NCBI GenBank assembly: GCA_963841435.1
Contig: CAWJCS010000002.1
Location: 416,001 to 480,000 of the forward strand
Origin: an uncultured delta proteobacterium
Lineage (GTDB): Bacteria; Myxococcota_A; Polyangia; Polyangiales; Polyangiaceae
Length of the DNA: 64,000 nt
Direction of reading: 5' to 3'
Shown here one piece after another: positions 1 to 64,000 of this stretch (positions are counted from its first letter, which is position 1; every line of letters begins with the position of its first letter). The position numbers and the translations under genes were made by a program. The notes beneath the pieces are model-generated. The model saw only the letters and a list, made by a program, of their open reading frames with translations. It ran no database searches and was not told where the DNA came from.

Positions 1-1
1 C

Positions 2-235
2 GCCACCGAGGCGCGTGCGCCGCTCGTCGTAGCTTTCGCCCGCTTCGGTCATGTGGCGCCCGAGATCGTCGAGGTCGAGCAGCACGGGGTAGGCCTCACC
101 GTGAACGTCGAAGAAGGGCTCGAGATACTCGGGAACCCAAGCTGGCTGGACGTGCACGCGAAACGCCTCGTTTTCCTCGACGCAGAAAAGATCGAGGCGT
201 GCGCTCGGACCCCGCCTCCCTGGCCGGCTCGTCAT
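2..235 (-). CDS. Hypothetical protein, N-terminal part only (runs off the window edge)
   Basis: Own translation from ATG at 235: MTSRPGRRGPSARLDLFCVEENEAFRVHVQPAWVPEYLEPFFDV..., open to the edge with G/C-rich third codon positions. Confidence 0.45.
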   Translation of the reverse strand, partial: MTSRPGRRGPSARLDLFCVEENEAFRVHVQPAWVPEYLEPFFDVHGEAYPVLLDLDDLGRHMTEAGESYDERRTRLGG

Positions 236-286
236 GCACACGAAGATAGCACCGTCCAGGGCCTCGCGGGGCGCAGGACCACGTCC

Positions 287-1162
287 CTAGCGCGCGAGGA
301 ACCCGAGCAGCTCCGCGCGGAAGGCGTCGGCCGACCGAGGGCGATGCTCGGGACGAGGCTCGAGGGCACGCATCACGACGGCGTCGAGCCCGTGCGCAAT
401 GGGAACCGACGAGACCCGGGAGGGCGGCGACGGCCGCTCTCTACCGCCGTCATGAGGCCCGCGACCCGTGAGCATCAAGTAGAGGACGGCGGCGAGCGAG
501 TAGAGGTCGCTCTGGGGCCCCAGACGTTCGCCGCGACCCGCCTCGGGGCTCATGAAACGCAGCGACCCAACGACGGTCCCCGTGTCCGTAGGAACCACGG
601 GGGGCGCCGGAGCAGCGGGCGGCGCGCCGGGGAGAACGCGGGCGAGCCCGAAATCGAGGACCTTCAACGTACGGCGAAAGCCAGGTGGCGCGTGCAAGAA
701 CAGGTTCTCCGGCTTCACGTCGCGATGAACGACGCCGAGCCGATGGGCCGCCGCGAGGCCGGAGAGAGCCTGGCAGGCGAGGTCGACCGCTTCCGGCCCT
801 GGCAGACGCGTCGAGCGCGAGAGCTCGCGAGCCAGCGTGTGGCCCTCGAGCAGCTCGAGGACCAGGCAGGGGTTGTCCCCCGCGAACCAGAAGTCCACGA
901 TGTCGACGACGTTGGGATGGCGAAGCCCCGCGATGATCTGGGCCTCGACGCGGACCCGGTCCAGAAGGCTCGGATCCTTCGCGCGGAACGGGTAAAGCAC
1001 CTTGAGCGCAAACTGCTTGAGCAACACCTCGTGCTCGACGAGGTACACGGCGCTCATCGCACCCCCACCCAGGCGCCGCAAAAGCCGGTAGGGCTGCCCC
1101 GCGACCAGATCCTCGGCCGCGGTCGAGGGGCCGACGGGTAGGCGGCGGGTCGTGTGGCCCAC
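287..1162 (-). CDS. Hanks-type Ser/Thr protein kinase, soluble
   Basis: LGGGAMSAVY, FALKVL, HRDVKPEN, DFG, FMSPE, DLYSL. Start trimmed to GTG 1162 (uncertain) because the longer ORF overlaps the divergent kinase. Confidence 0.9.
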   Translation of the reverse strand: MGHTTRRLPVGPSTAAEDLVAGQPYRLLRRLGGGAMSAVYLVEHEVLLKQFALKVLYPFRAKDPSLLDRVRVEAQIIAGLRHPNVVDIVDFWFAGDNPCLVLELLEGHTLARELSRSTRLPGPEAVDLACQALSGLAAAHRLGVVHRDVKPENLFLHAPPGFRRTLKVLDFGLARVLPGAPPAAPAPPVVPTDTGTVVGSLRFMSPEAGRGERLGPQSDLYSLAAVLYLMLTGRGPHDGGRERPSPPSRVSSVPIAHGLDAVVMRALEPRPEHRPRSADAFRAELLGFLAR

Positions 1163-1221
1163 GGGCGCCAAGCTACCATTCTTGCAACGCAAGCGCTGCC
1201 GTGGCCGATTGCGTGAGGTCG

Positions 1222-2340
1222 ATGCCGACCTCAGAGCACCCGCCGTCGTCCGACCCGTTCGAGGGCACGCCCTACCGTGCGCTCGAGCGACTCGCTGCGG
1301 GCGGCATGGGCGAGGTCTTCGTCGTGCAGCATCGTCAGCTCGGCCGCACCTTCGTGGCCAAGGCACTGCATACGCCGCTCTCTCGGCACCCCCAGGTCGT
1401 GGATCGCATGCGACTCGAGGCCCAGTCGCTCGGTCGTCTCAACCACCCGAACATCGTCTCCGTGTCGGGGTTCGGTCTCACCAAGGACGGCCGTCCGTTT
1501 CTGGTGATGGAGCATCTGGGCGGTCGCACCCTCCAAGAGGAGCTCGCCGAACGCGGTCGACTGCCCGCGAGCGAGGCGCTCCTCATCGCGGACCAGCTGC
1601 TCGCCGGGCTCGAGGCAGCGCACGGGCTCGGCATCGTCCACCGCGACGTGAAGCCGGACAACCTCTTCCTCGCCGACGTGCCGAACGTCGGGCGCGTCCT
1701 CAAGATCCTCGACTTCGGCGTCGCTCGCGTGCTGCCCGACGCCCCTCCGACCGCGCCTCGTCCGCTGGCGGTGCGGACCGAGACCGGCGCCGTCGTCGGC
1801 ACGCCGCGGTTTCTGAGCCCGGAAGCGGCCAGTGGCTCGCGCGTGGACGTCCGCGCGGACCTCTACGGCGTGGGGCTCGTGCTCTACGCGATGCTCACCG
1901 GCAGAGGCCCGTTCGATCACCTGGCCGACGACGACCTCGTGCCGGCCCATGCGCTCGAGGCGCCGGCGGCGCCGTCCACCATCGTCGGAGCGGAAGTCTC
2001 GCCGCGCCTCGATCAGATCGTGCTCCGCGCCCTGGCCAAGGATCCCGCGGAGCGCTTCCAGACGGCTCCGGATCTTCGGGCGGCGCTGAATGGGCTCGCG
2101 GGCGATCGCTCGCTCGGGAGCTCGCCGCCTGCGCCGGTCACGACCCGGGTGGCGCCCCCGCTATCGGTGCCGCAAGGCTCGGGCTTTGGCGTGACCGACC
2201 ACGAGAGCGACCGTCGTCCAAGCGTTCGCCCACCTCGCGGCCCGTCGAAGCTCGTGCTCGCCGTGTTGTTTCTGCTCGGCCTCGTCGTGTCCGGCGTCGG
2301 AGCGGCGGCGCTCGTCGCGCTTTTGCTCGGCCGTCGCTGA
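1222..2340 (+). CDS. Hanks-type Ser/Thr protein kinase with C-terminal transmembrane anchor
   Basis: LAAGGMGEVF, VAK, HRDVKPDN, DFG, FLSPE; hydrophobic tail LVLAVLFLLGLVVSGVGAAALVALLL; start 1201 or 1222. Confidence 0.93.
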   Translation: MPTSEHPPSSDPFEGTPYRALERLAAGGMGEVFVVQHRQLGRTFVAKALHTPLSRHPQVVDRMRLEAQSLGRLNHPNIVSVSGFGLTKDGRPFLVMEHLGGRTLQEELAERGRLPASEALLIADQLLAGLEAAHGLGIVHRDVKPDNLFLADVPNVGRVLKILDFGVARVLPDAPPTAPRPLAVRTETGAVVGTPRFLSPEAASGSRVDVRADLYGVGLVLYAMLTGRGPFDHLADDDLVPAHALEAPAAPSTIVGAEVSPRLDQIVLRALAKDPAERFQTAPDLRAALNGLAGDRSLGSSPPAPVTTRVAPPLSVPQGSGFGVTDHESDRRPSVRPPRGPSKLVLAVLFLLGLVVSGVGAAALVALLLGRR

Positions 2341-2492
2341 GCGGCGAACCCAGGCGCCGATGCGGCCATGGAACCGCGGACGTGAGTACCGCGCCGGGCT
2401 CGCGCGAAGCGGCCTCGGAGTCTTGGCGTCCCCCGCGAGTCTGGGCGTTCGCTACGTCTTCTGAGTGCGCCGCAACGTTTGGCACGCGTCTC

Positions 2493-5333
2493 TCACGGCG
2501 ACCCGACGCGGTCGAGGTGCCACTGGTAGTGGATCGTGCCGCCGAGGCCGTCCGGTAGGTCGTAGCTGCCCTCGATGGATTGGCCGTCGTCGGAAACGGC
2601 GAGAGGCTCGGCCATCCGCCACCAGTTGATCGTGGTGGGCGAGTACAGGGTCTCGTCCACGCTCAGGTCGTTGCAGTTGCTCACCTCGGTCATCTCGGCG
2701 GCGGTGATACCGGAAGCGACGTACTCCTGCGGATCGACATCGGTGATGACGTTCAGGTTGGCGGAGGTCGTGCCGTAGGCGAGGGGGTCGTACTGTCCGT
2801 CGAGCATGGCCCCGGAAGCGCTCTGCAACGTCCGGCACGCGGGGACGCGACTCGGGAAATCGTAGAGGGCGTCGAAGGTGTAGCTCCCGCTGCCGGATTT
2901 GACCCGGAAGGGCACGGAGCCCTGCTCGGGCGGTGCGAGGGGGTCGAACTCGAACGTCACCTGCGCCGTGGTGCTCGTCGTGAGGGTGCCGAGCCCGGCG
3001 AAAGGCGAATCCTGGTCGCTCGTGACCGTGCCGGTCCAGACGAGCGCGCAGGGCTCGGACTTCGGATGCACGTGCAAGGGTCCCGAGACGCGCTCTCCGG
3101 CCCGCAGCGCATGATTGGCGAGCACCAGCAAGATGCGATCGAAGCTGCCACGTCGCGTAACGGTGGCCGGCCCGTCGTCGAAGCAGAACGTGACCTGGTT
3201 TTCGTCGCTAAAGTCGTAGGGCTGTGCCACCCAGTCGTCCGTCGTGCGGACCAACGCGAGCACGTCGAGCCGATCCGTCGGCGAGAGCTCGGAAAAATCG
3301 AGCTCGACCTGGTGCGTACGCGTGTCCGCCACGTCGAGCTCGACGTAGCGCGCCGTGAGGTTTTCGAAGTCGAGGCTGAGGTCGAAGTCCTGATCCGCGT
3401 TCAGGGTCCCCGACTCCTTGGGTGGACCGTGCTTGTCTGGAAACTGCGCTGGATCCAGATGGACGTAGCGCTCGGTTTCGGGCAGGGGATCACCGGGCAC
3501 GAGCTCGTCGTTCAGATTTCTGAGAGCGAAGCGTCGGAAGTGCTCGTCGAAAGGAAACGCGGCGTCGATGATGTCGTCCGCTTGCTCGAGGGTCGCGTTG
3601 TCGGCGAGCCCGCCCAGGCCATTCCAGATGGAGGCCATGAAGTCCGCGCCTCCGGTCTCTTGTTCGACGAAGTAAGGCCAGATGTAGGCCGCGTAGTCGT
3701 GAGGGTCCGCGAACGCGACGTTGAGCGCAGCGTGGGACGGCAGGATTCGCTGCAGGAAGCGCAGGTGGGCCGAAACGTAGGAGGCCCTCCCGTCCGGCCA
3801 GGGCGCGAGCGTGCGATCGAAATACGCCCCGGCCCAGGTGGCAGAGGCCTCGACGAACCATTGCTTCGCCGCCATGGACGCATTCCCCTGAGACCTCTTG
3901 CCCGCCCACCAGACTCCATGCGCGAGCTGGAGCACGTGAAAGAGCTCGTGGCTGACCGTGAAGTGAAACCGGGACAGGTACAGCTGCGGGCGGGGCAACA
4001 TCACGAACGCGCTCGCCGCGTGTCCGACGTAGGGCAGGTCGTTCTCGGTATTTCCCCGGGCGTCCGGGGCGTAGCCAACGCCCGAACGATGCACGCGGCT
4101 TCCCGGGTCCACGATGTAAAAGTCGATGGCATCGTCCCCACCCCCCAGGTCGAGGAGCGGCGGGCCCATCAGCGCCGTCTCGGGGCCAAAGACCTTGTCC
4201 AGGATCCCAAGCGTCAAATCCAAAAGGCGCACGCTCTCTGCGTCGTGCGCGACGTCGCCCGTGCACTGCGCCCACGCCCGGACCGGCCGCGTTCCGCTGC
4301 GCTTCGAAACCCAGCTCCCGGACTCGGGTGGGCAGGCTTCGGGGGCGGGCAGCACGGCGGCCAGCACCGCCCGCTGCGGCGCATCCGGCCCGAGCACGTC
4401 TGGGAGCGTGACCTCGTTCCACGCGCTCGAGTCGTCCGGCGGTCGCACTCTGTACCGCTCGAGCGCCGCCAGCGCTCCGGGCGAGAGATTCGATCGCTCG
4501 CTCTCGATCTCTTGGGACAGCAGCGAATCCTCCTCCTCCGAGCCCCAGCCGCGGAGCTCACTCGGCAGCCGGTCGTCACCGAAGAGCGCGTACTCGCGGT
4601 AGAGCAGCGACGTTTCGTAGTCGATGGTCCCGGCTTGCTCGGCGTCACGGATCAACGCCTGGGACGTGGGCTCCGTGTTGACGACGGATACGTCGAGCGA
4701 TGCCAGCGCGGTAGCGCCGCCGCCCGTTGCCGTCAGGCCGAGGGCCAGGTCCGTGCCGGCGGCGAGCGCACCATCCAGCATGATCGGAAGCTCGCCCACC
4801 CCAACCGCGCCCGGGAGCACCAGCACGTCGGCGTCGATGCCCTGCGTCGCTCGCGTCGTGATGCTGACGGGATCGGTGAACCCCGCATCGCGCGTGACCG
4901 TCACGCGCAGCACCGCGGTCGCGCCACGCGGCGCCGAGAGCTCAGCGGGCTCGACGGTCACCCTGAACCGCGCCGGCACGTCCCCACTCCCTCCCTCACC
5001 GGCGTCGGCGGCACCGGAGCCGCCCCTGCCGCTCACCGACGACCCGCTACTCCCACCCGCCCCGTCGCCCGCGGCGGACGCCGCTTCGCCACCCTGACCG
5101 CTCTCCGCCCTCGAGCCGCCGGCTCCAGCGGACGACGCGCCGCCCTTCCCGGCCAAACCCGCGCCGCTCGACCCGCCACCTCCCGCGGGACCGTCGTCTC
5201 CGCAGGCGGCAAACATTCCAACGACGACCACGACGACGAGGCCCTGGCCTCTGGCGAAAAGAATCACAGCAGACGGTGCGCGCGAGCGCGGGCGATAGCA
5301 ACACAAAGGGTGAAGCGATCCATTCCGATCCAC
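2493..5333 (-). CDS. Large lipoprotein, putative zinc metallopeptidase (HEXXH)
   Basis: Lipobox-like FAAC, Gly-rich linker, SHELFHVLQ plus downstream WFVEASATW; exact start uncertain. Confidence 0.75.
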   Translation of the reverse strand: MDRNGSLHPLCCYRPRSRAPSAVILFARGQGLVVVVVVGMFAACGDDGPAGGGGSSGAGLAGKGGASSAGAGGSRAESGQGGEAASAAGDGAGGSSGSSVSGRGGSGAADAGEGGSGDVPARFRVTVEPAELSAPRGATAVLRVTVTRDAGFTDPVSITTRATQGIDADVLVLPGAVGVGELPIMLDGALAAGTDLALGLTATGGGATALASLDVSVVNTEPTSQALIRDAEQAGTIDYETSLLYREYALFGDDRLPSELRGWGSEEEDSLLSQEIESERSNLSPGALAALERYRVRPPDDSSAWNEVTLPDVLGPDAPQRAVLAAVLPAPEACPPESGSWVSKRSGTRPVRAWAQCTGDVAHDAESVRLLDLTLGILDKVFGPETALMGPPLLDLGGGDDAIDFYIVDPGSRVHRSGVGYAPDARGNTENDLPYVGHAASAFVMLPRPQLYLSRFHFTVSHELFHVLQLAHGVWWAGKRSQGNASMAAKQWFVEASATWAGAYFDRTLAPWPDGRASYVSAHLRFLQRILPSHAALNVAFADPHDYAAYIWPYFVEQETGGADFMASIWNGLGGLADNATLEQADDIIDAAFPFDEHFRRFALRNLNDELVPGDPLPETERYVHLDPAQFPDKHGPPKESGTLNADQDFDLSLDFENLTARYVELDVADTRTHQVELDFSELSPTDRLDVLALVRTTDDWVAQPYDFSDENQVTFCFDDGPATVTRRGSFDRILLVLANHALRAGERVSGPLHVHPKSEPCALVWTGTVTSDQDSPFAGLGTLTTSTTAQVTFEFDPLAPPEQGSVPFRVKSGSGSYTFDALYDFPSRVPACRTLQSASGAMLDGQYDPLAYGTTSANLNVITDVDPQEYVASGITAAEMTEVSNCNDLSVDETLYSPTTINWWRMAEPLAVSDDGQSIEGSYDLPDGLGGTIHYQWHLDRVGSP

Positions 5334-5469
5334 GTTCCGGCGGGGTATTCAGTCCTCCCGGCGAAAAATGCGGCAAGGTCGCCCCGCGCATCGGTCGAGT
5401 GTGCCAGAGTTTGCGTCGGCCTCGACGCCCAGCGGGGCCACGGCTGAAAAAAAGGAACCCGAGCGCACG

Positions 5470-6534
5470 ATGCCCGATCGAGAACGGCTCGGGGGACCGC
5501 CTCCGAGGGTCGCGGTGCTCGCGCCCATTTCTTGGCGCGTCCCCCCCGTGCACTATGGGCCCTGGGAGCAATTCGTGTCCCTGTTGACGGAGGGTTTGGT
5601 CGAGCGGGGTCTGGACGTGACGCTCTTCGCGACGGAAAACTCGGTCACCCGGGCGCGCCTGGTGGGGAGCGCGCCGTGTGGATACTCCGAGTCGGCGAGC
5701 ATCGACGCGAAGGTGTGGGAGGCGTTGCACATCTCGGCCTGCTTCGAGCGCGCCTCGGAATTCGATATCATCCACAATAGCTTCGACTTTCTGCCTCTCG
5801 CGTTTTCCGGGCTCGTCGAGACCCCGGTCGTGACCACGATCCACGGATTTTCTTCGGAGCGGATACTCCCCGTCTATCAGAAGTACGACGCGACGAATCA
5901 CTACGTCGCGATCAGTGATGCCGACCGGCACCCGTCGCTCCACTATGCCGCGACCATCCACCACGGCATCGACATGGGCGCCTTCGAGCTCGGCCGAGGT
6001 GCGCGAGACCACTTGCTGTTCTTCGGACGCATTCACCCCGACAAGGGAACGGCCGAGGCCATTTCGATCGCACGTCTTTCGGGCCTTCCGCTCGTCATCG
6101 CTGGCATCATTCAGGACCGCGCCTACTTCGCGAAGGCGGTAGAGCCTCACATCGACGGCAAGCAGGTCACGTTTCTGGGTCCGATTGGTCCCGAGCGGAA
6201 GAGCCAGCTGCTCGGCAGCGCGCGGGCCCTCATTCACTACGTCAGCTTCGACGAGCCTTTCGGGTTCAGCGTCGTGGAGGCGATGGCGTGTGGAACACCC
6301 GTGATCGCAACGCGGCGCGGCTCGATGCCGGAGCTGATCCGCGACGGCCTCAACGGCCGCCTGGTCGAGACCCTCGCCCAGGCAGCTGACGCCGTGGCAA
6401 AAATGCGGGACCTGCCGCCTGCAGCCGTGCGTGCCTCCGTCTCCGATCGCTTTCGCGACGATCGCATGGTCGACGACTACCTGGCCTTGTACCGGCGCAT
6501 TCTGGCCGGGCGCGCCGCGCAGGCACGCCCTTGA
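5470..6534 (+). CDS. Glycosyltransferase family 4 (GT-B)
   Basis: VPPVHYG N-terminal motif, FFGRIHPDKG, DEPFGFSVVEAMACGTPVIA. Confidence 0.92.
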   Translation: MPDRERLGGPPPRVAVLAPISWRVPPVHYGPWEQFVSLLTEGLVERGLDVTLFATENSVTRARLVGSAPCGYSESASIDAKVWEALHISACFERASEFDIIHNSFDFLPLAFSGLVETPVVTTIHGFSSERILPVYQKYDATNHYVAISDADRHPSLHYAATIHHGIDMGAFELGRGARDHLLFFGRIHPDKGTAEAISIARLSGLPLVIAGIIQDRAYFAKAVEPHIDGKQVTFLGPIGPERKSQLLGSARALIHYVSFDEPFGFSVVEAMACGTPVIATRRGSMPELIRDGLNGRLVETLAQAADAVAKMRDLPPAAVRASVSDRFRDDRMVDDYLALYRRILAGRAAQARP

Positions 6535-7757
6535 GCGCGCCCGCGGTCACGCCGTTCCGGCTGGGGATCAACTACTGGCCGGCGCGGACGGCGATGGGCT
6601 TTTGGAGCTCGTTCGACGCTCGGGAGGTCGAGACGGACTTCCGACGTATCGCCGAAGGCGGGTTCGACTCGGTCCGCCTCTTTCTGACCTGGGAGGACTT
6701 CCAGCCCAGCCTGGGCGCGCTGGATCCGATCTGCTGCGCGCGCTTGGTCTCGACCCTCGACCTGGCAAGTGCGGTGGGACTCGCCGTCATGCCGACGCTC
6801 TTCACGGGCCACATGAGCGGCGTGAACTTTATCCCAGCCTGGGCTCTGGGGCACCGAAGCGGCGACGACCGCTTCCGCGTCGTCTCGGGAGGTCGCGTCG
6901 TCGCGTCGCGGCTCGCGAGCTGGTATTCCGATGGGGCGATCGGCAAGGCACAGAGCTCGCTCGCCGGCGAGCTCGCCACGGCCCTTTCGGGGCATCCCGC
7001 CCTATGGGCCTGGGATCTCGGCAACGAGAACTCCAACTGCGGCGCGGCGCCCGACAAAGAGAGCGCGCGCGCCTGGCTTCACCGCGTCAGCGAAGCGATC
7101 CGTCGTGCCGACGGGAGCGCGAGGATCACCATGGGCCTTCACATGGAAGACCTGGAACACGATCGGAACCTCGGGCCCGCCGAAGCCGCGGAAGTGTGTG
7201 ATTTTCTGACGATGCACGGCTATCCAGGCTACGCGCCTTGGGCCGATGGCCCTACCGACGAGCGCCTGCTGCCTTTTCTGACTCGGCTCACCGCTCTCTT
7301 GAGTGGTGATGCCGAGGTCCTGTTCTCCGAATTCGGAGTCCCAACGACGGTGAACGGTGAGCTCGAACCGGACGAGCCTCCCTCCGGCCCGGCGCTCGTG
7401 AGCGAGGAGGTCGCCGCGGCTTACGTCGGTCGCGCCCTCCATGCGCTCCATCACTCCGGAAGCACCGGCGCGATGCTCTGGTGCTACAGCGACTACCCCG
7501 CCAATCTCTGGAGCGAGCCGCCCTTCGACGTGGCGATCCACGAGCGCTCCTTCGGTCTGTGGCGCGCGGACGCTTCCCCGAAACCCGCCGTCGCCGTTGT
7601 CCGCTCTTTCGCACAGGAGCGCGCTCTCTTCGCACCGGCCGAGCCGCTGCCCCACTCGAGCTGGTTCGACCGCGACCCGAAGCGATTCTACGCGGCACCG
7701 GAGATCGAGCTGCCACGCCTGTTCGGGCGCTACTGTTCGGCAGCGTCTGCCGGCTAG
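6531..7757 (+). CDS. Clan GH-A glycoside hydrolase (GH5-like)
   Basis: LGINYWP, DSVRLFLTWEDFQP, acid/base WDLGNE, nucleophile SEFG, AMLWC, FGLWRAD; 4-bp overlap with the GT4 stop. Confidence 0.85.
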   Translation: MSAPAVTPFRLGINYWPARTAMGFWSSFDAREVETDFRRIAEGGFDSVRLFLTWEDFQPSLGALDPICCARLVSTLDLASAVGLAVMPTLFTGHMSGVNFIPAWALGHRSGDDRFRVVSGGRVVASRLASWYSDGAIGKAQSSLAGELATALSGHPALWAWDLGNENSNCGAAPDKESARAWLHRVSEAIRRADGSARITMGLHMEDLEHDRNLGPAEAAEVCDFLTMHGYPGYAPWADGPTDERLLPFLTRLTALLSGDAEVLFSEFGVPTTVNGELEPDEPPSGPALVSEEVAAAYVGRALHALHHSGSTGAMLWCYSDYPANLWSEPPFDVAIHERSFGLWRADASPKPAVAVVRSFAQERALFAPAEPLPHSSWFDRDPKRFYAAPEIELPRLFGRYCSAASAG

Positions 7758-7912
7758 GTCGCGTGCCGGCGTCCGTACCTTCTCGTCACGCGCGGCTTCC
7801 GACGACGCCGCGGCGACCATGCTGGTCCCGCTGGTCCTCGGCACCGCGGTGCTGCTGTCGTGGCGCTTGCGCCCGTCGAGCCGGGTGCTGGTGTCGGCAC
7901 CAAGATGGTGGT

Positions 7913-9199
7913 CTAGAGCAACAGCTTCCGCGGGCGGGCGGCCGTTTGGCGTAGAGCGAGCCGTTCGGCGAGCTCGCCGGCAAGGTTGTCGAAGAGGAAC
8001 GCGACCGGGGGCGGCGCGTCCTCGTCGAGCTGGCGCAGCGGCACGCCGTGCTGCGTCGCCTCGAGGAAGGCCGGATGGCGGGGGATGGTCGTGTCGAAAA
8101 GCCACTCGGGCGGCAACTCCTCGAGCGCGCCCTGGAAGACCCCGAGCGAGGCCTGGTGTCGGGTCTGCAGCATGTTGAGCACCACGCCCGCGACCGCGGG
8201 GCGGCGACCCTCGGGCAGCGCGGCGAGCGCTTCCGAAAAGCGCGGGAACGAGCGAGACGCCAGCACCTCGGCCTGCAGTACGCCGACGACGTGCGTCACC
8301 CCGCGTAAGATTGCTCGCGTCGCACCGAACATGCCGGCGGGCGTGTCGACGACCACGACGTCGGCGCGCTGCGCGAGCAGGCCGAGCAGCTCCACCCAGC
8401 GCCGGTGCGGGTCCAAAATCACGAGGTCGAGGTCCGGCAGCACCGGCCCCACCGCCGGCATCAGCTTGAGCCGTGGCAGCACGGTGTCGATCAGCGCCTC
8501 GTCGATGGTCGCGCGGCCGCTCACGATGTCGAGCGCGCCTGCCTTGGCGCGTTCGCGCGCGTCGATGCCGGAGAGCACGTCGCCGTTGACGTCGCCGTTG
8601 ACCAAGATCACCGAGTGCCCGCGCCGGGCGAGGCTCAAGGCGGTGTTGAGCGCGATCGTGCTCTTGCCCGAGCCGCCCTTTGGGCTCACGAACGCGAGGA
8701 TCCTCGCGTCGCGCGCGGGCGCGGCGAGCGACGGGTGGCGGCTCCTTGGGCGTGCGGGCGCGAGAACCGGGGCGGGCGGCGGAGACGATTCGGGGACGGG
8801 CGCGCCCGGAGCCGGCGGCGCCACCCCGGGGTGCGTGGGCAGCTCTTGCAGCGTGAAGGGGCGCGCCTTTTCGGGCCGGACGCTGGAGCGGTCGCCCACG
8901 GCGTCCACCAGGAGCGCGTCGAGGCGGCCGAGCGGCTCCGGAAGCTCCTCCGGCGTCTCCGAGCGAAAGACGAAGAAGTCTCCTTCCTTCGTGCGAAACA
9001 GGTCCTTGAACGCCTCGTGCCCTTGGTGCTCGTCGGCGCTCGCGCTCACGACGTGCCCGCTCTTGACGAAGATGGTGCCGCTCGGGTGCCCGTCGCGCGA
9101 CAGCTCCACGCCCGTGTATTGCCGACCCAGACTCACCACCTGCAGAACCTCGGCGAGGTCGAACTCGCGCAAGCTGCCCTGCATCACTCCGATCTTCAT
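7913..9199 (-). CDS. DUF4388 (PatA-N-like) domain fused to ParA/MinD-family ATPase
   Basis: N-terminal QGSLREFDLAEVLQVV...GTIFVKSGHVV...EGDFFV; Pro-rich linker; deviant Walker A SPKGGSGKST; VVVDTPAG; TTIPRH; ATG 9199 overlaps the globin stop (ATGA). Confidence 0.88.
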   Translation of the reverse strand: MKIGVMQGSLREFDLAEVLQVVSLGRQYTGVELSRDGHPSGTIFVKSGHVVSASADEHQGHEAFKDLFRTKEGDFFVFRSETPEELPEPLGRLDALLVDAVGDRSSVRPEKARPFTLQELPTHPGVAPPAPGAPVPESSPPPAPVLAPARPRSRHPSLAAPARDARILAFVSPKGGSGKSTIALNTALSLARRGHSVILVNGDVNGDVLSGIDARERAKAGALDIVSGRATIDEALIDTVLPRLKLMPAVGPVLPDLDLVILDPHRRWVELLGLLAQRADVVVVDTPAGMFGATRAILRGVTHVVGVLQAEVLASRSFPRFSEALAALPEGRRPAVAGVVLNMLQTRHQASLGVFQGALEELPPEWLFDTTIPRHPAFLEATQHGVPLRQLDEDAPPPVAFLFDNLAGELAERLALRQTAARPRKLLL

Positions 9200-9765
9200 G
9201 ACGGGTTCTCCGTTCCGAGGCGTGCCTCGTCGATGCCCGCCTCCGCGAGCTGCAAAAGCAGCGCTTCCTCGCCCTGTCGCTCTGCCGCGGCGGCGCCGTT
9301 CAGCGCGCCTTGCCGATCGACCCCTGCCGAGCCGAGGCGCATGGTCTGCGCGAGCAGGGTGTAAAGCTGCGTCCACGCGGCCCGAACCTCGGGCGTGAAC
9401 GCTTCGCCGAGTCCGTAATCGAGCGTCCAGAGCAGCGCTTCGGCCACGACGCCGTAAGACGCGGAAGGGATGCGGTAGAGCTCGGAGTGACGACGCCCGA
9501 GGGCGAGCACGACGAGCATCAGATCCTGCTCGGGCGGCACATCGTCGCGCCACTCGTTGTCCGAGAAGTCGAGCGACTTGACGATGAAGGCGAGCATTCG
9601 CAAGAGCTTTCGCTTCTGCGACGCCATGTCCCCCTTGAAGAGCGACTGATAGTCGGGGCGGAGCTCGAATAGGCGCTTGTAGAAGAGATCCGCCGCCGTG
9701 TCCGCAATGGGGACGACCAAGCGGAAACTTTGGCGCACTGCTTTGCGATCGCTTTCGGTCAGCAT
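9196..9765 (-). CDS. Single-domain globin with EF-region insertion and C-terminal extension
   Basis: VRQSF, LFYKRLF (B10 Tyr), SLF, SQKRKL (E7 Gln), LGRRH (proximal His), AFTPEVRAAW. Confidence 0.92.
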   Translation of the reverse strand: MLTESDRKAVRQSFRLVVPIADTAADLFYKRLFELRPDYQSLFKGDMASQKRKLLRMLAFIVKSLDFSDNEWRDDVPPEQDLMLVVLALGRRHSELYRIPSASYGVVAEALLWTLDYGLGEAFTPEVRAAWTQLYTLLAQTMRLGSAGVDRQGALNGAAAAERQGEEALLLQLAEAGIDEARLGTENPS

Positions 9766-9778
9766 TCTTCCTCCGGGC

Positions 9779-10184
9779 TCAGGAGCTCGAGCTCTGCATC
9801 AGCGACGCGATCGCGCCGTAGGCCTCGCTCCACGCGGTTGAAAGCTCGGGCGTCCACGCGTCACCGGCGACGCTCGCCAGCGTTTCGAGCAGGCTCGCTC
9901 CCACCCAGCCGTACATTTCCGGCTTCACGCCATAGTCGCGGTGCTTTTCTCCGAGTGCCCGCAGCTGCTCGGTGAGCCACGGCCCGTCGTCGAGGTGATC
10001 GACGACGGCCACCAACATGTCACGCAGCATTCGCTCTTGCTCGGGGCGCCCGCGAGTCTTGAACAGCGGCTGTGCTTCGGGGTGGTTCTTGAACAAGAAC
10101 GTCGTAGAAACGGTGCGTCACTTCCGGCTCGCGCTCCACGACGAGCGCGAAGCTCGAGCGCAATAGTTCGACGTTGAGTGCCAT
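9779..10184 (-). CDS. Single-domain globin of about 134 aa, interrupted by a +1 frameshift near 10095-10099
   Basis: GGAGG RBS then ATG 10184: MALNVELLRSSFALVVEREPEVTHRFYDVL, continuing in another frame as FKNHPEAQPLF...EQERML...LGEKHRDYGV...WTPELSTAW; span 406 nt = 3n+1. Confidence 0.88.
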
Positions 10185-10359
10185 CGATTACCTCCACCCG
10201 CCGTCTCCGGCGGTCCTGTGGCCGCCTGTCCCTGACGGTCGCAGGCGAGCCTAACCCGAGGGGCACCCGCCGAGCAACGGTGCCACGGGTGCGGGCGTTC
10301 AGGGTAGGTACGCGATGACCCCTCGCTCCGCCGTCAATGGGGCGGATCCGCCAGTCGCG

Positions 10360-10641
10360 TCAAACCGCGTGCTTGCGCATCATCGACGGGGCGGGCGGCG
10401 GTGGCCCCTTCGGCCTGGGCGGCGAGTTCGGCGTAGTCCGCGGTGCGCCTGCTTTGGAGCTCGTCAGCGCGGGCTTTTCGGCCGCGGCTGCCACCGCTTC
10501 TGCTTCGGCCGCCGTGGCGGCCCGAGCCGCAGCTTGAGCAGCAAGCTCGGCACTCCTCGCGGCGTCGTCCTTCGTGGCGCAGCACTTCTTGTACTTCTGA
10601 CCCGAGCCACAATGGCACGGGTCGTTTCTTCCAATCTTCAT
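10360..10641 (-). CDS. SEC-C motif (metal-binding) small protein
   Basis: MKIGRNDPCHCGSGQKYKKCC followed by an Ala/Pro-rich tail. Confidence 0.9.
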   Translation of the reverse strand: MKIGRNDPCHCGSGQKYKKCCATKDDAARSAELAAQAAARAATAAEAEAVAAAAEKPALTSSKAGAPRTTPNSPPRPKGPPPPAPSMMRKHAV

Positions 10642-10988
10642 GACGTCTGCCTTTCTCGCGCGAAGTCCTCGCAGCCGCCGCTCTTGACACCGTCCCGAGC
10701 GGACGTTGAGCAAGCCTGGGATGGTCCGTCGCCCGAGCTGACGCGCGAGGGTCGAGTCGAGCCACGCCGCATCCTTAGCACCGCCCACGAGGCGCGAGGT
10801 CGGCCTGCGCGAAAACGGGCTCCACCTAGGTGCACGAGCTCATCGAGCGGCTGGACGAACGGGGTGGACGCGCGTGCGGTCACGAAAACGGGCACCCCGC
10901 GAGCCGCGGGTTGAGCCGGCACACTGTTCGGCAGCGTCTGCCCGGGCGGCCACGCCCGTCCTTCCCGTCCCGATTGAAATCGCGCCCC

Positions 10989-11435
10989 CTAGGTTGCGAC
11001 CGTGAGCGTCAGCTGGGCGTCGTTGCCGTTCGTGCAGCCGGCTCCCTGACTGTCCACCCAAATGACGAAGTGGATGCGCGTGCCGGGCGCGACGCTCGCG
11101 TCGAGGTGAAAGCTCGCCCTGAAATCGAGGCTCGCTCCCGGGTTGATGCCGAAGTAATTCGTCCAAGGGTTCATCGTCCGGTCATCGCCGCGGACGTCGG
11201 TGATGCCGGGGAACGAGGGCGTCTCACCCGGCGAAGACGCGAGGGCTCCGCCCTGCCCCCCACTGGCTCCCGCGGCTGGCGTCGCGCCGCCGCCCGCGGT
11301 GCCCCCGCTGCCGCCCACCGTGAGCGCGCCGCCGGCGCCGCTCGCTCCAAGGCGTTGGCTCACCGAGCGGCCGGAGCAGGCCGCGCCGAGAGCGCACGCA
11401 CCGAACACGACGAGCACCAACGTCCGGGCCACCAC
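10989..11435 (-). CDS. Small hypothetical lipoprotein
   Basis: Signal with LGAAC lipobox, Gly-rich linker, short beta-rich domain. Confidence 0.6.
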   Translation of the reverse strand: MVARTLVLVVFGACALGAACSGRSVSQRLGASGAGGALTVGGSGGTAGGGATPAAGASGGQGGALASSPGETPSFPGITDVRGDDRTMNPWTNYFGINPGASLDFRASFHLDASVAPGTRIHFVIWVDSQGAGCTNGNDAQLTLTVAT

Positions 11436-11467
11436 GTTTCATTATGTACCGCGCGCGCGGCTGGCAC

Positions 11468-12868
11468 TCAGTGCTGGTACGCCCCGCTGTCGAATCCGCC
11501 GGTGCGCACTTTGCCGTCGATGTCCGTGTCCACGCCGTAGGCGCTCGTTCCGGCGCCAATCAGCGGGGAATTGGGGCTCGGTGAGAAGTCACCGTTCGTG
11601 AAGTCGGCGAACCAGGTCGTCGAGCTTTCGTCGTTGGAGACGACGTTGCCGACCTGAGTCACCGACGGGCCGTTTCCGTTTTTCACCGGGTCGGCGAGGT
11701 AGGCGATGGCGTTGTTGGCCAGGACGACCGGCAAGGTCGGCGGATTCCAGAACGAGATGGCGCTGTTCGGGTCGCCAGCAGAGGTGAGTGTGTTGTGCCG
11801 GAACCAGAGCTTGGAAGAAACGGCGTCGACCTCGCTGAGGCCGCCGTTGATCTCGAACACGACGCCTTCGAGCACGACGTTTCGGACGACGTTGTTGAAC
11901 ACGTCGAGCACGAGGCGACTGCCGGGGGCGGACTCGGCGGCCGGCTGCGTGTCGAAGGCGAAGTGCAAAAAGTCGTAGCACTGAGCGGTGCTGTCGCAGC
12001 GCGAGCCCTGGATCGTGATCACGTCGTCGATACGCTCGCCCCCGGGCATCACCGTGACTTCGAAGCCGGGCGAGCTGATCGTCACGCCCTCGACGAGCAG
12101 CTCGAACGTGCCTCCCGCGTTCTGCACGAACCGCGCGGGCTCCGAGCTGGGCGCACAGATAGCGGTGTGACCCGTGTTGATCTCGAGGCGCTGAAGCGCG
12201 AGCTTGAGGTTGCCCGTCGCGGCGAGGCGACCCTCGAGCTGCAGGTCGCTCAGCGTGGTCATGCGGGTCGTTGCTGCGTCGGCGTTGACCGCACCACAAA
12301 CAATCGAGCCGAAGCCGAGGCCCCGCACGTTCACGCCCGCGCGCAGCGTGAGATCACCGCGGTATCCGCCGCCGACCAGACACACGGTCGAAGGGACCGG
12401 TGCGGCGTCGATCGCGGCTTGGAGCGCACCGACGGCCCCTCCCGAGGGCAAGGTGACGGTGCATGCATTGGGGTCGGGTCCTTCTCCCGCACTGCCGGCT
12501 TCTCCCGACTCGCCGGCGGCCGTTCCGGCGCTGCCCGCACCGGCTCCTCCCGCCCCCGAGCCACCCCTCGCCGCGGCACCCGCCGCGCCCAGACCGCCGC
12601 TGCCCGATGCGTCTCCGGTGCCGGCGATCGTCCCGCCGCTCGCGGCCAACGTGCCGCCGTTCCCCGCGCTCGGGAAGCCGCCGCTCGACCCTCCCGCAGA
12701 CGGCGCGCCACCGGAGCCCGTCGCGCCGGAAGCACTCGCCCCAGCGCCGCTGCGGCCGGCGCCTCCGTCTACATCGATGGTCAACTTGGAGCGACCACAG
12801 CCATACGCGAGCAGAAGCCCGCATCCGATCTTTGCCCAGCCGGCTCGCGCTGTACCACCAACACCCAT
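11468..12868 (-). CDS. Lipoprotein with pectin-lyase-like beta-helix and choice-of-anchor-Q-like C-terminus
   Basis: LLAYGC lipobox, Gly-rich linker, LQAAIDAA...GGYRG, NNVVRN/HNTL/NNAI repeats, SPLIGAG...DIDGKVR...DSGAYQ. Confidence 0.75.
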   Translation of the reverse strand: MGVGGTARAGWAKIGCGLLLAYGCGRSKLTIDVDGGAGRSGAGASASGATGSGGAPSAGGSSGGFPSAGNGGTLAASGGTIAGTGDASGSGGLGAAGAAARGGSGAGGAGAGSAGTAAGESGEAGSAGEGPDPNACTVTLPSGGAVGALQAAIDAAPVPSTVCLVGGGYRGDLTLRAGVNVRGLGFGSIVCGAVNADAATTRMTTLSDLQLEGRLAATGNLKLALQRLEINTGHTAICAPSSEPARFVQNAGGTFELLVEGVTISSPGFEVTVMPGGERIDDVITIQGSRCDSTAQCYDFLHFAFDTQPAAESAPGSRLVLDVFNNVVRNVVLEGVVFEINGGLSEVDAVSSKLWFRHNTLTSAGDPNSAISFWNPPTLPVVLANNAIAYLADPVKNGNGPSVTQVGNVVSNDESSTTWFADFTNGDFSPSPNSPLIGAGTSAYGVDTDIDGKVRTGGFDSGAYQH

Positions 12869-13105
12869 CCCGAAGCCAGCGTACCACGGGCACTCCGGGC
12901 GTGAGGAATTGCCCGTTTCCCTCGAGGAAACCCAACCACGCGCTTGGCTCGTGCGGCGCGCAGCGCAGCGCAGCGTCCGCACCCGTGCGGGAGATTCGGT
13001 CGCGCCTCTTGAACGACGTGCTCTCGGCCGGGCACGGAGGGTCGAAGGCGGTGATGCCAATGACGAATTCGAGACGAGCAACGGCTCGACGAGGCGAGCT
13101 CCGAA

Positions 13106-13450
13106 GTGCTCGTCGCTACCATCGGTGCCCGCTTCTGCGGCGACGACGCCACCGTCACGGCCAACGATCGGGTCGCCTACCGCACGCTCGAAAAGCTCCT
13201 CGGCTACGTCTACGTTCCGGTTCTCGGCGAAACGACGCGCGGCGGGCACTCGAACATGATGATTCGAAACCTCCCGAACGGTTTTGGCTATAGCCTCCCG
13301 TTCGAGCGCACGTTCGCTGACGACGGCGTCTGCTACGAAGGCATCGGACTCACACCGGACGTCCCCGTGGCTTTCGACTTCGAACGCTTCGTGGCAGGCG
13401 ACGACGCCATGTTCGACGCCGCGGTCGAGCTACTTTCCAGCAAAGAATAG
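13106..13450 (+). pseudogene. S41-family peptidase C-terminal fragment
   Basis: VLGETTRGG...LPNGFGYSLPFERTF..DG..YEGIGLTPDVPV resembles S41 C-termini; the DLRxNxGG and catalytic S-A-x-E segments are missing. Confidence 0.6.
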
Positions 13451-14088
13451 CCGGGGCCCTCGAGGCCCCAGCGTGAGCTGGACGAAGGGGCGCTTCGAGC
13501 GACTCGTCCCCTCGGCCCGGCCTGTGCTTTCGCACAACTGCTCGTTGTCTCCCTTGAGCTCAGCGGGCAAATCAGAACCGAGAACATTTTCATGAGCAGT
13601 CTCGACTACTCCGCGCTCTCTAGGACCCGGGCGGGCGGCTCGGTGTTGGTGGTTTCATGGGGCGCGGAGCGGCAGGCGTACGCTCTGACGGTGTGACATT
13701 CGCTCAAAATCAAGTCGTGGAACGGGGAGTCGGCGCGTTTCGTCTCCGCGCCGACGTAGACGGGGTTGGAGCAGGCGGGTCCAATCGTCGAGACGGTGGC
13801 GGTGTGGACGTTGAAGAAGCAGGAGACCGGCTGTGACGGCGCGAGCCCGCTGAATCCCCTGAGTCCTTCGAATTCGTTCTCGTGACGTTCGCCGAGTCCT
13901 CCGCTTTTCGGAGGCCCCGCAACCTTGCTGACCGCTTTCGGCGGGCTGTCAACGAAGACCGACTCCGCGGGCGCGTCGTTGCCGCGACGGCGCCACCCCC
14001 TTGCGATCGTGGAGCGTGACGCCCCGCGAGTAGCGCGACGCCGGCAACTCCGACCAGGCAGGCGACCGCCGCCGCCCAGGCTCACCGC

Positions 14089-14300
14089 TTGGGCGCAGAG
14101 ATCCTCGTCACTCGAACGGTCGAGCGCATCGCGGCGGACACGTTCCACGTCTACCTGGACGGCGGCGACGTCCTTTGCGCCAACACCATCATCCTGGCCA
14201 GCGGGGTCGCCTGGCGAAACCTCGCCATCGAAGGATTTGGTCGATTGGTCGGCAAAGGCATCTTCTACGGGGCCTCCCGAAGCGAGGCGCCGAACAGTAC
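14089..14300 (+). pseudogene. Internal fragment of a thioredoxin-reductase-like FAD oxidoreductase
   Basis: IILASGVAWRNLAIEGFGRLVGKGIFYGASRSEA; neither GxGxxG motif is present and similarity stops abruptly. Confidence 0.7.
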
Positions 14301-14727
14301 CTGCGCGATCGCCCCGCTCGCTGACGCTCACCTGGTTCGAAAGTTCGACGTTCCCTTCTCAGAGCGGGAACGTGCACGAAAAGCAACGCGTTAACGGCCG
14401 CGACCGCCGACAACGCGAGCGGCTACGCCGTTACGTCACGCGGCGCTAACTCCACCTTGCCTCGGTGCTCTGACAACGCACCCCGCCAGCGGCTTTCCCA
14501 GTTCATTGTGCCTGGGCGCAATGTAAACGTTGCCAACGCCGGGCTTTGGGTGTCCCATCTCTCGAGAGGACGATCCTCCCGTATTTCTGCCCACATTGTG
14601 GGGGGGTGTGCGCGTAGGGCGTGGACTAAACGGTCTTGAGTGCCGCGTGCCCTCACGCGCGGGCATGGTTCCGGAGCTACACGTCACGGTCTCGCGTGAA
14701 CGCGCCTCCCAGAGAAGGTGGCGATGG

Positions 14728-17700
14728 ATGGGCTCCGTAGACTCGACGGCCGCAAACGGTGAACGTGGCACCCCGGAAATGGGCCTTGCGGAGCGTGCGG
14801 CGTTCCTCAACTCCATCCTAGAGAGCTCCACCGAATACTCGATTGTCGCCAAAGATCTCGACGGAACGATCCGTGCGTGGAACGCGGGCGCGCGGAGGCT
14901 GTACGGGTACGACGCGGCTGACGTAGTCGGGAACGCGAACGCCTTCGTCCTTCACTGCCCCGAAGACGTGAAGAGCGGTCGCGCGCAGGCGATTCTCGAC
15001 GAGGCTCGCGTCACCGGCAAGTGGTCCGGGGAGCTCAAACGGATCAGGAAGAATGGTGAGGAATTCACCGCCTTCGTGACGATCACGCTCCGGGTTGACG
15101 CCGCGCGCAAGCCCGTCGGATTCACGATGATCTCTCGGGACCTTACCGAGCCACAGCGACTGCTTCGCGATCTCCGCGAGTCGCAAGAGTACAACCGCGG
15201 GCTCATCGAATCGAACATCGATGCTCTGATGGCGACCGATCCGCTCGGCGTGATCAGCGACGTCAATCTGCAGATGTGCGAGATGACGGGGATTGCGCGA
15301 GAGAAGCTCGTCGGCTCTCCGTTCAAACAATACTTCACGGATCCCAAGCTGGCCGAGGATGGCATCCGCAAGGTGCTGTCCGACGATCGGGTCACCAACT
15401 ACGAGCTCGTGATGCGCTCGCAAGCCGGCACGGAAACCGTGGTCTCGTACAACGCCACCACCTTTCGATCGGCGGACGGAAAGCTGAAAGGTGTCTTCGC
15501 GGCCGCCCGGGACATCACGGACCAGAAACGCCTCGAGAGCGACCTTCGTCAGGCCCAGAACTACACCCGCGGTCTCATCGAAGCCTCCGTCGATGCGCTC
15601 TTGACCGTGGATCCCGAGCTGCGCATCACGGATGTGAACGATCAGACCGCCCGCATGACCGGGTACACCCGAGAAGAGCTGATCGGGAGCCTTTTCCCCG
15701 ACTACTTCACCGATCCCGAGCGAGCCACCGCGGGCGTCAAGAAGACCCTGGCCGAGGCGTTCGTCACCAACTACGTGCTCGGCCTGCGTTCGAAAGAAGG
15801 AAAGGAGACCCTGGTCTCCTTCAACGCCTCCATCTTCAAGGACACCGACGGCATCGTGCGCGGGATTTTCGCGGCGGCGCGCGACATCACCGAACAGAAG
15901 AGGCTCGAAGAGGAGCTGCGGCAAGCGCAGAACTACACGCGTGGCCTCATCGAGGCCTCCATCGATCCGATGATCACCGTTAACGCGGAGCTCACGATCA
16001 CGGACGTCAACGAGCAGATGGTCCGCCTCACCGAGATCGAGAAGAACGAGCTCATCGGGAGCCGATTCGACGCTTACTTCACCGAACCCCAGAAGGCCGT
16101 CGTGGGCGTGCGCGACACGCTTCGCGAGGGGTTCGTCAAGAACTACGAGCTCACGCTCGAAACGCCGAGCGGGCGGCAGGTGCTCGTCTCTTTCAACGCA
16201 TCGATCTTCAAGGACACCCAGGGGAAGGTGAAGGGCATCTTCGCCGTCGCGCGGGATGTCACCGAGCAACGGCGTCTGGAGCAAGAGCTGCGGGAGCAAC
16301 AGAACTACAGCCGAGGGCTCATCGAAGCCTCCGTCGATGCGCTCGTGACGGTCGATCCCCAGGGGCGAATCACCGACGTCAACGAGCAGTTGGCGCGCCT
16401 TACCGGCCACAACAGGAAGAAGCTCGTCGGAAGCCCTTTCGCCGACTACTTCACCGATCCGGGAAAGGCGCGCGAGGGCGTCAAAAAGACGTTCCAGGAC
16501 GGCGTGCTCAAGAACCACGAGCTCGTCGTCCGCGCGAAATCAGGAAGCGTGGCGCCCGTCTCGCTCAACGCGTCCGTGTTCAAGGACACGGCGGGGCGCG
16601 TGGCCGGCATCCTTGCGGCGGCTCGCGATATCTCGGACCAACAGCAGCTGCAGGCGAAGCTCGTCGAACAGCAGGCCTACAACCGTGGGCTCGTCGAATC
16701 GAACATCGATGCTCTCATGACGACCGATCTGCTCGGGACCATCACCGATGTCAACAAGCAGATGTGCGCCGTCACGGGGCGCGAGCGAGACTTCCTCGTG
16801 GGCACGCCGTTCAAGGACTATTTTACGGATTCGAAGCGTGCCGAGGATGGCATCCTCAGGGTTCTCGGAGAGGGTCGTGTCACGAACTACGAGCTCACCC
16901 TCCGCGGAGCAGACGGCAAAGAGACCGTCGTGTCTTACAACGCAACCACGTTTGCCGGGGAGGATGGGAGGCTCAAAGGAGTGTTCGCTGCCGCGCGCGA
17001 CATCACCGATCAGAAGCGGCTCGAAGAGCAATTGCGCCAGGCGCAGAACTACAACCGCGGGCTCATCGAATCCTCCGTTGACGCGATGCTCACGGTCGAT
17101 CCCGACGACACGATCACGGACGTCAACGAGCAGATGGTCAAGCTCTCCGGATACAGCCGAGAGCAGCTCATCGGGACCTCGTTCAAGGACTACTTTTCGG
17201 AACCCGAACGCGCAGCACAGGGTGTGCGCCAGACTCTGAGCGAGGGATCCGTAACCAACTACGAGCTCACGCTTCGGTCCCAACGCCGGCGCCAGATCCT
17301 GGTCTCGTTCAACGCGTCCGTGTTCAAAGACACCGAAGGCGAGGTTCGAGGTATTTTCGCGGTCGCTCGCGACGTCACCGATCAAAAGCGTCTCGAGGAG
17401 AAGCTGCGCGAGTCGGAGAACTACAACCGAGGTCTCATCGAGTCTTCCGTGGACGCCCTCGTGACCGTCAATCCGGATCTGACGGTCACGGACGTCAATG
17501 AACAAATGGTAAAACTCACCGGTTACTCCCGCGAGGAGCTCGTGGGTAGCCCCTTCAAGGACTACTTCACCGAGCCCGCCCGTGCCGCCGCGGGCGTCCG
17601 GCAGACCTTCGACGATGGATCGGTGACCGACTACGAGCTCGTTCTGAAATCGCGCGCTGGAAAGCAAACGGTGGTCTCGTTCTACGCGGGCACGTTCAAG

Positions 17701-20082
17701 GATGCGAGCGGCCGGGTTGCAGGCATCCTCGCCGCGGCTCGCGACATCACGGCGCAGAAACGCCTGGAAGATCAGCTTCGGGATCAACAGAACTACAACC
17801 GCAGTCTGATCGAGTCGCGCGTTGACGCGCTGATGACGGTTGACCCTCACGGCATCATCACGGACGTGAACGAGCAGACCATCAAGCTCAGCGGCCACAA
17901 CCGCAAGCAGCTCGTCGGGAGCCCGTTCGTGGACTATTTCACCGACGCCGAGCGGGCCCTTTCCGGTGTACGAAAGACGTTCGACGATGGCGTCGTCACC
18001 AACTACGAGCTCGTCGTCCACGCGAAGTCGGGCAAGGAGCTGCCTGTTTCGTTCAACGCTGCGGTGTTCCGAGATGCCGGCGGCGCCGTCGCCGGTATCC
18101 TTGCAGCGGCGCGCGACATCACGCAGCAGAAAGAAATCGAGCACGCGCTCCGGGAGCAGCAGACGTACACGCGCGGCCTCATCGAGTCGAACATCGACGC
18201 GCTGATGACGACGGATACCCTCGGCATCATCACCGACGTCAACAAGCAGATGTGTGCCGTCACGGGACGAACACAGGACGAGCTGATCGGGACGCCGTTC
18301 AAAGGCTATTTCACTGACACGAAGCTCGCAGAGGATGGTATCCGGAAGGTGCTCAGCGAGGATCGCGTCACGAACTACGAGCTGACGATCCAAGGCAAGG
18401 ACGGCAAGCAATCCTTCGTCTCGTACAACGCGACGACCTTCAAGGGAGCGGACGGCAGGCTCAGGGGCGTTTTCGCCGCGGCGCGCGACATCACCGATCA
18501 GAAGCAACTCGAGGAGCAGCTGCGGCGCAAGAACGAAGAGCTCGAGGAGCAGAATCGGCGGGTTCAGAAGGCGAATCGTCTGAAGAGCGAGTTTCTCGCG
18601 AACATGTCGCACGAGCTACGGACACCGCTCAACGGCATCATTGGCTTCGCGGAGCTGATGCACGACGAAAAGGTGGGGCCCGTGTCCGCCGACCACAAGG
18701 AGTACCTCGGCGACATTCTCACGAGCTCGCGCCACCTGCTTCAGCTGATCAACGACGTCCTCGATCTCGCGAAGGTCGAGTCGGGGAAGTTGGAGTTTCG
18801 GCCGGAGCGTGTCGATCTCCGAAAGCTCGTCGGCGAAGTGCGCGACATCGTGCGGACGCTCACGGCCCAAAAGCGGATTCAACTGACCTGCGAGGTCGAT
18901 TCGACACTAGAAGCCGTCATGATCGATCCGGGGAAGCTGAAGCAAGTGCTCTACAACTATCTCTCGAACGCGTTGAAGTTCACGCCCGACGCGGGAACGG
19001 TCGTCGTTCGGGTGCGGCCGGAAGGCGATGCTCGCTTTCGTCTCGAAGTGCAGGACACCGGTATCGGCATTCGCGAGGAGGACTTCAAACGCCTCTTCGT
19101 CGAATTCCAGCAACTCGATGCGAGCGCCGCCAAGAAACACCAAGGGACGGGCCTCGGGCTCGCTCTGACCCGCCGAATCGTCGAGGCGCAGGGTGGCGAA
19201 ATTGGCGTCACCAGCACTCCGGGAAAGGGCAGCACATTCTACGCCATTTTGCCCCGTACCTGTCCGGCCGCAGAACGCCAGCCGAGCGCCGACGAAGTGG
19301 CGGACGCCGCCCCGCGCAAGCCCGGGCAGCAGTCCGTTCTCGTCGTCGAGGACGACGCAAAGGAACGCGCGTGGATCGTCGGCACGTTGACGGCCGCAGG
19401 CTACGCCGTGGAAGCGGCGGCGACGGGCGAGGCTGCGATCCGCGCTGGGCAGGAGCGCTCGTTCGACGCGGTCACCCTCGATTTGCTGCTTCCGGACATG
19501 AGCGGCTGGGACGTGTTGCGAGCGATGCGGGCCGGGCCTCGAAACCGCGACGTCGCGGCGATTGTGCTCACCGTCGTCGCGGAGAAGGGGGCTGGGGTCG
19601 GCTTCATCGTTCGAGACTTCTTGGTCAAGCCGGTTCGAGCCGATGCTCTGCTCCATGCGCTGAAATGCATCCGCGCGGGACCCTCTGGGGAGCGCTCGGT
19701 GCTCATCATCGACGACGATCCGAACGCGGCGAAGCTGGTAGAGCCGGCGCTCCACGAGCACGAATTCCACGTGACGGCGGTCCGCGATGGGGCGAGCGGC
19801 CTGAAGGCCGCAAGGGCCCGCCCTCCATCGGCGGTGGTTCTGGACCTGCTGATGCCCGGTATGGATGGGTTCGAATTCTTGCGTCAGTTTCGGCTCACGG
19901 ATGCCGGATGCAACACGCCCGTCATCGTCTGGACCGTGAAGGAGCTGACGAATGCGGAGCGTGTTCGGCTTCAGGCTTCGGCCCAGGCCATCATCACGAA
20001 GGGGGCGGGCTCCACCGACGTGCTCCTCGCGGCGCTCGAGCTCCACCTCGCGCAGACGATGCGGGGTTCCTATGGCGGGTGA
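14728..20082 (+). CDS. Soluble hybrid histidine kinase: 10 PAS, HisKA, HATPase, 2 REC
   Basis: Ten PAS/PAC units ending in RDIT/RDVT-like motifs; H-box FLANMSHELRTPLN; NALKFT, DTGIGI, GTGLGL; two receivers (DLLLP, DLLMP); start 14728 or 14779. Confidence 0.97.
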   Translation: MGSVDSTAANGERGTPEMGLAERAAFLNSILESSTEYSIVAKDLDGTIRAWNAGARRLYGYDAADVVGNANAFVLHCPEDVKSGRAQAILDEARVTGKWSGELKRIRKNGEEFTAFVTITLRVDAARKPVGFTMISRDLTEPQRLLRDLRESQEYNRGLIESNIDALMATDPLGVISDVNLQMCEMTGIAREKLVGSPFKQYFTDPKLAEDGIRKVLSDDRVTNYELVMRSQAGTETVVSYNATTFRSADGKLKGVFAAARDITDQKRLESDLRQAQNYTRGLIEASVDALLTVDPELRITDVNDQTARMTGYTREELIGSLFPDYFTDPERATAGVKKTLAEAFVTNYVLGLRSKEGKETLVSFNASIFKDTDGIVRGIFAAARDITEQKRLEEELRQAQNYTRGLIEASIDPMITVNAELTITDVNEQMVRLTEIEKNELIGSRFDAYFTEPQKAVVGVRDTLREGFVKNYELTLETPSGRQVLVSFNASIFKDTQGKVKGIFAVARDVTEQRRLEQELREQQNYSRGLIEASVDALVTVDPQGRITDVNEQLARLTGHNRKKLVGSPFADYFTDPGKAREGVKKTFQDGVLKNHELVVRAKSGSVAPVSLNASVFKDTAGRVAGILAAARDISDQQQLQAKLVEQQAYNRGLVESNIDALMTTDLLGTITDVNKQMCAVTGRERDFLVGTPFKDYFTDSKRAEDGILRVLGEGRVTNYELTLRGADGKETVVSYNATTFAGEDGRLKGVFAAARDITDQKRLEEQLRQAQNYNRGLIESSVDAMLTVDPDDTITDVNEQMVKLSGYSREQLIGTSFKDYFSEPERAAQGVRQTLSEGSVTNYELTLRSQRRRQILVSFNASVFKDTEGEVRGIFAVARDVTDQKRLEEKLRESENYNRGLIESSVDALVTVNPDLTVTDVNEQMVKLTGYSREELVGSPFKDYFTEPARAAAGVRQTFDDGSVTDYELVLKSRAGKQTVVSFYAGTFKDASGRVAGILAAARDITAQKRLEDQLRDQQNYNRSLIESRVDALMTVDPHGIITDVNEQTIKLSGHNRKQLVGSPFVDYFTDAERALSGVRKTFDDGVVTNYELVVHAKSGKELPVSFNAAVFRDAGGAVAGILAAARDITQQKEIEHALREQQTYTRGLIESNIDALMTTDTLGIITDVNKQMCAVTGRTQDELIGTPFKGYFTDTKLAEDGIRKVLSEDRVTNYELTIQGKDGKQSFVSYNATTFKGADGRLRGVFAAARDITDQKQLEEQLRRKNEELEEQNRRVQKANRLKSEFLANMSHELRTPLNGIIGFAELMHDEKVGPVSADHKEYLGDILTSSRHLLQLINDVLDLAKVESGKLEFRPERVDLRKLVGEVRDIVRTLTAQKRIQLTCEVDSTLEAVMIDPGKLKQVLYNYLSNALKFTPDAGTVVVRVRPEGDARFRLEVQDTGIGIREEDFKRLFVEFQQLDASAAKKHQGTGLGLALTRRIVEAQGGEIGVTSTPGKGSTFYAILPRTCPAAERQPSADEVADAAPRKPGQQSVLVVEDDAKERAWIVGTLTAAGYAVEAAATGEAAIRAGQERSFDAVTLDLLLPDMSGWDVLRAMRAGPRNRDVAAIVLTVVAEKGAGVGFIVRDFLVKPVRADALLHALKCIRAGPSGERSVLIIDDDPNAAKLVEPALHEHEFHVTAVRDGASGLKAARARPPSAVVLDLLMPGMDGFEFLRQFRLTDAGCNTPVIVWTVKELTNAERVRLQASAQAIITKGAGSTDVLLAALELHLAQTMRGSYGG
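15190..18537 (+). repeat. Nine diverged 372-bp (124-aa) tandem PAS repeats
   Basis: TAC codon of Y(N/T/S)R(G/S)L at 15190, 15562, 15934, 16306, 16678, 17050, 17422, 17794 and 18166, each exactly 372 bp apart. Confidence 0.95.
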
Positions 20083-20467
20083 GGGGATCCTCATCGTCGA
20101 CGACAACGCGGTGAACCTCAAGCTGCTCCGGATCACGCTGACCGTCGCGGGCTACGAAGTACGCACGGCCATCGATGCCGACCAGGCGACTGCCGTTCTC
20201 GCCACGTTTCGCCCGCGCCTGATTCTCATGGACATCCAGCTACCGGGCATGGATGGCCTCGAGCTAACGCGACGGCTCAAGGCAGAGCCCTCGACCTGTG
20301 GCGCCATCGTCCTCGCCGTCACCGCTTACGCGATGAAGGGGGATGAAGAGCGCGCGCTCGCGGCAGGTTGCGATGGATACGTGACGAAGCCCATCGATAC
20401 GCGAACGCTGGCCACCACGGTCGCCCAGCATCTCCAGCAGGACCGCAACCGAAAGGCGTGTCCATGA
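20072..20467 (+). CDS. Single-domain response regulator (DivK/CheY-like)
   Basis: ILIVDDN, LILMDIQLPGMDG, AVTAYAMKGDEERALAAGCDGYVTKPI. Confidence 0.95.
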   Translation: MAGEGILIVDDNAVNLKLLRITLTVAGYEVRTAIDADQATAVLATFRPRLILMDIQLPGMDGLELTRRLKAEPSTCGAIVLAVTAYAMKGDEERALAAGCDGYVTKPIDTRTLATTVAQHLQQDRNRKACP

Positions 20468-23400
20468 CTGCTCGCGTCGTCCTGGTGATCGAGGACAATC
20501 CGGTCTCGCGGAAGCTCGTGCGCCTGACCCTTGGCAGCGAGGGTTACACGGTCATCGAAGCCACCGAAGGCGTCGAAGCGCTGGCCATGGCCGTGAAAAC
20601 GGTGCCCGATTTGATCCTGCAGGATCTTCTCCTGCCTGACATGGATGGGTTCGAGCTCGTGGACCGTCTGCGCGCGCTGCCCGAGCTCGTCGGCGTCCCA
20701 ATCATCGCCTTCTCCGGTTTCCTCTCCCGCCTGGAATACGGGCGAGCCGCGGCCGCGGGCTTTACCGACTTCGTACCAAAGCCCGTCGAGCCCTCGCACC
20801 TGGTTCAGGTCGTCCGGGCCCACCTGCCCCCTGAACCAGCAATGCCGGCCGAGACCAGGCCAGGGCGGCGCGCTCTCGTCGTGGATGACGACCCGGTACA
20901 ATTGAAGCTCACCAAGCTTCGACTCACGGCCCTGGGATGGGAGGTTGCTACGGCTCGGGACGGCGTAGAGGCACTCGACGTGCTCAAGCTTGGCGGCATA
21001 GGGGTGGTCATTAGCGACGTCCTGATGCCGCATCTGGATGGATTTGGCCTTTCGGTGGCGATTCGACGAGACCCGCGACTCTCGCGCCTACCCATCATTC
21101 TGGTGTCCTCCAATTATGTCGAAGAGGCCGATCGACAGCTCGCACGCACCATGGGAGCGAACGCCTTCGTCGTTCGAACGCCGGACCTTGCGGGCGTGAT
21201 TCAGGCCGCGGATGCCGCCATCGCGACCCCCGTGGATGCCTTGGTCCCCTCCGTTCATCCCGACCCCGGCGAGCATCAGCAGCGAGTCTTGTGTCAGCTC
21301 GATCGGCAGGCCGCGATGAACGCCGCCCTTGCGCACCGCTCCTCGATGCATGCCTCGATGCTCTCGGTCGTCGCCGGCATTTGCGAGACGTTGACGATCC
21401 ATCAATCGGTCGAGCGCGTGTTGCCGGACATTCTTGCGAGCCTGCTCGACGCGAGCGGCGTTTCGAGAGGCGCCCTCTTCGTGAGGGATGGGCGCGTCCT
21501 CGCGCCCGGCGCTCCGGTGCTGGATGGAATCGCGCTGCGGGCTCACGTCGGCTTCGACGCCCCCGCGGCGGACGACCTCACCAGGTTTTTCGCGCACCGC
21601 GAGATCTTTCAGCGCGCCGTCGTCACGAAGTCCCCCATCATCGTGGGTGCAGTAGACGAGGGCTCGGCTGGGCGCGATCTCCTCGCGCGCGCCGGGGTAG
21701 AGTCTGTCTTGCTCGTGCCATTCATCGCGGACCAGGAGTGCTTGGGGATTTTTCTCCTCGCCTCCAAGACGCGTGATCTCACCGAAGGGGACTGGCTCCC
21801 GTTCGGCCGCACCGTGGCGGTCCAGATCGGACAGGCACTTGCCCTGAGCCGCTCGTTCGCCAAGCTCGCGGCTTCCGAGAGCCGCTACCGCCTCCTCGTG
21901 GAGAGTGCCAACGATGGGATCTTCACCCTGGATGCGAAAGGGACCTTCCTCGATCTGAACCCCGCGATGGAGCGTTTCCTCGGACGGCCCAGGTCCGAGG
22001 TCATCGGTGCAACGACCTCGGTATTCGTGGCTCCGGATGACCGCGATCGAGCAAAGCGCGAATCCGAGCTCCTGCAGGAGCGGGGTAGCTTTCAGGCGGA
22101 GGCGCGACGTTTTACTCGGCCAGACGGAAGCGTGGTGTTGGGCGACGTCTCGTCGAACGTCGCGGACCGCGTCAACGGCATCGAGCTGTGCATCCTTCGC
22201 GATGTCACGGAGAAAGACCGAGTAGAACGGGAGACTCGCATGCTCCAAAGCCTCGCTCTGGCGGCGAGTGAGGCGCCCAACGCCTCGTCGGCGTTCGAGG
22301 TCGTCCTTCGGAGCGTCTGCGAGACGAACGGTTGGACGGTCGGGGCCGCCTGGCTTCCGCAACCGGAGAAGGGATTTTTGGAGTGCGCGACGCTCTGGAC
22401 GCGTGAGCCCGCCGCGCGTGCTCGGTTCCAGCCGCTTGGAGAGCGCGCCTTTGCGCTCGGCGAAGGGGTCCTCGGCCGAGCGTGGGCGTCGCGTACGCCG
22501 CTGTGGGTCGCCGACCTTGCCATGGAGGCGGGTTGCGCGCGAAGTGCAACCGCGGCAGCCCTCGGGGTGCATGCCGCTCTCGTCGTCCCCGTGGTCGTCA
22601 AAGACGACGTGATCGCGGTCGTCGAGTTCTTCATGGATCACGTGTGCGTCGAGGAGGAAGGGCTTGCCCGCATCGCGTCGGAAAGCTGCGCGCAACTGGG
22701 GGCAATCATCACGCGCAAGCGCGCCGAGGACGCGCTCCGAGCGAGCGAAGCTCGATTTGCGCGCCTGGCCGACTCGGGGATCATCGGAATTGCCATTGCA
22801 AACGTCCGGGGCAACATCCACGAGGCGAACGCCGCTCTGCTCGCCATGGTCGGATTCACGCGGGAGGAGCTTGCCGCCGGCGCGGTACGGTGGTCGGCCC
22901 TCACGCCCCCCGAGTTCAAGGGCGCGAACGACGCGGCGGTCGACCAGCTCCAGAAACACGGCGTGGCTCCTCCGTACGAAACGGAAATCTTTCGCAGGGA
23001 CGGGAGCCGGCTGTCCATCCTTTGCGGCCTGGCAATGCTGGAATACCCCAACGTCATCGCCACATGGACGGACATCTCGGAGCGCAAGCGCGCGGAGAAC
23101 TTGCTCCTCGCACACGCTCGGGTCGCCGCTCTCGGCGGGGAAGTTGGGATTGCTCTCAACAAGCGCCAGGCGCTTCGCGAAGCCCTCCAGCAATGCTGTG
23201 AATCCGTCGTACTGCGCCTGGATGCAGCGTTCGCGCGCATTTGGACGCTCGATTCCGCGAGGAAGGTCCTGGAGCTACAGGCGAGTGCGGGGATGTACAC
23301 GCATATCGACGGACCCCACGCGCTCGTTCCCGTGGGAAGCTTCGAGATCGGCCGCATCGCGGAATCAGGCGAGCCGCACCACTCGAACAACGTCCTCAAC

Positions 23401-24810
23401 GAGCCTTGGCTGGGGGATTGCGACTGGGCGCGCCGCGAAGGGATGCGGTCCTTCGCGGGCTATCCTCTTCTTGCCGGGGGTCAGGTGGTGGCTGTCATCG
23501 CGATGTTCGGTCGTGAACCGTTGACGGACATCGCGCTCGACGGCTTCTCTTCGATTGCGGACGCAATTGGCCTCCACATCCAGGGCGCGGCCGTCGCGGC
23601 GTCCAACCGGTCGTTGGAGAATCAGCTTCGCCAGGCTCAGAAGATGGAAGCCGTTGGGCGGCTCGCGGGTGGCGTTGCGCACGACTTCAACAATTTGCTC
23701 TCCGTCATCTTGAGCTACAGCGAGATGGTCTCCCGTGAGCTCAAAGCCGGTGACCCCATGCGCGACGACGTGGACGAGATTCGCACGGCCGGAACCCGCG
23801 CCGCGGAGCTCACTCGGCAGCTCCTCACGTTCAGCCGCCAGCAAGTGATTGAGCCGAAGGTACTGGACATCAGAACGGTGCTCAGCAGCATGGAAAAAAT
23901 GCTGCAACGCATTCTCGGCGAAGACGTCGATCTGGTTTCCCGCTCGAACCCAGCACTGTGGCGGGTGAAGATGGATCCGAGCAGTCTCGAGCAGGTCATC
24001 ATGAACCTCGTCGTGAATGCCCGCGACGCCATGCCCACCGGCGGCAAGCTCACGATCGAGGCAAGCAACGTCAACCTCGACGAGACCTTCGTACGGGAGC
24101 ATGTCGGTGCGACGCCCGGGCCTCACGTGATGCTCGCGGTGAGCGACAACGGCATGGGGATGGACAGGGAGACCCAGGCTCACATCTTCGAGCCATTCTT
24201 CACGACGAAGGACAAGGACAAGGGCACGGGGCTAGGGTTGTCAACCGTCTATGGGATCATTCTGCAAAGCGGCGGCATCGTCTCCGTTTACAGCGAGCCC
24301 GGCAGAGGGACGAGCTTCAAGGTGTATCTGCCGCGGGTCAACGGCGTGCTCGACACGGCCCGAGCTCAAGATGCCCACGGGAGCCTGCGTGGAACGGAGA
24401 CGATTTTGCTCGTCGAGGACGAGGACCAGGTTCGGCTCGTCGCCAGCACAATCCTAAGAAAGCAGGGTTACCGGATTTTCGAGGCTCGTCACGCCGGCGA
24501 GGCACTCCTGCTTTGCGAAGGGCAATCTGACGAGATCCACCTTCTGCTCACCGACGTGGTCATGCCGCGCATGAGTGGTCCCGAGCTGGCGAAGCGGCTC
24601 GTGCAGATCCGGCCACGGATGAGGGTACTCTGCATGTCGGGATATACCGACGACAGCATCGTGCGCCACGGCGTCCTGCAAGCCGACATCGCGTATCTTC
24701 AAAAGCCGATCACGCCGCAGACCTTGGCGAAGAAAGTACGGGAGGTGCTGGACGCGCCGCCCGGCGTACAGCGCACCAACGGGGCAGAGCAAGCGAGCAA
24801 GCGTGACTGA
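20464..24810 (+). CDS. Soluble hybrid histidine kinase: REC-REC-GAF-PAS-GAF-PAS-GAF-HisKA-HATPase-REC
   Basis: CckA-type H-box QKMEAVGRLAGGVAHDFNNLL; NARDAM, FEPFFTTK, GTGLGL; C-terminal LLLTDVVMP receiver; ATGA overlap with the upstream regulator. Confidence 0.96.
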   Translation: MTARVVLVIEDNPVSRKLVRLTLGSEGYTVIEATEGVEALAMAVKTVPDLILQDLLLPDMDGFELVDRLRALPELVGVPIIAFSGFLSRLEYGRAAAAGFTDFVPKPVEPSHLVQVVRAHLPPEPAMPAETRPGRRALVVDDDPVQLKLTKLRLTALGWEVATARDGVEALDVLKLGGIGVVISDVLMPHLDGFGLSVAIRRDPRLSRLPIILVSSNYVEEADRQLARTMGANAFVVRTPDLAGVIQAADAAIATPVDALVPSVHPDPGEHQQRVLCQLDRQAAMNAALAHRSSMHASMLSVVAGICETLTIHQSVERVLPDILASLLDASGVSRGALFVRDGRVLAPGAPVLDGIALRAHVGFDAPAADDLTRFFAHREIFQRAVVTKSPIIVGAVDEGSAGRDLLARAGVESVLLVPFIADQECLGIFLLASKTRDLTEGDWLPFGRTVAVQIGQALALSRSFAKLAASESRYRLLVESANDGIFTLDAKGTFLDLNPAMERFLGRPRSEVIGATTSVFVAPDDRDRAKRESELLQERGSFQAEARRFTRPDGSVVLGDVSSNVADRVNGIELCILRDVTEKDRVERETRMLQSLALAASEAPNASSAFEVVLRSVCETNGWTVGAAWLPQPEKGFLECATLWTREPAARARFQPLGERAFALGEGVLGRAWASRTPLWVADLAMEAGCARSATAAALGVHAALVVPVVVKDDVIAVVEFFMDHVCVEEEGLARIASESCAQLGAIITRKRAEDALRASEARFARLADSGIIGIAIANVRGNIHEANAALLAMVGFTREELAAGAVRWSALTPPEFKGANDAAVDQLQKHGVAPPYETEIFRRDGSRLSILCGLAMLEYPNVIATWTDISERKRAENLLLAHARVAALGGEVGIALNKRQALREALQQCCESVVLRLDAAFARIWTLDSARKVLELQASAGMYTHIDGPHALVPVGSFEIGRIAESGEPHHSNNVLNEPWLGDCDWARREGMRSFAGYPLLAGGQVVAVIAMFGREPLTDIALDGFSSIADAIGLHIQGAAVAASNRSLENQLRQAQKMEAVGRLAGGVAHDFNNLLSVILSYSEMVSRELKAGDPMRDDVDEIRTAGTRAAELTRQLLTFSRQQVIEPKVLDIRTVLSSMEKMLQRILGEDVDLVSRSNPALWRVKMDPSSLEQVIMNLVVNARDAMPTGGKLTIEASNVNLDETFVREHVGATPGPHVMLAVSDNGMGMDRETQAHIFEPFFTTKDKDKGTGLGLSTVYGIILQSGGIVSVYSEPGRGTSFKVYLPRVNGVLDTARAQDAHGSLRGTETILLVEDEDQVRLVASTILRKQGYRIFEARHAGEALLLCEGQSDEIHLLLTDVVMPRMSGPELAKRLVQIRPRMRVLCMSGYTDDSIVRHGVLQADIAYLQKPITPQTLAKKVREVLDAPPGVQRTNGAEQASKRD

Positions 24811-24894
24811 CCGCCCGACCGAGCATCGACCCGGTCGCGAGGTGCCGTCCCTGCCCGGGACTGAGGCGTGAGCCGCACCAATTGTAGGCAGCGC

Positions 24895-25353
24895 CTAGCC
24901 GACGTGTGGCACGGCGGCTGCGGTGGCTCCGCCTTGCTGCGCTCGCAGGCTCACCAGTAGCGACTCGACCTCTCGACTCATCGGATGGCCAAGATACGAC
25001 AAGCCCTCGTTGACCTGCTGTAGGCCCAAGACCTTGGTGTTCTTGACGAACCAACCGAACACCTTGGCGATGGGCAGGATTCGCTTGTCCGACAGTAAGA
25101 TCGCCATGCGCAATTTGTCCGAGCTGATCTCGCGCGTGATCAGAGCACGCTGCGAAGCGCTCGGTGCTTTGGGACCGGCCAGAACCAAAACCTCGACGCC
25201 GCCATGCTCGTCCGCGACGGTCTTCACCCAGCGCAAGTAGGCGACCCATTCATCGTCAGCAGGTGGCAGGGTACCCACACTGACGAACACCACCAGGCGC
25301 TCGACATTGCCGTACGCTATGGTTCGGCCTACGACCTGGATGCTCGAGCTCAT
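24895..25353 (-). CDS. Small STAS/SEC14 (SpoIIAA-like) domain protein
   Basis: AGGAG RBS then MSSSIQVV; PADDEWVAYL...VLVLAGPKAPSASQR...MAILL...FGWF...EGLSYLG. Confidence 0.7.
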   Translation of the reverse strand: MSSSIQVVGRTIAYGNVERLVVFVSVGTLPPADDEWVAYLRWVKTVADEHGGVEVLVLAGPKAPSASQRALITREISSDKLRMAILLSDKRILPIAKVFGWFVKNTKVLGLQQVNEGLSYLGHPMSREVESLLVSLRAQQGGATAAAVPHVG

Positions 25354-25510
25354 CTCATCTCCTACGGCCACCTGCCGCACCCCAGAATGGCCTTCCCGCG
25401 CCATGCCGCAACGCAAATCGCTCTGAACCCCTATGGCGTGCCGATTTTGTGGCAGCGCACGCTTCCTCCCGGACATCGGAGTCACCCGGGGCTACACTCG
25501 GGTGAGGCTC

Positions 25511-25969
25511 ATGCCCGAAGTGACATCGACGGAGATTCTGGGCGAAACCTTGTCGTGCTGTTACGACGGCGGTTTGGTCATTGTGGCCCACGCCATCAAC
25601 GTTCCACCGTCTGACGTCGAATGGGAGGCGTATGTGAGGTGGGCCGCGGCGCTGTGTCGAGTGCACGGCAAGCTCAAGGTGCTCGTGTTGCCCGGCAACC
25701 ACTCGCCCAGCTCCCGGCAGCGCAGCCTGTACAATAGCGAGATTGGAGCCGACTCAGTCGAGATAGCTGTTCTGATTCGACAACCCGGTATGTTGCCAAT
25801 CATCAAGATTTTTGCCTGGTTCATTCGCAGCATCAAGGCGTTTGGCAGGGACGACCTGCCGGGGGCTCTCGACTACTTGGGTATCACGGCACACCCGGAA
25901 CGCTTGAAACGAATCCGCAGTTTTGCCGCGTCATACTTCGCAGACGAGGAACGCCGGGCGGCGAAGTAG
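25511..25969 (+). CDS. Small STAS/SEC14-like protein, paralog of the divergent neighbour
   Basis: PSDVEWEAYV...VLVLPGNHSPSSRQR...IAVLI...FAWF...GALDYLG. Confidence 0.7.
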   Translation: MPEVTSTEILGETLSCCYDGGLVIVAHAINVPPSDVEWEAYVRWAAALCRVHGKLKVLVLPGNHSPSSRQRSLYNSEIGADSVEIAVLIRQPGMLPIIKIFAWFIRSIKAFGRDDLPGALDYLGITAHPERLKRIRSFAASYFADEERRAAK

Positions 25970-26250
25970 TCCGTACGAGCCCAAGCATGGTGCGCACGCG
26001 CACGAACAAGCCCGCCATCACGGGCGCCAAGATGGCGAGGAACCCGATAGCGTAGAGCAAAAGGGGGGCGTTCGTTTTCAGGTGGAGCTCTGGCGCGCTG
26101 CGGGCGAGCGCCGGTTCGAGTCAACGTGTGGCAAAGGTGCTCGAACGCCTCGGCCCCTGAAACTCTCGCGTGCCCGACACGCAGTCCATCCGCACTGCGC
26201 GATCCGAAGATAGGTTAGCAATTCGTGGTCGCTCACGACAAACCCCGGAT

Positions 26251-28446
26251 ATGCCCATGCCGCGACGTTCACGAGAAGGTCACCAGGTGCGCAGCCGATC
26301 CCTACGAATTTCGTCCCACTCGCTCGCAATGGTTGCCCTCGTTCTGTGCGCGTGTGCGACCGACAGCGGTGAGCGCGGTGGCAGGTCGAGTGGTGGCATG
26401 GGCGCCACCACTGGGGGATCCGCAACGGGGGCCGTTGGCGGCACTTACGCGGGAACGGGAAACGCTGGCGGGGAAACCGGCGGCACGAGTGGTGTGTCCG
26501 CTGCCGGCACTGGCGGAGGGGGCCTGGTTGGCACCGGCGGGATATCTGCGGGCGGCAGCGGCGTGGGTGGTCTTGCAACGGGAGGGGTGTCTCCGACCGG
26601 GGGGGGCGGGACCGCCACCGGTGGGGCAGGCTCTTTCAGCGGTGGTATGGGGGGCAATGGCGGCTCGTCTGGAGGGCCTGGACCGAACGGACCCATCTAC
26701 GTTGCTCCCGAGGGAAACGACTCCAATCCTGGAACCCTCGACCAGCCGCTCAAGACGCTGGGGCGGGCACGAGACCTCGTGCGAACGATGACCGCCACCA
26801 TGACCGACGACATCTTGGTCTATCTGCGCGGTGGCACGTATCCCTTGACGGATACCCTGACCTTCTCGAACGCCGACTCGGGCCACGCTGGGTTCTACGT
26901 GAAGTACATGGCCTACGAGGGCGAACGGCCGCTCATCACGGGGGGCCGGCCGATCACGGGCTTCACGGTCTTTGACGCTGCCAACAACATCTACTCGGCG
27001 ACCGGCGTCTCGACGCCCTTTCGCCAACTTTACGTCAACGGCGTCAAAGCCGTCCGCGCTCGCAGCCCGAACCTGGCTTCGAACGGGGGACCGAACTTCA
27101 CCAAGGCCACGGGCTGGGACTCGGCGGCGCACAATTTCCAGGTATCGACCTCGGACGTTTCGGACTGGAACAACCTCACGAAGGTCGAGATGCACCTGAT
27201 GGTCCTTTGGGCGGACAACATCATGCGCCTCGCATCGGTCACGAAATCGGGCAACACGGCGTACATCACCGTTCAGAGCCCCGAGGACGGAATGATCTTC
27301 GAGAGGCCGAACCCCGCTTTCTTTCCGTCTTCGCTACGCTTTTACTTCGAGAACGCCCTCGAGTTTCTGGACCAGCCCGGCGAATGGTACCTCGACGAGA
27401 CTACGAACGTTCTCTACTACAAACCCAGGGCGACTGAAGACATGGCGACGGCCACGGTCGTCGCCCCGATGGTCGAGACCCTGCTCAGCGTGAACGGCGC
27501 GAGCACCTCGGATCAAGCAGGTTACCTCTGGTTCGAGGGCTTGACGTTTGCGCATTCGACCTACATGCGCCCGAGTCAATACGGCTTTTTGGATGCACAA
27601 GCCGGCCAATACAATCTGACGGCGCCATCCAACAACGAGCAGACCGTCGGTAGGCCCGCCGCGGGCGTCGTCGTCACCAACGCCAATCACATTCATTTCG
27701 AGGGCAATCTGTTCACCCAGATGGCGGCTACCGGCCTCGACTTCATCTCGGGAACCCATGACGACATGGTCATCGGCAATGCGTTCACGGACATCGGTGG
27801 CAGCGGCATCTCGATCGGCAAATTCACGGTCGATGAAAAGACCGAATACCACGTTGCGTACAACCCGACGGACAAGAACGACATCTGCACCCGCGACACG
27901 ATCAGGAGCAACTACATCGATCACGTGACCACCGAGATCCAGGGGGCCACGGGAATAGCCGCCGGCTACCCCGCGTACATCGACATCGAGCACAACGAGG
28001 TGAGCCACGTCAACTACTCCGGGATCTCCGTCGGGTACGGCTGGACCGCCGCGACCAATGCCATGACGAACAACAAGATCAACTTCAACGACATCCACCA
28101 CGTGTGCGAGATCCTCGGTGATTGCGGCTCGATCTACACGTTGTCGAATCAAATGCCCGCCTCGGAAATGCTCAACAACTACTGCCATGACTTCGCGACG
28201 AGCGCCTGGGCCGACTACAGCATCAACAACCTCTACATGGACGAGCAGACAGACGGGTACACCGTCGCGCACAACGTTCTTTTGAACTCGCCGAACATCG
28301 TCCATCAGAACAAGAACGGCCCGAACATGATCCTGATGGACAACGGACCCAATCCCACCGGGGCGGCGGAGACCATGTCATCGGCCGGCATCGAGCCCGC
28401 CTACGCGGACATCAAGAACCTAACGGTTCCCGCCGCGCAGTTCTGA
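26251..28446 (+). CDS. Lipoprotein with right-handed beta-helix, GH141-like glycoside hydrolase
   Basis: LCAC lipobox, Gly-rich linker, IYVAPEGNDSNPGT...VYLRGGTY, FRQLYVNG, ENALEFLDQPGEWYLD, YSGISVGYGW, DCGSIYTL. Confidence 0.78.
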   Translation: MPMPRRSREGHQVRSRSLRISSHSLAMVALVLCACATDSGERGGRSSGGMGATTGGSATGAVGGTYAGTGNAGGETGGTSGVSAAGTGGGGLVGTGGISAGGSGVGGLATGGVSPTGGGGTATGGAGSFSGGMGGNGGSSGGPGPNGPIYVAPEGNDSNPGTLDQPLKTLGRARDLVRTMTATMTDDILVYLRGGTYPLTDTLTFSNADSGHAGFYVKYMAYEGERPLITGGRPITGFTVFDAANNIYSATGVSTPFRQLYVNGVKAVRARSPNLASNGGPNFTKATGWDSAAHNFQVSTSDVSDWNNLTKVEMHLMVLWADNIMRLASVTKSGNTAYITVQSPEDGMIFERPNPAFFPSSLRFYFENALEFLDQPGEWYLDETTNVLYYKPRATEDMATATVVAPMVETLLSVNGASTSDQAGYLWFEGLTFAHSTYMRPSQYGFLDAQAGQYNLTAPSNNEQTVGRPAAGVVVTNANHIHFEGNLFTQMAATGLDFISGTHDDMVIGNAFTDIGGSGISIGKFTVDEKTEYHVAYNPTDKNDICTRDTIRSNYIDHVTTEIQGATGIAAGYPAYIDIEHNEVSHVNYSGISVGYGWTAATNAMTNNKINFNDIHHVCEILGDCGSIYTLSNQMPASEMLNNYCHDFATSAWADYSINNLYMDEQTDGYTVAHNVLLNSPNIVHQNKNGPNMILMDNGPNPTGAAETMSSAGIEPAYADIKNLTVPAAQF

Positions 28447-28554
28447 CGCGCCGCCGTCAGGCCCCCTCGGCGTCGCAGCGTAGGTGTCCGTCCGCCCGAG
28501 CGCACCCTCTGACGGCGCCCCTGCGCGGGGCTGGGCGCGGCAGACTCGGCGGCG

Positions 28555-28890
28555 ATGGCACGCTGGACGGCGGACGAGGCAGGAGAGATTTTGTCGCGAT
28601 GGCGGGCGAGCGGGAAATCGGCTCGGTCGTACGGACGTGAGCACGGCATCGACCCGCAGCGGCTGCATTTCTGGCAGCGTCGGCTCGGAGCGGGGACGAA
28701 GCGCGGACGAAAGTCGGTTGACGGCGCGATCTCGCGTCTCGTTCCGGCCGTGGTGCGGATCGAGTCTGGCGCCAGGGCCGAGCACCCGGTCGTGGTGCGT
28801 CTGCCGGGTGGGGTGGCGGTCGAGCTGGATCCAGGGCGGGTGCCGCCGTCGTGGGTGGTGGCGCTCGTGGGCGAGCTGGTGAGGCAGTAG
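28555..28890 (+). CDS. tnpA: IS66 accessory protein TnpA (HTH)
   Basis: WRASGKSARSYGREHGI...LHFWQRRL; VVVRLPGGVAVEL. Confidence 0.88.
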   Translation: MARWTADEAGEILSRWRASGKSARSYGREHGIDPQRLHFWQRRLGAGTKRGRKSVDGAISRLVPAVVRIESGARAEHPVVVRLPGGVAVELDPGRVPPSWVVALVGELVRQ

Positions 28891-28894
28891 GCCC

Positions 28895-29275
28895 GTGTTG
28901 CTTCTGCCGCGCGCGGTGCGCGTATACGTGGGGACGGAGCCGGTGAACTTGAGGAAGTCATTCGACGGCTTGTCGAACGAGGTGCGCGAGGTGCTGCGGC
29001 GCGACCCGCTGAGCGGGCACGTCTTCGTGTTTCTGAACCGACGGCGCACGATGGTGAAGCTTTTGTTGTGGACTCGCGGCGGCTTCACGATTGTGCACAA
29101 GCGGCTCGAGCAGGGGCGTTTCACGTTTGCGAAGAGGATGACGAGCGAGGCGAAGAGCGTGGAGCTCGACGTGCACGAGCTCTCGATGCTGCTCGAGGGC
29201 ATCGACGCCCGGGTGGTGCACGCGCAGAAGCGCTGGGAGCCGCCGCTGCACGCTCGGGCATCTGCGTCCGGGTGA
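28895..29275 (+). CDS. tnpB: IS66 accessory protein TnpB
   Basis: PVNLRKSFDGL...DPLSGHVFVFLNRRRTMVKLLLW...KRLEQGRF. Confidence 0.95.
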   Translation: MLLLPRAVRVYVGTEPVNLRKSFDGLSNEVREVLRRDPLSGHVFVFLNRRRTMVKLLLWTRGGFTIVHKRLEQGRFTFAKRMTSEAKSVELDVHELSMLLEGIDARVVHAQKRWEPPLHARASASG

Positions 29276-29347
29276 CGCTACGTGATCCCACGTGACACCC
29301 TGCGATTGTGCTTGGCACTGGCGATCGCGATGAAATAGAAAGCGTGG

Positions 29348-30994
29348 GTGGCCGGAGCGTCGAAGAGCACTAGCGAGCGACGAGGGGCGGTGCTCGACGT
29401 GCTCAAGGAGCTGCTCTCCGAGGGACGCAACGACGAGGTGCTCGCGGTGGTGGAGAAGCTCGTGGCGCGCAATAGCGAGCTCGAGCAGCGGCTTGCCGAG
29501 ATCGCGTCGCGCCGCAAGAAGAACGAGAGCGTGCCGAAGGCGCAGCTGCTGTTGTTTCTCGACGCACTCGCTACGGCGGCGGAGAGCGAGAGCGGGACGG
29601 ACGAGGAGCGGGACGAAGCGAACCGAAGGCTCCGCAGTGCTGCCGGCATCGACGACGGGGCAAAGGAGGACCCGGAGACGAAGGAAACGAAGGAGCCCAA
29701 GAAGCAGCCGCCGCTGCGGAAGGCGCCGCCGCCGGAGCTGCGACGTATCGAGAACCTGCTCCGCGTGCCCGACGCCGAGCGACCCTGCCCGGTCTGCGGA
29801 GCCGAGCGGGAGTGCATCGGCCACGACGTGACGGAAGTCATCGAGCTCATCCCGGCAGAGGTCGTGGTGCGGCGCGACGCTCGCGAGAAGCTTGCGTGCA
29901 AGCGGTGCGAGGGCGAGCTCGTGCGAGCACCGCCGGGCGACAAGGTCGTCTCGGGCGGCAAGCTCGGCGCGAGACTCGTCGCCCAGCTCTTGGTGGACAA
30001 GTATTGGGATGGCCTGCCGCTGCACCGTCAGAGGCAGCGTTTCGAGAGAATGGGGCTCGACATCAGCGTCTCGACGCTCGCCGACCAGGTGACGTGGGCG
30101 ACGGACTTGCTCCGACCGCTCTGGCGCGCGGCCATCGCGAACGTCTTGATGTCGGTCGTGATGCACCTGGACGGCACGAGCCTGCCAGTGCTCGATCGGG
30201 ACGCGCCTGGCGGCAAGAAGCTCGGAACGCTCTGGGGTTACGTGGGCGACCAAGAGACGGCGCTCTACCTCTACGCCTCGACCGGCAAAAAGACGGGGCA
30301 GAAAAAGGGTGAGCTTGGGCCGGAAGACGTGCTCAAGCTCCGAAACGGCTACACGGTGGCCGACGCGGCCGGCGTTTTCGATGCGAGCTTCAAGCGCGAG
30401 ACGCTCATCGAGTGCGGCTGCAACATGCACGCTCGCCGCTACTTCTTCGAGGCGCTCGACGGCGGTGACAAGCGCGCGGCGCTGCCGATCGCCGCGTACA
30501 AGAAGCTTTACGAAATCGAGGCGGGGACGAAGGACGCGACGCCGGAGGCCCGGCTCGTCGAGCGGCAGGCACGGAGCAAGCCGGTCTTCGACGAGCTCGT
30601 CGCCTGGGCGAACGTCCACGAACCGCACGAACCACCGAGCTCGCCGATGGGCACGGCGATCCGCTACCTCCAAAACCACCACGTCGCGCTCGGTCGGTTT
30701 CTCGAAGACGGTGTGATCCCCATCGACAACGGCGTCGTCGAACGCCTGCACGTCCGCGCGGCACTCACGCGCAAGAACTTTCTCTTCGCCGGCTCCGACG
30801 CCGGCGGCGAACGAGCTGCGATCGCCTACACCATCCTCGGCTGCTCGGCGCTCGCCGAGATCGACCCCGTCGAGTACCTCGCCGACGTGCTGCCGCGCCT
30901 CGCCCGCCGTATGCGTCTCAAGGATCTGCCGGATTTGCTGCCGGCGCCGTGGCAGGTGGCGCGCGCGGCGGCGCCGCCTTCCGCCGCCGAATAG
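29348..30994 (+). CDS. tnpC: IS66 DDE transposase TnpC
   Basis: CPVCG...CKRC zinc finger, LPLHRQ, HLDGT, CNMHARR, IDNGVVER, RKNFLFAGS, DPVEYL, LLP. Confidence 0.96.
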   Translation: MAGASKSTSERRGAVLDVLKELLSEGRNDEVLAVVEKLVARNSELEQRLAEIASRRKKNESVPKAQLLLFLDALATAAESESGTDEERDEANRRLRSAAGIDDGAKEDPETKETKEPKKQPPLRKAPPPELRRIENLLRVPDAERPCPVCGAERECIGHDVTEVIELIPAEVVVRRDAREKLACKRCEGELVRAPPGDKVVSGGKLGARLVAQLLVDKYWDGLPLHRQRQRFERMGLDISVSTLADQVTWATDLLRPLWRAAIANVLMSVVMHLDGTSLPVLDRDAPGGKKLGTLWGYVGDQETALYLYASTGKKTGQKKGELGPEDVLKLRNGYTVADAAGVFDASFKRETLIECGCNMHARRYFFEALDGGDKRAALPIAAYKKLYEIEAGTKDATPEARLVERQARSKPVFDELVAWANVHEPHEPPSSPMGTAIRYLQNHHVALGRFLEDGVIPIDNGVVERLHVRAALTRKNFLFAGSDAGGERAAIAYTILGCSALAEIDPVEYLADVLPRLARRMRLKDLPDLLPAPWQVARAAAPPSAAE

Positions 30995-31083
30995 CCCGAC
31001 CGGCCACACCTCGGCGTCAACCCTCGCACCGGGTGCGGTCCGGCGGACGGACACCAGCGTAGCGGCTCGGGCTTGCGCCGCGA

Positions 31084-32547
31084 CTACCGCCGACTGCGCC
31101 GCCGGCGCGCGAAGAGCATGCCGAGCCCGGCCATCGCGACGAATGCCCACAGGCGGCCTTCGGCGGAGTGCCCTGCGATCCGGCAGCCGCAGCCGGCCGG
31201 CTCTTCCGGTGCGTTGGCTCCGGTCGCTGCGCCGCTGCCCGGCGCACCGCCAGTCCCTGAAGCGCCGGCCGACGTCGCGCCACCGGTGCCGCCCATCGCC
31301 GGCGTCGTGCCGCCCGTGGCACCGCTTCCGCCCGTGCCCGCTGACTGAGAACCGCCCGCAGCGGTGTCGCCCGCCGTGGAACCGCCGTTGCCGCTCGACC
31401 CGCCGGTGCTCATGCCGCCCGTCCCAGACGCGCCACCCGTGCTCATCATGCCGCCCGTCCCAGACGCGCCACCCGCGCCTGCGCCACCCGCGCCTGCGCC
31501 ACCCACGCTCGCACCACCGGAGCTCGCACCTGCATTCATCCCGCCAGCACCCGCGATTGCGCCAGTGCCGGCAGCACCCCCGCTCCCGGCGCCACCCGCG
31601 CCCGAAGCGCCGCCGCTGCTGGCACCGCCGGCCCCGCCCATGCCTCCGGTGCCCGAAGTGGTCATGAGCCCACAGGCGCCGGTCGGCTTGTCGAGACCGA
31701 GGAAGGTGACGACCTGACCGAACAAGTTCGCGCCGGTGAGGTCGTGACGCTGGCTGGTGGGACCGAGGTTCGTCTCCAGCCTCACGTTACCGTCAGTGTC
31801 CTTGTACACGGTGCGCGTCCAACCGCTCGGCGCCCCCGTGCCTGACATCCCCGCGCCGAGGTTGCTCAAGTTCTGGAACTGCGCGGCGACCGCGGGGAGC
31901 CAGCCGTTGAAGTTGTACTCGTCCCCACCGCCTACCCACTGCTGCGAGCACGGCCGCGTACCGTCCCAGGCAAAAACGTTGCGAGCCATGTCGCCCCAAT
32001 ACTTGCCGTCCGTGCTCGGCGGGCTCGACCCGCACTTCGTGCAGGTGGTGTCATTCGCGGGCCAACCGCCGGCCGTGAACCCCGGCATCGCGGAGCCGCC
32101 GGCGAAAACGTCCGGATAGATCGCGAGCAGCGTGTTCGTCATGCATCCGCCGGAAGACAGGCCGGCGGCGAACACTCTGTCTTTGTCACCGCCCTTGTTG
32201 GTGATGACGTAGTTGACCATCTTCACGATGGCGGCGCGGTCGCCCGAGCGGCCCAGGCTCGAATCGAAGCACTGCTTCCCGGCGTCCGGCGAGACGATGT
32301 AAAAACCGTTCTGGTCGGCGGCGGACTGGAACCAGGAGTGCGTGTTCGACGCGTGCCCGGTGCAGTAGTGGATGGCCACGAGGATCGCCGGTGGGCTCGC
32401 GGGCGTGGTCGGCGTGTAAAGGTCCCCTTGCAGCGTGGCGCCGAACGGGGCGTTGCTCTGCCAGCTGCCAGCGTGCGCCGCAGCGGGCCACAACAGCCCG
32501 GCCGCGATCGCCAGCGAACCCGCAACGTGATTCCGGATTTGGGTCAT
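31084..32547 (-). CDS. Secreted PHB-depolymerase-family / CE1-like esterase with MYXO-CTERM-like tail
   Basis: Signal AAAHA, LVAIHYCTG, nucleophile GLSSGG, Gly-rich linker, GCGCRI...hydrophobic...RRRRSRR. Confidence 0.88.
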   Translation of the reverse strand: MTQIRNHVAGSLAIAAGLLWPAAAHAGSWQSNAPFGATLQGDLYTPTTPASPPAILVAIHYCTGHASNTHSWFQSAADQNGFYIVSPDAGKQCFDSSLGRSGDRAAIVKMVNYVITNKGGDKDRVFAAGLSSGGCMTNTLLAIYPDVFAGGSAMPGFTAGGWPANDTTCTKCGSSPPSTDGKYWGDMARNVFAWDGTRPCSQQWVGGGDEYNFNGWLPAVAAQFQNLSNLGAGMSGTGAPSGWTRTVYKDTDGNVRLETNLGPTSQRHDLTGANLFGQVVTFLGLDKPTGACGLMTTSGTGGMGGAGGASSGGASGAGGAGSGGAAGTGAIAGAGGMNAGASSGGASVGGAGAGGAGAGGASGTGGMMSTGGASGTGGMSTGGSSGNGGSTAGDTAAGGSQSAGTGGSGATGGTTPAMGGTGGATSAGASGTGGAPGSGAATGANAPEEPAGCGCRIAGHSAEGRLWAFVAMAGLGMLFARRRRSRR

Positions 32548-32779
32548 CAAGATCTCCGCGCCGGGTCCACGACCCAACGCCAGTAAAACCAACACCCGGA
32601 AAGTGCCCTGCAACCCCGCGGTGATCTTCGCATATGGCGCTACCGCATTGCCTTTTTGCGACGCCCTCGGGGGTGGCTCAGGAATTGTCCAGTAGCGGGA
32701 GATCTGCGGCTCGGCCTGGTTGACGTCCCGCTCACGCTCAAGCAGGACGCCGGGTATGCTCCCTGCGATCGTGCCACCG

Positions 32780-32849
32780 GAGGCGTGCTGCGATCACCTA
32801 GCGTGCCCCTGCGTTCGAAGTAGCCGACGCCGGTTTCGTAGAGGCGCAC
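32780..32849 (-). pseudogene. Very short remnant resembling the N-terminus of DUF4139-type proteins
   Basis: VRLYETGVGYFERRG only; the rest of the ORF is unrecognisable. Confidence 0.3.
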
Positions 32850-32910
32850 GGTAAGGCCGCGATCTGGAGGGACAGCGGAGGGGGAGGTTCCCCGACGAGG
32901 GGCTCGGCCC

Positions 32911-35757
32911 GTGAGCGAGGCGCCGAAAAAAAAAGCCGGCTCGGTGGGATCAACGGGGCGGCAGAGCTACAATCCCCTTTCTGCGCTCAGCGCGAACGCG
33001 TCCACGCCGTTCGCCAGTCTGCAAGCGGCGATCGACTTTGCGGGAGCGCATCCCGAGGTCTCGAGCGATGTCTGCGTGGCGTCGGGTCCCGACTGTGACC
33101 TCACCGCGACTTACTTCGTGACGGGCGCCCTCGTGTTGCGCGACGGAGTCGGCGTTTACGGCGGCTACGAATCCGGAAGCTTCCAGCGCTGCCCGGGGTC
33201 GGAGACGGTGATCGACGCGGCGTCCGGAAGCCCGTCCGTCGTCTTCGACCGCCTGCCAACGGGTCCGACCACGCTCGACGGTTTTACGCTGCACCTGCCG
33301 GTGACCGTGGATCGCTCGAGCGCGATCACGCTGTCGAATCTGAAGGACGTCCCGAGCATCAACGTCGACCGTTCGACCGATCTCGTCGTCCGACGAGTCG
33401 CGGGCGTCGGGCCCGTCTTCGTCAACGCGACTAGTCCGGCATCGTTCACGGAGAGCGTCATTTCAACGCCCAGCGGCACCGCGCTCTACGTTGACGATTG
33501 CGCGATGACGATTTCGGGTAGCCAATTCTCGTCGGGCACCCTTGCCGACACGGCGATCGTCATCGAGGGGCGGCAGCCCGTCGCCTTTTCGTCGAACGTC
33601 GTCCAGTCGGCAGGCGCCGGCATCCTGGCCTGGGACGGGTACGCCGAGATTTCGGACAACACCGTCACCGCGAGCGCCACGGCGGTCCACCTCGACGGCT
33701 GTCTCGTCGGCGGCACCTGGGTTCGCAACAACGACATCACCGGCGCGACGGGGGTCGACGTTTCCGGGTGCGGCGTGGATGCGCGTGTCGTATCGAACAC
33801 GATCCGCGCAGTCGGTGGACCTCAATGGTCTTTCCCGGCCGGGATTTATTGCCAGCCCGGCTGCAGCGTGACCGACAACGACGTGCAGGTTGACGCGGTC
33901 GGTGGCCCGCTAGGGCACGTGTACGGCGTGTACCTAGAGGACCTCGATGCTGGCGAAGGCGTGGTGCTCCGAAACCGGATCAGGGTCCTCGGTTCAGGGC
34001 CGAGCTCCGGCCTGACGCTCTTCCAAGGCATGGCGGAACGAAACCGGGTGGCTGCCTCGTCTTCTGGCCCGGATGGCGAGGCCGTGCGCATCGATGTCGG
34101 AACGCTTCGAAACAACATCATCATTGGGCCGCTCCGCGTCCGCCCCTCTGGTCAGGGGAGCTCCCTGCTCGTCGAGCACAACACCGTGCACGGAGAGTTG
34201 CTGCTCGACGGAGAGGGCGGGAAGTTTTTCGGCAACGTCTTCGAGGCCACCATTCCCGTGAACCAGGGCACGGCTTGGAATTCTGCGGCGGTGTGGCCAA
34301 TCCCGCCGTGGGACGACTTCGTCGACAACGACCTCTTGCCGGGCGGAGCGACGCTCTACTCGGCCGACGGAAACGGCTCCGCTCGGATCACGTCGATCGC
34401 GACCTTCAACGCGCTCACGGCGGCGTCTCCCTACAGTTCGACGACTCTGGGCAATTTCTCCGCGGATCCACTGTTCGGCTTGGGCGATCATCTCTCCGCC
34501 GGCTCCCCCTGCATCGATCGCGGCGCGGCATCCGTGACGGGCGACATCGACATCGACGGCGAGCCCCGCAGCGGCAACAAGGACGTGGGCGCCGACGAAT
34601 ACAGCGCTGGTCCGCCCTGCGGGGGCTTCTCGTGCAACGGCCCCGGCTCGTGCCTCGACATTGGCCCCGAGCCCACCTGCTTCTGCGCTGCCGGCTACCT
34701 GAATCCGCCTGGCGATCCGCAGAGCTGCGTCGTCAATGAGTGCGCTTCGAGCCCCTGCGACCCGCTGACCACCTGTACGAACACGTTTCCCGGCTTCGCG
34801 TGCGGGCCCTGTCCGTCCGGAACCACCGGCACCGGTGACACGGAGTGCCGTGACGCCGACCAGTGTCAGGTGAACAACGGGGGCTGCGACCCGCTGACGG
34901 CCTGCATCGACGAACGCATCGGTCGAAGCTGCGGGCCGTGTCCCGCGGGGTACCTCGGCGACGGCGAGGTCGGCTGCTTCCTCGACGCCTGCAACCTGAA
35001 CAACGGCGGTTGCGATCCGCTGACCACGTGCACGCCGGGGCCGGGCGGACCGACCTGCGGCTCGTGCCCAGCGGGCTACGTCGGTGACGGCGCCACCGGT
35101 TGCATCGAGGTCGTGTGCGGAGACGTGACGTTCGTCGATGCCAAGCTCGAAGCGGCCGTGCGCGCCGCGGTGGCGACGCCGAGCGGTCCCATCACGGGCG
35201 CGCAGGTGGCGGCGCTCGGGAGCTTCTCCGCGACGGGGATGGGTATCGTCAACCTGACCGGCCTCGAGTGTTTTTCGGGCCTCACCTCGCTCGACCTTTA
35301 CCTCAACCAAATCCAATATCTATTTGCGCTCGAAACCCTGCCGCGTCTCACGACCCTGAAAGTCTCCTCCAACAAGGTTCGCTACCTCGGCTCGCTGCCG
35401 CATCTGACCAACCTGAACGTCGAATACAACCAGCTCCCCAATCTCGACGACCTCGAGTGGATGCCGAACCTTCGGACCCTGGACGTCAGCAACAACCCGC
35501 TCACCAACGTGGACGGCCTCCAGTTCTCCGGGAACATCGACTGGGTCGACCTTCGATTCACGCCACCGTGGGAGCTAGACGGCCTGCTCTCGAGCGGGAT
35601 TGGTGCCGGAGACACCGTGTACCTCGACTCGTACCTCACGCAGCCGTCGGGCTGGCCCTGCCGGTACACGTGCGCTCAGGTCGACTCTGACGTCGACGTG
35701 CTCCGGAGCTGGGGCGTGAACGTGATCAGCCCGGTGCACTGCGCACGCTGTCCCTAA
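32911..35757 (+). CDS. Beta-helix, EGF-like repeat and internalin-like LRR protein, probably 5'-truncated
   Basis: TPFASLQAAID, beta-helix strands, SPCIDRG...DIDGEPR...DVGADE, repeated CDPLTxC...CGPCPxG, FVDAKLEAAVRAA cap and LxxLxLxxN repeats; no signal peptide at the ORF start. Confidence 0.82.
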   Translation: MSEAPKKKAGSVGSTGRQSYNPLSALSANASTPFASLQAAIDFAGAHPEVSSDVCVASGPDCDLTATYFVTGALVLRDGVGVYGGYESGSFQRCPGSETVIDAASGSPSVVFDRLPTGPTTLDGFTLHLPVTVDRSSAITLSNLKDVPSINVDRSTDLVVRRVAGVGPVFVNATSPASFTESVISTPSGTALYVDDCAMTISGSQFSSGTLADTAIVIEGRQPVAFSSNVVQSAGAGILAWDGYAEISDNTVTASATAVHLDGCLVGGTWVRNNDITGATGVDVSGCGVDARVVSNTIRAVGGPQWSFPAGIYCQPGCSVTDNDVQVDAVGGPLGHVYGVYLEDLDAGEGVVLRNRIRVLGSGPSSGLTLFQGMAERNRVAASSSGPDGEAVRIDVGTLRNNIIIGPLRVRPSGQGSSLLVEHNTVHGELLLDGEGGKFFGNVFEATIPVNQGTAWNSAAVWPIPPWDDFVDNDLLPGGATLYSADGNGSARITSIATFNALTAASPYSSTTLGNFSADPLFGLGDHLSAGSPCIDRGAASVTGDIDIDGEPRSGNKDVGADEYSAGPPCGGFSCNGPGSCLDIGPEPTCFCAAGYLNPPGDPQSCVVNECASSPCDPLTTCTNTFPGFACGPCPSGTTGTGDTECRDADQCQVNNGGCDPLTACIDERIGRSCGPCPAGYLGDGEVGCFLDACNLNNGGCDPLTTCTPGPGGPTCGSCPAGYVGDGATGCIEVVCGDVTFVDAKLEAAVRAAVATPSGPITGAQVAALGSFSATGMGIVNLTGLECFSGLTSLDLYLNQIQYLFALETLPRLTTLKVSSNKVRYLGSLPHLTNLNVEYNQLPNLDDLEWMPNLRTLDVSNNPLTNVDGLQFSGNIDWVDLRFTPPWELDGLLSSGIGAGDTVYLDSYLTQPSGWPCRYTCAQVDSDVDVLRSWGVNVISPVHCARCP

Positions 35758-35813
35758 AGCGGTGGACGAGCTCGTGGCGCGGAGGACCGGCAGACATGCG
35801 GCGGCGGGGCCCT

Positions 35814-37157
35814 TTACGGCGTCGCGCTAGAAGCCGGGGGCGAAGCCGGGGGCACTGCAAGCGACGGACCCGCGGGGAGCGTTTGCTTGAAGCTGAGCCG
35901 ATCGGCGACGCTGGCCCTCTTCTTGAGGTCGTCCAGCAGAGCTTGCCCGCAGGCCTCGAAGCGCGGAGTCTTGTTGTTCGCGAATGTGCGGGAGTTTCGT
36001 TCGACCTTGACGTTGACGGTGATGGCGGGCGTGCCCGGAACGGAGCCCTCGTTCTTGGTCCAGCAGGCCAGCATGGCCGCCCTCACCTGCGCCTCGCTCG
36101 GGAACGCGGGACTGGTCTGCTTGCCCGGAAGAAGAAGATCGAACCGATCGATGTCTTGACCGAACGGCAGCCGCTGCCGAATGCCGGCGAGCACGTGCTC
36201 TGCGCAGGCTCGGAATCGAGGATGCTGATCGGGAGCGGGGCCGAGCAGAACGACGATCGGGTTCTGGGAGTTGGACGTCCAAGTGATGGCCGCGATCAGG
36301 CTAGACGCGGCTGTTTCGGCATCCGCTCCTTCGGTTTGCTTCCAGCAGTCGAGCAGACGCTGCCTGAGCTCGGCCTGGCTGGGTCGCACGGTTCGGGCGG
36401 GAGGTTGGCTCGAGGAGACGGCGGGCGCGCGATCCGTCGGGACGGCGACGGGCGACGAGCTCGCGGCAGCGCTTGGCGCGGACGGAGGCGCAACGTCAAC
36501 GGCACCGGCGTCGGAAACGGCGCCGGGCGCTAGGGGCGCGGTCGCCGACGCCGAAGGCGCCGACGCCGAAGGCTCCGTCACCCGCGAATACAGGAACAAT
36601 GCCGCGCCCGTGCCGACTGCCACGGTCCCGAGCGCCAGCACGCTCCCAAGGACCGCGGCGGCGCGCAGCGACGGCGGTCGCGACACCGTGGCGGGCTCGA
36701 AGCTCGCGCGCGGGTTGACGCTCGGGTCGAGCACGTGAATGAGGCGCTGCAGGTGGTGATAGAAGTCGGTCCCCGAGTCGATACGCATGCCGTTGTAGCG
36801 AAGAAGAGGTTGTAGGTTCGGCGGGAGCTCGGACGCGCTCGGAAGCTCGGCACCTCCGACTAGGAGCGGGATCATGCGCAGGTCACGACGCCCTAGCGCG
36901 GTCTCGATCTCCCAGCGTACCCAGTCGTCCGGATTAGCGAGGCTGCCGCCCGTCAGCCAATCGGGGCCGATGACGACGAGCAGCACCGCCGCTTGGGAAA
37001 GCGCTGCCGCGATGCGCTGTGGGAAGTGCTGCCCCGGGGGAATGTGGACGAGATCGTAAAAGATTTCGTCGCGACCGAAGTGTTGGGCCAGTCGGTCCTG
37101 GATCCTTCCCACGATGTCCGTCGACGTCCCTCTTCTATAGGAGATGAAGATCTTCAC
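35814..37157 (-). CDS. TIR-domain transmembrane protein with a duplicated C-terminal domain
   Basis: KIFISYRR, IFYD, LLVVIGPDWL, DWVRWEIETAL, MIPLLVGGA; TM segment AAAVLGSVLALGTVAVGTGAALFLY; Pro/Ser/Ala linker; two PSxAxxRxxxLxCWxxxEG units. Confidence 0.88.
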   Translation of the reverse strand: MKIFISYRRGTSTDIVGRIQDRLAQHFGRDEIFYDLVHIPPGQHFPQRIAAALSQAAVLLVVIGPDWLTGGSLANPDDWVRWEIETALGRRDLRMIPLLVGGAELPSASELPPNLQPLLRYNGMRIDSGTDFYHHLQRLIHVLDPSVNPRASFEPATVSRPPSLRAAAVLGSVLALGTVAVGTGAALFLYSRVTEPSASAPSASATAPLAPGAVSDAGAVDVAPPSAPSAAASSSPVAVPTDRAPAVSSSQPPARTVRPSQAELRQRLLDCWKQTEGADAETAASSLIAAITWTSNSQNPIVVLLGPAPDQHPRFRACAEHVLAGIRQRLPFGQDIDRFDLLLPGKQTSPAFPSEAQVRAAMLACWTKNEGSVPGTPAITVNVKVERNSRTFANNKTPRFEACGQALLDDLKKRASVADRLSFKQTLPAGPSLAVPPASPPASSATP

Positions 37158-37649
37158 CCAACCCAGAGGCTCGGACTGTCCTCTCCGTCCGTCAAGAGCG
37201 TGTGTGTCGGCACGGGTCCCGCTGCCGCCCGGCCGGTCGTTGACCCGGGGAAAAGCTTCTTGCCGCGCGGTCACGCTGCGATCAGCATCCCAGCATGTCG
37301 ATCGCCTCCTTCTGCTCGAGGTGGCCTGGCGCCCGATTGGCGCTCTCGTTCTCGGCGCTCGCAACGCCCCTGACGAGCTGCTCCCGCATGGACTCGAATC
37401 CTTCCTCCACCAGCAGCGCGAGCGCGACGGCAAGCCCAGGTGCAATTGCAGCCGCGCCGAGCGGATCGAGCCGGGCGTCGAGCACCACCCCACCGAGCTC
37501 GTGTGGAAATGCCCCGCCGCAAAAGGGGGCACCGTGACCGTTCTCACGGATGTCAGGTACGAGCTCTACAGCATCGGCTTCCTGAGACGTTAGAAGTGGG
37601 CGTCGCGCGGCGATTGCCCTGCGCGAAGGTCATCGCGCTTTTTGCGCAA

Positions 37650-37759
37650 ACTCCGGCCCCATCGCGGATGGGGTTAATCGCGGCAGCGGTGCAGGGACAA
37701 ACGGCCACGCAGCCGCCGCCAAAGGAAACGCCGGCAGGCCACGCGTGGGATACCGGGGT
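37650..37759 (+). promoter_or_regulatory. Candidate structured 5' leader upstream of the HiPIP gene
   Basis: Closing stem ACTCCGG/CCGGGGT encloses hairpin CCCCATC-GCG-GATGGGG and a GCGGC...GCCGC stem; adjacent palindrome TTTGCGCAAA at 37641-37650. Confidence 0.3.
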
Positions 37760-37795
37760 AGACAGAGCCTTCCACCTCGACAAGGAGCCTTCGCA

Positions 37796-38167
37796 ATGAA
37801 ACGGGACGAACGATCATCGCAGTCCGACTCCGCTCCGGGCCGCTCGACACCTCTGGCGCCGACGATGACACGACGCGCCGCTCTCGGGCGCGTGCTCGCG
37901 CTCCCTCTGGTCGCCGCGCTCCCCGCTGGCGTCGTCGCCTGCTCGCGGGGCCCGCACTGCGACGAAACCGGCAATCTTTCCGCGGATGACGTGCGCACGA
38001 GAACGGAGATTGCCGTCTACGTCGAGAAATCTTCCGATCCCAAAAAACATTGCTCGGGCTGCGTTCAGTTCCAGCCGGTGGGCGAGGACGAGTGCGGAAC
38101 CTGCAAGGTCGTCAAGGGCCCCATCAACCCGCAAGGCAGCTGCAAGCTATTCCAGGCGAAGGCGTGA
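37796..38167 (+). CDS. High-potential iron-sulfur protein (HiPIP), Tat-exported, possibly a lipoprotein
   Basis: AAGGAG RBS; TRRAAL twin-arginine motif; VVAC; YVEKS...CSGCVQF...CGTCKVVKGPINPQGSCKLF. Confidence 0.85.
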   Translation: MKRDERSSQSDSAPGRSTPLAPTMTRRAALGRVLALPLVAALPAGVVACSRGPHCDETGNLSADDVRTRTEIAVYVEKSSDPKKHCSGCVQFQPVGEDECGTCKVVKGPINPQGSCKLFQAKA

Positions 38168-38238
38168 CCTCGGCCGGCGCGATCGCGTCTGGCTTGCCCG
38201 CCGAGCCATCGGACGACGGGGCGTTCCGATCGGACTGT

Positions 38239-39580
38239 CTACGTCAGATTCGTGAGCGGCGCGTCGCAGTACAGTGGGTCGCCGAAGGTGGTGCGTGGGT
38301 CGCCGAACAGGTTCAGGATCGCGACCAGGAGGTCGTTGTGGGACGCCCCGCCGTAGCGAACCCAGCGACCGGTGCGTAGGCCGCCGCCGCTGCCGGCGAG
38401 CAGGAACGGCATGTCGTCCTTCTTGTGGGTAGGGGGGTCCCGAATTTGGCTGCCGAAGAAGACGACGCTCTCGTCGAGCAGTGAATGGCCGCCCATGTCG
38501 ACGCTTTCCATCTGCCTCAAGAGGTACGCGTGCTGCTCCATGTACCAGGTGCCGATCTGCTCGCACTCCGTGGGATGGTAGCCGCCGTCGCTCTGGTAAT
38601 ACGCGTAGGTCTCGCCGAGACCCAGCCACGGAAAGGTGTGCTTCGCTTCCGAGTCGCTCCACTGCAGGGTTCCGACCGCCGTCAGGTCGCAGGCGAGCGC
38701 CATCACGAGCATGTCGGTCATGAACTTGCCGACGGCGGGGATCATGGCGTCGGTTTCCGGGGCCTTGATGCTGCCGTCGTCCGCAGAATTGAGCCCTTCC
38801 AGCGGATTGTACGGAGACGTGTCGACCAGCGCGGGCTGCGCGCAGCCCGCGACGCTGCCGAGCGAGCTCTCGAGCTCGCGGATTTTCGTCAGGTGCTGTT
38901 CGAGCCGCGCGCGGTCCTCGGCCCCGAGGCGCGCGGCGAGCTTTGCGTACCGGCGGTCCACGGCGTCCAGAATCGATTTGTCCCACGCGAGGTCGGGGCT
39001 CGGGCCGGCGCCGAAAAGGGCCTGCCAGATTGTCGCGGGATTCGAGCTCCGGCGCAACCGGGCCGAAGCCCGCCTGGTCCTCGAAGTTCACGATGTCGAT
39101 CGGACTGACGAGGCCGTGCGCCTTGCCCGTCCCCCAGCGCACCGCTTGGCTCAGGCTCCCGAGAGGGCGGCCGCTCCCGAGACGGGTTGCGAGCACCTGG
39201 TCGATCGACGGACCGTGCCCAAAGCCGTACGTTCCCGCTTGCACCTGCGGGGTGCCCGTCAGCCACGCGACCATGCCTGCCTGGTTCTGCTCGCCGATCG
39301 CGCTCTTCATGTCAACGCCGTCGACCACGATGATGCGATCCTTGACGGGAGCGAACGGCGTGAGGATGGGGCTCAGCGCGAAGTCCGTCTCGCTCCCGGT
39401 CGGGCGCCAGCGATCGAGCACCGTGCCGCCGGGGTTGTAGACGGCGACGAAGCGCTCGGCGAACCCCGGGGCCGCGCGCGAGCTTCGCTCCGGCTCCATG
39501 ATCTCGAGCCAGGGGAGCGCGATCGCGACGCCCGCCGCTCCTCGCAAGACCGCGCGCCGACTCAGCTTCGCTCTGCGCAT
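38239..39580 (-). CDS. DUF1552 protein with Tat-like signal, +1 frameshift near 39041
   Basis: LSRRAVLRG..VAIALPWLE, PSIDQVLA, LEQHLTKIRELE, ALACDLT, SLLDES; removing one A restores ELDPATIWQALF; span 1342 nt = 3n+1. Confidence 0.88.
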
Positions 39581-41412
39581 CAGAACACCTCGCTTCGCGG
39601 CCGGTAGCGGAAGGCATCGGTCTGGATGAGCGCCACCAAAAGCTCCTTGAGGTTGCCGTTCGTCCGGACGAACGCAGCGTCCAGCGCCGAAAGCGAGCAG
39701 GCGTCCGCGTTCGTGGAGAGCCGGCCCGCGGCAAACTCGAACCAGTCGCGCTGAAAGCAGCGTGCCGCGTCGGCGCTGTCAGCGAGGCGCTGCTCGAGCT
39801 CGAGGGCGCCATCGAACGTGCCCGCTGCGTCCGTATCGAAGATCTCTCCGGTCGCGTCGATCGCGTGACCGTTTTCGGTGTCGCGAAAGAGCCCCGCGGA
39901 GTCGTAATGCTCGAACGCGAAGCCCAGCGGATCGATGATCCGATGGCAGGCGGCACAGGCGGGATCGGCGGAGTGCTGGGCGTAGCGTTCCCGCGTCGTC
40001 GCGTCGTCCGGCGGCGACCCGGGCGGTGGGACTGCCCCGTGGGCAGGTGGCGGAGGCAGGTCGAAACAGAGAAAGCGCCGCAACACGATGAGACCTCGCG
40101 CCACGGGACGCGTCACGGTGGCGGTCGCCGTAGCAGCCATGATCGACGCCTGCGTCAGCAGGCCGCCGCGCTGCGTCGGATCGACGTCCACTTTGCGGAG
40201 CTCGTCGCCCGTGACGTTGGGGATCCCGTAGAAGGCCGCGAGCGGGCCGTTGACCCACGTGTGGGGCGCAGTCAGAAGCTCGCGGAAATCGCCGCCGGAA
40301 TCGAACGTGAGGTCGGCGACGAAGGCCGCGGTTTCCTGGGGTAGGAGCCGTGCGATGTCCTCGGTGAACGACGGATGCTCCGCGCTGTCGAGCGCCGGGT
40401 AGCTCGCCCCGCTGAGCGGCAACAAGATCGAGTAGAAGCGCTCGAGCGAAGCGCGCGCGCGGGGGTCGGCGAGCAGGCGGCGCGCTTGAGCCTCGACCGC
40501 CTCGTCGTTGCGGAGCTCGTCGGCTTCCGCGGCGGCAAGCAACCCGTCGTCGGGAGTCGAACCCCAGAGCAGATACGAGAGCCGGGTCGCCATCTCGTAC
40601 GAGCTCGGGCGAGCCCAGGATGGCCCCCGGTCGTCGTCCGGCACGCCCATCTCGATGCGATACAAAAAGTCGGGCGACTGGAGCGCCACCTCGATGACGG
40701 CGCGCACGCCGCTCGCGAAGTCACCGCCGAGTCGCTCGCCTTCGGCCTGCACGGACGCGAAGTCCGTCGCGTCCTCCTCGTCCAAGGGTCGCCGGAGCAC
40801 GCGCGACAGGAACGGGCCGAGCACGGCCGTGCGACAGGCCTGTTCGCCCTGGATCGACACGTCGCACCCGATCTGCGAAGCAAGCTCCGCCGGGTCACTG
40901 GTCAAACGCACCGCGAGGTCGTGGGCGATCCGATGATAGGTCTCGACGTGTTCGAGCGTGACGACCCGGGCTTCGGCGTCGAAGCCGACAACGTCGGGCG
41001 GCAGGGTGGAGCCTGCACCGCTCTCGTCGCCGAAGAGATCGCGAACGGTGTTGTCGTACTCGACGTTCGAGAGGTGGCGGAGCGGTGCGTTGGCCGGGCT
41101 CGGTGGCGGGCACTCGAGCACCGGTCCCTCGCCGGCCGCATTGCCGGCACCCGCTTCGCCGCCCGTGCCGTCCCCAGCGCTGCCGCCCGCCAGCGTTCCA
41201 CCAGAGCCGCCGGTCGCGGCCGATGCGCCACCCGTCCCACCCGAGCCGCCGCCCGCGCCCGACGCTCCGGCGGACGCCCCGTGCCCCCCACTTCCGGTGA
41301 CCATCCTCGAGCTGCCGCCGCAGCCCACCAGCAGGGCGAGCCCCACGGCACAGGCCGCCGCCCGAACCAGTGGGCCTCGGGATGCTTCCTCGTTCAATGC
41401 CTCGACTCCCAC
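39580..41412 (-). CDS. DUF1592/DUF1588-type lipoprotein with one CxxCH motif
   Basis: LRHLSNVEYDNTVRDLF, LQSPDFLYRIE, EMATRLSYLLW, RGGLLTQAS, TTRERY...CAACH...DPLGFAFEHYD; start uncertain. Confidence 0.9.
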   Translation of the reverse strand: MGVEALNEEASRGPLVRAAACAVGLALLVGCGGSSRMVTGSGGHGASAGASGAGGGSGGTGGASAATGGSGGTLAGGSAGDGTGGEAGAGNAAGEGPVLECPPPSPANAPLRHLSNVEYDNTVRDLFGDESGAGSTLPPDVVGFDAEARVVTLEHVETYHRIAHDLAVRLTSDPAELASQIGCDVSIQGEQACRTAVLGPFLSRVLRRPLDEEDATDFASVQAEGERLGGDFASGVRAVIEVALQSPDFLYRIEMGVPDDDRGPSWARPSSYEMATRLSYLLWGSTPDDGLLAAAEADELRNDEAVEAQARRLLADPRARASLERFYSILLPLSGASYPALDSAEHPSFTEDIARLLPQETAAFVADLTFDSGGDFRELLTAPHTWVNGPLAAFYGIPNVTGDELRKVDVDPTQRGGLLTQASIMAATATATVTRPVARGLIVLRRFLCFDLPPPPAHGAVPPPGSPPDDATTRERYAQHSADPACAACHRIIDPLGFAFEHYDSAGLFRDTENGHAIDATGEIFDTDAAGTFDGALELEQRLADSADAARCFQRDWFEFAAGRLSTNADACSLSALDAAFVRTNGNLKELLVALIQTDAFRYRPRSEVF

Positions 41413-41568
41413 GGTGCCTCTCAAGAGACGAGCAGCGGGGGCCAAATGGGTCACATTTCGTGCTGTCGGTCGAACGCCGCGTCGGGAGCTTGCGCGACCT
41501 CGACGCCCAGCGCGCGGAGCGCTGGCCCGACTTGCTGAACGGGGCCTCCGCGTGCGACTCTCGCTATC

Positions 41569-43587
41569 GTGGACCGGCGGAGGTACCGGGCGTCGCCAAA
41601 GACCTTCGCGCTCCTGGCGCTGGCCGCGGTGGGCTGCAGTCAGATCCTGGGGCTCGAGGACGGCACGGTGCAGGGCGCTTGCAGTACCGACGAGGATTGC
41701 GCGCCCGGCTACGGCTGCTTTCTGTCCGCCTGCCGCTCCGGCTGCCAGACGGATCAGGACTGCGGGAGCGGCGCGTATTGTCTGCGCGCCCCCGGCGGCT
41801 CCGCCTGCATTCCCGAAACGACGGGGTGCCAGCCTAGCTGCCCGGACGGGACCGAATGCGTGAATGATCGCTGTCGCACGCCCTGCTCGAGCAGCACGGA
41901 TTGCGGTAGCGGGCAGCACTGCGACGGCGACCACTGCGTGCTCGACATCCCGAGTAGCGGCGGGTCCGCGGGCAGCGGTACCGGCGGCAACACCGGAGGC
42001 GGCGGCGGTGTTGGGCCGGGGACCGGCGGCGTCACCGGTGGCGCAGGTGGCCAGGGCGCCACGGGCGGCACCAACCCAACCGGCGGCGAGGCGGGCATGG
42101 GGGAAGCGGGAACGACCGGGATGCAAGGCCCGCGCTGTGGCGACGGCCAGCTCGATGCCGACGAGGAATGCGACGACGCCAACGCCAAGTCCGGCGACGG
42201 CTGCAGCAACGCGTGCCGCGAGGAGCTCGGGTTTGCGTGCGCCGGCGACGAACCGACGACGTGCCAGCCGATCTGTGGCGATTTCTACGTACGCGGCGAC
42301 GAAGCAACGGCCGGCGGTTGCGATGACGGTAACCGGGTCAACGGCGACGGCTGCAGCGCGAGCTGCATGGTCGAAGACGAGTACGTCTGCGCTGGCGAGC
42401 CCTCCCGCTGTCAGAAGAGCTGCGGGGACGGCGTGCTGGACGAGCTCGAAGACTGCGACGACGGCAACCACGACCGAGACGACGGCTGCTTTGCGTGTCA
42501 GGTGGAGGGCGGCTGGACCTGCGACGACAACGAGCCCTCGAAGTGCGACGACATCGACGAGTGCGGCGACGCTACGGCCACCTGCCCGGCGCACTCGGGC
42601 TGCACCAATCTGCCCGGCAGCTACGCTTGCCCCTGTGACTCCGGCTGGCTGAAAAGTGGCGAGGTGTGTGTCGACGACGACGAGTGCGCTCAGGGGAGCG
42701 ACGACTGCCCTTCCGATTCGACGTGCGGCAATCTCGCGGGCTCCTTCGAATGCGTGTGCAACTTCCCCCTCGGCGGGGAGGGCCACGCCTGTCGTGACGT
42801 GTCGTTCGCCAACTGGCGCATGCCGGGCTCCACCGGTGACTACACGGTGAGCACCGTCAGCGGCGAGGACGTCGTGCGTGACAACGTGACGGGCTTGGTT
42901 TGGCAGCGGGCGCTGTCGAGCAAGCAGTACGACTGGCAGCAGGCGGTGGACTACTGCTCGGGGCTCGAGCTCGCCGGTAGCCGCGATTGGCGCTTGCCGA
43001 TGCGCATCGAACTGGTCTCGATCCTCGCTCCTTACGGGGTGGGGTCCACGCCCAAGCTAGACCAGACGGCTTTTCCCGGCACCCCGGGTGCGTCGTTCTG
43101 GACGGGCTCGCGGCCGGGCCAGAGCGCGTCACAGGCCTACAGCGTCCGATTTGACGAATCCTGGACGGTCGTGTCAACGGCTACCAGCGCGGCGTACGCG
43201 CGCTGCGTGCGCACCGGTGCCAGCACCCCGGCCCAGCCGCGCTTCGAGACCGACAGCTCGACGACCATCGACCACGAGACGCACTTGCGCTGGCAGCGTT
43301 CCGTCGCGCAGACCGAGCACGGTAAGACCAGTTGCGGCACCGTGGGCGGCTTTTCCGACTGGCGACTGCCGACACTCAAGGAGATGCAGACGTTGGTGCA
43401 CGAGTCGCTGAGCCCGGCCATCGACACCAGCTACTTCCCGGGCTCGACCAGCACCTACTGGACCTCGACCCTGGCCTCGCCACCGAGCGGCTACTACACG
43501 CTGAACTTCAGCGCGGGGACGACGGGCGAGTCGGAAGGCGGTGGTACTGGCACGAACTACAGGCGCTGCGTGCGCGACGAGCCCTGA
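41569..43587 (+). CDS. Lipoprotein with Cys-rich (Myxococcus-type and EGF-Ca) repeats and two Lcl/DUF1566 domains
   Basis: AAVGC lipobox; CGDG...ECDD.N...DGC repeats; DIDEC/DDDEC; DNVTGLVWQR...DWRLP..EL and DHETHLRWQR...DWRLPTLKEM. Confidence 0.88.
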   Translation: MDRRRYRASPKTFALLALAAVGCSQILGLEDGTVQGACSTDEDCAPGYGCFLSACRSGCQTDQDCGSGAYCLRAPGGSACIPETTGCQPSCPDGTECVNDRCRTPCSSSTDCGSGQHCDGDHCVLDIPSSGGSAGSGTGGNTGGGGGVGPGTGGVTGGAGGQGATGGTNPTGGEAGMGEAGTTGMQGPRCGDGQLDADEECDDANAKSGDGCSNACREELGFACAGDEPTTCQPICGDFYVRGDEATAGGCDDGNRVNGDGCSASCMVEDEYVCAGEPSRCQKSCGDGVLDELEDCDDGNHDRDDGCFACQVEGGWTCDDNEPSKCDDIDECGDATATCPAHSGCTNLPGSYACPCDSGWLKSGEVCVDDDECAQGSDDCPSDSTCGNLAGSFECVCNFPLGGEGHACRDVSFANWRMPGSTGDYTVSTVSGEDVVRDNVTGLVWQRALSSKQYDWQQAVDYCSGLELAGSRDWRLPMRIELVSILAPYGVGSTPKLDQTAFPGTPGASFWTGSRPGQSASQAYSVRFDESWTVVSTATSAAYARCVRTGASTPAQPRFETDSSTTIDHETHLRWQRSVAQTEHGKTSCGTVGGFSDWRLPTLKEMQTLVHESLSPAIDTSYFPGSTSTYWTSTLASPPSGYYTLNFSAGTTGESEGGGTGTNYRRCVRDEP

Positions 43588-43622
43588 GCGCTTCACGGGC
43601 GCACGAGGGGACCCGGCACAAT

Positions 43623-44650
43623 CTAGAACGCATCGCGCGCCCACAACGACGCGCCTTCACCGCCGAGCGCAACGCCGAAGGTCGGTCGTGCGCCCTGTGA
43701 CTTCTCGTCCGCAACCGGGGACGCCGGCGCCGTGAACCACAGGACGCCGGCGCCGACGAGGGCCGCTCCGCCGGCAACCGTGGCGATCGTGGCGACCAGC
43801 GCACGGCTCTTGGCCTTCTGGCGCAGGTCGTCACCTTCGGGGGTGCAAACGTTCCTCGCGTTGCAAAGTGCGTTCGAATCGCTCTCGCTGCTCTGCGCGC
43901 TGAGGCCGAAAAAGCCGCCGACGCCGACGCCCACCAGGCCGAGGCCACCGAGGCCGAGTGCGGCAATGCGCTGGCCGGAACCCGGGTCGCCCGGGGCCTG
44001 CGGCCCCCCCGGCGCCGGCAGTGGGGATGGCGCTTTGGGCTCGGGAGTAAGCGGAGCGACGACGAATCTTGCCTCCTGACCCTCACCGGTGACCGCGACC
44101 TTGGCGCTCTGCGATAGGTAGGCTGGCGCGGACACGCGCACCACGTGCTCGCCCGCGTCGACGGCTACGGGGCTCCCCCAGACGGTGCTCGCCACCACCG
44201 TCCCGTCGCGCTTCACCACGATGCCCGGCACGCGAGCCGCCACGGGCACCTCAATCACGAGCCTGCTCACGCGTGGAGCGAGCGCAAGCGCCCGAGCGCG
44301 AGCCGTGCCCGCGCGCGCATCCCCACGCTGCTCGGCAATCTCCGTGGCAGAGCGAAAGCTCGCCCAGGCGCTCGCGAGCTGGCCGTTCTTTTCGTAACAG
44401 TCAGCGAGGTAGAGCAGCACGCCGAGCTGCGCGTCGAGCCGATTGCTCTCGGCGTACTTCGGGCAGGCTTCGGCGAACCTGCCGCTCGCAACGAGCCGCT
44501 CTGCTTCGTCGAAGAGCTGCACGGCGCCGGCCTTCGCTTCGGCAGACGCGGGCTCAGCGGCCGCGACCGGGCGCGGGGCGGCAAGCAGCGAGAAGACCAC
44601 GAAGCAGGCTCCGGCGTGTCCGTTCCGTTGGCCGCGTGCGACCATGTGAC

Positions 44651-44654
<4 letters not shown>
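43623..44654 (-). CDS. TPR plus PEGA-like protein with hydrophobic C-terminus
   Basis: LFDEA...ACPKYAESNRLD...LADCYEKNGQLASAW; VDAGEHVVRVSAP; two hydrophobic segments; ATGA overlap with the kinase. Confidence 0.82.
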
Positions 44655-46136
<1,482 letters not shown>

Positions 46137-46314
46137 CCGACGATCTCACAGGATCGGGGCCTCTCCCGTCAACTCCCACCGCCCGTTCGCGCCCGGCAGT
46201 TTCTCTGCGCGGTGGCGCGGTGGCTCAACCTGGCACGACCGCTCGCGCCGCCAATGGCAATGGTCGGCTATAGCGGGCCTCCGGTGTGGCACGCCAGTTG
46301 CTCCTCGCAGGCCT

Positions 46315-48024
46315 ATGCTTCGAAATCCCAGGTGCGCCACTGCCGGGTTCGGACTGCTCCTTCTGCTCTCCTGCTCCAGCCGGCCCGATCGCGTGACCGG
46401 CAGCGCCGGGCGGGGCGCCGCCGCGGGCACGGGCGGCGGTGAGATCGGGGCCGGGGGGCAAGGCGGTGGCGTCGGGGGCTCGACCAGCGGAGGGGAGGGT
46501 GGCTCTTCCGGCACGAGTGGGTCGAACGCGGGCGAGGTCGGTGGAAGCGGCGGCAGCGGGGTGTCCGGTAGTGGCGGCAGTGCGGCGTCGAGCAGCGGCG
46601 GCAGCGGAGCGACTGCGGGCGGCGACGAAGGTGGCGCGTCGGCGTGTGCGGCGTCGCGCGCCGATACCTGGACGGCCCTGCCCACCGACGACGAGCCCAG
46701 CGCGCGCGACGTGGCCTGGGTCATCCCGATCGAAGACGGCGTGTTGATCTTCGGTGGACTGGTCACGGGCGCCGCCGATCCATTCCTCGACGACGGCGCG
46801 ATTTATCGGCTGTGCGACGACGCGTGGGCGCCGACGAGCACCGACGGCGTCCCGCACGCGATCACCGACACCGTGGCGCACCGACCCACGGGCACGTGGA
46901 CGGGGAGCGAGCTCTTGGTGTGGGGCGGCGTACCCGGCGGCACGAGCTACCAGGAGGGCGAGCCGGTCTCGTTTGCGGCTCGCTATGACAGCACGACCGA
47001 CACCTGGTCCGACATGAACCGAACGGGGGGGCCCACCTCGGCGGACGAGGACGTCGTGGTGTGGACCGGTGAGCGGCTGCTGGTGTGGGGCGGCGTCGCG
47101 CTGGGAGAGAGCGGCTTTGCGAATCACGACGACGGCGCGCTGTATGATCCGAAGACCGACAGCTGGGCCCCGATGTCCGTAAGCGGCGCCCCGCCCGGTG
47201 GTTATGAGAAGGGTCGCTACGTGTGGACGGGGGACAAGCTCGTCGTCTGGGGTGGGCTACAGGAGGCGGGGACGGGCTCGAGCCCGAAGTACACGACACT
47301 TCAGGAAGGCGCCGTCTACGACCCCGCGCAGGATAGCTGGACGCCGGCGTCGACCGACGGCGCGCCCAGCGCAACCCTCGCGCCGCTCGTCTGGACGGGC
47401 ACGCGCCTCATCGCCCTCGAGATGCTCGACGGGTATTCGACACCAGGTCAGGTCAAGTTCGCAGGTGGGCTCTTCGATCCGGCGTCGAACCATTGGACGC
47501 CGATGAGCCCGCCTGACCTCGCGCTCGCCGACGGCTTCGAGAACGCGCAACAGTGGGTGGTGTGGACGGGATCGCAGTTGGCGGTGTTCGGCACCGGCGG
47601 GACCGACAGCGGGTTTGCCACGATCTCGCTGCTGTATGATCCGCAAAGCGACACTTGGTCGAGCGCGGACGGGCCGAACGGCCTCGGCTACTACGACATC
47701 AGGACCGTCGCGGCCGTCGGCGGCAAAGTCGTCGTCTCCGGCATCGGTCCGACCACCAAGGACGCCCGAGGCGCCGATCACGCGTCGACGCTGGTGAGCG
47801 TCTTGGATCCGGCGACGCGCACCTGGAGCGATCTGCCGCTCATCGAGAACCGCACGCAGCCGTCCGTGGTCGCGCTGCCCGGGCACGTCATCGTCTGGGG
47901 CGGCTACGACATCTACACGGACCTCGACGCCCCGAACCCCTGTATCGGCTCGACCGGCCCCTGCGATCCCGTGACACCGATGGTTCGTGATCATCTGGGC
48001 GACGGGGTTCGGATCGACCTCTGA
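46315..48024 (+). CDS. Kelch-like beta-propeller lipoprotein
   Basis: LLLSC lipobox, Gly-rich linker, repeated WTGxxLxVWGG...YDPxxDxW. Confidence 0.87.
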   Translation: MLRNPRCATAGFGLLLLLSCSSRPDRVTGSAGRGAAAGTGGGEIGAGGQGGGVGGSTSGGEGGSSGTSGSNAGEVGGSGGSGVSGSGGSAASSSGGSGATAGGDEGGASACAASRADTWTALPTDDEPSARDVAWVIPIEDGVLIFGGLVTGAADPFLDDGAIYRLCDDAWAPTSTDGVPHAITDTVAHRPTGTWTGSELLVWGGVPGGTSYQEGEPVSFAARYDSTTDTWSDMNRTGGPTSADEDVVVWTGERLLVWGGVALGESGFANHDDGALYDPKTDSWAPMSVSGAPPGGYEKGRYVWTGDKLVVWGGLQEAGTGSSPKYTTLQEGAVYDPAQDSWTPASTDGAPSATLAPLVWTGTRLIALEMLDGYSTPGQVKFAGGLFDPASNHWTPMSPPDLALADGFENAQQWVVWTGSQLAVFGTGGTDSGFATISLLYDPQSDTWSSADGPNGLGYYDIRTVAAVGGKVVVSGIGPTTKDARGADHASTLVSVLDPATRTWSDLPLIENRTQPSVVALPGHVIVWGGYDIYTDLDAPNPCIGSTGPCDPVTPMVRDHLGDGVRIDL

Positions 48025-48064
48025 GGCTCCCGGGTGCGGGCCTGGGAGCCGCTAGGAGCTCTCG

Positions 48065-48448
48065 CTACTCTGCGCCCCGTGCCTCGCTAGCTAGAAACTC
48101 GATCGGCCGGACCTCGCACTCGAACTCGAACTCCGGCCAGTACTTGTTGTGCAGATTCATGAACTCCGCCGTGAGCCGGAGGATCTCTTCTTTCGAGCTC
48201 GCTTGGAGGATCGCCCACCCGCCAATGAGCTCCTTGCTCTCGATGAACGGGCCGTCCGTCGTGGTGAGCTTCCCGTTCGAAAGCCGCATGCGGAAGCCAT
48301 CCCGGCTTGGGGCCAGGCCGCCCGTGTCGACGAGCGCGCCCTCCTTGGTGAGCTTCTCGATGAGCTTGCCCATCGCCTCCATCATGGCGGCGGGGGGCTG
48401 AGCATCGCGGTACTTCTCCGAGCTGCGGGCGAAACTGAGATATTTCAT
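48065..48448 (-). CDS. YciI/DGPF-domain protein
   Basis: LVDTGGLAP, TDGPFIESKELIGGWAIL, CEVRPI. Confidence 0.9.
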   Translation of the reverse strand: MKYLSFARSSEKYRDAQPPAAMMEAMGKLIEKLTKEGALVDTGGLAPSRDGFRMRLSNGKLTTTDGPFIESKELIGGWAILQASSKEEILRLTAEFMNLHNKYWPEFEFECEVRPIEFLASEARGAE

Positions 48449-48631
48449 CGTTGGTCCTCTTCTTGGAGTTTCGATCAGGCGACGAACGAGACCGCGCCGG
48501 ATCGACACGCTCCGCCGATTTTTCGTCGCGGAACGCGCGTCACAGAAAAAGCGTCGTCTGTTCAAGAACTTGGGCGGGGCAGGCTACTTCCGCTGCCGGC
48601 TGAGCTCTTGCTCAACGCCGCCGCCGAGCAC

Positions 48632-49888
48632 TCAGGGACTTCCCGGCGCGTGGCGCTCGCTGAGGAGCAAGCCCTCGACGTCCATGCGGGAGCCGGGCGC
48701 GCCACGCTTGCTGGCACGGTAGCGGCGCCACTGCCAGGCCGCGTGCTCTTCGACCTGGAAAGACATGGGTATGCGCTCGAGCAGCGATGCGACCCCGAGC
48801 GCGAAGGTCTTCTGTCCCGTCTCGCGCTCGACGCCCGCGGCGTCCCGCAGCGTGGGCCGGCTGATCACGTCGGAGCAAAGCACGATGTGCTCGGCGGCGC
48901 CCGCAAGGCTCGTGACGTGGTCCTGCTGAACCCTGAGCTCGAACTCCCACCAAGGCACGACCCAGCGACGTTCAGCCTCGCCTTGTAGCTCGCCGAACCG
49001 CGGTTCATACAGGCGCAGGGCGTACACCCGCTGTGGCCACGCGATCTGGCTGAGCACCAGGTCCGAGATCAGCAGATCGGCCCGCTCGCCCGCGCCGAGG
49101 AGCCGAGGTGGCTCGGGCAGCCAGTACGAGCGGCACAGGTGCGAAAGCTCGGCGGTGATCTCGTCCACGCCACCGCTGCCGGCGAGCACCTGCTCCACCG
49201 CGCGCACGAGCTGGCCGTTGATGCCGGACAGATCCAGCACGCGCGTCTCCACTCGCGCGCGCAGTCCGGGATCCTTGAACGTGGACGACACGGTCGCGTC
49301 CAGGGCCGCCCCGTCGATGTCGATCAGCAAAAGCCGCGCGAAGTCCCGAGCCAGCTCCGAAAGCGGCAGATCGAAGGCTTGTCCGGCCCCCAGCACGACC
49401 GCGAGCTCCCTCTCTCTGCACCTCCCCACGGCCTGCTCGATGAAAGCGCGGTTCCGCTTGGCGTGCGCCCACCAGCCCTCGCGGTTCGCCTGCTGGGCTC
49501 TCGCGATGCCAGCCGAGGTCTGGCTGAACCCGAGCTTGGCGAAGGCGTCCGCATCGAGCGCCGGATCCCATCGCCACGGAAAGCGCTCGCTGGCGTTCGT
49601 GCCGAGCGCCGAAAGCGCGCTCAAGGCGTCCCCCAGAACACAGCTTGGCACCTCGGGCGCCTTGCCGGCGACGAGGAACATCGTGTGCGCGAACCTGACC
49701 AGCGTCTCGATCTGGCCGGGCTCTAGGGATTGCTCCCGCCGCATCACCGCGCGCAACTGAGCGGCGTCTGTGGCCGAGATCGGCGGCTTCTCGGCGAGGA
49801 GCACTTCGCCGGCGTACCAGTCGAGCGCGCGCTCGACGGCCTGCAAAGACACCGCGGCCCGGGGGTCGATAACGGCAGCGGCCCCCAC
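48632..49888 (-). CDS. Hypothetical protein with class I SAM-methyltransferase-like fold
   Basis: AVVLGAGQAFDLPL..LARDF..LLLIDID, VLDLSG, DLLISDLVLSQ. Confidence 0.6.
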   Translation of the reverse strand: MGAAAVIDPRAAVSLQAVERALDWYAGEVLLAEKPPISATDAAQLRAVMRREQSLEPGQIETLVRFAHTMFLVAGKAPEVPSCVLGDALSALSALGTNASERFPWRWDPALDADAFAKLGFSQTSAGIARAQQANREGWWAHAKRNRAFIEQAVGRCRERELAVVLGAGQAFDLPLSELARDFARLLLIDIDGAALDATVSSTFKDPGLRARVETRVLDLSGINGQLVRAVEQVLAGSGGVDEITAELSHLCRSYWLPEPPRLLGAGERADLLISDLVLSQIAWPQRVYALRLYEPRFGELQGEAERRWVVPWWEFELRVQQDHVTSLAGAAEHIVLCSDVISRPTLRDAAGVERETGQKTFALGVASLLERIPMSFQVEEHAAWQWRRYRASKRGAPGSRMDVEGLLLSERHAPGSP

Positions 49889-49899
49889 CGCGGCGCCCG

Positions 49900-51285
49900 T
49901 CAGGCCAGGATCTCGGGCATGGTTTTGGTCGTCTGGTCCCAGCTCCCGTACTGAGTCACGTTGAGCCCCATGACCTGCTGCATCGTGAGCATCAGCTCAG
50001 TGACTTTGCGCCCCGGCAGGCGCACGTGGCGATTACCTGGCAGCTGTCCGCCCGCGTGCCCCATAAGGACGATGCGGTAGTCCGTATGCACGTGCCACTG
50101 CGGCTCGAAGGCGATCTCGCTGATGCCGTAGCAGAGCGTCTGGTCGAGCACGGTGCTGGCACCGATGGTAGTTGCCTTCATGACCTTCGCGAGATCGGCG
50201 TACTGCTCCATGATGTAGCGCTCGATCTTGGTGTGTTCCGCCGTATTGCCGTCATGCGTCAGGGTGTGGTGGTCCCTGTTGACGTTGATCTGCGGGTAGG
50301 TGTTTTCGTCGCGAGCGCCGGACCACAAGTGCGTGTAGACCCGGGTCATATTGCACGCGAGGGCCGCTGTGATCAGGCGGTTCAGCGCCTGGCTCTTCGC
50401 CGTTACGTCGGGAAGGTTCGTGGCGGGCGCGGTCGGATTGCAGCTGTCCATGGGCGGGGTCGTGCCGCCGTCGGACCCTTCCGGGATGCGCAGCTCCACC
50501 GCACGGATACTCTCCATGTGCGCGTCGATGCGCTGGGCGTCCGCGACCCCGACGGTCCCCTTCAGGCGGTTCGCGTCCTCCCACACCGCGTCGAGCACGC
50601 TTCGCCGTAGATTGTTCGCGACGTCCGTCGGAACTCCGGACGAGCCCCCCGATCCAGTTGGCACCCCATTGCCGAACAGCGTGTTGAAGAGCTTTGCCGG
50701 GTCGCGCTCGGGCGGCAAAAAATCGTTGGGGCCGCGATGGGCGAGGTTGTTACTCACCGTGCCCATGTTGATGCCCTTGAACGCGAGCACGCCGGTCTCG
50801 AGCGACTTGAACGGCTGGTCCGTGTGAATGGCGTCCGCGATGATCTGATCGATCGTGGGCTTGTACTGAGTTGCGCTCGGGTTCTCTGCGCCCGTTGTGA
50901 TGTCGGAGGTCTTGTTGATAGTCTTGCCGTCGCCGCCCGCGAGCACGTACATCACACCCCACCCGTGGCCCTTGAACTGGGCGTCCATCATGTCCAGGCC
51001 CGTGACGAACGTCATGTCGTTCTTCACCTCCTGGAACGCCTGCAGGTTCAGGGGGAGCTGCCAGTTGCTGCCGCTACCTGACGGGGTCCAGTCCCCCACG
51101 TAGTAGCTGTTGCCCCAGAAGAAGATGCCGAACGTGGTGGGCAGCGGCTCACCCTGCGCGAACGCGTCGCCGTGGTCGTTGCACATGGCATCGAGGATGG
51201 GTAGCCAGAGCGACACACCGATGCCACCGACGGCGCCCTTTAAGGCGAATCGGCGAGAAACGCGGAGCTTTTTCAGGATTTCCAT
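49900..51285 (-). CDS. DUF1552 protein with Tat-like signal
   Basis: VSRRFALKG..VSLWLPILDAM, PTIDQIIA, DPAKLFNTLF, SVLDAV, ALACNMTRV, HHTLTH. Confidence 0.92.
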   Translation of the reverse strand: MEILKKLRVSRRFALKGAVGGIGVSLWLPILDAMCNDHGDAFAQGEPLPTTFGIFFWGNSYYVGDWTPSGSGSNWQLPLNLQAFQEVKNDMTFVTGLDMMDAQFKGHGWGVMYVLAGGDGKTINKTSDITTGAENPSATQYKPTIDQIIADAIHTDQPFKSLETGVLAFKGINMGTVSNNLAHRGPNDFLPPERDPAKLFNTLFGNGVPTGSGGSSGVPTDVANNLRRSVLDAVWEDANRLKGTVGVADAQRIDAHMESIRAVELRIPEGSDGGTTPPMDSCNPTAPATNLPDVTAKSQALNRLITAALACNMTRVYTHLWSGARDENTYPQINVNRDHHTLTHDGNTAEHTKIERYIMEQYADLAKVMKATTIGASTVLDQTLCYGISEIAFEPQWHVHTDYRIVLMGHAGGQLPGNRHVRLPGRKVTELMLTMQQVMGLNVTQYGSWDQTTKTMPEILA

Positions 51286-51288
51286 GGC

Positions 51289-53190
51289 TTACGGATTCTC
51301 TCCCGTGATCGGAAGTGCGGGCGCGGAGCGGAAGGCGTCGCCGACGACGAAGTCGGCAACGAAGTCGCGAAACACGTAGTTGCGCGAGGCCAGGGTCGCC
51401 CCCATGGTGTCAACTTGCGGCTGGTCGTAGAGGTCGTCCGCGCGACCGTTGACGTTACGATAGAAGTTGCGAAGCAGGCACTCGTTCGCGACAGGGCTCG
51501 CGCGCAGCGCCGCTCCGAGGCCGACCGCGTCGTCGAACGCCGTCCCGTCTTCCAGGACGCCGCTCGCGTCGATCGCGAGCCCGTTCTCCGTTTCGCGATA
51601 CCGGCCGATGGAGTCGAAATGTTCTAGTGCCATGCCCAGCGGATCGAACATGCTGTGACATCCGGCGCATACTGGATTCGAACGGTGCTGTTCGAGCTTC
51701 TGGCGAGTCGTCAGCGTTGGATCGTCGGGGATCTTGGTGTTCACGTTGCCCGGCGGTGGGTCGGGCACCGTGCAAAAGAACGCCTGAATCATGTACAAGC
51801 CGCGGACGGTGGGGGACGAGTGATCCGACTTGGAGTGGCCGGCGAGCATGGCCGCCTGGCCCATGATTCCAACCCGGCCCGACGTGGGAGCGAGCGTGAA
51901 TTGAGCAAAGCCCGAGTTCGGAGCGGTGACGCCGTAGATCGGGGCGAGCGCCGCGTCGGCAAAGGTCTGATTGCTGTCGAAGAACGAACGCACGTCGGCG
52001 GAAGGGGCGAGGACCACCCGCTCGAGGAACAGCCGCGTGCCCTCCTTCATGGAGTTCTGCAGGGTGGCGTTGTAGGTCGGAAACATGTTGGGGTCCTTGT
52101 CCGACACCATGACGAGCTCCGCCTGCGAGTACTCGTAGAAGAACGCGGTCAGCCGATCGACGAGGCCTGGATCGCTGAGCAGCGGAGCCGCCGCGGTTTT
52201 CACGCCTTCGGCCGTGTCCAGCTGACCTGACTCGCCCGCCGTCAGAAGCTCCGGGCTCGGCGGGCCCCCAGTGAGGAAGTAGGCGAGACGGACCGCCATC
52301 GATCGACCGTCGTACTTGAGCCGCCCGTTCGCCGTATCGAGCGCGTTGGTCTCGACGCGATAGAGGAAGTTCGGCGACTGCAGTAGGCCGGAGACCACCG
52401 TCGAGAGCCCGACTGCTGCGCTACCTCCCAACGCGGCCGCGTCGCGCGCGACCTGAACCCATTGCTGGAACTCCGGGTCCGACACGTCGCGCCGGAACGC
52501 GCGCTTGCCGAACGCGCGCACGAACGTCTCCACACAGGTGTCGCTCAGGTCCGCCTTGGGCTGGCAGCCCACGAGCGTTTGCCAGCGCGCCATGTCCGCA
52601 AACACCTCCGCCACGACCGCGCGACTCGCGACCTCGTATTTGTCGGCGGCCGTTGCGTTGACGGTCACCTTCGACGCGCCGAGCGCGACGAGCCCCCCGA
52701 CGGACGTGTCATCCGGGAGGTCGAGCGGAGTCGTCACGTTACCGAACAAGCTCTTCAATGAGGCCAGGTACTCGGCCTGCGTGAGCAGCCTCAGCTGGAC
52801 CCCGCCTGTGCTCAGGGGCGCCGAGCCGGCGCTGCCACCCGCTCCCGTGCCACCCGCGCTGCTGCCCGCTGCGCCACCCACTGCGCCAGCCCCAGCGCTA
52901 CCTCCAGCGCCAGCCCCAACGCTACCGGCAGCGCCACCGGCCGTGGTGCCGCCACCGCCGCCGGTCGTCGTTGCGCCGCTGCCGCCGCTGGCCAGGTTCC
53001 CCGTCCCGCCGACACTCGGTGGCTGGGTCGTCGGGCCGTCGATCTGCCCCGTACAGGCGACCGTGAAGAAAGCGGCGCAACTGACAGCAACGGCCGCTGA
53101 GGCTCGGGCCGCGTTGACCACCCGCGCGGCACTTGGAAACTCATGACCTCGCAGGCCGCGCTTTTGTTTGATCTGGCTTGGTCGATGCAC
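51289..53190 (-). CDS. DUF1592/DUF1588-type lipoprotein with one CxxCH motif
   Basis: TVAC lipobox, LRLLTQAEY, LQSPNFLYRVE, SSPTVRG, TTRQKLEQH...CAGCH...DPLGMALEHFD. Confidence 0.92.
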   Translation of the reverse strand: MHRPSQIKQKRGLRGHEFPSAARVVNAARASAAVAVSCAAFFTVACTGQIDGPTTQPPSVGGTGNLASGGSGATTTGGGGGTTAGGAAGSVGAGAGGSAGAGAVGGAAGSSAGGTGAGGSAGSAPLSTGGVQLRLLTQAEYLASLKSLFGNVTTPLDLPDDTSVGGLVALGASKVTVNATAADKYEVASRAVVAEVFADMARWQTLVGCQPKADLSDTCVETFVRAFGKRAFRRDVSDPEFQQWVQVARDAAALGGSAAVGLSTVVSGLLQSPNFLYRVETNALDTANGRLKYDGRSMAVRLAYFLTGGPPSPELLTAGESGQLDTAEGVKTAAAPLLSDPGLVDRLTAFFYEYSQAELVMVSDKDPNMFPTYNATLQNSMKEGTRLFLERVVLAPSADVRSFFDSNQTFADAALAPIYGVTAPNSGFAQFTLAPTSGRVGIMGQAAMLAGHSKSDHSSPTVRGLYMIQAFFCTVPDPPPGNVNTKIPDDPTLTTRQKLEQHRSNPVCAGCHSMFDPLGMALEHFDSIGRYRETENGLAIDASGVLEDGTAFDDAVGLGAALRASPVANECLLRNFYRNVNGRADDLYDQPQVDTMGATLASRNYVFRDFVADFVVGDAFRSAPALPITGENP

Positions 53191-53711
53191 GACGAGTGGG
53201 CCTTTCGGCTGGATGGGTCAGGTTAAAAACCGCCGAACCACCTCGACTGGTTCACATAAAGAGCGGGACCTTCCGACGAGCGGCAGCAATTCCATTGTTG
53301 GTGGAAGGATCTCGCACGAGGGCTCGGGTTTCAATCATCCTCGCCCGTTTCTGACGACAAAATCCGCGCTTCTTTGGATCTCGCGCGTTCGCTCTGCCCC
53401 GTGGCGAGCAAGCGCTACGTTAAAGAGACTGCCGAGGCGACAGAAACTGTTCAGCAAAAAATCACGGCAGGGACAGAGGGCAGACAGCGCTCGGCACCTC
53501 CCGTCCAGGAGACCACAAAAAGGGGCACGCGCGGTACGTTTCTTGAACCTATTTGTCCGGCCAGCGAGTCTCTATCTCGGGCCGAGGAGTCTCAAGGAGA
53601 TGACGGTAGCAAATCCGAACACGCCAAGGTTGAAAAAGAGGTTTGCGTCGGCGGGAACGGCCGAGAGCGGCCGAGCAGTCTGGTAAGACGACGGAAACGG
53701 AAGGAGATGCC

Positions 53712-54953
53712 ATGACCCCGCGCCCGTTCGAACCCCAGTTCATGAAAATGAGTGTGCTGACTGCTGCGCTGCAGGAGCTCACCCCCCGACGCATTCGCGA
53801 CGAAGACCCGGATCGTGCGATCGAGGATTGGCTCGATTTCGCGGGCGAGCTCGACTGCCCCAACATCCAGATCTCCGCCGCCTTGCACCCGACCGAGGCC
53901 GACGTGCCAGAGGAGGCGATGCTCGACCCGGTCGCGAACCACCTCGATCTGCGTCAGCCCTTCGACAAGGCGCGCGCCAAGCGAGTGCTCGCCAAAATGG
54001 ACTCCACGCGAGTCGGCGTCACCGACATCGCCTTCTTCGACAATCTTCTGCACGACGATGCGGCGGTGCGGAACAAGAAGCACCAGTTCGTCATCCGGAT
54101 GATGGACGCGGCGGCGCTGCTCGGCGTGAAAGCGATCTGCGGGTTCGTCGGTCGGAACCAGAAGCTCTCGATGGACCAGAACCTCAAGTTCTTCGAGGAG
54201 GTCTTCGTCCCGCTCCTCAAAGAAGCCAAGGCGCGCGGCATCGAGTACCGCGTGGAGCAGTGCCCGATGCCGGGCTGGACCGTCGGCGACAACTTCCACA
54301 ACAACATCGGCTATGCGCCGGGTATGTGGATCGCCCTCCACCGCATCTGCGAAAAGCACGGCGTCGGCGACCAGTTTCGCGTGCACTACGACCCGTCGCA
54401 CGCCGTCCTGATGGGTCAGGATACGCGATCGATCTTTCAGTATCTCAAAGACACCGGTTACGATTTTCTCGTCAGCGGCTTCCACGTCAAGGGGCAGGTG
54501 ATCGACTCCAAGGGGGTGTCGGCGTGGGGCTACGGGGGCCAGACCGTCGAGCGCGGCGACTGGAAGGACGGCCGCCCGTCGTCGAACCCCGCCGATCAGC
54601 TCAACGCTTGGAAGAAGCAGACGGTGCTGTGCGAGCACGAGCTGCCCGGGACCGCGAAGCACGATCCGCTCGCCTACCTGCAGAACCGCACGGTCGACTG
54701 GCTGGATCATCAGCTCGCCGCCCGCGAGCTCTTGAAGCTCGACGTTGCGAACACGGCGCTCGTGATCGAGCACGAGTACCCCCGCGCCCGTATCCAAGAC
54801 AAGGAGCGGCTCAAGCCCATCCTCAAGGGCTCGATCGCCTTCGCCCGCACCATCGACGAGGCTGCCGCGTGCATGCACGCGCTCCACCACGACGTACTGC
54901 CCTCGCAGAACATCCCCGTCCAGGGGCGCGGGCGCGTCGCCTACTTTAGTTGA
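53712..54953 (+). CDS. Sugar-phosphate isomerase/epimerase family (xylose-isomerase-like TIM barrel)
   Basis: [33 protein letters not shown]. Confidence 0.88.
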
Positions 54954-54964
54954 TGGAGCGTTCG

Positions 54965-56092
54965 ATGACCAAGCGGAAGCTCAACGTCGCGATGATCGGA
55001 TACGACTTCATGGGTCGTACGCACTCGAACGCGTGGCGTCAGGTCGCCCGCTTCTTTCCGGACATTCCGTGCGAGCCCGTGCTGAAAGTCGTGGTCGGGC
55101 GTACGAAGAGCAAAGTAGCCGAGGCGCAGGCGCGCCTCGGATTCGAAGAATCCGCGACGAGCTGGGAAGAAGTGCTCGCGCGGAAAGACATCAACGTCAT
55201 CGACATCTGCACGCCGGGCGACTCCCACGCGGCCATCGCCGTCGCCGCGGCGGAGGCAGGCAAGGCCATCCTGTGCGAGAAGCCGCTCGCGAACGACCTC
55301 ACCGCGGCGGAGCGGATGGCCGGTGCGGTCAAAAAGTCGGGCTCGATCAACATGGTCTGCCACAACTACCGGCGCGTCCCCGCGGTCGCTCTCGCGAAGA
55401 AGCTGATCGACGACGGCAAGCTCGGAACGATCCACCACTACCGAGGTGTCTACCTTCAAGACTGGATCGTCGACCCGAATTTCCCCAGGGTGTGGCGGCT
55501 CGAGAAGGCACGTGCTGGCTCGGGGTCGCTCGGCGACATCCTTTCTCATACGATGGATCTCTCGCGCTACCTCGTCGGCGAACCCGTGGAGGTGTCGGGG
55601 CTTCTGAAGACGTTCGTTCCGGAGCGGCCGCTTCCGGACGGAAGCGGCCGGCGCGGCCCGGTGGACGTGGATGACTCCGCCCAGGCGCTCGTGAAGTTCG
55701 CGAACGGCGCCGTCGGCTACTACGAGGGCTCTCGCTTTGCGCCAGGGCGCAAGAACTACAATCGCCTCGAAATCAACGGCTCCAAGGGCAGTCTCGTCTG
55801 GGATCTCGAGCGGATGAACGATCTCGAGGTGTGCCTCGACACGGGCCCGCTCGGCGGATTTACCAACATCTCCGTGACCGACGGCAGCCATCCTTACTTC
55901 GGGGCCTGGTGGCCCGCGGGGCACATCATCGGTTACGAGCACTCGTTCACGCACACCGTCTACGACTTCGTGAAGGGGATCGCCGACGGAAAGTCTCCCC
56001 GTCCTGACTTCGAGGACGGACTGAAAAATCAAAAGGTGCTCGACGCCATCGAGCGGTCCGCGAAGAGCGGACAATGGGTCAAGATCCCGTAA
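54965..56092 (+). CDS. Gfo/Idh/MocA family NAD(P)-dependent oxidoreductase
   Basis: [55 protein letters not shown]. Confidence 0.95.
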
Positions 56093-56142
56093 TCGGGGCG
56101 CCCACTCCCAAGTTTTAGTCTCGCCAGAAAGGTCACCCCGCC

Positions 56143-57369
56143 ATGTTGAGTCACAGAAACCTTCTTTGCTCCATTGCTGCTGCCTCGTTGCTCGCCGCGG
56201 CGTGCGGGCCCAATACCGAGGAGATCCCCGACCTACCGAGTGCCGGTGCCGGAGGCGTCGGGGGAGCAAGCGCTGCGGGCGGCACCGATCCCACCACGGG
56301 AGGCACCGGAGGCGCCACGGGAGGCACCGGAGGCGCCACGGGAGGCACGGGTGGTTCCGTGGGCGGCAGCGCGGGGACGGGCGGCTCTGTCATGGCGGGT
56401 TCCTCGGGCGGGCCTCCCGCAACGGGCGGCGTCGGCGTTGGTGGCGCGGCAGGAGCCGGCGGCACCGCGGGCGACGTCGCGATGGGCGGCACCGCTGGTG
56501 ACGCCGCGATGGGCGGCACCGCCGGTGACGTCGCGATGGGCGGCACCGCGGGCACCGACGTTCCGGTGGCGGGCATGGGCGGCAGCGCCGGAACCGGCGG
56601 GGACCCAACTGGAGGCGCCGCCGGCACCGGAGCCACGGCGGGAGCGGGCGGCGCTGGCGGGACGGGTGCCTACGCCGCGCGCACCGGGTCGTTCAAGATG
56701 CTCGCCTACTCGAAGACGAGCGGCTTCCGCCACACGGAGGCGATCGCCGCGGGCCAGCCGATGCTCACGGCCATGGGTGCGAAGCAGGGCTTCACAGTGA
56801 CCTTCAGCGAGAACGCTGCCGACTTCTCGGCGGCGAACCTCGCACAGTACGAGATCGTGTTCGCGCTCGACCCCACGGGCAACAACCTCTCGAATCAGCA
56901 GAAGGCCGACTTCGAAGACTGGATGACGAACAAGAACGGCGCGTTTGCGGGCGTTCACTCGGCGACGGATCACGAGAACGGATGGGCGTTTTATTCCGAA
57001 GTCACGGGGCAGTACTACGATCTGCACGACAACTGCTGCCAGCAACAGAACATCCAGTGGGACTCTGCCGCGACGGAGTTCATCGCCGTCAAGGGCCTTC
57101 CGAGCCCGTGGCAGCGCTCCGAAGAGTGGTACAAGTTCAACAGCTGGCAGCAGTGGTCCGCGAAGCCTGGATTCCAGGTCCTGAGCCGCGTCACGACGTC
57201 AGGCGGTGGCACGAGGCCCGTGAGTTACATCCGCGAGTGGGGAAATTTTCGCTCCTTCTACACGTCCCTCGGACACGAAGGACCGACGTACTCGGACGCC
57301 AACTTCATCAAGCACGTGTCCGCCGGTATCATGTGGGCGGTCCGGCGCGAGGCCCTGCTCCAGCCCTAG
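56143..57369 (+). CDS. ThuA-domain lipoprotein
   Basis: LAAAC lipobox, Gly-rich linker, YSKTSGFRH, GVHSATD, EEWY, FYTSLGH. Confidence 0.9.
   Translation: MLSHRNLLCSIAAASLLAAACGPNTEEIPDLPSAGAGGVGGASAAGGTDPTTGGTGGATGGTGGATGGTGGSVGGSAGTGGSVMAGSSGGPPATGGVGVGGAAGAGGTAGDVAMGGTAGDAAMGGTAGDVAMGGTAGTDVPVAGMGGSAGTGGDPTGGAAGTGATAGAGGAGGTGAYAARTGSFKMLAYSKTSGFRHTEAIAAGQPMLTAMGAKQGFTVTFSENAADFSAANLAQYEIVFALDPTGNNLSNQQKADFEDWMTNKNGAFAGVHSATDHENGWAFYSEVTGQYYDLHDNCCQQQNIQWDSAATEFIAVKGLPSPWQRSEEWYKFNSWQQWSAKPGFQVLSRVTTSGGGTRPVSYIREWGNFRSFYTSLGHEGPTYSDANFIKHVSAGIMWAVRREALLQP
56294..56348. repeat. 21-bp coding tandem repeat in a Gly/Thr linker (about 2.6 copies)
   Basis: CCACGGGAGGCACCGGAGGCG twice plus a partial third copy. 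Confidence 0.8.
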
Positions 57370-57374
57370 GCTCG

Positions 57375-57437
57375 AGCCGCCCAAAACAACCCACGTCAGC
57401 CGCCCAAAACAACCACACGTCAGCGGTTGGGTCGGCT
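57375..57437. repeat. Intergenic 23/24-bp direct repeat followed by a complementary segment
   Basis: AGCCGCCCAAAACAACCCACGTC then AGCCGCCCAAAACAACCACACGTC then AGCGGTTGGGTCGGCT. Confidence 0.8.
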
Positions 57438-57494
57438 AATGTTGGCCCGGCTTTCACCGGCGTGGCACCCGACGAAATTCGAAAGGACTGAGGT

Positions 57495-58859
57495 ATGTGG
57501 CTTAGCAAGAAGCAGCTTGGAGCATCGATCCTCGCTGCTGCAGTTTCGTTGCTTGCGGGCTCGGCGGCAGCCGAGATCAAACTCGTCGAGGCCAACGGTT
57601 GGACGGTGTCCACCGACGGGCGCGTCAACGGCTTCGCCTCTCATGTCTGGGGCGACGATCGGCCGGAAGGGCTCGAGAGCCTGCCCTGGGTCGGCTTCAA
57701 CGAGACGGGGGATTCAGGCGAGACGGACGGGAGCGGTAAGCTGCGAAAAACCCGAATTCGCTCCGGCTTCGTGCCTTCGACCTTCGGCTTTACGGTCAAC
57801 AAGGAGCTCAAGAACGGACTGAAGCTCAAGGGAAGAATCGAGATCGGCATCCAGATCGCCAACACGGATCCCTCTTTCGTGGCTGACCCCACGTGGATGG
57901 AGCCGCGTGCCGCGTACCTCGAGGTGGGGGGGGTGTGGGGAAGCTTCAAGGCGGGTCGCGACCTCAGCCTGTTTCCTCGCGGCAACCTGATCATGAATTA
58001 CGAGCTCGGGCATGCCTACGGCGTGGGCTTTCCGTGCGCCTACGAGAAAGTCTTCGGCGGCGCGTGCGGGCACGTCGGATTCGGCACGCTGTGGCCAGAT
58101 TTTCGCGCGCAGCTCACGTATTCGACGCCCAACTTCGGCAACATCTTTCAGGCCAGTGTCGGCATCTTCGATCCCCGCACGGTGCCCACGTACAATTGGA
58201 CGCACACGCGCCTGCCGCGCGTCGAAGGTGAAGCGGTCGCCAAGTACGACTTCCGCGAAGGTTGGGGATTCAAGGCGTGGGCCAACGGCTCCTGGCAGGA
58301 GCTCGGTATCGGCGTCGACACCACCGTGCCTAACACGAGCCCGCCCGAGGTCAGCGGGCGCACGCTCTACACGCAGAATGCCTACGGGGTGGGTGGAGGC
58401 GTCACGGGTTACCTCGGTCCGGTGAAGGTCGGCGGCTCCGGCTACGCAGGCAAGGGCATGGACGCGTTCGAGATGCTGACCTTCAATCCCATCTTCGTCT
58501 CGCGCGACCCCTCGTTGCCCAACGAGAGACGCAGGTTTCGCCCGTCGCGCGGCTTCCTCGTGGAAGCTTCGGTCACGATCGGAACCACCTGGGTGATGGG
58601 TGGCTTCGGCCGGGCCTACCTCGATCGCATGCCCAGCGACACGCCGATCACGACGCCAGGCGAGCCGCCGCTCCTGCGCAGCCAGACGGGTATCTCGACG
58701 GGGATCTTCCATCGCATCGACGCGTTCGTTCTGGGGCTCGACTACTTCAACGCCCATTACGCCTTCGACCCCCGCGTGGTCGCGCTCCCGACTCAACACA
58801 CCGAAACGTCGAAGCAGATCGTCCACACGGTGAACGCTGGCGCAACGCTCGAATGGTAG
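57495..58859 (+). CDS. Outer-membrane porin
   Basis: Signal peptide AAAE, TDGRVN, IRSGFVPS, R.AYLE..G.WGS..AGR, amphipathic strands, terminal aromatic LEW. Confidence 0.82.
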   Translation: MWLSKKQLGASILAAAVSLLAGSAAAEIKLVEANGWTVSTDGRVNGFASHVWGDDRPEGLESLPWVGFNETGDSGETDGSGKLRKTRIRSGFVPSTFGFTVNKELKNGLKLKGRIEIGIQIANTDPSFVADPTWMEPRAAYLEVGGVWGSFKAGRDLSLFPRGNLIMNYELGHAYGVGFPCAYEKVFGGACGHVGFGTLWPDFRAQLTYSTPNFGNIFQASVGIFDPRTVPTYNWTHTRLPRVEGEAVAKYDFREGWGFKAWANGSWQELGIGVDTTVPNTSPPEVSGRTLYTQNAYGVGGGVTGYLGPVKVGGSGYAGKGMDAFEMLTFNPIFVSRDPSLPNERRRFRPSRGFLVEASVTIGTTWVMGGFGRAYLDRMPSDTPITTPGEPPLLRSQTGISTGIFHRIDAFVLGLDYFNAHYAFDPRVVALPTQHTETSKQIVHTVNAGATLEW

Positions 58860-58871
58860 ACCGGCCTTGCC

Positions 58872-59474
58872 ATGAGCAGGCGCGCGTTTCATCGCCCGGC
58901 GCGGTTGATCCTTTCAGCCGCGCTCGGGCTTCCGGCGTGCAGCAAGTCGGACACGCCGCCCGCTGCGGGCTCGTCGCGCGCGGCGCCGGTGCAGAGCGTC
59001 GCGGCGCCGCCGGCGAGCGACTCGGCAGCCTGGGAAGGCCACCCGCCTCGTCCGCCGCCACAGCCGCCGCCCGGTGCCTCCGCGACGGCGCTACGCCCGG
59101 ATTTCCGGGCGCGCCTCACGACTCTCCGAGTGTCGGCTCACGTCGGTTCCGTCACTATGCGCAGGCGCGGGTCGAGCTGGATTACCGCGGGCGACGCCGG
59201 TTGCACGGTGCCCGAAAGCCGCATCGAACGCGCCTTCGACAACCTCGCTGGGCTCGAGGCGGTGAAGACCGAGCAGCAACCCGCGGACGGCAACGCGTTC
59301 GAGCTCCAGATCGTCGCGCTCATGGGCGAGGACATCGCATTACAGCTCGAAGTGGCGAGCCGGAACGAGAAAGGGGATCTCGTCCAGCTCTACGACGGCT
59401 CGAGGTACCGGATGCGCGGGCTCGATCGAGCCTTGTGGTCGCCGCATCCCGCGGATTGGTGCCGGGAGCCCTGA
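58872..59474 (+). CDS. Hypothetical lipoprotein (DUF4340-like)
   Basis: LGLPAC lipobox, Pro-rich linker, VTMRRRGSSW...IERAFDNLAGLEA. Confidence 0.55.
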   Translation: MSRRAFHRPARLILSAALGLPACSKSDTPPAAGSSRAAPVQSVAAPPASDSAAWEGHPPRPPPQPPPGASATALRPDFRARLTTLRVSAHVGSVTMRRRGSSWITAGDAGCTVPESRIERAFDNLAGLEAVKTEQQPADGNAFELQIVALMGEDIALQLEVASRNEKGDLVQLYDGSRYRMRGLDRALWSPHPADWCREP

Positions 59475-59702
59475 GCGAATATGTCGTCCGGACTCAGAAT
59501 GACATTCTCGTTGACGCAATTTGGACGTTTTCGGGAGCGGGCCGTACGGGGCGTGACGCGGCGCGCCCCGTGCAAGGATCGCAAAATTCCAGCACGAAAC
59601 TAGTCAGTCTTCGTCGCGAAATTTGGATGCACCGAGGCGCGCGATGATGTTTGATGACGGCGTTTTTCGAGTCAATAGTCCCCCAACCGAGACTGTGATC
59701 CC

Positions 59703-60929
59703 ATGAATTCCTCACGACTGTTCACTGCCAGTTGCGTCGCGCTAATCGTCACGGCCATGAGCTTCGCGCTTCGCGGGGCGGCCACCGCCGACTGGGTGTC
59801 CCAGTTCAATCTCACGAACGAGCAGGCTGGTTGGGTGAACGGCACGGCGTTCTGGGGCTTCACTCTGGCTATGGTCGTGGGCGGCCCCCTGGTCGATGTG
59901 CTCGGGCTTCGGCGCATCATCGGTGTCGCCTTCGTCGGCCACGCCGCAGGGATCGTTCTCACCCTGGCCGCGTGGGACTTCTGGAGCTTGTTCGTTGGGA
60001 CCTTGCTGTTCGGTATCGCGAACGGCTCGGTCGAGGCAGCCTGCAATCCACTGGTCGCTTCGCTCTTCCCGAACAACCAAACCACGAAGCTCAACCACTT
60101 TCACGTGTGGTTTCCCGGTGGCATCGTGATCGGCGGGCTCTTGTCGTTCCTCTTTGGCAAGCTCGGCCTCGGTTGGCACGCGCAGTTCGCGACGATGCTC
60201 GTTCCGCTGGTCGCGTACGCCTTCTTGTTCTTCGGCCAGACGTTCCCGCGCACGGCGCGCGTGGAACGCGGCGAGTCCACAGGCTCCATGTTCGCGGCCT
60301 GCCTTTCGCCCGGATTCCTGTTCATGGTCGCGTGCATGCTCCTCACCGCCGCGACCGAGCTCGGGCCCGGCCAGTGGATTCCGTCCATTCTCGAGCACGC
60401 CGGTGTCTCCGGTATCCTCGTGTTGGTTTGGATCACCGGACTGATGGCGATCGGCCGCATGTTCGCCGGTCCGTTCGTGCACAAGCTTTCGCCGATCGGC
60501 ATGCTCATCGGGAGTGCCCTCGTGAGCACGCTGGGCCTTTACGCCATGTCTCACACCACCGGCGCGACGCTGTTCGCCGGCGCGACGGTGTTCGCCTTCG
60601 GCGTGTGCTTCTTCTGGCCGACGATGCTCGGTTTCGTTGCCGAGAACTTCCCGAAGACCGGCGCGCTCGGTCTCGCGATCATGGGCGGCGCCGGCATGCT
60701 GAGCGTCAGCTTCGTGCTCCCAATCATCGGCAGCTGGTATGACGCAGGCATCGCCGCCCGCACCCCTGCCGAGGCGCCGAGCGGGGAAGCCCTCGCCGCC
60801 ATTCAAGCCGCAGCCGGGCTCGAAGCTCTCGGCAAGGTCGCCCTGCTCCCGGCCATCCTCACGGTCGCCTTCATCCTGATCGCCGTCACCCGGAAGAAGG
60901 GCCTCGCGCGCGCCGTGCCTTCGCACTGA
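59703..60929 (+). CDS. MFS sugar transporter
   Basis: About 12 hydrophobic segments; DVLGLRR motif A; GSVEAACNPLVA; FHVWFPGGIVIG; FWPTMLG. Confidence 0.93.
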   Translation: MNSSRLFTASCVALIVTAMSFALRGAATADWVSQFNLTNEQAGWVNGTAFWGFTLAMVVGGPLVDVLGLRRIIGVAFVGHAAGIVLTLAAWDFWSLFVGTLLFGIANGSVEAACNPLVASLFPNNQTTKLNHFHVWFPGGIVIGGLLSFLFGKLGLGWHAQFATMLVPLVAYAFLFFGQTFPRTARVERGESTGSMFAACLSPGFLFMVACMLLTAATELGPGQWIPSILEHAGVSGILVLVWITGLMAIGRMFAGPFVHKLSPIGMLIGSALVSTLGLYAMSHTTGATLFAGATVFAFGVCFFWPTMLGFVAENFPKTGALGLAIMGGAGMLSVSFVLPIIGSWYDAGIAARTPAEAPSGEALAAIQAAAGLEALGKVALLPAILTVAFILIAVTRKKGLARAVPSH

Positions 60930-60976
60930 TCGCAGCGCCGGGAAAACGGTGATAGAATAGTCTTCTTGTGCGTGAA

Positions 60977-62827
60977 ATGAGGTCCGGTTTCGCTGCATAC
61001 TCCCCGCTCCTGACCAGCCTTCTGCTGGCGTCCCCCGCGGGTGCGGCCACGCTCTACGTTTCACCGAATGGGACGTGGGCGCCGCCCGACTGCACCACGC
61101 GGGACACGCCGTGCAGCCTCGCGAGCGCGGCCGCCGGTGCCGTAGCCGGCGATACCGTCGTCCTCACTGACGGCGTCTACAAGGAGCCGCTCAGCCCGGT
61201 GAACTCCGGAACCACCTCGGCGTGGATCACCTACCAGGCCGACGAATGCTCGACGCCGATTCTCGAAGGCTCGGGCGCGGGTCCGATGGATGACATTCAG
61301 GACGGCGGCGTCGGCTCGGGGACGGCAGAGTACGTGCGCTTCAAAGGCATCGTCGCACGCGGCTTCAACATCGGCTTCGGCAACGGCTGGGTCGGCGGCC
61401 GGGACACCCCGGATATTTCCAACGGCCACTGGGAAATCGAGCACTGCATTTCCTATTCGAACGGCCGTACCGGTTTCACCTTCTTCAGCGCGGAAGGCTT
61501 CAGCCTCAAGCACTCCATTTCCGCGCACAACGGTAGCAGCGTCCTTCATTCCTGGTCGAGCGGCGTCACGCTGCTCGAGGCGATGGGGACGACCAACGTC
61601 GTCGATGGCAACATCTCGTTCGAAAATACCGACCGCGAGAAGCTCACCGACGGCAGCGGGTTCATCGTGGACGAGGAGTCGAACGGCGTCACCTTCATCA
61701 ACAACGTCGCGTTCGGTAACGCGGGCTCGTGCCTCCGCCTCACGCGCAGCTCGGGTACGCGCTTCATCAACAATACTTGCTACCACGACTCGCAGTTCGG
61801 CTCGCTCGCCACGGGGCCCACGAACCCTGGTGAAGTCTACTTTTCGAACGCAGGCGTCACGCTGGACGGCGTCACGTTCATGAACAACGTCATCATCGGC
61901 ACCGGGCAGAGCCCGGCGGGACCCGATCCGGTGGTGAATCAGCCGACACAGGGCTGGACCAACAACGTCGTGGCCACAGGCACGACGAACGTCTTCGCCG
62001 ATCCGGACGGCACGAACCCGAACCTCGTGCCGGCTTCCTCCGCGTCGAGCCTGCTCGGCAAGGGCATGAGCGGCAACGGCGTGCCCACGACCGACATCGG
62101 CTTCGATCCGAAGTGCATCGTGAAACGCAAGGCCGTCATGGTTGGCCAGGTCGCGGCCGAGCCCTGGTGGCAGTACGACGTCAACATCGATTACATCAAG
62201 AGCATCGGCGGGGTCGCGAAGTGCTTCGCGCCCCGCGCGCGCTCGGGCAACCTCGACATGGGCGCCTACAATGCCAGCATGGTCACCGCCAGCACGCCGG
62301 GCAATTGCACGCCGCCACCGGTCGGCATGGGTGGCATGGGCGGGACGGGTGGCATGGGCGGCACGACGGGCATGGCCGGCATGGACATGGGCGGCGGAGC
62401 GGGTACCGCCGGCAACAACGCGGGCGGCACGGACACGGCTGGCTCGGCCGGTTTGGGCACGGGTGGCGCTGGAAACGCGGCGGGCACGTCGGCAAGCGGC
62501 GGCACGGCCGGCGCGACGGGTGGATCCCCGGGCACGGGCGGAACGAACCCAACGGGTGACGGCGGCACCATGGCGACGGGAGGTGCCCCACCGGCCACGG
62601 GCGGCAGCACCGCAACCGGTGGCAGCACCGCAACCGGTGGCAGCACCGCGACCGGCGGCAGCGCCGTCACGGGGGCCGACGCGGGCACGGCCGATGAAGC
62701 GAGCGGCTGCGGCTGTCGTCTCGCACCCGAGAACGATCGCTCGCGTTCGCTTGCGGCCATGGTGCTGCTCGGCCTGAGCGCGCTCGGCTTCGCGAAGCGA
62801 CGGCGCTCGCGGGACACCGGGCGCTAA
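60977..62827 (+). CDS. Secreted beta-helix protein (PL9/pectate-lyase-like) with MYXO-CTERM-like tail
   Basis: Signal PAGA, LYVSPNG...AGDTVVLTDGVY, DGSGFIVD, NNVAFGN, NNTCY; Gly-rich linker; GCGCRL...hydrophobic...KRRRSR. Confidence 0.82.
   Translation: MRSGFAAYSPLLTSLLLASPAGAATLYVSPNGTWAPPDCTTRDTPCSLASAAAGAVAGDTVVLTDGVYKEPLSPVNSGTTSAWITYQADECSTPILEGSGAGPMDDIQDGGVGSGTAEYVRFKGIVARGFNIGFGNGWVGGRDTPDISNGHWEIEHCISYSNGRTGFTFFSAEGFSLKHSISAHNGSSVLHSWSSGVTLLEAMGTTNVVDGNISFENTDREKLTDGSGFIVDEESNGVTFINNVAFGNAGSCLRLTRSSGTRFINNTCYHDSQFGSLATGPTNPGEVYFSNAGVTLDGVTFMNNVIIGTGQSPAGPDPVVNQPTQGWTNNVVATGTTNVFADPDGTNPNLVPASSASSLLGKGMSGNGVPTTDIGFDPKCIVKRKAVMVGQVAAEPWWQYDVNIDYIKSIGGVAKCFAPRARSGNLDMGAYNASMVTASTPGNCTPPPVGMGGMGGTGGMGGTTGMAGMDMGGGAGTAGNNAGGTDTAGSAGLGTGGAGNAAGTSASGGTAGATGGSPGTGGTNPTGDGGTMATGGAPPATGGSTATGGSTATGGSTATGGSAVTGADAGTADEASGCGCRLAPENDRSRSLAAMVLLGLSALGFAKRRRSRDTGR
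62603..62662. repeat. 18-bp coding tandem repeat (GSTATG) in linker
   Basis: GGCAGCACCGCAACCGGT three times, the third slightly diverged. Confidence 0.75.
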
Positions 62828-62846
62828 CTAGAACCGCTCCGCCGCG

Positions 62847-63998
62847 TCAGCGACCGAGCACCCACGCGAGCCCGGCGAGGATATGCGGCTCGCCGAGCGT
62901 CGTGCTCGAGAGGTCCAGGTTGACCTTCGCGAAGTTCGTGTAGAAGACGCGCCCGAGTCCCTCCGTGCGCGCCCAGGAGACGGCGACGTCTTTCATGCTG
63001 CCGCCGCTCCACCGACACTTGACGAGGATGGTGCTGTCCGGAGCGAGGTAGTCCGTGTTGTCGAGGTTGCCCGAGTATTGGAACGTGGCCGGAAGCGCCG
63101 CGGTCGTCGGGTGCTCGGCGGTCGTGCGACACTCGCTGCTCCCCTCGAAGTTCTCGCTGCTCGCGCGACCGCCGATGAGCTCGTTGTAGAGGGCAGGGGG
63201 AGTGGCGGACTGAAATGTCACGTCGGCGCAGTGCGTGCCGAACAGGCCGCCCCCCATTTGGAGAAACTGCTTCAGCGCCTGCGACTCGGCCTCGCCGGAA
63301 GCACCTTGGCCGAACGGCGAAAAGCAGGTGTTGATCATGCCAACGACCGCATAACGGGCGAGGTTCGCATCGGTGAACACCGCCGGGTCCTCGGACTCGT
63401 TAACCTGAAGGTCGTAGCTTTCGAGCTTTTTCTTGTAGATGGCGAGCTGGGCGGGGACGGACGGGATGTCGAGTGTGCTGAACGAGTAGAGCAGCGCCCG
63501 CGCCGGGCGGTTCGATGCGCCACCCGAGCCCGAGGTCCCACCACTCGGTGCTCCCGCGCTCGAACCTGCCGCTCCTCCTGCCGCGGAGACGCCGGCCGAG
63601 CCGGCGTCGCTCACGGAGCCCGCGGCGCCAGCGGTCCCGCCGCTCGGGCCCGCCCCAGCGACGCCCGCGGAGCCCACCCCCGCGCCCGACGCGCCCGACG
63701 CGCCCGCGCCACCGACCGGCGGTGCTCCACCCGCGAATCCGCCCGTTGCGAGATCGCCGCCGGAACCGCCGAGCGAGCCCCCGAGGCCGGACGCTCCGGC
63801 GCTCCCGCTCGTGCCGGCGACACCCATGGTGCCAGCGCCACCTAGCGCGCCACCCGCACCGGACGCTCCGACCCCGCCTTCACCAGCGCCCGCCGGCGCC
63901 GAGCCGGGGTCTTCCTCGCAACCGAAGGCACACGCGGCGAGTATGGCGAGCCTTCCGATGACCGCTCTTTGGCGCGACAGCGTCAGCGAATATTTCGA
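62847..63998 (-). CDS. ThuA-domain lipoprotein, start lies beyond the window
   Basis: Frame is open to the edge (...LAILAACAFGCEEDP); Gly-rich linker; GGGLFGTHCAD, WARTEGLGRVFYTNF, HILAGLAW. Confidence 0.82.
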   Translation of the reverse strand, partial: SKYSLTLSRQRAVIGRLAILAACAFGCEEDPGSAPAGAGEGGVGASGAGGALGGAGTMGVAGTSGSAGASGLGGSLGGSGGDLATGGFAGGAPPVGGAGASGASGAGVGSAGVAGAGPSGGTAGAAGSVSDAGSAGVSAAGGAAGSSAGAPSGGTSGSGGASNRPARALLYSFSTLDIPSVPAQLAIYKKKLESYDLQVNESEDPAVFTDANLARYAVVGMINTCFSPFGQGASGEAESQALKQFLQMGGGLFGTHCADVTFQSATPPALYNELIGGRASSENFEGSSECRTTAEHPTTAALPATFQYSGNLDNTDYLAPDSTILVKCRWSGGSMKDVAVSWARTEGLGRVFYTNFAKVNLDLSSTTLGEPHILAGLAWVLGR

Positions 63999-64000
63999 GG

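Follow-up and report, generated by a model that had tools for sequence, protein, structure and literature searches.

We analysed a 64,000-nucleotide stretch of the genome of an uncultured delta proteobacterium (hereafter, the window), in which a compact three-gene module occupies positions 7913–10184 on the minus strand. In the direction of transcription, the module consists of globin 1 (9779–10184), a 13-bp spacer between the globin 1 stop codon and the globin 2 start codon (9766–9778) that contains a GGAGG ribosome-binding motif, globin 2 (9196–9765, 189 aa) and a gene encoding a 428-aa ATPase (7913–9199). The stop codon of globin 2 (TGA) and the start codon of the ATPase gene (ATG) overlap in the tetranucleotide ATGA (9196–9199), which we read as translational coupling. 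The ATPase begins with a PATAN (DUF4388/PatA_N) domain (residues 1–105; 8885–9199), followed by a Pro/Ala-rich linker of variable length (residues 106–165; 8705–8884) and a ParA/MinD-type ATPase domain (residues 166–428 and the stop codon; 7913–8704). The gene order, the 13-bp gap and the ATGA overlap thus agree with the initial annotation, as does the lack of a ParB gene in the window; ParB_N has a single match in the genome, on contig C6. Pfam searches and clustering of the flanking ORFs revealed no reductase domain in or beside the module. A SEC-C gene lies upstream of the module in the window, and GT4 glycosyltransferase and GH5-like genes lie downstream. Scans of positions 7600–10900 for promoter and terminator consensus sequences returned 0 sites each, and such scans are uninformative in a myxobacterial host with 68% G+C.

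Globin 1 had been taken for an intact gene, which was not borne out by the reading frames. Its longest open frame under translation table 11 (9779–10096) encodes 105 aa, without helices A and B and without the B10 Tyr, and the first 29 codons (starting from the ATG at 10184) lie in a different frame. The two parts are separated by one apparent extra base at positions 10094–10097, where four bases between Val29 and Phe31 replace a single Leu codon of the orthologues. Reading through this site gives a 134-aa single-domain globin of the VHb/flavohaemoglobin-N-terminal type that departs from the orthologue alignment (A3) at none of its 41 invariant columns, and all 20 orthologues in that alignment are unbroken open frames. 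Intact orthologues share 50–82% identity with globin 1, and the globin model PF00042 (cut-off 22) scored 61.8 bits with the read-through and 59.1 bits with the 105-aa ORF. The insertion may be a true mutation or an assembly error; public reads from three runs gave a single 268-nt contig over the locus (9212–9479), and the site lies outside its span.

We next compared both globins with solved structures and family models. Tyr B10, Gln E7 and the proximal His F8 were found in both proteins by alignment to solved globins, as the initial annotation had stated, and do not vary among the orthologues compared (29 of globin 2, 20 of globin 1). The statement that neither globin carries a reductase or transmitter domain also holds, and Pfam detected no domain other than globin in either protein. 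Among solved structures, globin 1 comes closest to HGbRL (1.8e-17), followed by yeast FHb (1.4e-15) and VHb (3.4e-15), and its E10 position is Met in the alignment to solved globins. Globin 2 (PF00042, 39.1 bits; cut-off 22) is closest to HGbI (3.1e-17) and HGbRL (3.3e-16) among solved structures and has two additions: helices E and F are separated by an insertion of ~11 residues, and a tail of ~45 residues extends the C-terminus. Its invariant residues in 29 sequences include Y29, Q50, K53, H93, W72, V76, D81, L82 and L84. The HGbI/HGbRL-like subgroup is characterized by Tyr B10, Gln E7 and an E10/E11 residue able to ligate or shield the haem, and Lys E10 is a haem ligand in the closed form of HGbRL, according to the accessible text of Teh et al. 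2015 (PMC4476040). The corresponding residues of globin 2, Y29, Q50, K53 (equivalent to the E10 Lys of HGbI) and L54, are invariant in 29/29 sequences. Judged from its sequence, globin 2 is therefore a stand-alone predicted haem globin of this subgroup. Neither protein belongs to the flavohaemoglobins (Hmp), as NF009805 (cut-off 432) scored 37 bits with globin 2 and 85.5 bits with globin 1, along only the first 133 model positions. Nor are they globin-coupled sensors, which carry a covalent transmitter, since the 134-aa and 189-aa proteins consist of the globin domain only. The protoglobin model PF11563 (cut-off 25) scored 20.4 bits with globin 1 and gave no match with globin 2. Among 69 longer relatives of globin 2, globin domains were fused to chemoreceptor, cyclase, EAL, CheW or channel domains, with no fusion to a flavohaemoglobin reductase (0/69).

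The N-terminal domain of the ATPase matched PF14332 at residues 7–101 (44.9 bits; cut-off 25), its nearest Atlas clusters were PatA_N (score 0.94), and its model had a pLDDT of 91.8. Foldseek found no relative of this fold in the PDB at E ≤ 0.001 (best 0.085), and VIA-align found none with Z ≥ 5 among 48,161 chains (best Z 4.8, YopQ, rmsd 3.7 Å over 80 residues); the absence of a match is no proof of a new fold. The protein differs from PatA-type response regulators, as it has no Response_reg match and a ParA/MinD domain follows PATAN. That domain matched CbiA at residues 168–387 (45 bits; cut-off 25.4) and AAA_31 (43.8 bits; cut-off 27), and the ParA and MipZ models likewise scored above their Pfam cut-offs. 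It carries a deviant Walker A motif (KGGSGKST), a Walker B motif and a C-terminal tail in which basic residues precede LLL. K174, G175, G176, G178, K179, D203 and D285 are invariant in all 29 sequences of the ATPase alignment (A1), so that every sequence has the two lysines of Walker A and the aspartates of Walker A′ and Walker B, which places the protein in the ParA/MinD superfamily. Its closest solved relatives are CapB, MinD and ParA/Soj. All named subfamilies scored below their cut-offs, namely MinD (52.6 bits; cut-off 212.9), ParA_partition (50.4; 180), BcsQ (42.2; 157.85) and eps_fam (67.6; 108.05), and the C-terminal Tyr cluster of BY-kinases is absent. The linker could not be aligned in A1 and ranges from about 40 to 160 residues. 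The conserved C-terminal tail is the sole sequence hint of a possible ATP-dependent dimer that binds a surface (DNA or membrane) and responds to a stimulating partner. Two other roles were considered and rejected. As a defence system, the module gave only a 43-residue P-loop match for the ATPase in PADLOC (E 6e-5) and none for the globins. A polysaccharide or BcsQ role was suggested by database names and by the GT4 and GH5-like neighbours, but these neighbours are unconserved and BcsQ scored far below its cut-off.

The initial annotation had asked whether homologues of the ATPase are linked to globins in other genomes, and they are. Globin 2 lies immediately upstream of the ATPase gene in 14/15 related genome loci and in 35/38 eligible metagenome loci (those that include the ATPase N-terminus and no less than 600 bp of upstream DNA); these two counts are not independent, because the loci partly overlap (in the tree, L055 = L031 and L063 = L027). 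Where a metagenome locus holds both genes, the 4-bp overlap of stop and start codons recurs in 27 of 37 cases, and most genome loci have it too. Moreover, globin 2 orthologues (E ≤ 1e-60) and the full-length ATPase occur in an identical set of 10 among 41 related genomes. The module is patchy and was found in 9/24 other sampled genomes of the same genus. Clustering of the flanking ORFs from 75 loci showed that the neighbouring genes vary between loci. The recurrence of this gene order across dozens of loci is far above chance. A fourth conserved gene was sought and rejected: the next commonest neighbour clusters were generic histidine kinases of differing architectures (14/75) and Ser/Thr kinases (8/75), and the SEC-C, glycosyltransferase and GH5-like neighbours in the window are unconserved. 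ORFs between globin 1 and globin 2 in one locus (L102) and upstream of another (L072) had no Pfam match. No globin–PATAN or globin–ParA fusion occurred among the 69 longer globin 2 relatives or among the 120 ATPase relatives listed.

Globin 1 is facultative, being present in 8/15 genome loci and 15/28 metagenome loci, and its spacer to globin 2 is 13–49 bp in 15 of the 17 metagenome loci having both globins. It is probably an accessory VHb-type globin that belonged to the ancestral module and was lost repeatedly. Of the proposal that two globins and an ATPase form one module, the tight and conserved coupling of globin and ATPase stood, but the core contains globin 2 only. A heterodimer of the two globins was also considered, since cyanobacterial di-globins make up the longer relatives of globin 1; these lend it no support, as both of their halves are globin-1-like (51% and 48% identity to globin 1, compared with 32–37% to globin 2).

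We then predicted the complex of globin 2 with the ATPase, as the initial annotation had recommended. The three runs gave ipSAE values of 0.82, 0.79 and 0.74 (median 0.79), whereas the best of three controls gave 0.00. The mark used is reached by 116/157 solved complexes and 2/215 mismatched pairs, a calibration that is only roughly valid here because the inputs were shallow custom alignments (29 rows each) with a haem riding along; the score itself expresses model confidence. The runs share at least 55% of their contacts, and the partner pLDDT is at least 75. The score is unlikely to stem from the memory of the model, because no solved structure resembles PATAN. The predicted interface comprises residues 67–87 and 137–150 of globin 2 and residues 4–8, 13, 17–27, 46–49 and 79–94 of PATAN, and it runs through the globin-2-specific insertion adjoining the proximal His. 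Its invariant residues are W72, V76, D81, L82 and L84 in globin 2 and G8, F13, V18, R26, Q27, Y28, K46, G48, R79 and P89 in the ATPase. The interface segment of globin 2 is the part of the monomer predicted with the lowest confidence (block 71–80, mean pLDDT 52).

The pattern of gene loss was compared with this interface. None of the 29 sequences of A1 departs from R26, Q27 and Y28, and a neighbouring globin was seen for 27 of them. In two relatives without the globin (L072 and L114), Ser-Pro-Glu or Ser-Ser-Glu replaces Gly/Ser-Arg-Gln, and a third (L077) shows the same motif change, with upstream DNA too short to judge the globin. Two homologues without PATAN (L093 and L099) also lack the globin. 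In one paralogue (L024) the motif is retained with no globin next to it, and the genome of this paralogue has globin 2 at another locus. These losses represent few independent events, because the sequences in which globin and motif are both gone belong to just one or two clades. The modelling results support direct docking of globin 2 on the PATAN domain. The earlier view of PATAN as a generic interaction module needs correction: the domain looks more like an input (receptor) domain, because it is PATAN that globin 2 is predicted to contact.

On balance, we consider it somewhat probable that the module is a two-protein switch of haem sensor and ATPase, in which the globin is coupled non-covalently and a third part is optional. 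We infer the signal, the direction from sensor to ATPase, the control of the ATPase by haem and the output in positioning or polarity. Globin 2 would be made in step with the ATPase through the overlapping stop and start codons and would dock on the N-terminal PATAN domain via the insertion just before the proximal-His helix. When a gas (O2, NO or CO) binds or leaves, or the haem changes its redox state, this helix and the insertion may shift, and PATAN and then the flexible linker could relay the shift to the ParA/MinD domain. The relayed change would alter ATP-dependent dimerization, surface binding or turnover of the ATPase and, with it, the placement or activity of a putative target.

A different possibility, already named in the initial annotation as a system that localises globins, is that the globin is cargo, such that the ATPase holds globin 2, with or without globin 1, via PATAN as an adaptor and spreads or anchors it, for example on the nucleoid or, close to respiratory oxidases, at the membrane. 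The linkage and the predicted binding fit this equally well, and the module has no other conserved neighbour that could serve as cargo. We nevertheless regard it as unlikely: the known cargos of ParA/MinD ATPases, as described in the accessible text of PMC10241942, are large assemblies and not small soluble proteins, and the sequences contain no pointer to an oxidase partner. Moreover, the closest multi-domain relatives of globin 2 are signalling proteins, and the interface adjoins the proximal-His helix, a position suited to signal transfer.

MinD/Mrp-like NTPases, P-loop proteins of the same broad class, serve as metal-centre chaperones. The ATPase might accordingly be a maturation or maintenance factor that loads or reduces the haem of globin 2, which would be compatible with production of the two proteins in strict step, their co-occurrence and their predicted binding. 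This appears very unlikely, as the ATPase has no conserved Cys or His pair, the Walker A Cys of many orthologues being Ser in the window, and no match to a reductase or haem-binding domain (Pfam, NCBIfam), and as globin 1 and the third globin of the genome have no such partner. Mere co-transcription, with globins that detoxify NO or buffer O2 and an ATPase whose job is unrelated, is the least probable reading and hardly credible: globin 1 does resemble the globin domain of the NO-inducible flavohaemoglobin (NF009805, 85.5 bits; cut-off 432) and Tyr B10 and Gln E7 also line the pocket of NO dioxygenases, but adjacency, the 4-bp overlap and identical phyletic patterns persist while all flanks change, the globin is lost jointly with the PATAN motif or the whole PATAN domain, binding is predicted against controls of 0.00, and the module has no reductase domain within or beside it.

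The sensor–ATPase switch favoured here can be compared with several known systems. HGbRL of Methylacidiphilum infernorum, a globin fused to a Roadblock/LC7 domain (PDB 3wfw), ranks first or close to first among the solved relatives of either globin. It has the pocket residues Tyr B10 and Gln E7, with Lys E10 shared by globin 2, and joins a haem globin to a domain thought to regulate an NTPase; Teh et al. 2015 (PMC4476040) give its function as not known. However, HGbRL is a covalent fusion, whereas globin 2 stands alone and is only predicted to dock; its partner is Roadblock instead of PATAN and a ParA/MinD ATPase, and the E–F insertion and C-terminal tail of globin 2 are absent from both HGbRL and HGbI. 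Globin-coupled sensors (HemAT, kinases, cyclases) likewise combine a haem globin input with a signalling output, and the closest longer relatives of globin 2 are such fusions, but their transmitter is fused, while the module globins have none and match PF00042. In a literature search, no haem sensor with a ParA/MinD ATPase as its output came to light. The pairs ParA–ParB, MinD–MinE, PomZ–PomX/Y, ParC/PpfA and McdA–McdB resemble the module in having a deviant Walker A ATPase and a small partner encoded adjacently. The module ATPase differs from these in scoring below all named-subfamily cut-offs and in its added N-terminal PATAN domain, and its partner, predicted to bind PATAN, is a haem protein and no short basic peptide directed at the ATPase domain. 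In the cyanobacterial PATAN-REC regulators, such as PixG and PixE, PATAN is the protein-binding part and contacts PilB1 and PilC, as stated in the accessible text of bioRxiv 10.1101/2021.06.11.447907. The PatA-type regulators thus share PATAN (PF14332) with the module, but the module ATPase has no receiver domain, and its PATAN, fused to an ATPase, is predicted to receive input, whereas PATAN in those regulators delivers output.

ParA/MinD ATPases organize chromosomes, division sites, flagella, chemoreceptor arrays and carboxysomes, and to our knowledge, the routes by which environmental signals reach them are poorly known. Many bacterial globins stand alone without an output domain, and for most of these no partner has been assigned. 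In agreement with the initial annotation, we found no published account of a system of this composition in a literature search that included a 2024 ParA/MinD review, which named no haem or gas input to these ATPases. These results suggest that the globin–PATAN–ParA module of soil myxobacteria is an undescribed route by which oxygen-type gases would control a ParA-type ATPase. If globin 2 indeed docks on PATAN, this would be the first gas-sensing input to the ParA/MinD family and would assign a binding partner to PATAN outside the pilus motor. It would also provide a small pair testable in vitro, with soluble proteins, named interface residues and haem spectra as a read-out. A broader and rather doubtful idea is that PATAN might be a general receptor for stand-alone haem globins that feeds O2, NO or redox signals into NTPase switches setting polarity, motility or the placement of cell parts; these switches would be ParA/MinD ATPases in the present module and, together with Roadblock partners, MglA-type GTPases in cyanobacteria and other Myxococcota.

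We confirmed that the three genes are arranged on the minus strand as claimed in the initial annotation, which had described a tight operon. Globin 1 (ATG at 10184) is followed, after a 13-bp spacer containing GGAGG, by globin 2 (9765 to 9196, 189 aa), and an ATGA overlap at 9196–9199, in which the TGA of globin 2 lies inside the ATG of the next gene, leads into the PATAN-ParA ATPase (9199 to 7913, 428 aa). In Pfam searches, residues 7–101 of the ATPase matched DUF4388/PatA_N (PF14332, here PATAN) above the cut-off, and residues 166–387 matched CbiA, AAA_31, ParA and MipZ, with every model above the cut-off. The globin family model PF00042 was the sole Pfam match in either globin, in agreement with the claim that neither carries a reductase or transmitter domain. 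However, globin 1 had been read across a frameshift: after codon 29, four bases (10094–10097) are found in place of one expected Leu codon, and table 11 therefore gives no more than a 105-aa ORF beginning at 10096, without helices A and B. One four-base step in translation yields a normal globin 1 of 134 aa. Because 20 of 20 aligned orthologues have uninterrupted open frames and all 41 invariant columns of their alignment are kept in the window's read-through, this frameshift is either a very recent change or an assembly error; the one public contig placed over the module spans 9212–9479 only, and so lies outside 10094–10097.

Homologues of the ATPase were linked to globins elsewhere as well, as a neighbourhood check of the gene order established. 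Globin 2 was directly upstream of the ATPase in 14 of 15 genome loci with the N-terminus and upstream DNA, the sole exception (L024) being an additional paralogue of the ATPase in genome G016, where the other copy is accompanied by a globin 2. A metagenome scan with the ATPase alignment kept 80 loci, 45 with the N-terminus and 38 with 600 bp or more of upstream DNA; globin 2 was present in 35 of these 38, a set that is not independent of the genome loci, since some metagenome contigs are near-copies of them (L055 = L031, L063 = L027). The metagenome exceptions were L072 and L111/L114, the latter two sharing one contig and appearing broken. Among the 35 metagenome loci without an N-terminal match, globins were found at L109 only, and there was no globin at 20 weak ParA-only matches (L115–L134, 28–35% identity). 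Where metagenome loci carried both genes, 27 of 37 kept the 4-bp stop/start overlap, as did most genome loci.

We found the full-length ATPase in 10 of 41 related genomes, and globin 2 orthologues (E ≤ 1e-60) in the same 10, always adjoining the ATPase. Beyond the genus, a 401-genome draw of the phylum gave a full-length ATPase in two further genera, one within the family (genome G225) and one in a different family of the class (G280), counts that are a floor because the first look in this search was stricter; in both genomes globin 1, globin 2 and the ATPase were present in unchanged order. A word-based protein search returned 289 ATPase relatives (E ≤ 1e-10). Of these, the 120 listed were 47–81% identical, matched PF14332 in all but a few short proteins, and bore only generic source names (AAA family ATPase, chromosome partitioning protein, BcsQ); the DNA showed that contig ends truncate the short relatives at L064 and L065. 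In the window's own genome (7.78 Mb, 6 contigs), there were 16 matches to PF14332, and only the one in the module's ATPase lies within 2 kb of a PF00042 match.

The two-globin composition held for globin 2 (35/38 and 14/15 loci), but not for globin 1 as a fixed part, which was present in 15 of 28 metagenome loci with at least 1100 bp upstream and in 8 of the 15 genome loci. A quick maximum-likelihood tree built from 46 ATPases, with a midpoint root and long-branch warnings, showed 7 or more changes in the presence of globin 1, against 2 for globin 2. Gain and loss are indistinguishable from the tree alone, although repeated loss is the simpler account because the copies are orthologous (50–82% identity) and the deepest split has globin 1 on either side. 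The window's frameshift would be consistent with an additional loss. In a deep clade (L102, L103 and L109), globin 1 and globin 2 lie ~1.25–1.3 kb apart, and the ORFs in the gap, including L102:1109-2427, had no Pfam match.

Among solved structures, both globins were closest to HGbRL and HGbI of Methylacidiphilum, followed by neuroglobin, flavohaemoglobin globin domains and Vitreoscilla haemoglobin. Alignment to solved globins placed Tyr at B10, Gln at E7 and the proximal His at F8 in both proteins, as originally noted, and these residues were invariant among 29 globin 2 and 20 globin 1 sequences. The Lys at E10 of globin 2 was also invariant; in the account of HGbRL in PMC4476040, Lys E10 is the haem-binding residue of the closed form. 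Compared with HGbI, globin 2 has an insertion of ~11 residues between helices E and F, which holds the invariant W72, V76, D81, L82 and L84, and an extra ~45-residue tail whose conservation extends to most lineages, though not to the deepest. Longer relatives of globin 2 (69 proteins, 40–52% identical) were globin domain fusions to chemoreceptor, adenylate/guanylate cyclase, EAL, CheW and mechanosensitive-channel domains, with no flavohaemoglobin reductase, PATAN or ParA among them. Longer relatives of globin 1 were cyanobacterial proteins with two globin-1-like domains, including tandem di-globins of 327–378 aa (P0192–P0199), each half of which is ~50% identical to globin 1. The window's genome has a third PF00042 globin (contig C3, L135:3066-3515, minus strand, 137 aa, 63.3 bits), which is HGbI-like, has no E–F insertion and adjoins a Tll0287-like protein and a multihaem c-type cytochrome (3542-5545).

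We modelled the full ATPase with globin 2 and haem, using a 29-row alignment for each protein. The ATPase-globin 2 ipSAE values were 0.82, 0.79 and 0.74 (median 0.79), compared with 0.00 for the best of 3 controls; in the calibration set, 116 of 157 solved complexes and 2 of 215 mismatched pairs attained the ipSAE mark, and these counts hold only roughly here because of our own alignments and the riding ligand. At least 55% of contacts agreed between runs, and partner pLDDT was at least 75. The model supports, though it does not show, the proposed binding of a globin to the DUF4388-ParA protein in the case of globin 2. Predicted contacts involved PATAN residues 4-8, 13, 17-27, 46-49 and 79-94 and globin 2 residues 1-3, 67-87 and 137-150, that is, its specific insertion just before the His93-bearing F helix and the end of helix H, and many of the predicted interface residues were invariant in both partners. 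When globin 2 was modelled as a monomer, confidence was lowest in the insertion (block 71–80, mean pLDDT 52), which would fit a segment ordered on binding. PATAN alone was predicted at pLDDT 91.8 and had no clear relative among solved structures; the result is therefore unlikely to be memory of a known complex. At the centre of the predicted interface, PATAN positions 26–28 were Arg-Gln-Tyr (once Arg-Gln-His) in all 12 globin-linked domains compared. Pro-Glu or Ser-Glu replaces Arg-Gln in the globin-less L072 and L114 and in their sister L077, whose upstream DNA is too short to judge, and PATAN-less homologues (L093 and L099, 55–61% identical in the ATPase domain) had no globin upstream. These natural variants are consistent with the binding model, but are not proof, since they represent few events from one or two clades.

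The module is real and conserved, and apparently undescribed so far. Our full-text search, whose coverage mostly excludes subscription journals, found no paper joining DUF4388 with globin, none combining three of globin, ParA-like, myxobacteria, single-domain globin and PATAN, and only six irrelevant papers for globin, MinD, ParA and ATPase together, while a 2024 ParA/MinD review contained none of globin, heme and PATAN. The initial annotation, which knew of no system of this composition, was confirmed in its observations apart from the frameshift, and partly supported in its interpretation. By motif and Pfam the ATPase is a member of the ParA/MinD superfamily, in no named subfamily. The module would work like globin-coupled sensors, but without their defining fused transmitter; HGbRL, a globin fused to a different domain (Roadblock/LC7), is the nearest precedent in idea and sequence.

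We consider it reasonably probable that the module is a non-covalent globin-coupled ATPase, a reading based on conservation and one well-controlled model. The haem of globin 2 would sense gas or redox state, movement of the F helix and E–F insertion would elicit a response in PATAN, and this could be passed through a flexible Pro-rich linker (40–160 residues) to the ParA/MinD domain, whose ATP-dependent dimerisation, surface binding or turnover would change. It appears unlikely that the globin is cargo of the ATPase, and a role of the ATPase as a maturation factor for globin 2 is much less likely still. Mere co-transcription of the genes is the least credible account. Every catalytic residue of the ParA/MinD domain was kept in 29 of 29 sequences, and the conserved C-terminal tail, basic and then LLL, may hint at the target of the ATPase, to which it is the only further pointer. 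Elsewhere, PATAN domains are described as binding the pilus motor (bioRxiv 10.1101/2021.06.11.447907), and PATAN genes as lying near the MglA/MglB polarity genes (PMC4316618); an output in motility or polarity would therefore be plausible.

The genes flanking the module are not conserved. The most frequent clusters over 75 loci were the ATPase (68), globins (41), histidine kinases (14), which differ in architecture, and Ser/Thr kinases (8). A kinase of the last cluster was nearby in 8 of the 75 loci, and at L033:1466-2905, L056:458-1903, L059:430-1866 and L076:507-2087 a Ser/Thr kinase gene directly precedes the globins in the same orientation. The paralogue at L024:6052-7401 (G016 contig C23), which is 55% identical, keeps Arg-Gln-Tyr and has no adjacent globin, is followed downstream by a Ser/Thr kinase with WD40 repeats. 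In the window, a small SEC-C zinc-motif protein (10360-10641, minus strand) is encoded on the strand of globin 1, 175 bp upstream of it, and clustering of flank ORFs did not recover it as a conserved neighbour at other loci. An ORF of 946 aa (2493-5333, minus strand) has a Gly/Ser/Ala-rich N-terminus, an HExxH-like motif and no Pfam match, and a hybrid histidine kinase of 1850 aa (14530-20082, plus strand) contains about ten PAS domains, HisKA, HATPase_c and two receiver domains.
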